From the NCBI GenBank assembly GCA_029012525.1, contig JAQXMG010000012.1, positions 1-38,883 of the forward strand: 38,883 bases of DNA. Direction: 5' to 3'. Below are positions 1 through 38,883 of this stretch, in pieces (position 1 is the stretch's first letter; each line of letters opens with the position of its first letter). This DNA is from a bacterium. GTDB taxonomy: Bacteria; Bacillota_I; Bacilli_A; RF39; UBA660. A program made the translations under genes and the position numbers. The notes beneath the pieces were generated by a model. It was not told the origin of the DNA and did no database searches. It was given only the letters and a program-made list of their open reading frames with translations.

Positions 1-20184: not shown

Positions 20185-20208
20185 GATAATTGTAAGGAGG
20201 AATGAATT

Positions 20209-20595
20209 ATGAATTTAATACCAAGAAGATATTTTCTAGATGATTTCTTTGATGATTTTGATGTAAAAACTACTACTAATATGAAGTGTGATATTTATGA
20301 AAAGGATGGAAACTATTTTATTGAAATGGATATTCCAGGATTTAAGAAAGAAGATATAGACGTATCTTGTGATAAAGGATACTTAACAATTAATGCTAAA
20401 CATGAGGAAAGCTCTGATGATGAAGGCAAAAATTATATCAGAAAAGAAAGAAGTTATGGAAGCTTTAGTAGACAATTTTATATTGGAGATGTAAGCGAAG
20501 AACAAATTAAAGCAGAATTTAGTAATGGGATCCTTAAAGTAGTAGTTCCAAAACAAGAAGAAGTAAATACTAAAAAGAAAATAGAAATAGATTAA
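20209..20595 (+). CDS. Hsp20/alpha-crystallin family small heat-shock protein
   Basis: Alpha-crystallin domain pattern (DIYEKDGNYFIEMDIPGFKKEDIDV...GILKVVVPK). AAGGAGG SD. Confidence 0.9.
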   Translation: MNLIPRRYFLDDFFDDFDVKTTTNMKCDIYEKDGNYFIEMDIPGFKKEDIDVSCDKGYLTINAKHEESSDDEGKNYIRKERSYGSFSRQFYIGDVSEEQIKAEFSNGILKVVVPKQEEVNTKKKIEID

Positions 20596-20597
20596 TA

Positions 20598-20633
20598 AAA
20601 AAGGTATTTTAGAATTAACTAAAATACCTTTTT
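20598..20633. terminator. bidirectional terminator between hsp20 and the lipoprotein gene
   Basis: 15-bp stem AAAAAGGTATTTTAG / CTAAAATACCTTTTT with A/T tracts on both sides. Confidence 0.75.
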
Positions 20634-21492
20634 ATTTGTATGTTTCTTCTTTTAATTTTGAAATATTGCTTTTCATAATTGATAAATAATCTTCATTATT
20701 TGATATATCATTTTCTGTAATTGTTGTCATTATTTTAAATGTTTCAATTTTGGCACTATAATTATTTTTTAATTCAGTTAATAAGTTTGATTCATTTTCG
20801 TTTTCAGTTACAAAAACGTATGTTAATTTATTTTGACTTAAAAGCGATTTTGCTAATTCAATATTATTATCTTTATTTTTATTTTTGTCAGTTAAATTTA
20901 TAACTTCAAAACCATATTTTTCTAAGAATAGTAGTGATTCATCGTAAGAAATTATTCTTTTATATTTTGAATTATCTGCGGTTTTTTTTAGCTCGTTTTC
21001 TAATTCTGATATATCTACTTTTAAAAGCTCATAATTATTTTCTATTTCTTTTTTTATATAAGGACTATCAATATATTCACTCAACTCCTGTTTAATATTT
21101 TGAGCAATCATAAGTATATTTGAAGGATTAAGCCATATATCTGAATCAGCATTTATAACATCAAGTCCGTATGAAGCATCAATAATCTTCAAATTTTTGT
21201 TTATATTTAACATAGATGTAGCATATGTTCTTTCATTAGACTCACCATTATATATAAATAAATCATATGAACTAAAATCTTTTAGTTGTTTATCTGTTAT
21301 TTCATATTCATAAATATTAGTGCTTCTAGGATAAATACTTGATATATTTGAATTTTCTCCATATAATCTTTTTGCAACATATTCAATAGGATAAATTGTT
21401 GTTATGATATTTATTCCTTCCATATCATCTCTTTTAATACATCCTGTTAACAAAATGCATGATAATAAAACTATACTAATTATCTTTTTCAT
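20632..21492 (-). CDS. TroA/ZnuA-like (cluster 9) solute-binding lipoprotein, apparently lacking the canonical His ligands
   Basis: Lipobox LLTGC. Family-like blocks are [25 protein letters not shown] and EKYGFEV. ATG 21492 (AGGAG 7 nt upstream) is preferred to the ORF-track start at 21534. Confidence 0.7.
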
Positions 21493-21733
21493 ATTTTTTC
21501 TCCTTTTTTGGTACAGGGTCATATCCACCTTCATGAAGAGGATTACATCTTAATATTCTTTTAAAGGTCATTATACTTCCTTTAAAAAAACCATATTCTT
21601 CTAAAGCTTCAATAGCATAATTAGAGCAAGTTGGATAAAATCTGCACATATCGTGAAAGCTTCCCGGAATTTTTTGATATATTTTTATAAAAAAAATTGC
21701 AATATGTTTCATAAAAAATATCATTCCTTCCAT
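21476..21733 (-). CDS. yidD: membrane protein insertion efficiency factor YidD
   Basis: [19 protein letters not shown]...RILRCNP motif. The start is uncertain (21733, 21724 or 21712). Confidence 0.85.
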
Positions 21734-21826
21734 TTAATATTGTACTATTAAAATTATATTTAATCAATTAAATAATTTGATAATTTTTATTTTATATGAT
21801 ATTATTTATGTTAAGAGGAGATAAAA

Positions 21827-22489
21827 ATGAAAGAACTATTGGACAAACTAAATATTAAATATAACAATATTAAATTATATGAGCAAGCATTTATCCATAC
21901 ATCTTATGCTTATGAGCATAATTTAAAATCTTATGAAACTTTGGAATTTTTGGGAGACGCTATAGTTGATTTAATAATTTCTGATTATTTATATAAGAGT
22001 GGAAAATATACTGAAGGAGAAATGACAAAAATAAGAGCTAGTTATGTTTGTGAAAATGCTTTGTATGAGTATTCAACTGATTTAAATCTTAGTAAATATA
22101 TTAAAGTAGGCGTAGGAGAAACAAGATCTGATGGTACCCATAAAAAAGCAATAATGGCTGATGTTTTCGAAGCTTTTATGGGTGCTGTATATTTAGATTT
22201 AGGATATGAAAAAACAAAAGAAATAGGTTTAAAAATAATTGTTCCTTATATTGAAAATAAAGATATAATGCTATTTAAAGATTATAAATCAACACTTCAA
22301 GAAGCAGTTCAAACTGATAAAAAGTCTTTAGAATATGAACTTTTAGAAGAAACAGGACCTGCACATAATAGAACATTTAAAATTTGCGTTAAAGTTGATG
22401 GTATAAATTTAGGTGAAGGCATTGGTTCATCAAAAAAAGAAGCAGAGCAAAATGCTGCGAAAAAAGCTTTAAGTATTTTATCAAAGTAG
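21827..22489 (+). CDS. rnc: ribonuclease III
   Basis: ETLEFLGDAIVDL signature and a C-terminal dsRBD (GSSKKEAEQNAAKKAL). Confidence 0.94.
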   Translation: MKELLDKLNIKYNNIKLYEQAFIHTSYAYEHNLKSYETLEFLGDAIVDLIISDYLYKSGKYTEGEMTKIRASYVCENALYEYSTDLNLSKYIKVGVGETRSDGTHKKAIMADVFEAFMGAVYLDLGYEKTKEIGLKIIVPYIENKDIMLFKDYKSTLQEAVQTDKKSLEYELLEETGPAHNRTFKICVKVDGINLGEGIGSSKKEAEQNAAKKALSILSK

Positions 22490-22509
22490 ATTAATTCTCT
22501 ACTTTTTTT
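22483..22509 (+). terminator. terminator hairpin for rnc, lying inside the 3' end of the convergent gmk
   Basis: 8-bp stem AAAGTAGA / TCTACTTT spanning both stop codons, followed by a T tract. Confidence 0.5.
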
Positions 22510-23075
22510 AATACTATTTCTTTTACTCTTTCATAATCTTCTTCTTTAGTATTACTTTCAATTACATAATCATAATAAATAGATTTTTCTATTTCATAAA
22601 GGGCTTTGTCAAGTCTTTCTTTTATTTTATCTTCACTATCTGATTTTCTATTTCTAAGTCTTTGTTCAAGTTCAAAAAAACTTTTTGGTTTAATAAAGAT
22701 AAGAATTGCTTCAGGAAAATTTTTTTTAATTTTTAAAGCTCCATCAACATCTATTTCTAAAATAACATTAATACCATGTTCTAATTTTTCTATAACTTCA
22801 CTTTTTAATGTTCCATAATAAATACCATTATAAACTTCAGTGTATTCAAAAAAGTTATCTTTTTTTATATTTTCTTTAAATTCTTCTAAACTTACAAAGT
22901 AATATTCATTGCCATTTTCTTCAAGTTTGTTTGTTTTTTCATCAATCCTTGGTTTTCTTGTTGTCATAGAAATTGAATACCAAAAATTATTATTTTTTTC
23001 AACTAATCTTTTTCTAATAGTACTTTTTCCAACACCAGAAGGTCCTGATATTATAATTAATTTTCCATTTTTCAT
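22491..23075 (-). CDS. gmk: guanylate kinase
   Basis: GPSGVGKST P-loop and family length. AAGGTGA SD. Confidence 0.92.
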   Translation of the reverse strand: MKNGKLIIISGPSGVGKSTIRKRLVEKNNNFWYSISMTTRKPRIDEKTNKLEENGNEYYFVSLEEFKENIKKDNFFEYTEVYNGIYYGTLKSEVIEKLEHGINVILEIDVDGALKIKKNFPEAILIFIKPKSFFELEQRLRNRKSDSEDKIKERLDKALYEIEKSIYYDYVIESNTKEEDYERVKEIVLKKVEN

Positions 23076-23180
23076 TTCATCACCTTAAATAAATTATAAA
23101 GTAAGATTAAAAAAACATCAAGAAAACTTTGATAAATTGCTTTATAGTTAAAATAAACTCTTTTTAAATTTTAATATATT

Positions 23181-23189
23181 TGTTATAAT
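23181..23189 (+). promoter_or_regulatory. extended -10 element (TGtTATAAT) upstream of smc
   Basis: Read directly from the sequence, about 28 nt before ATG 23217. Confidence 0.4.
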
Positions 23190-23216
23190 TGTATATGAAC
23201 GTAGAAGGTGAAACTT

Positions 23217-26150
23217 ATGTATTTAAAAGAAATAAAGATATCTGGTTTTAAATCATTTGCAGATAAAATTAATTTGAGTTTAGACGATAATATTACTTGT
23301 ATTGTTGGTCCTAATGGAAGTGGTAAAAGTAATATAATAGATGCGGTTAGGTGGGTTTTAGGAGAACAATCTATTAAAAATTTACGTGGTTCTTCTAATA
23401 TGACAGATGTTATTTTTGCGGGTAGTAAAAGTAGAAATCCTCTTAATTTAGCAAGTGTTTCTTTAGTATTTGATAATAGTGATTCTTATTTAAAAGTGCC
23501 TTATACAGAAATATGTATAACAAGAAAAGTATATCGTAGTGGTGAAAATGAATACTATATAAACAATGAAAGATGCAGATTAAAAGATATAAACGATTTA
23601 TTCTTAGATAGTGGTATGGGTAAATATGCTTTTAATATCATATCTCAAGGAGAAGTTGAAAAAGTAATAAGTGATTCACCACTTGATCGTAGGGTTATAT
23701 TTGAAGAAGCTGCAGGAGTTTTAAAATATAAAAAAAGAAAAGAAGAAGCATTAAAAAAACTTGATAGAACAAATGATAACTTAAATAGAGTATCAGATAT
23801 TATAAATGAATTAGAAAAAGAAATAACACCTCTTGAAGAACAAAGTATTAAAGCAAAAAAATATTTAGATATAAAAGAAAAATTAGAAAAAGTTGAAGTT
23901 GCCCTAATAGCAAATGATTTAGATAAACTAGATTTAGTATATAAAAAAACAGAACAAGAAATAGCTAAACTTCAACAAGAAATAATAGAATTAAATACTA
24001 AAAATACAAGTGATGATGTTTCTTTAGTTAAGAAAAAAGAAGAATTAAACAAATTAAAAGATGAAATAGTTATATTAAATAATCAATATTTATCTTTAAC
24101 CAAAGAAGAAGAAAGAATTAATGGTGAAAGAAATATTATAAAAGAAAGAAGTAAATATAGTGCAAATGATATTAAAATTCATGAAAATATTTCAAACTTA
24201 CAAGAAGAAGTTTTTTCACTTAATAATAAACTGTTATCTTTAAAAAGTGATATCGATATAACTAATGATAATTTAATTAATTTAAAAAATGATAAAGAAA
24301 AAATAAATGAAGATTTGAAAGAAAAAACAAATAATGTTAATAAATATGAAATAGAAATATATAATAAGCAAAAAGAATTAACTAACTTAGAATATAAAAT
24401 AAAATCTTTAGAAGGTTATCTTTTAGAAGGAGGAAGTACTAATTCTAATGTTAAAAGACTACTTTCTTGTAAAAGTATAAAAGGTATTCATAATACAATT
24501 GCATCTTTAGTTAACACTAATGAAGAATATGCAACAGCTTTAGATGTTGCTTTAGGAGGTTCAAAAGATTATTTAGTTGTTGATAATTCAGAAGTTGCTA
24601 AAACTGCAATTAATTATTTAAAAGAAAACAATCTAGGAAGAGTAACTTTTTATCCACTTGATGTAATTAAACCTCGTTATATAGAAGAAGAAATAGTAAG
24701 ACTTTTAAAAAAAGAAGAAGGATTTATTGATGTATTATCTAATCTTGTTTCATATGATTATAAATACTCTAATATTATAAATAATAGATTAGGTAATATC
24801 TTACTTGTAAAAACAATTGACAATGCTAATGAAATCGGAAGAAAAACCAAAAATAAATTTGTTATAGTAACACTTAGTGGTGAAATAATTAATGTTGGAG
24901 GCTCAATTACAGGTGGTTCTATAAAACAAAAAAGTATTATAAGTGAAAAATATGAATTACAAAATTTAATTAATAGAAAAGAAGATTTAGCATATGAAAT
25001 TAAAACTTTAGAAGAAAAACAAAATAGTTTAAACGAAGAAAGACAAAAAGTACAAGAAGAAGTTATTGTAAAAGAAAAGGAAAAATTACTTCTTGATGAA
25101 GAAATAAAAACTAAAGAAGAAAATTATAATAATGTTAAATTATCTCTAGATCAAAAGAATTTAGAACTTAATAATTTAAAAGATTTAGTTGAAGATAACA
25201 TAACTAAAGAAGAAGAAGAAATAACAAAAAAATATTTTGATGTATTAAACAAAAAAGAAGAACTTGGTAAAAAAGTTATGATTACAACTAAAGAAAAAGA
25301 AAAATTAGAGCAAGAAATAGAAAAAATCCAAGCTAATTTTAGATTAAGTAGTTCCAATATTCATAATAAAGAACAAGAATTAAAAGAATTAGAAATAAAA
25401 AATACCAGAAATAGTATCAGAATGGATAGTTTGCTTAATACTTTAAGTGATACTTATGAGATGACTTTTGAAAAAGCAAAAAAAGACTATATTTTAGAAG
25501 AGGATGAAGATTTAGCAAGAAAAAAGGTTAATGATTATAAAAAAATTATCAAAGATATTGGAGAAGTTAACACATCATCAATTGATGAATATGATAGAGT
25601 TAAAAAAAGATATGATTTTTTAACAAAGCAAAGTGAAGATTTAAAAGATGCAATAACAACACTTTTATCTATTATTGATGAACTTGATGAAGTAATGAAA
25701 ACTGAGTTTATTAAGACATTTAAAGAAATAGAAATAGAATTTGATAAAGTATTTAAAGATTTATTTGGTGGAGGAAGTGCCAAACTTACTCTAACTGATA
25801 AAGATAATATCTTAGAAACAGGTATTGATATAAATGTAACCCCACCTGGTAAAAAAGTATCTGCTATATCTCTTTTATCGGGAGGAGAAAAATCATTAAC
25901 TGCGATAAGTTTACTTTTTGCAATACTTAATATTAAAAGAGTACCTTTTTGTTTATTTGATGAAATTGAGGCAGCACTTGATGAAGTTAATGTTTCTAAG
26001 GTTGGAGAGTATTGTAGTAAATATGTAGGTAAAACACAACTTATTATTATTACTCATAAGAAAAAAACTATGGAATACGCTAATACTTTATATGGTATTA
26101 CAATGCAAGAATCAGGAGTTAGTAAACTTGTTAGTGTAAAGCTTGTATAA
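23217..26150 (+). CDS. smc: chromosome segregation protein SMC (short form, ~977 aa)
   Basis: The N-terminal Walker A (GPNGSGKSNIIDA), hinge (GIHNTIASLV...ALG), signature LSGGEKSL and Walker B (FCLFDEIEAALD) are all present. ATG 23217, with a GAAGGTG SD, is preferred to GTG 23208. Confidence 0.94.
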   Translation: MYLKEIKISGFKSFADKINLSLDDNITCIVGPNGSGKSNIIDAVRWVLGEQSIKNLRGSSNMTDVIFAGSKSRNPLNLASVSLVFDNSDSYLKVPYTEICITRKVYRSGENEYYINNERCRLKDINDLFLDSGMGKYAFNIISQGEVEKVISDSPLDRRVIFEEAAGVLKYKKRKEEALKKLDRTNDNLNRVSDIINELEKEITPLEEQSIKAKKYLDIKEKLEKVEVALIANDLDKLDLVYKKTEQEIAKLQQEIIELNTKNTSDDVSLVKKKEELNKLKDEIVILNNQYLSLTKEEERINGERNIIKERSKYSANDIKIHENISNLQEEVFSLNNKLLSLKSDIDITNDNLINLKNDKEKINEDLKEKTNNVNKYEIEIYNKQKELTNLEYKIKSLEGYLLEGGSTNSNVKRLLSCKSIKGIHNTIASLVNTNEEYATALDVALGGSKDYLVVDNSEVAKTAINYLKENNLGRVTFYPLDVIKPRYIEEEIVRLLKKEEGFIDVLSNLVSYDYKYSNIINNRLGNILLVKTIDNANEIGRKTKNKFVIVTLSGEIINVGGSITGGSIKQKSIISEKYELQNLINRKEDLAYEIKTLEEKQNSLNEERQKVQEEVIVKEKEKLLLDEEIKTKEENYNNVKLSLDQKNLELNNLKDLVEDNITKEEEEITKKYFDVLNKKEELGKKVMITTKEKEKLEQEIEKIQANFRLSSSNIHNKEQELKELEIKNTRNSIRMDSLLNTLSDTYEMTFEKAKKDYILEEDEDLARKKVNDYKKIIKDIGEVNTSSIDEYDRVKKRYDFLTKQSEDLKDAITTLLSIIDELDEVMKTEFIKTFKEIEIEFDKVFKDLFGGGSAKLTLTDKDNILETGIDINVTPPGKKVSAISLLSGGEKSLTAISLLFAILNIKRVPFCLFDEIEAALDEVNVSKVGEYCSKYVGKTQLIIITHKKKTMEYANTLYGITMQESGVSKLVSVKLV

Positions 26151-26173
26151 AGATGCCTTAGGGTGTCTTTTTT
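26151..26173 (+). terminator. probable terminator after smc
   Basis: Imperfect stem AGATGCC / GGTGTCT (contains G-U pairs) followed by T6. Confidence 0.5.
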
Positions 26174-26301
26174 ATGCTTTTATTTACAAAAAATAGTTAT
26201 ATTGCTATAATAAAATTATAGTTAGAGGAATGTGAAAATTATGGAAAAAGAAAAATAGAATATTACACATTAAGACCAAATTTAAAACAAGTATATGGTA
26301 A

Positions 26302-26562
26302 GAAGTATTACAGTTAGATGATGATATTGAAGGACAATTTGCCTGGGGAGATTATATCAGAGATGATGCAGAACAAGCATTAAAAGAATGGAAAATTAAA
26401 ATTTATAGTAGTGATCCAATAAAACAAGGTTCATTTGTCTCAACATCTTATATTCAAGCAGAAGAATATGCTGGTGGTAGGGGCAATAAAGTATATGAAA
26501 AAATAGTACCATTAAATGAAGTTGCCTGGATTAACGGAGACGAAGGGCAATATGCTAGAGTA
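26302..26562 (+). repeat. repeat module X, copy A
   Basis: Aligns without gaps to 29008-29268. I count about 14 mismatches by eye, mostly at third codon positions. Confidence 0.9.
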
Positions 26563-27306
26563 CAACCAAATGTATTAACTGTTACAAATTCTCAACAAGG
26601 AGTAAAATTGTCTATTGCAAAAGAACAAAATAATTCAAATATAAACAATGTTAATAATGTGAGCCAAGAAACGATAGATAAATATGAAAATGCTAAAGAA
26701 ACTATTGATAGAAAGACATTATTAGAAGTGGCTGATACACTAGAAATTTATTTTAAGAAAGGCGCTATTGTTACAATAGATGAAAATATGTCAAAAAGAG
26801 CAGGTAATAATAAAACGCCTAAAATAATAGATGTTTCTAGTTTTGACAAAACAGGAAATTTAGAAATTCTGACACGAGAAGTTAATGATTTAGCTAAGGA
26901 AATGTATTCAAATAATCAAAACAGATATACACTTGTTGAAAATATTGATACAAATACAAATTTTGAATTAGGAAATTTAGGCATAGATAAAACTTTTTCT
27001 AAAAATGTCCCATTTGAAAAATTACCAACTTATAATAAATTGAAAGAAATTGGAGAGCAAGGATTATATTATAAAACCTCTTATGATGCAAATAAAAAAG
27101 ATGGTATTAAATATCATCATTTTTTAACGCCAGTAAAAGCGATAAATACAGAAGGTAATGCGTTTATTAGAACTGTTGTTAAAGAATACACAAAGGACAT
27201 TGGACAAAATAACAAGTTTTATTATCATCAAATAGAATATTTAGATAATAGAAAAGGGATTACCGATACGAGCCATATAGGTAATCGTACTTTTGGTAAT
27301 CCCTTA

Positions 27307-27659
27307 ACTGACAACATTATAACAAATAACAACGAAAATGTCAAATTGCCTACTGCTATCAGTAATAATAATATGCAAAATAATGAAAATAATACAATAA
27401 AATCGTCTAAAACAAGTAATCCTTTAGAAATATCAAAACTAACTAAAGAAGATGCAAATACAACTCCATTACTTCCTAAAAGAACATATCAAAAAGGAGA
27501 TGGAGAAAGTAGTTTTTATAGTAATATAACTGAAAAATCAAAATTCTTAAATGAAGATTTAAGAAAAATGATGAAAGATGAAGAAAACATAGAGTATTAT
27601 AAAGAAATAACAAATAAAGATACACTAGAAAAAGCATATGAAAAACTACAAGAAGGTGG
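27307..27659 (+). repeat. repeat module Z, copy A
   Basis: Aligns without gaps to 29887-30239, roughly 90% identical or better by eye. Confidence 0.9.
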
Positions 27660-28019
27660 AATGGAAGAAACTGCGAAATGGTTTAATAAAGATGTTGAAA
27701 AAGGAAATATATCTGCAGTAGATGTAACAGAAGGCTGGATTCTTTTAAAACAATATCAAGATGCAGGAGATTATCTAAGTGCAGTAGAAGTAGCCAAAAG
27801 AATGCGTGATATTGGAACAAAAGCTGGTCAAACAGTTCAAGCATTTAATATCATGAATAGACTAACTCCTGAGGGTATGGTTTATTATGCACAAAGTGAA
27901 CTATCTGAAGCATATAACAAGATGGTAAAAAACAAAACAAAAAAATGGATAGACCAAAATATCAATAAGTTCGACTTAAATCCAAATGAAGTTAAATTTA
28001 TCATGGATACTATGAATGA

Positions 28020-28187
28020 AGTGAAAGATATGCAGAAGGTCTTTATATGGACTATCTTAAAGAACAAAATAAGCAATTAAAAAGCGTATTAGATGAAATA
28101 AGAGATAGAGCAACAATAAGATTAGCGAGATTAGAAAACGAGCCTGATTATTGTAAATGGTTTTTAGAAGGATATGACAGGGACTAA
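28020..28187 (+). pseudogene. frame-shifted linker segment joining the two long ORFs
   Basis: The alternative frame reads ...AEGLYMDYLKEQNKQLKSVLDEIRDRATIRLARLENEPDYCKWFLEGYDRD. It overlaps the end of ORF 26608-28080 and the start of ORF 28174-30291. Confidence 0.55.
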
Positions 28188-29007
28188 TACAAATGGTTGG
28201 TTAGATAAATTAACTGATAAAGAAATAAGCAAGATAAGTAGTAAAATAGTTAAGAAGATAGCAAAAAGTGGTTACTCATTTGTTGGTGAAGCAAGTGAGG
28301 AAGCATTAGCAGAAATACTAAATCCAATTATTAAAAATATGAGTTATACAGAGGGAGAAACAATTGATTGGAATGCCGTTGTAGAAAGTGCTATTGTTGG
28401 TGGATTAACTGGACAAATTCTAAATGCACCAAGCGACTTTTCATCTCAAACCATTGATAATTATAGTGGACAAATTATTTCTAATAATAATCAAATAACA
28501 AATGTCAACGAGCAATCAAATAACAATCAAATAGGTTCAAACAATCAACAAAACACAAATAACATCACTGAAAATATAACTACTGAAGTAAACAAAGTAG
28601 AAACACAAATCGCTAACAATGAAATATCACAAGAATTAGCAACAAAATCATTAAGTGAATTAAAAAATGATTTAAATATATTAAAAACATGGCAAGAATC
28701 ACAAAAAGTAAAAGAAACCAATGCTATCAATAAGGAACAAGTAAAAGTTATTGATGATTTGGTTAATAAGGTTGAAAATTTAGAAAAACAAGTAAGTGGT
28801 AAAGAAGTAAAATTACCTACTACAACTAATCAAGATAATATTAATTTGCCTATTAATACCAATCAAATTAATATACAAAATCAAGAACTAGATAATAGTT
28901 CTTTTAATTTAAAACAAAATCAACTTGAAATAATCCAAAAAAATAATCCAATGACAGATGATTACCATGTAGGAATAAGAAATGTTAATGATATTAAAAC
29001 ATGGGAA

Positions 29008-29268
29008 GAAGTATTACAGTTAGATGATGATATTGAAGGACAATTTGCATGGGGAGATTATACCAGAGATGATGCAGAACAAGCATTAAAAGAAGGGAAA
29101 ATTAAAATTTATAGTAGTAATCCAATAAAACAAGGTTCATTTGTATCAACATCTTATATTCAAGCAGAAGAATATGCTGGTGGTAGGGGTAATAAAGTAT
29201 ATGAAAAAATAGTACCATTAAACGAAGTGGCTTGGATTAATGGAGATGAGGGGCAATATGCTAAAGTG
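29008..29268 (+). repeat. repeat module X, copy B
   Basis: Partner of 26302-26562 at an offset of 2706 nt. Confidence 0.9.
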
Positions 29269-29886
29269 AATAACATTCCAATAAAACAAACAAAAGGGAA
29301 TATACCAATTAATAAGGATTTATTAAATAAATATAATAGTGTAAAAGAAATTTTTAATAATGAATCAAATAATTATGATGGAAATGTAAAAGTAAAAAAT
29401 GATATTATTGAACTTCATGGCGTAGACATTGACAATTTGTCTTCAAATGAAACAAAAAAATATGCGAAAGAAATATTCAAAAAATATAACTCTACAAATG
29501 TTTTTATAAACAATAATAATAAAATAACAGTTACATTAGGTGGTATAGAAGAAAGTATTAATAAAATATTTGCTAGTAAGACACAAAGAAATCTTTTAAA
29601 AGAACATTTATTAGTTTTTTCTGATTTAGGAGATATAATTGAACATGCTACTTTAGTCAATCAAAATAGAGAAATAAAAGATAGAAATAACATAAATTTG
29701 TGGAATTATTATTTTGATGGCTTAACTATAAACGACAAAAAATATAGTTTAGAATTTGATGTAAGGTCTATGCAAGATGGAACAAATCAATATAGAGTTC
29801 AACGATTGGAACAAAAAAAATCGATATCTCAACTCGGAGCATCAGTAAATAATACTAACACCGACCGAGCTTTCGAGACATCGATT

Positions 29887-30239
29887 ACTGACAACATTAT
29901 AGCAAATAACAACGAAAATGTCAAATTGCCTCCTGCTATTAATAATAATAATATGCAAAATAATGAAAACAATACAGTTAAATTGCCTAAAGCAAGTAAT
30001 CCTTTAGAAATATCAAAATTAAACAAAGAAGATGCAAATACGACGTCTCCTCTTCCTAAAAGAACATATCAAAAAGGAGATGGAGAAAGTAGTTTTTATA
30101 ACAATATAACTGAAAAATCAAAATTCTTAAATGAAGATTTAAGAGAAATGATGAAAGATGAAGAAACCATAAAATATTATCAGGAAATAACAAATAAAGA
30201 TACTCTAGAAAAAGCATATGAGAAACTACAAGAAGTTGG
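29887..30239 (+). repeat. repeat module Z, copy B
   Basis: Partner of 27307-27659 at an offset of 2580 nt. Confidence 0.9.
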
Positions 30240-30245
30240 GATAAA

Positions 30246-30719
30246 TTGTATGAGTATGCTTGCGTTTATTATAGACAACATGGCAATTTAGAAGTTCCAA
30301 ATTCATTTAAAACTAATAATGGCTATGAAGAAGATGAAAATGGGGAAATAAGACTTGGAGAATGGATTGTAAACCAAAGACAAAGAACATCACCAGAAAG
30401 CGAACGTGGCCAGTTATTATCAAAAATTGGGATGCGTTTTGAAGAAAAAAGAAAAAATAGAGATTTAATAACCAATATCTGTAATGAAAATAATGTAGAT
30501 ACTAAATTAAACAAAAATACTATAAATAGAATTCCATATCGAGAATTTATGTCAAAGATAGAATTTTTAAAAGAAAAAAATATTTCTTTATTAGATAAAA
30601 CAGGAAAACTTCATGAAATATTTAGTATGAGTAATACTAATATGAAACAAAAATATAATATTACTTTAGAGGAACTTATTGATAATTATTATATTAAAGG
30701 AAAGGAAAAAGGTAATTAA
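30246..30719 (+). pseudogene. helicase-associated (HA) domain fragment
   Basis: YEYACVYYRQHGNLEVPNSF...LGEWIVNQRQR...LLSKIGMRFE fits the HA repeat pattern (Y...HGh..VP...LG.W...QR...L...G..W/F). The frame opens only at 30222, exactly at the repeat Z breakpoint. The only start codon is TTG, with no SD. Confidence 0.6.
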
Positions 30720-30720
30720 T

Positions 30721-31015
30721 ATGTTTTTAGAAAAGTATTTAAATGAATTTTATTTTGATATGGTTCTTTATAATTATGAAGAGAGTTATCTTAATAGTAT
30801 TGACGAAGAAAACTTTATAAAAATATATGAAGTGTTTAAAAAATATAGTTTTTATTATATTAATGATATTATTTTAAAATATTTAGAAATATTTTAAATG
30901 AATGAAGAAAATATTATAAATGAAATTATTTCGTTAAAAAAAAGAACTTGGAGATGACTTTGTTAATATTATAGGAAATAACCTTACTTATTTAGAAAAA
31001 ATTGTTAATAACTAA
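30721..31015 (+). pseudogene. small ORF (~97 codons) broken by an in-frame TAA and a frameshift in an A8 tract
   Basis: ATG 30721 runs to TAA 30895-30897 and is immediately followed in the same frame by ATG 30898. The frame is then lost in A8 (30936-30943). The shifted frame reads ELGDDFVNIIGNNLTYLEKIVNN to TAA 31013-31015. Confidence 0.45.
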
Positions 31016-31044
31016 AAAGATTCACAAAATAATGTGAATCTTTT
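31015..31044. terminator. bidirectional terminator (right end of the insert / end of def)
   Basis: 12-bp stem AAAAGATTCACA / TGTGAATCTTTT with a 6-nt loop. Confidence 0.75.
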
Positions 31045-31594
31045 ATATTGATCTATATAAATCTGCGCCCTTAAATGGATCTTTTTTATCAATTCTATCA
31101 ATAAATAAGATGCCATTTAAATGGTCTATTTCATGTTGAAAAGCAATTGCAAGTTCTTCTCTTGCTCTTATTTTAATAGGATTTCCATCGATATCAAAAC
31201 CTTCAACGGTAACTCTTGCAAAGCGTTTTACAATACCTTCAACATCTCTATTAACAGATAAACATCCTTCTCCTTCATCAACATAAATAATTTCTTCTGA
31301 ATGACTTGTTATTTTTGGATTTATAACAACATAAGTTTTAAATGTTTCTTTTATTTCTTGTTCATGTACTATAACAAGATATCTTTTTAGTACTCCAAGT
31401 TGTACTGCAGAAAGTCCCATACCAGGTCTTAAATCATATTTTTTAGCTAATTTATCAATTTGACTATTTGTTAAATACTCAATCATTAAATCTATATTTT
31501 TTTTATCTTCTTTAGTTAAAGGAAATTCTACTTCTTTACTAACTTGTCTTAATATTTTACATTTTTCATCTAAAATATCTTTATTTGTTAACAT
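31043..31594 (-). CDS. def: peptide deformylase
   Basis: GLSAVQLG, EGCLS and HEIDHLNG motifs. ATG 31594 (GGGGTGA SD 5 nt upstream) is preferred to GTG 31603. Confidence 0.94.
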   Translation of the reverse strand: MLTNKDILDEKCKILRQVSKEVEFPLTKEDKKNIDLMIEYLTNSQIDKLAKKYDLRPGMGLSAVQLGVLKRYLVIVHEQEIKETFKTYVVINPKITSHSEEIIYVDEGEGCLSVNRDVEGIVKRFARVTVEGFDIDGNPIKIRAREELAIAFQHEIDHLNGILFIDRIDKKDPFKGADLYRSI

Positions 31595-31625
31595 ATACTT
31601 CACCCCAAACTACGTATATTATACA

Positions 31626-31663
31626 CCAAAACAATAAAAAAGGAAATATAAAATTATATTTCC
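31626..31663 (-). terminator. terminator after the yjcZ-like gene
   Basis: Stem GGAAATATA / TATATTTCC followed on the minus strand by a T tract. Confidence 0.55.
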
Positions 31664-31678
31664 AAGTTTATATTCTTA

Positions 31679-31849
31679 TTAGTTCCAGTTTCTAGCGCCA
31701 AGAATAATGATTAAAAGAATAAATAATACTAAAATAATTGCATATCCATTACCATATCCAGCGTATCCTCCGCCACAACAAGGTGTTGCTGGAACTCCAC
31801 AGCAATTTCCTGAACTGCCGTATCCATAAGAATTACCATAATAATACAT
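31679..31849 (-). CDS. YjcZ-like tiny Gly/Tyr/Cys-rich membrane-anchored (sporulation-type) protein, 56 aa. Not in the ORF track.
   Basis: Hand-translated as MYYYGNSYGYGSSGNCCGVPATPCCGGGYAGYGNGYAIILVLFILLIIILGARNWN. AAAGGAGGA SD lies 6 nt upstream. The G/Y-rich head plus the ...VLFILLII.. tail is the YjcZ-family signature. Confidence 0.75.
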   Translation of the reverse strand: MYYYGNSYGYGSSGNCCGVPATPCCGGGYAGYGNGYAIILVLFILLIIILGARNWN

Positions 31850-31974
31850 AGACATCCTCCTTTTACCTAATATAGTTTATTAGTTATGAAACATTTTTGA
31901 CATTACAAAAATCTATTTTTTTAAATAAAGTTTTAAATTTTGTTATTTTGTGTTATTATTATTGTGATGATAAT

Positions 31975-33105
31975 ATGAAAAAGTTAATAAAATATATGGA
32001 TAAAAAACTTTTAATTGCTACAATTATCTTATTTGTCTTTGGACTTATAATGATTTTTTCAGCATCTAATGTAACAGCATACATGTTTGGAGCAAGTCCA
32101 AGCAGGTATTTTTATAAACAATCATTATTTCTTTTTGGAAGTTTTATTGGTTGTACAATAATGATGTTTATCCCAACTTCAAAATATAAAAAACTTTCTT
32201 GGGTTGCTTTAATCGGAGTAACATTTTTAGTTTTTGTTGCTCTTGTTTATGGAACTGTAGTTAATGATGCAAGTGGTTGGATAGGAATAGGTGGACTTGG
32301 TATTCAACCTAGTGAATTTGCTAAAGTTGTAATAATTATGTGGCTTGCTTGTTATTATGAAACCACAAGGGATGAAGAATTTTATAATGATACTATAAAA
32401 ATGTTTTTTCCTCTTTTTGTAATAGGAATTATAACATTTTTAATAATATTACAAAATGACTATGGAACAGCATTAATATTTTTACTTATATCGATGTTTA
32501 TCTTTTTACTTTCACCAACCTCAAAGAAAATAAAATTATTAGTAGTAGGAACAGGTACTTTTCTTGTTATAACTATAGTTGTTTTATGTTTAACTGGTGT
32601 TATTAGTTTTTTATCAAGTGATAAACTTGCTAGATTTAATTTTTTTGATCCATGTAGTAGATATTTAAATGAAGGAAATCAAGTATGTAATGGTTATATT
32701 GCTATAAATGGTGGAGGAATATTTGGTAAAGGTTTAGGAAATAGTACTCAAAAATATTTGTATTTACCCGAAGGACATACTGATTTTATATTTGCTATTA
32801 TTGTAGAAGAACTTGGAATTGTTGGTGCTATTTTATTAATGTTACTTTACATGTTTGTTTTAATTAGAATAATCTTAATTGGTAAAAAAGCACCTAAAAA
32901 TTATCAATCATTAATTTGTTATGGTGTATTTTTCTATCTGTTTTCTCATATTGTAATAAATTTAGGTGGAGTGCTTGGTCTTATGCCTTTAACAGGAATA
33001 CCACTTCCATTTATGTCATATGGCGGTAGTTTTGCATTATCAACGTGTATTGCTTTAACTATGGTACAAAGAATATGCTTTGAAATAAATCAACAAAAGA
33101 ATTAA
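31975..33105 (+). CDS. SEDS-family peptidoglycan polymerase (FtsW/RodA/SpoVE)
   Basis: Multi-TM protein with GIQPSEFAK, DYGTALIF, PEGHTDFIFAII.EELG and PLPFMSYGGS motifs. The start is uncertain (31975 or 31996). The ORF-track start at 31897 is unlikely. Confidence 0.9.
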   Translation: MKKLIKYMDKKLLIATIILFVFGLIMIFSASNVTAYMFGASPSRYFYKQSLFLFGSFIGCTIMMFIPTSKYKKLSWVALIGVTFLVFVALVYGTVVNDASGWIGIGGLGIQPSEFAKVVIIMWLACYYETTRDEEFYNDTIKMFFPLFVIGIITFLIILQNDYGTALIFLLISMFIFLLSPTSKKIKLLVVGTGTFLVITIVVLCLTGVISFLSSDKLARFNFFDPCSRYLNEGNQVCNGYIAINGGGIFGKGLGNSTQKYLYLPEGHTDFIFAIIVEELGIVGAILLMLLYMFVLIRIILIGKKAPKNYQSLICYGVFFYLFSHIVINLGGVLGLMPLTGIPLPFMSYGGSFALSTCIALTMVQRICFEINQQKN

Positions 33106-33152
33106 GGAATTTTTAAAAATACCTTTAATAATACTATTGGAGGTATTTTTTT

Positions 33153-33872
33153 ATGGAACAAATTTTGGAAAATTTAAAAGAAAATAAATTTTTTCTTGGG
33201 GGATTTGTAATTCTTTTTATGATAATTATTATATCAAATGTGTTTATATATTTTTATTTAAAGTATGAGTTTAGTAATGACAATAATAATGAATTTGAAG
33301 AAGATAATCTTTTGAAAGATAATCTGGTTGTAGTTGATGAAATTACCAAAGTTACAGTGGAGATAAAAGGAGAAGTTAAAAAACCTGGTGTTTATGAAGT
33401 TAATTCTAATAAAAGAGTAAATGATGTTATTGCTTTAGCAGAAGGTTTAACTAAAAATGCCGATACCAGTGTTAATAATTTAAGTAAAAAAGTTACTGAT
33501 GAAATGATTATTATTATCTACAGTAAAGAAGAAGTAGCTAATTTTACGAAAGTCAAGGAAAAGGAAGATTTACTTTATGAAGAATGTGTTAAAACTTGTG
33601 TATCTAATAACAATTCTTGTTTAAATCCAAATGATTTAGATAGTACAACTGATACTTTAGTTGAAACTGATGAAACAAATAAAAAGCTAGTATCAATAAA
33701 TAAAGCATCACTTGATGAATTAATGACTTTACCAGGAATAGGAGAATCTAAGGCAAAAGCAATTATTAGCTATCGTGAGAAAACTAAATTTAATTCTATT
33801 GAAGAAGTTAAAAACGTATCTGGAATAGGGGAATCTTTATATGCTCAAATTAAGGATTTTATTACTACGTAA
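33153..33872 (+). CDS. comEA: competence protein ComEA (SLBB + helix-hairpin-helix DNA receptor)
   Basis: N-terminal TM. VEIKGEVKKPGVYEV (SLBB) and a tandem HhH (LMTLPGIGESKAKAII.YRE...VSGIGE). Confidence 0.9.
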   Translation: MEQILENLKENKFFLGGFVILFMIIIISNVFIYFYLKYEFSNDNNNEFEEDNLLKDNLVVVDEITKVTVEIKGEVKKPGVYEVNSNKRVNDVIALAEGLTKNADTSVNNLSKKVTDEMIIIIYSKEEVANFTKVKEKEDLLYEECVKTCVSNNNSCLNPNDLDSTTDTLVETDETNKKLVSINKASLDELMTLPGIGESKAKAIISYREKTKFNSIEEVKNVSGIGESLYAQIKDFITT

Positions 33873-35928
33873 TATTATTTATTATTTTGTTTTGTTAATA
33901 GCTATTTTATATTTTTTATTTGTAAACTTTTTTGTAACTTATGAAAGTAAATATAACAACGTAAATAAATTAGAAGTTATTATTACTAATATAGTAAAAA
34001 AAGACTATGGTTTTAGGTTAGAACTTAAAAATGATGAAAAATTTATTGGTTATTATTATTTAGATAAAGATAAACAACAAGATTTTTATAATAATTATTC
34101 TATTGGAGATAAAATTAAAATTTCAGTTGAAGAAATAACTTTAACTAATAATACTTTAAAAAATACTTTTAATTATAAAAAGTATTTATATAATAAGAAA
34201 ATATACAAAATATTCGAAATAAAAAGTATTGAAAAATTAAAGACTAATCGTAATATTTTTTATTTGATTAAAAATTTTTTATATAAAAGAAGTTATAAAT
34301 TAGAAAAGAGTTATCCATATATTAACACTTTATTATTTGGTAATAAAAGCGATTTAAATAATGATATTTTATCTTCTTATAGTACAAATGGGATAAGTCA
34401 TTTATTTGCAATATCAGGTTCTCATATTAGTATTTTTGTTTTTATTATAGAAAAATTATTAAAGTTATTTAAGATTGGTGAAAATAAAAGATATCTGTTT
34501 TTAATTATATTTTTAATTTTTTTTATGTTTTTGACTAATTTTTCGATGTCTGTTGTTAGATGCTCTATTTTTACGATTCTTCTTTTAATTAACAAAATAT
34601 TTTATTTTTATATCAAACCACAAAATTTATTAATTCTTGCTTTTTCCATTATAATTTTTTCTAATCCTCTCACTTTATTTGATATTGGACTTTTATATTC
34701 TTCTATAATAAGTTTTTCTTTAATTATAATGAGTGATTATATTAATAAGGAAAAATCATATTTAAAAAAACTATTAAAAGTATCATTTATTTCTTTTATT
34801 GTCTCTCTTCCAATTACAATATATAATTTTTATCAAATTAATTTTTTATCTATTATTTATAATTTGTTTTTTGTACCATATGTATCATTTATAATATTAC
34901 CACTTGTAATAATAAGTTATATTTTTTCTTTCTTTGATAGTTTATTATACGTATTCGTTCTTATTATGGAAAAATTGTCACTATTTTTGTCACGAATCAA
35001 TATATTTAGCATAATAATGTGTAAACCAAATATGTCAATTATTGTCGTTTATTATATGTCAATTATTTTGCTTTTAAAGGGACTTAAAATAAATAAAAAA
35101 ATCTACTCTATTTCATTAATAATACTACTTATAATTAATTATATTGGACATTTTAAACTTGAAGATAAAATTACATTTGTTGATATTGGTCAAGGAGATT
35201 CTATTCTTTTGACAGTAAATGACACAATAAATTTAATTGATACAGGTGGAGTTGTCATGACAAGTGATAATAAATATACGTCTAAAATTGTAAAGAATAA
35301 AACAATACCATATTTAAAGTCTCTTGGAATAAGAAAAATAGATAATTTAATCCTTACTCATGGTGATAGTGATCATATGGGAGAAGCTATTTATTTAGTA
35401 GAAAATTTTAAAGTTGATAGAGTTATCTTTAATATTGGAAATTATAATTATTTAGAAAAAGCTTTAATAAAAGTTCTTGATAAAAAAAATATTGAGTATT
35501 ATCAAGATATAGAAGAATTAAATATTGGAGATTCTAAATTGAAAATTTTATATACAGGTTTATATGATAATGAAAATGATAATTCCAATGTAATTTATTT
35601 TGAATTTAATAATTTACAATTTTTATTTATGGGTGATGCAGGAGTAGAGAAAGAAAAAGATATATTAAAAAAATATAATATATCAGATATTGATTTTCTA
35701 AAAGTAGGACATCATGGATCAAATACAAGCAGTAGTAAGGAATTTATAGATACAATTAATCCAAAATATAGCGTAATAAGTGTAGGCATAGATAATAAAT
35801 ATAAACATCCAAATAAAGAAGTACTTGATAATTTATCTGATTCTAAAATATATAGAACCGATATTGATGGAAGTATAGAAATTAAACTAAATAAAAATCA
35901 ATATAAAATAAGGACATTTAGTCCATAG
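33841..35928 (+). CDS. comEC: DNA internalization competence protein ComEC/Rec2 (with metallo-beta-lactamase domain)
   Basis: Polytopic competence domain (GISHLFAISGSHIS) and a C-terminal MBL region (VDIGQGDS, LTHGDSDHMG, VGHHGS). Follows comEA. Confidence 0.9.
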   Translation: MLKLRILLLRNIIYYFVLLIAILYFLFVNFFVTYESKYNNVNKLEVIITNIVKKDYGFRLELKNDEKFIGYYYLDKDKQQDFYNNYSIGDKIKISVEEITLTNNTLKNTFNYKKYLYNKKIYKIFEIKSIEKLKTNRNIFYLIKNFLYKRSYKLEKSYPYINTLLFGNKSDLNNDILSSYSTNGISHLFAISGSHISIFVFIIEKLLKLFKIGENKRYLFLIIFLIFFMFLTNFSMSVVRCSIFTILLLINKIFYFYIKPQNLLILAFSIIIFSNPLTLFDIGLLYSSIISFSLIIMSDYINKEKSYLKKLLKVSFISFIVSLPITIYNFYQINFLSIIYNLFFVPYVSFIILPLVIISYIFSFFDSLLYVFVLIMEKLSLFLSRINIFSIIMCKPNMSIIVVYYMSIILLLKGLKINKKIYSISLIILLIINYIGHFKLEDKITFVDIGQGDSILLTVNDTINLIDTGGVVMTSDNKYTSKIVKNKTIPYLKSLGIRKIDNLILTHGDSDHMGEAIYLVENFKVDRVIFNIGNYNYLEKALIKVLDKKNIEYYQDIEELNIGDSKLKILYTGLYDNENDNSNVIYFEFNNLQFLFMGDAGVEKEKDILKKYNISDIDFLKVGHHGSNTSSSKEFIDTINPKYSVISVGIDNKYKHPNKEVLDNLSDSKIYRTDIDGSIEIKLNKNQYKIRTFSP

Positions 35929-35941
35929 AAAGGAATTATAT

Positions 35942-36826
35942 ATGAACTATTATAATAAAATAAAACAAGAATTAATAAACAATGAAATATATAAAAAGGC
36001 TAAAGATTATAGCAAAAATAATAGTGATTTAACTGCTTATTATAAAGTAGGAAAAATATTAAGTGAAGCTGGAAAACATTATGGTGATGGAGTAATAAAA
36101 GAATATTCAAAAAAACTAACTAATGAATTGGGAAAAGGTTATACTTTTACTTCTCTTACAAGAATGAAAAAGTTTTATGTAATGATAGAAAAACTTGCGA
36201 CAGTGTCGCAACAATTAACATATGGACATTATGTTGAGTTATTGCTATTAACTGATATTAATAAAATAAGATATTATATTTTGACATCAGAACAACAAAA
36301 TCTATCTATTAGACAATTAAGAAATAAAATAAAAAATAACGAATATGAAAGATTGAATCAAGAAACAAATTTAAAACTGATTAATAATGAACAATCAAAT
36401 GTTGTTGATTTTGTTAAGAATCCTATATTAATAAAGAATAGTTATAGCAATATCAAAATATCAGAAAAAATATTACAAAAATTAATATTAGAAAACATTG
36501 AATCATTTATGAAAGAATTAGGTACTAATTTTAGTTTTATAGGCAGTGAATATAAAATAAAAATTGGAGATAGATATAATTATATAGATTTACTATTGTT
36601 TAATTATGAATATAATTGTTTTGTAGTCGTTGAATTAAAAGTAACAGAATTAAAAAAAGAACATATAGGTCAAATTGAGGTTTATATGAATTATGTAGAT
36701 AATAATTTAAAAAATATTAATCATGATAAAAATATTGGAATAATTATTTGCAGGAAAGAAAATAAGTATGTAATTGAATATTGTAGTGATAATAGAATTA
36801 TTGCTAGGGAATATGAATTGGTGTAA
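35942..36826 (+). CDS. DUF1016/YhcG-family PDDEXK nuclease-domain protein
   Basis: N-terminal YYKVGKIL...YG..VIKEYSKKL and C-terminal YIDLLLFN...FVVVELKV core (D...ExK). Family-typical length. Confidence 0.8.
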   Translation: MNYYNKIKQELINNEIYKKAKDYSKNNSDLTAYYKVGKILSEAGKHYGDGVIKEYSKKLTNELGKGYTFTSLTRMKKFYVMIEKLATVSQQLTYGHYVELLLLTDINKIRYYILTSEQQNLSIRQLRNKIKNNEYERLNQETNLKLINNEQSNVVDFVKNPILIKNSYSNIKISEKILQKLILENIESFMKELGTNFSFIGSEYKIKIGDRYNYIDLLLFNYEYNCFVVVELKVTELKKEHIGQIEVYMNYVDNNLKNINHDKNIGIIICRKENKYVIEYCSDNRIIAREYELV

Positions 36827-36841
36827 AAAAATAAAGAGAGA

Positions 36842-36930
36842 CATTATAAAACTTTGCTATTAATAAATAAGTGTGATTTAACTACTTATTATAAAGTAGG
36901 GAAAACATTATGGTGGGGGAATAAGCAATT
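36842..36930 (+). pseudogene. deleted relic of the 5' end of a second DUF1016 gene copy
   Basis: 36873-36900 matches 36024-36051 (GTGATTTAACTnCTTATTATAAAGTAGG). After a 20-nt gap relative to the gene, 36901-36930 matches 36072-36100. Confidence 0.7.
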
Positions 36931-37440
36931 GGTAAAAGTATATTTAATATTTCTTTTGAAGTATATGAAAAAAATTTTACATATTAAAAAAAGACAGCCA
37001 GTTGCTGCTTAGTTATTATGGATTAATATATATTGAAATTAAAAAAAGTGAATATTTATGTGATAAATTATTATATAAATTAATGTGTTAATTTAAATTT
37101 AAATATAAATGAATTAATAAAAATTGAATATGGATGTAAAAAATAATAAAAGGATAGACTCATGATATAAAAAATATATTTATTGTAAAAATTGTACATA
37201 GTTGATGCACAATTAACAAGTTTATCGTTATAGAATTTTTTTGAACTAAGTATAATGGTTAAATTTATTACTATGTTTTCCAAATGAAAGAAAAAAATTT
37301 TAGTAAAAAATAAATAATAAGTTTTTTTAATAATATATAAATATTATTTGATTATAATACATAAAATTAGTATTCTTTATTAATTATAAAATAATTTAAA
37401 AACTGGAACAAAACAGTAATGTATACATAAAATAATATAG

Positions 37441-37466
37441 ACGCTAATCGCTAGTTGATGTAGCGT
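37441..37466 (-). terminator. possible terminator after the radical SAM gene
   Basis: ACGCTA...TAGCGT or CGCTA/TAGCG stem, about 18 nt beyond the stop. The T tract is weak. Confidence 0.35.
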
Positions 37467-37483
37467 TTAATATAGATTAGAGC

Positions 37484-38377
37484 TTAAAATTCTTGATTTC
37501 TAAAATCAGGAATAAAGCTCTTTTTTTGTGTTTCTCCTTCTTGAATGAATGCATTTCTAATTCCAAGATCATATGCAAAATTTATAACATCATCATAAAC
37601 ATCATCACTTATTTTATGATTTAATTCTTCATATTTTAATTTTTTCATAGGAGTATATTGATTCATTATGCTAATATAGATATCATCTTTATAAGTTTTG
37701 TACAAATATTCGATTATTTTTTTAGAGTCATTTTCCATATTTGGAAGAAGTAAGTGTCTTACAATCACACCTTTTTTCATAATGCCATTATCATCAAACA
37801 TAGATTTTCCTACTTGGCGATACATTTCTGCAATGGCTTTTTTACAAACATTTACATAATTTCTAGCACTTGAATATTTTATTGCAATTTCATCATTATA
37901 ATATTTAAAATCTGGCAAATAAATATCAATTAAACCATCAAGCAATTTTAATGATTCAACATTTTCATAGCTACTCGTATTATAGACAATTGGAATAGTT
38001 AAACCTTTTTCTTTAGCAAGCATCAATCCTTCTTTTATTAAAGGAATATAATGAGTTGGAGTAATTAAATTAATATTTAAAGCTCCTTTTTTTTGCAATT
38101 TAAGACAAATATCGCTAAATTTTTCAATACTTATTTCTTTTCCTATATTTTCTTCTGATATTTCATAATTTTGACAGAATAAACATTTTAAATTACAATA
38201 TGAAAAAAATATAGCGCCACTACCAGAATCACCTGAAATACAAGGCTCTTCATAGTAGTAAAGATCTGCTCTTGCAATCTTTATTGAATCTTTTGCTTTA
38301 CAAAAACCAACTTCTTTATGTCTATTTACATTACAATTTCTAGGGCATAATTTGCATTTTGCTAATAAGTCTTTCAT
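37484..38377 (-). CDS. radical SAM protein, PflX-like (pyruvate formate-lyase activase-related, COG1313 type)
   Basis: CNLKCLFCQN (CxxxCxxC) and an N-terminal Cys cluster CKLCPRNCNVNR...GFC. ATG 38377 (GGTGA SD) is preferred to 38392. Confidence 0.85.
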   Translation of the reverse strand: MKDLLAKCKLCPRNCNVNRHKEVGFCKAKDSIKIARADLYYYEEPCISGDSGSGAIFFSYCNLKCLFCQNYEISEENIGKEISIEKFSDICLKLQKKGALNINLITPTHYIPLIKEGLMLAKEKGLTIPIVYNTSSYENVESLKLLDGLIDIYLPDFKYYNDEIAIKYSSARNYVNVCKKAIAEMYRQVGKSMFDDNGIMKKGVIVRHLLLPNMENDSKKIIEYLYKTYKDDIYISIMNQYTPMKKLKYEELNHKISDDVYDDVINFAYDLGIRNAFIQEGETQKKSFIPDFRNQEF

Positions 38378-38533
38378 AAATTTCACCAACATAATTATAA
38401 CACGTATGATAAAAATTAAATAAATTATTATTTATCAATGTTATAATATTTATATAAAATGTCATAATTTTTTATTATAAATAAAATTTAAAAAATAAGA
38501 GAGCATTATGGCGGAATATTGGGATTTATATGA

Positions 38534-38883: not shown

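Follow-up and report, generated by a model that had tools for sequence, protein, structure and literature searches.

The stretch of DNA analysed here (the window) is the 38,883-nt contig JAQXMG010000012.1 of assembly GCA_029012525.1, from an uncultured RF39-like bacterium of the pig gut. According to the gene calls, smc ends at 26150 and def occupies 31043-31603 on the minus strand. The interval between them, bounded by two predicted terminators, holds the following features (window coordinates; + is the forward strand).

26149-26170, +: intrinsic terminator of smc, left edge of the interval (terminator scan)
26183-26211, +: predicted orphan sigma-70-like promoter, TTTACA, 17 nt, TG-extended TATAAT (11 of 12 consensus positions plus the TG)
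26241-26258, +: orphan start, AGAGGAA, ATG, five codons (MEKEK), TAG (read from the sequence)
26295-26562, +: unit 1, 5'-truncated D2 copy (D2a), 95% identical to 29001-29267
26563-27306, +: unit 1, variable module A, LPD3-like domain at about 26878-27222 (Pfam LPD3, 28.9 bits)
27307-28044, +: unit 1, D1 linker and start of the C-terminal region (homology to giant proteins)
28045-28182, +: junction segment between units 1 and 2 (in open frame 0)
28183-28560, +: unit 2, 3' part of the N-terminal Gly-rich domain, 5'-truncated (match to residues 309-410 of the L151 giant)
28561-28899, +: unit 2, N/Q-rich coiled spacer (position of the N-rich spacer of the L151 giant)
28900-29280, +: unit 2, complete D2 domain (D2b), unnamed, about 120 aa (phrog_13543, E = 4e-16)
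29281-29886, +: unit 2, LPD3 module (Pfam LPD3 over 29449-29793, 37.7 bits)
29887-30242, +: unit 2, D1 linker copy (D1b), 91% identical to 27307-27606
30237-30719, +: HA (helicase-associated domain) gene, start codon lost (Pfam HA, 44.1 bits)
30721-31015, +: 96-codon HA-partner pseudogene (repaired translation matches an intact gene)
31015-31044, both strands: bidirectional terminator common to def, right edge of the interval (terminator scan)

The gene order smc, def (minus strand), ftsW, comEA, comEC is kept across RF39-like relatives. A preliminary description of this DNA had proposed comparing the smc-def interval among them: the gap is only 35-50 nt in L058, L062, L068 and L069, whose Smc is 49-50% identical to that of the window, and it is filled with unrelated cargo of up to 6 kb in other RF39-like relatives, with no polyvalent homologue in the gap of any of the relatives compared. 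Because relatives at this Smc distance have so short a gap, the site is an accessory hotspot, where cargo is received. The GC content of the interval is 0.26-0.30, versus 0.21-0.24 in smc. Integrase, tRNA and flanking direct repeats had been reported as absent, and this holds: the only Pfam matches in the interval are LPD3 and HA, the whole window is devoid of tRNA genes and the repeat search reported no direct repeats flanking the interval. The RNA-family search returned no Rfam match, and no family of the PADLOC-DB 2.0 defence profiles matched the five ORFs at E <= 0.01.

Reading frames and repeats

The chain of ORFs, the two internal repeats and the two terminators all lie where the preliminary description had placed them. 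Frame 1 is open at 26236-26298 and, past TAA 26299, at 26302-28077; frame 0 is open at 28020-28184, frame 1 again at 28168-30288 up to the stop TAG 30289, frame 0 at 30222-30716 and frame 1 at 30670-30894. The polyvalent remnant (see below) therefore carries two in-frame stops, TAA 26299 and TAA 28078, and a change of frame around 28044-28183. By our rough estimate an open frame of 55 codons arises by chance with a probability of about 0.6% per frame at ~27% GC, which is unlikely; the 55-aa peptide of the frame-0 piece has no detectable homologue, however, and for that reason we only infer the two frameshifts in the chain. One direct repeat inside the interval pairs 26295-26561 with 29001-29267 (95% identity) and another pairs 27307-27606 with 29887-30186 (91%). 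In the alignment of the first (offset 2706) TAA 26299 stands opposite GAA 29005, just as had been claimed.

The predicted orphan promoter has the same sequence in the sister strain L001, and the orphan start that follows it could be what is left of an earlier gene; homology to D2 is absent upstream of 26295. Reading the sequence further, AAGGAG lies 7 nt upstream of the annotated TTG start at 26608, and ATG 28174 has no properly spaced Shine-Dalgarno sequence.

Homology to giant phage proteins

Phage-type polyvalent proteins, described by Iyer, Burroughs, Anand, de Souza and Aravind (2017, J Bacteriol; PMC5512222), are large polypeptides of two to fifteen domains, whose genes lie beside those for portal/terminase and virion structural proteins. 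The preliminary description had seen in the interval an accessory insert made of a decayed giant modular gene of this type and had asked for intact homologues elsewhere. Such homologues exist, as single ORFs of 1,961 aa (L151) and 2,374 aa (L101) which, together with the LPD3 matches, bear the claim out. They sit in viral contigs of 30-40 kb, 3' of portal, capsid and tail-fibre genes, and the homologues in L097 likewise come after a P22-type portal, a major head protein and a tail fibre. From its N-terminal side the giant consists of a Gly-rich domain, an N-rich spacer, D2, at least one swappable effector module (LPD3, MuF_C/PBECR, ParB or ART), D1 and a C-terminal region of ~840 aa. The D2-bearing giants also hold MuF_C, PBECR3, four LPD3 copies, LPD23 and ART-PolyVal, with one giant of 4,254 aa combining the four LPD3 copies with LPD23 and ART. 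Judging from the position of the gene in the phage contigs and from the literature on described polyvalent proteins (PMC5512222), the giant presumably travels in the virion and enters the host together with the DNA.

Unit 1 is collinear with the L151 gene across 1.4 kb and is equivalent to about residues 697-1245 of its product. D2a has lost ~35 N-terminal residues. Module A, whose LPD3 score was obtained for the piece 26560-27310, is 48% identical to residues 768-987 of the 1,961-aa phage protein, and its place is taken in L001 by a MuF_C module (55.2 bits). After the D1 linker (27307-27660) come only about the first 130 residues of the ~840-aa C-terminal region before the unit is cut: the segment 27307-28044 is 56-62% identical to P0049, P0048, P0006 and residues 1019-1245 of the L151 giant, and the homology ends at about 28035-28044. 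The junction segment has no counterpart in L001, where a different, in-frame junction is found.

Unit 2 is equivalent to about residues 309-1105 of the same protein. Its first part also matches the N-terminal regions of P0003 and P0005, and L001 retains ~70 extra codons of this Gly-rich domain; the Pfam matches of the spacer are weak, below threshold and of coiled-coil type (e.g., FliJ). The LPD3 domain (PF18798, Pfam cut-off 27 bits) occupies residues 428-542 of the ORF 28168-30288, and L092 carries a third allele of the module. D1b is cut after 'EKLQE' and overlaps the HA gene by ~6 nt: its homology to P0048, P0049, P0006 and P0005 stops at 30240 and the HA homology begins at 30237. As the ranges of the L151 protein to which units 1 and 2 correspond overlap, the interval contains the gene in two incomplete copies, and the earlier proposal of a single ancestral frame exceeding 1,300 codons does not stand.

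The two segments that had been likened to polyvalent-associated domains are both LPD3 domains according to Pfam, which vindicates that part of the claim. The nuclease-like character also ascribed to them is not borne out, as the AlphaFold2 model of LPD3 (pLDDT 80.6) gives weak, non-significant matches of NTF2/SnoaL-like type. D2 follows the motif NPMxDDYHxGIR ... VYSSxPI ... VAWINGDEGQYA and matches 998 representative protein clusters, mostly of proteins 1,900-2,900 aa long; at least 131 IMG/VR contigs carry it. Its AlphaFold2 model has a pLDDT of 92 and finds no PDB match at E <= 0.001, and for both D2 and the ~840-aa C-terminal region every Pfam family stayed below the thresholds applied. 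Two hints, an H...Y-S-S...E-x-Q pattern and weak KptA/Tpt1 fold matches, suggest D2 as a possible new, minimal enzyme domain of ADP-ribosyltransferase-like type.

The HA cassette

The last piece of the insert had been credited with a helicase-associated domain. The domain is there, in the open frame 30222-30716 (PF03457, Pfam cut-off 28.4 bits), but it lies outside the polyvalent frame: the HA gene, nearly full-length, and its partner are a separate two-gene cassette that is unrelated to the polyvalent gene, intact in L181 and absent from 81 viral loci. The HA ORF holds one HA repeat and is collinear with the intact 163-aa P0079, one of a set of small homologues (with P0076 and P0077) that have one to three repeats. 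At 30291 the window has G, giving GAA, while all eight of the other assemblies covering the site have T, giving TAA, so that among these assemblies the HA gene is open in the window strain alone. The partner is one decayed gene: with TAA 30895 taken as sense and a -1 shift in the A8 run at 30937-30944, its translation matches the intact 96-aa gene of L181 from end to end (57% identity, E = 1e-31). Wherever a contig of any assembly spans this gene, it is broken, with both lesions unrepaired throughout.

Variation among strains

The flanks of the interval in L001 are ~99% identical to those of the window, yet its unit 1/unit 2 junction and its breakpoints differ, and the ORFs, far from being kept as separate intact genes (an outcome that would have spoken against a relic), carry additional TAA codons at the equivalents of 26464 and 28546. 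TAA 26299 is common to both strains. Between them pN/pS is 0.46 in the remnants (from small counts) versus 0.06-0.19 in smc, gmk and comEC; nonsense changes number two among ~58 substitutions, against ~3 expected under neutrality, and none in the housekeeping genes, so that nonsense mutations have built up at a nearly neutral pace. Each D1 copy is mosaic, with patches common crosswise between the window and L001 copies. The swap of a whole module between strains whose flanks are ~99% identical needs recombination, beyond decay alone. The locus is present in at least nine assemblies from several sample sets.

Discussion

That the locus holds remnants of phage polyvalent proteins in a host genome is well supported, and remnants of this kind are already known: the 'third context' of PMC5512222 comprises polyvalent proteins that invasive elements have left behind in the genomes of their hosts. 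The likeness lies in the LPD3 (PF18798) matches above threshold and in the intact relatives, which combine MuF_C/PBECR, ParB, ART-PolyVal, LPD23 and LPD38 beside portal/capsid genes. Unlike such proteins, the window has, in place of an uninterrupted frame, two truncated, overlapping copies with nonsense codons and with domains truncated at every end. The fragments, of 490-705 aa, each hold one Pfam domain plus D2. The neighbours are smc and def instead of the structural genes that accompany the homologues in L097 and the IMG/VR contigs, and zincin peptidases and methylase-helicase modules are missing from the subfamily as sampled. Cryptic prophage remnants are comparable in that phage DNA lies between housekeeping genes, eroded by deletions and point mutations and still able to recombine with related phages, but here the remnant amounts to pieces of a single phage gene in two copies. 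Integration by a site-specific recombinase cannot be demonstrated, because the marks of an integrated prophage or integrative element (integrase or recombinase, att repeats, tRNA target) and any other phage gene are lacking. As to PF03457 proteins, the HA ORF is collinear with small gut-bacterial HA proteins that precede the same 96-aa partner, and differs in having neither a helicase nor its own start codon. A polymorphic-toxin locus with orphan cassettes was considered and rejected: there is no intact full-length gene, there are no small conserved ORFs between modules, and the modules are mid-protein in the parent, not at the C-terminal tip.

The whole is best explained, with a probability of roughly 80%, by (nearly) non-functional debris in a cargo hotspot. 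The parent would have been a gene for a polyvalent protein of 2,000-2,400 aa just 3' of portal, capsid and tail-fibre genes, of which two tandem partial copies, each truncated at both ends, are left. Their divergence took place under purifying selection (pN/pS of 0.10 between D2a and D2b and 0.26 between the D1 copies, at a paralogue pS of ~0.2 in both), so they probably stem from distinct alleles of the phage gene. Deletions would have trimmed and joined them, and their right end would have been joined by microhomology to the unrelated, itself decaying, two-gene HA cassette. After that, the locus would have changed through small deletions and through nonsense mutations arising at a roughly neutral rate, while homologous recombination would have exchanged the module that the conserved D2 and D1 stretches flank, with any residual expression from the predicted orphan promoter giving truncated products. 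The relic is, as is well supported, a fairly ordinary gene graveyard: two polyvalent pieces plus a broken HA cassette.

Several observations run counter to debris. Although the DNA is very rich in AT, two long ORFs (490-592 and 705 codons) have stayed open, the promoter is near consensus and AAGGAG precedes TTG 26608; each of the alleles seen (window, L001 and L092) has an open D2b-LPD3-D1b stretch; the pN/pS of the remnants, at 0.46, is below 1, and the locus persists in at least nine assemblies; an intact solitary relative of 967 aa lies between ftsH and uvrB in the MAG L098, so that chromosomal copies can stay whole; and a module has been swapped. Use by the host against phages or elements has already been proposed for polyvalent proteins outside a mobile-element context (PMC5512222), and one or both of the long ORFs, especially 28174-30291, might be such domesticated genes, expressed from the orphan promoter. 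We consider this improbable, as breakpoints differ from those of a strain with ~99% identical flanks, that strain has an extra TAA in both units, D2a is beheaded, the C-terminal region is down to 10-15% of its length, ATG 28174 lacks a well-spaced Shine-Dalgarno sequence, PADLOC is silent and the nonsense rate matches the neutral expectation. A bolder reading, in which the D2b-LPD3 ORF acts against related phages and D2 and D1 serve the trade of modules, and in which, separately, D2 is ADP-ribosyltransferase-like, appears rather unlikely. On that reading ORF 28174-30291, expressed from the orphan promoter, could for example interfere with the polyvalent protein that such phages eject, and the D2 and D1 stretches could let the chromosome and infecting phages swap effector modules; if true, the locus would be a defence and a module reservoir at once. 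The choice left by the preliminary description, a relic or a conflict locus, is not an even one: a relic fits much better, and an active conflict locus agrees poorly with the PADLOC result and the nearly neutral nonsense rate.

The interior order of the locus, or the module swap between the window and L001, could also be an artefact of short-read metagenome assembly, through collapse or mis-threading of the 270-300-nt repeats or through a chimeric join with a co-occurring phage allele. Most other assemblies do break in the D1b repeat (L084, L090, L091, L094 and L096) or at 30772 (L085 and L086, with a scaffold gap there in L084), the variable segments lie exactly between the repeats, the D1 copies are mosaic, and the comparison is one of assemblies. 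We nevertheless judge an artefact very improbable, given that the window (an NCBI MAG) and L001 (from ENA), which were assembled independently, both run through the entire interval and agree on its outer junctions (26295; 30236-30242) and unit order, L092 independently spans D2, LPD3, D1 and the HA junction, and the D1b-HA junction is identical in all seven other assemblies that reach 30236-30242; repeat collapse, moreover, does not yield stop codons and truncated domains. Programmed diversification, with D2 and D1 as anchors for shuffling effector modules into an expressed gene, much like the orphan cassettes of polymorphic toxin loci, would account for a flanked module wholly different between near-identical strains, for the crosswise patches in D1 and for the three LPD3-module alleles. 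Its probability is minimal: the locus has no intact full-length recipient gene, the interval shows no recombinase, immunity-like small ORFs or notable inverted repeats, and extensive module mosaicism is known for polyvalent proteins, including those of prophages (PMC5512222), so that ordinary homologous recombination with phages suffices.

Read as debris, the locus illustrates the erosion of phage DNA in the reduced genome of a gut bacterium: pieces of one giant gene alone remain, and deletions, stop codons and one whole swapped module already set apart strains with ~99% identical flanks. It also points to a large unnamed family of presumably virion-associated gut-phage proteins of 2,000-2,900 aa, whose best-conserved part is the 120-aa D2 (~1,000 protein clusters). 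With a confident predicted fold and no solved relative, D2 lends itself well to structural and biochemical study. The smc-def hotspot may help to find accessory genes in uncultured RF39-like genomes, and the three genes annotated in the interval as 'hypothetical protein' or 'HA domain' should be flagged as pseudogene fragments.

Results

An accessory-gene slot between smc and def

The smc gene runs to 26150 and has its terminator at 26149-26170; def lies convergent to it at 31043-31603, and a hairpin at 31015-31044 is common to both. The plus strand between them carries the same chain of open frames that the preliminary description had listed, in sequence of GC content 0.26-0.30, slightly higher than that of smc (0.21-0.24); a 490-aa ORF of the window, itself a MAG contig, is annotated as hypothetical protein PUC23_00765. 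The host is a very AT-rich RF39-like member of the Bacilli, whose closest Smc in one-genome-per-species data is only 67% identical, and the sample sets yielding near-identical contigs include one labelled pig gut metagenome.

Of 80 relatives collected for the similarity of their Smc, some 28 carry def on the smc contig; the order smc, def (minus strand), ftsW is complete in all but one of these, and comEA and comEC are also present in most. Their smc-def gap is only 35-50 nt in four cases (L058, L062, L068, L069) and is filled by 0.5-6 kb of unrelated cargo in others, with no homologue of the window ORFs in the gap of any of these relatives. The site is a recurrent accessory-gene slot, a cargo hotspot. 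One recurrent cargo consists of one to three tandem paralogues of about 480 aa with a HEFxH metallopeptidase-like motif (L034, L039, L040, L044, L053, L056, L063). In JGI metagenome contigs, two exact-pattern scans, one with the left junction and one with the smc terminator, gave no match; PADLOC on five ORFs of the interval and Rfam on 25500-32000 were likewise empty. Just inside the interval, at 26183-26258, there is an orphan gene start identical in the sister strain L001 and without recognisable parent gene: a near-consensus promoter, a purine-rich ribosome-binding-like site, ATG, five codons (MEKEK) and a stop.

Repeats and domains

Main features of the interval (plus strand)
26295-26561 and 29001-29267, direct repeat D2 (copies D2a and D2b), 95% identity
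27307-27606 and 29887-30186, direct repeat D1 (copies D1a and D1b), 91% identity
26563-27306, module A, the variable module between D2a and D1a
28174-30291, ORF with D2b and LPD3, holding a complete D2 at 28900-29280

Aligning the D2 copies sets TAA 26299 against GAA 29005, just as had been proposed; homology to D2 upstream of 26295 was searched for and none was found. Pfam detects LPD3 (PF18798; cut-off 27) in 28168-30288 at 37.7 bits and, when the stretch is scanned alone, in 26560-27310 at 28.9 bits, and the helicase-associated (HA) domain in 30222-30716 at 44.1 bits (cut-off 28.4). Since LPD3 is matched in both stretches, the two peptides formerly likened to nuclease-like or polyvalent-type domains are both LPD3 domains, so that the second likeness stands; the first has no structural support and was dropped, as the LPD3 model (pLDDT 80.6) gives weak NTF2/SnoaL-like matches only and nothing nuclease.

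The ~120-aa domain encoded by D2 is strongly conserved, among others at the H of DDYH, a Y-S-S and the E of GDEGQY. It has no Pfam family match and a sole PHROGs match, phrog_13543, to which no function is assigned there; an NCBIfam search returned nothing meaningful. Its model is confident (pLDDT 92), and the best BFVD matches of this model are gut-phage polyvalent proteins at 50-56% identity. A PDB profile sequence search with D2 found nothing credible, and Foldseek against PDB gave neither the D2 nor the LPD3 model a match at E <= 0.001; among the weak D2 matches are three KptA/Tpt1 enzymes, whose fold is that of ADP-ribosyltransferases.

TTGACA-N17-TATAAT with TG extension is matched perfectly just twice in the 38.9-kb window, on the minus strand at 27316-27344 and 29896-29924; both matches lie antisense within D1 repeats, where DNII(T/A)NNNENVKLP is encoded. 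One copy also occurs in L001, and none in L092 or the phage homologues checked.

Probable phage parentage

Protein searches return only polyvalent-type Pfam content (MuF_C, ART-PolyVal, LPD1/3/23/38, PBECR3, ParB, and portal and prohead-protease fusions). In the phage contig L097 the homologues lie directly 3' of genes for a P22-type portal, a major head protein, a virion structural protein and a tail fibre. Intact full-length homologues do exist: in IMG/VR viral contigs of 30-40 kb the gene is a single giant ORF, of 1,961 aa in L151 and 2,374 aa in L101.

Layout of the L151 protein
To about aa 410, Gly-rich N-terminal domain, then an N-rich spacer
648-769, D2
768-987, LPD3-like module
1019-1123, D1 linker
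After the D1 linker, C-terminal region of about 840 aa

Its LPD3-like module, with the motif '...YHHFLTPVKA.DTEGNAFIR.VVKE...KFYYHQ.EY', is 48% identical to module A. A D2 profile search gathers 998 representative clusters (884 at E <= 1e-10), whose full-length carriers are mostly of 1,900-2,900 aa; further domains in the sampled giants are MuF_C, PBECR3, four copies of LPD3, LPD23 and ART-PolyVal. A conjugative-element origin finds no support, since tblastn with the 707-aa ORF gave no match among PLSDB plasmids and a single, unannotated one among INPHARED phages, limited to D2.

The remnants belong to the polyvalent-protein class of Iyer et al. 2017 (PMC5512222), who also report extreme module mosaicism and a ‘third context’, that of copies left behind in host genomes. 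In L098, from a 44% GC MAG, a polyvalent protein may have been retained in the chromosome: one of 967 aa (10001-12904), intact and solitary and with D2 and LPD3, lies between ftsH and uvrB with no phage genes nearby. Two ORFs in different frames, of 1,000 aa (7024-10026) and 994 aa (10001-12985) with a 26-nt overlap, make up the giant gene in L097, the break falling exactly at the D1 linker; these may truly be two genes, or the break may mark a frameshift site or an error of assembly.

Two partial copies and a separate cassette

The chain had been read as one ancestral frame of more than 1,300 codons, and this does not hold: unit 1 (26295 to ~28044) corresponds to about aa 697-1245 of the L151 protein and unit 2 (28183-30242) to about aa 309-1105, and because these ranges overlap the units are two copies. 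Each unit is cut at both ends, and the two were joined by deletion. Homology to the C-terminal region ends at ~28035-28044 and that to the N-terminal domain begins at ~28183; the 135 nt between units are open in frame 0 and match nothing. Over 70 family proteins were compared with the resulting 55-aa peptide and none is homologous to it, so the two frameshifts formerly proposed stay a conjecture. Recoding of stop codons was rejected, since the in-frame stops are both TAA and TAG, code 11 reads the flanking genes normally, and deletions or junctions make up several of the lesions.

The HA piece, once thought the end of the same giant frame, is a separate cassette. Related bacteria have small HA proteins with one to three repeats, and its ORF is collinear with these; L181 has an intact HA gene (163 aa) directly followed by an intact 96-aa partner gene (orf96), to which 30721-31015 aligns full length (57% identity, E = 1e-31) only after two repairs:
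30895, TAA stop codon
30937-30944, frameshift in an A8 run
In 81 viral loci, neither HA nor its partner (nor orf58) lies 8 kb or less from D2, which splits the cassette off from the polyvalent gene. The D1b-HA junction lies at 30236-30242, where the two homologies overlap by ~6 nt. Position 30291, a single polymorphism acting on two overlapping frames, is G in the window alone among nine assemblies, leaving the HA frame open (GAA) and the polyvalent frame stopped (TAG); in all eight others covering the site it is T (TAA and TAT, respectively).

Discussion

The results of this work suggest, with a probability of roughly 80%, that the interval is a relic of phage polyvalent-protein genes lying in a cargo hotspot, that it is fused to an HA cassette, and that both are decaying. 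The locus combines accessory position, phage homology, truncations, strain-specific lesions and module exchange. The two copies differ mostly at synonymous sites (pN/pS 0.10 for D2a/D2b and 0.26 for D1a/D1b, with pS ~0.2), so they diverged as working genes, in the simplest case in two related phages that would each have contributed a copy, and not by duplication in place followed by drift. Their parent protein is presumably packaged in the virion.

Comparison with L001, an independent ENA assembly whose flanks are 98-99% identical to the window over 18 kb, reveals different breakpoints. Left junction, TAA 26299 and D1b-HA junction are common to both. In L001, however, MuF_C (55 bits) takes the place of the LPD3-like module between D2a and D1a, the inter-unit junction lies elsewhere and in frame, the N-terminal domain is ~70 codons longer and the C-terminal region ~110 codons shorter, and extra TAA codons stand at window-equivalent 26464 and 28546. 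The LPD3 module of L092 is a third allele, and patches of sequence are shared crosswise between the D1 copies of different strains. Such modules were probably swapped by homologous recombination with phage DNA at D2 and D1. In both units pN/pS between window and L001 amounts to 0.46, compared to 0.06 in smc, 0.13 in gmk and 0.19 in comEC. A stop would arise from about 5.5% of random substitutions in these ORFs; two nonsense changes are seen among ~58 substitutions, against ~3 expected under neutrality and none in the housekeeping genes.

Domestication by the host of the ORF with D2b and LPD3 seems unlikely to us. Less probable still is an error of assembly at the repeats, to which the breaking of many other assemblies within D1b or at 30772 could point, but the two independent full-length assemblies have all outer junctions in common. 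L085 and L086, themselves independent of each other, both stop exactly at 30772, and in L084 a scaffold gap spans 30703-30772; this stretch is of 17% GC, which makes dropout of sequencing coverage the likely cause of the breaks there.

Read as a decaying phage relic, the locus is a clear worked example and not a surprise; in this large family of gut-phage proteins, the parts most worth pursuing are the unnamed D2 and the C-terminal region of ~840 aa. A further strain-specific pseudogene lies nearby, downstream of comEC, where a gene of the DUF1016/YhcG nuclease family is one 232-aa ORF in L001 (17367-18065) and is split into ORFs of 88 and 105 aa in L090 (6039-6737) and L091 (6012-6710).

Follow-up and report, generated by a model that had tools for sequence, protein, structure and literature searches.

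Between the housekeeping genes smc and def of the host chromosome, the window (the whole 38,883-nt stretch of DNA that was analysed) contains 4 kb of phage DNA (26224-30242), which, to judge from its sequence, is probably a decaying remnant of two truncated, overlapping copies of one phage gene, that of a polyvalent protein of the virion. The host belongs to an RF39/'Tenericutes'-type MAG lineage, uncultured gut Bacilli with a low GC content. The phage gene lies in the virion structural module and encodes a giant protein (~1,700-2,400 aa), whose normal order is a Gly-rich N-terminal domain (Nterm), an Asn-rich linker, X, an effector domain that may be lacking, Z, the tail and a large C-terminal module. 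Two copies of this gene, both truncated, follow each other head to tail in the island; copy 1 corresponds to phage positions 11515-13128 (X-Y-Z-tail) and copy 2 to 10692-12756 (Nterm-linker-X'-Y'-Z'). Since both retain phage 11515-12756, the series X-Y-Z and X'-Y'-Z' represents their overlap, and not, as a preliminary description had proposed, a small module that was duplicated in tandem and diverged in place. All features given below are on the plus strand unless stated otherwise.

The two X repeats (26295-26561 and 29001-29267) are 95% identical and the two Z repeats (27307-27606 and 29887-30186) 91% identical, in both cases without gaps; by eye the similarity of Z goes on to 27662/30242, where it stops because copy 2 is truncated there. 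The preliminary description had already noted at these positions that X and Z are gap-free and highly similar, and that about 10 of about 14 differences in X are synonymous. The latter count is exact: when 26302-26562 is compared in frame with 29008-29268, 10 of the 14 differences are synonymous and 4 non-synonymous (dS 0.225, dN 0.019, omega 0.086). In-frame Z has 32 differences in 354 nt, 15 of them synonymous and 17 non-synonymous (dS 0.273, omega 0.225). From the low omega it follows that the copies of X and Z diverged while they were functional genes. Of the proposed purifying selection after duplication, the functional divergence therefore stands, the place does not, as selection acted in phage genomes rather than at this locus.

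The cores Y (26563-27306, 744 nt) and Y' (29269-29886, 618 nt) showed no nucleotide similarity in an alignment; that they are diverged almost beyond recognition as DNA and nevertheless encode the same kind of domain had been suspected and proved right on both counts. With the Pfam gathering threshold for PF18798 (27 bits) as the limit above which a domain was called LPD3, Y' scored 37.7 bits in the Pfam scan (E=2.7e-9) and Y 28.9 bits when scanned by itself (E=1.4e-6). Eight of the nine homologues of Y have a precomputed LPD3 match, which with Y itself makes nine of the ten members of the Y-family alignment. The direct profile-profile comparison of Y, which is of LPD3 subfamily a, with Y', which is of subfamily b, gave a weak match (E=0.066, 17% identity), and in the AlphaFold models of the two cores the secondary-structure elements come in the same order. 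A search for the LPD3 fold with both models found NTF2-like matches only, all weak and non-significant. LPD3, once per ORF, is the sole polyvalent domain that Pfam recognises in the ORFs of the window.

The phage origin of the island is evident from the pig-gut phage contig L165, which harbors in its virion module an intact gene for a 1,732-aa polyvalent protein (P0094), flanked by terminase, portal, major head and adaptor-like genes and by tail genes. Copy 2 (28178-30242) is collinear with L165 10692-12756 (97.9% identity) and Z1 plus tail of copy 1 (27307-28034) with L165 12401-13128 (95.3%), both without gaps, and X1 (26295-26561) corresponds to L165 11515-11781 (95.1%). The identity of ORF C to P0094 is 98% in Nterm, 100% in the linker, 97% in X' and 100% in Y'; past this match P0094 runs on with Z, the tail and a further ~690 aa. 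The Nterm-linker region and Y' are 99.7% identical to L165, the tail of copy 1 only ~96%, which indicates that L165 is a relative of the donor or donors and not the donor itself. By the 99.7% identity of these parts and the absence of internal stops and frameshifts from either copy, both copies appear to be young. Both are truncated: copy 1 lacks the start codon, Nterm, the linker, the first 30 residues of X and the C-terminal module, and copy 2 lacks approximately the first 230 residues and everything after Z (the C-terminal ~980 residues). The earlier statement that the locus has decayed is in agreement with these losses.

The last host sequence ahead of the island is a terminator-like hairpin of smc (26149-26170, terminator scan); only the 3' end of smc (26100-26140) is common to relatives. 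Next comes a promoter-like site (26183-26211) of the form TTTACA-17-TATAAT with a TG extended -10 (11 of 12 matches), for which alignment found no match in the upstream region of L165. The left edge of the island (26224-26304) is the 5' fragment of a different phage gene (blastn to L165 5493-5574, 91.6%), which encodes 117 aa and in L165 is located directly after the major head gene. The fragment comprises an RBS, an ATG at 26241 and about 20 codons, and now reads MEKEK-stop because of a 1-nt deletion in an A-run. At junction J1 (26295-26304), a 10-nt microhomology (ATGGGAAGAA in the phage, ATGGTAAGAA in the window), this gene is fused out of frame to X, which in phage coordinates is a deletion of 5.9 kb. 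The left end of the X repeat is this deletion junction in copy 1: X1 (26295-26562) retains the 87 C-terminal codons of the X domain, but neither a start codon nor the ~30 N-terminal residues. In copy 2 the domain proper begins 87 nt further upstream, and X' (28921-29268, ~116 aa, PHROG 13543) is complete.

Y is followed in copy 1 by Z1 (27307-27662), which combines an Asn-rich linker with the ~90 residues that open the conserved C-terminal module (94.3% identity to L165 12401-12751), and by the tail (27663-28034), in which this module continues, with a match to L165, until it is truncated at 28034. The copies are separated at junction J2 by a 143-nt filler (28035-28177) that includes most of a 46-aa ORF (28047-28187); no match to it was found in the collected loci, in GenBank phages or, with a degenerate DNA pattern, in IMG/VR. 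Copy 2 opens within the Gly-rich N-terminal domain, of which the 3' part is left (to ~28500), and goes on with the Asn-rich/coiled-coil linker; together they form a region (28178-28920) with 2 mismatches in 870 nt relative to L165 from 10692 on and 98-100% amino acid identity to P0094. It continues with X' and Y' (2 mismatches to L165 in 618 nt) to Z' (29887-30242), which between 29940 and 30240 has 31 mismatches to the phage (351 nt compared, 91.5% identity) and is cut at junction J3 (~30237-30242). There the phage sequence is joined to ORF D (30243-30719), the 3' end of a 5'-truncated HA-repeat protein gene (Pfam HA, PF03457), with the last HA repeat and the C-terminal region of a protein whose homologues carry 2-3 HA repeats. 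ORF D bounds the island on the right; it is not phage-like, its relatives are found in a host-like context, and none was found in viral contigs.

On the minus strand, Z1 contains a putative antisense promoter with the perfect sigma-70 consensus TTGACA-17-TATAAT and a TG (27316-27344), of which there is a second copy at 29896-29924 and which phage L165 has too. Genetic code 4 (TGA = Trp) was considered and rejected, the ORFs being tightly packed already under table 11. Given the near-consensus promoter ahead of the island and the two long ORFs still open within it, some expression or use may occur; the host probably gains nothing from the locus.

In relatives of the host def follows smc after 60-300 nt, in none of 80 genomes does ORF B, C or D lie between the two genes, and a search with ORF C through GTDB species genomes did not find the island. 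An exact look-up of the ORF C and SMC sequences returned no record. The locus is thus a phage-derived island in the sense of phage-homologous DNA with host genes on either side at a site that is empty in relatives. Its neighbours in the window are smc, def and ftsW, and no portal, terminase or virion genes adjoin it; since the phage gene neighbourhood, which the relatives L165 and L053 have, is absent, the locus is classed as a remnant and not as a working polyvalent protein. The gene annotation of L001, a 99%-identical sister contig from ERZ28573656, has no integrase, recombinase or other phage gene within 10 kb, and no direct repeats other than X and Z bracket the island. We therefore only infer that the DNA arrived by prophage integration; the integrase and the attachment-site repeats may have been deleted.

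All through this family of phage proteins, domains are shuffled at the position between X and Z. This slot is empty in L031, L035, L039, L059 and L068, is occupied by LPD3-a in L053 and P0126 and by LPD3-b in L165, L002 and L003, and contains MuF_C in L001 (P0002), PBECR3 in L021 and ParB_N in L027. The survey of homologous loci that the preliminary description had suggested thus did reveal further variants of Y, MuF_C in the sister strain and PBECR3, ParB_N, LPD3 or nothing in phages. The allele in Y is not that of L165; it is found in the same slot of the phage proteins L053/P0109 and P0126. Intact relatives join Nterm, X, LPD3 and the C-terminal module in one polypeptide, and further relatives add MuF_C, PBECR3, ParB_N, ART-PolyVal or LPD1. 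The two copies in the window would accordingly represent different alleles, ~5-9% apart in X and Z and with different LPD3 subfamilies in the slot. Because the slot is a shuffling point, the combination of conserved flanks with an unrelated core is explained by modular recombination among phage genes and not by divergence after a duplication in place. The gene normally has a single X-Y-Z unit: X was not found twice in any one protein (76 + 150 homologous proteins) or in any one locus (80 phage loci).

The backbone of L001 is ~99% identical to the window (100% over 26100-26520, J1 included), with Y swapped for MuF_C and three more patches replaced or diverged; the ORF structure differs between the two strains. 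At J2, L001 has a direct in-frame join at a 19-nt near-identity that is found in both the tail and the Nterm region, where it encodes AGQ(T/I)VQ. Relative to L001, J2 of the window has 193 nt more tail, 226 nt less Nterm and the 143-nt filler, so that the two junctions are not nested and neither can be derived from the other by deletion. Among the four copies of Z, 9 sites have an orthologous, 8 a crossed and 1 a concerted pattern, which is reticulate. Taken together, MuF_C in place of Y, the non-nested J2 and the reticulate Z in a sister strain of 99% identity demonstrate that recombination has recently occurred in the flanks; that these are recombination-competent had been predicted. IMG/VR yielded no phage donor of the Y and MuF_C cassettes.

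The inter-copy junction of L001, lying exactly at the 19-nt near-identity and in frame, is a classic signature of unequal crossing-over, and it raises the question whether such an event at the near-repeat doubled a ~2.5-kb stretch within one prophage gene, after which the copies diverged by gene conversion or import from other phages, core replacement included. Imports from outside have clearly happened at the locus. We nevertheless regard this intragenic tandem duplication as unlikely, since the J2 junctions of the two strains are not inter-derivable by deletion, the copies are 5-9% apart and carry different LPD3 subfamilies, both of them old phage lineages, and no homologue with two X is found among the proteins and phage loci surveyed. 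J1 and J3 are common to the strains and J2 is different, which indicates that more sequence was present between the copies when the strains split, or that there was a later import. For the two truncated copies the chances are about even that they stem from two related phage genomes in tandem, most of the intervening and surrounding DNA having been deleted and J2 having formed independently in each strain. The tandem could have arisen in a double lysogen, or by homologous recombination of a second phage into the remnant of the first. Headful-packaging terminal redundancy (linear insertion) was rejected as the source of the 1.24-kb overlap, the copies being 5-9% apart with different cores; it is also contradicted by the left edge, a fragment of a different phage gene.

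All sequences are short-read metagenome assemblies, and since a further two of these end within Z', only the window and L001 establish the exact arrangement. Gut samples contain close phage relatives, and an assembler could in principle have threaded through repeats shared with a co-occurring phage and so have produced the duplication or the differences between the cores. Such an artefact is hardly credible: the longest exact runs common to the two copies are short (44 nt in X, 49 nt in Z), two independent assemblies contain J1 and four contain J3, both junctions to host DNA lie at specific microhomologies, and most of the island has exactly the same bases in the window as in L001.

The preliminary description had also considered a host cassette-switching locus of the polymorphic-toxin or antigenic-variation type, in which Y cores would be recombined into an expressed gene via X and Z. 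Conserved flanks around a variable core, the different cores of two 99%-identical strains and the reticulate Z are what such a system would display, and for Verrucomicrobium polyvalent loci a cassette-like possibility has been speculated upon (Iyer et al. 2017; PMC5512222). We consider a working system of this kind very improbable and largely refuted already. Neither copy is a complete gene, X1 being fused out of frame and copy 2 lacking both ends; there is no expression site with silent cassettes; Pfam detects no secretion, toxin or immunity domains; the L001 annotation has no recombinase within 10 kb; the strains differ in ORF structure; related genomes lack the locus; and the variable element is internal to a phage virion protein. 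A related idea retains the remnant reading and is in our opinion doubtful: chromosomal polyvalent-gene remnants might form a permanent store of effector cassettes on which phages infecting this host could draw. Since X and Z, with which the C-terminal module starts, are conserved as DNA among related phages, a phage could pick up or deposit LPD3, MuF_C or another domain there by homologous recombination. If true, such remnants would be to phages what silent cassettes are to polymorphic toxins, and cassette traffic would have left its mark in the swap of Y for MuF_C and in the reticulate Z alleles.

X is a conserved domain of phage polyvalent proteins for which neither Pfam nor NCBIfam has a family; Z, tail and C-terminal module have no Pfam match either. 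The AlphaFold model of X has a pLDDT above 90 over residues 1-120, Foldseek found no PDB relative below E=0.14, and a PDB profile search gave nothing meaningful. That X is a minimal ADP-ribosyltransferase (conserved H/R, S-T-S, E) was considered and found unsupported by Pfam or by a Foldseek match to such an enzyme. In a metagenome scan the X motif was detected only in the phage contig of L005, and among GenBank phages there was a single homologue, a distant one. The analysis brings to notice a widespread domain with a confidently predicted fold, without a Pfam family and without a structural relative in the PDB. It also locates the slot at which a large virion polyvalent-protein family swaps domains, the Z-plus-tail module being common to 1,219 representative proteins; it ties the L165 pig-gut phage lineage to an uncultured small-genome gut Bacilli host; and it provides a worked example of how two overlapping fragments of a mosaic phage gene can look like cassette switching.

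In 2017 Iyer et al. (J Bacteriol; PMC5512222) described phage-type polyvalent proteins, their remnants in host genomes and the mosaicism of their domains, and from gene context it was inferred that the proteins are packaged into the virion and delivered into the host cell. P0094/L165 and L053 fit these giant, multi-domain proteins, which are encoded among virion and packaging genes and contain LPD3, MuF_C/PBECR and ParB-like domains, whereas the window retains no more than two overlapping, truncated fragments within a host chromosome, with X and Z/tail/C-terminal modules that lack a Pfam family. Closest in setting are the remnants in host genomes (the third context in PMC5512222), in which a polyvalent domain syntax without phage or conjugation neighbours is read as derived from what such elements left behind; here, in addition, the sequence reveals to the base the donor lineage, the three junctions and how the locus decayed independently in two strains. 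The jhp1044 proteins of Helicobacter prophages are orthologous polyvalent proteins, with LPD3 in non-pylori species, domain duplications and rearrangements, and extensive mosaicism, but their prophage genes are intact and occur in as many as 50 domain combinations, and the repeat in the window comes from two overlapping gene copies of a remnant and not from a duplication inside a working protein. With the polymorphic toxins Rhs, CdiA and MafB the locus shares conserved flanks round alternative cores that are exchangeable by homologous recombination; unlike them it lacks a secretion domain, a C-terminal toxin next to its immunity gene, a complete main gene and a silent-cassette array, for there are only two units, after which the HA-repeat fragment and def come next, and the variable core is internal. 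It also differs from antigenic variation of the pilE/pilS or vls type, in which one expression site for a surface protein is served by several silent donors of the genome, belonging as it does to a phage virion protein family and having no further copies in the 38.9-kb window. Cryptic prophage remnants recombine with infecting phages, for example with lactococcal P335-type and lambdoid phages. The island resembles them as a chromosomal phage fragment that is homologous to circulating phages and bears traces of exchange, although here only the replacement of patches in the chromosomal copy is observed. The locus is an ordinary decaying phage remnant of an already known kind, and a clear display of domain swapping in phages.

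An island of phage-derived DNA (26224–30242) lies in the window between smc (23208–26150) and an HA-domain ORF that is followed by def and ftsW. It holds two overlapping truncated copies of a gene for a virion polyvalent protein, with different LPD3 alleles. Relatives have no insertion at this place, and recent recombination and deletions have altered the island. The window has a G+C content of 26% and uses the standard genetic code. Copy 1 (X-Y-Z) lies in an open frame from 26302 to 28080 (ORF B) and copy 2 (X′-Y′-Z′) in one from 28168 to 30291 (ORF C).

The preliminary description of gap-free X and Z repeats around a diverged core of like domain kind was confirmed. X (26295–26561 and 29001–29267, reaching 26562 and 29268) is 95% and Z (27307–27606 and 29887–30186, reaching 27662 and 30242) 91% identical between the copies, both without gaps, and between the cores Y (744 nt) and Y′ (618 nt) there is no DNA similarity. 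Y′ matches Pfam LPD3 with 37.7 bits and Y, when scanned alone, with 28.9 bits, both above the gathering score; eight of the nine homologues of Y are annotated as LPD3. In hhalign Y and Y′ match with E = 0.066 and 17% identity, and their AlphaFold models agree in helix order and in having a C-terminal sheet of four strands, with weak NTF2-like structural matches and nothing stronger. The two are distant LPD3 subfamilies (LPD3-a and LPD3-b, respectively). In frame, 10 of the 14 differences in X are synonymous (dS 0.225, omega 0.086), the proportion originally estimated, and Z has 32 differences (dS 0.273, omega 0.225); the low omega reflects divergence between working genes in phages. That the repeats arose as an assembly artefact is unlikely, since the longest exact runs common to the copies are just 44 and 49 nt and the junctions with host DNA were found again in independent assemblies.

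ORF C is homologous to multi-domain proteins that have LPD3, ART-PolyVal, MuF_C, LPD1 or PBECR, or are portal fusions; such proteins were described as polyvalent by Iyer et al. (2017; PMC5512222). The part common to ORF C and these homologues is X plus the 29 residues N-terminal to it, the complete X domain comprising ~116 aa (28921–29268 in copy 2). X, which is assigned to PHROG 13543 and has no Pfam or NCBIfam model, was found in 135 IMG/VR phage contigs (50–83% identity) and also C-terminally fused to portal proteins (P0031, P0033, P0035, P0037 and P0038). Its AlphaFold model (pLDDT above 90) has no PDB relative in structure and profile searches, and its structural matches are phage polyvalent proteins only. 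X is widespread in gut-phage polyvalent proteins and may be enzymatic; its near-invariant motifs are NPMxDDYHxGIR, YSSxPI, FVSTS, YAGG and VAWINGDEGQ. Z and the part after it (the tail) form the first part of a large, conserved C-terminal module present in 1,219 representative proteins, mostly of 1,500–3,000 aa. In intact phage proteins the order is Gly-rich N-terminal domain, Asn-rich linker, X, an optional domain, Z, tail and C-terminal module.

A phage protein of 1,732 aa (P0094) is identical to ORF C to 98% in the N-terminal domain, 100% in the linker, 97% in X′ and 100% in Y′, and runs on past Y′ through Z, the tail and ~690 more residues. Its gene is carried by L165, a phage contig of 24 kb from pig gut (ENA ERZ940949, k127_21877), where the gene order is terminase small and large subunits, portal, major head protein, a 117-aa gene, SU10-adaptor-like protein, three unknowns, the polyvalent gene, tail proteins and M23 peptidase. 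The island is made of phage pieces, because four segments align with the DNA of L165: 28178–30242 with 10692–12756 (97.9%, gap-free), 27307–28034 with 12401–13128 (95.3%), 26295–26561 with 11515–11781 (95.1%) and 26224–26304 with 5493–5574 (91.6%), the last covering the beginning of the 117-aa gene, with its ribosome-binding site and ~20 codons. X-Y-Z and X′-Y′-Z′ are thus the stretch (phage 11515–12756) that survives in each of two truncated copies of the same gene. Between copy 2 and the phage there are differences at 2 of 870 nt in the N-terminal domain and linker, 2 of 618 nt in Y′, 9 of 257 nt in X′ and 31 positions in Z′ (29940–30240; 91.5% identity over 351 nt). X′ and Z′ thus differ from the phage more than the N-terminal domain, linker and Y′, and the X and Z flanks are the places of allele exchange. 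With up to 99.7% DNA identity, parts of L165 and the island link this phage to a host lineage of uncultured RF39-like gut Bacilli.

Near the start of each Z copy, the antisense (minus) strand matches the sigma-70 consensus perfectly (TTGACA-17-TATAAT, −10 extended by TG; 27316–27344 and 29896–29924). The site is also kept in the L165 gene (12410–12438) and in the first copy of the sister-strain scaffold L001. It could be an internal antisense promoter of the phage or could result from the sequence that codes for DNIIxNNNENVKLP.

SMC has its relatives (best identity 67%) in MAGs of uncultured gut Bacilli, under the titles 'Tenericutes' or 'Mycoplasma sp.', and in many of these the gap from smc to def is 60–300 nt. 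At this site none of 80 genomes has a counterpart of ORF B, ORF C or the HA-repeat ORF (ORF D), and the island is therefore a lineage-specific insertion. Across the bacterial group (L082–L161) the site varies from 60 nt to 4.5 kb; at two such loci, L135 (4240–8700) and L142 (12900–17400), it holds three tandem paralogous ORFs of ~480–500 aa with N-termini like 'VLPIEYDEKTK', which have no relation to the island. The annotation of L001 (99% identical) points to an Abi_2 (abortive infection) family gene at about 18774–19739, 6.5 kb 5′ of the island.

At the first junction (J1, 26295–26304) there is a 10-nt microhomology, ATGGGAAGAA, found in the 117-aa gene and just 5′ of 'EVLQLDDD' in X. The two parts are joined out of frame, and the short 117-aa gene is also broken by a 1-nt deletion in an A-run; the junction accounts for the missing start codon and first 30 residues of X in copy 1. 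The first start codon of ORF B is a TTG at 26608, 5 nt 3′ of a Shine-Dalgarno-like AAGGAG (26597–26602), which could give a 490-aa Y-Z-tail product; an identical ORF is in the protein collection (P0093). At the second junction (J2) the phage match of copy 1 ends at 28034 and copy 2 starts at 28178. The 143-nt filler between them (28035–28177) holds most of a 46-aa ORF, MDYLKEQNKQLKSVLDEIRDRATIRLARLENEPDYCKWFLEGYDRD, matched nothing in the collections searched and may be a leftover of lost phage DNA. At the third (J3, about 30237–30242) Z′ is joined to the last repeat of a 5′-truncated HA-repeat gene. ORF D (30243–30719) comprises this last HA repeat (PF03457) and a conserved C-terminal region; its relatives are full length with 2–3 HA repeats and have host-like surroundings. 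J3 was found in two further assemblies, both contigs ending inside Z′.

L001, a syntenic metagenome scaffold about 99% identical to the window outside the island, has J1 and J3 in common with it; its ORF D is broken further (95-aa and 58-aa ORFs). Its island is a mosaic relative to that of the window, with long identical stretches and five exceptions: a MuF_C domain (55.2 bits) in place of Y, a first Z only 92–95% identical, a replaced J2 region, a linker patch 83–92% identical and with a stop codon, and a replaced end of Y′ and start of Z′. Among the four Z copies 9 informative sites are orthologous, 8 crossed and 1 concerted; with the phage added there are two or three alleles per block, combined differently among the copies. 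Rearrangement between strains is seen in the exchange of Y, in J2 and in the reticulate Z. In L001, J2 joins the copies directly and in frame, at a 19-nt near-identity found in two parts of the phage gene, the tail (12917–12935) and the N-terminal domain (10466–10484). An intragenic duplication at this near-repeat, followed by imports, is a rival route that fits J2 of L001 but not that of the window. At J2 the window retains 193 nt of tail that L001 lacks, and lacks 226 nt of N-terminal domain that L001 has, so that neither junction derives from the other. We infer instead that two related phage genomes formerly lay head to tail at the smc-def site, either as a double lysogen or because a second phage had integrated by homology into the remnant of the first. 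The outer parts (J1, J3) would have gone before the strains diverged, whereas the DNA lying between the copies (J2) would have been deleted afterwards, independently in each strain.

Further Y variants between the same flanks occur in relatives: the slot is empty in L031, L035, L039, L059 and L068, and holds LPD3-a in L053/P0109 and P0126, LPD3-b in L165, L002 and L003, MuF_C in L001, PBECR3 in L021 (85.9 bits) and ParB_N in L027 (27.1 bits). The domain N-terminal to Z varies widely, X being present in just 17 of 150 Z-bearing proteins, and none of the proteins or phage loci examined has two X domains. The preliminary interpretation is partly supported: this family does behave as exchangeable cores between conserved flanks, but in phages, and the locus itself is a remnant and not a switching system. 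A cassette-switching system of the host is not supported: the locus has no complete gene, secretion, toxin and immunity features are all absent, the annotation of L001 has no recombinase and the ORF structure is not conserved. The island belongs to an already described kind, the polyvalent-protein remnants in host genomes, a context that Iyer et al. (PMC5512222) list third, and it resembles the mosaicism of jhp1044 described by the same authors.
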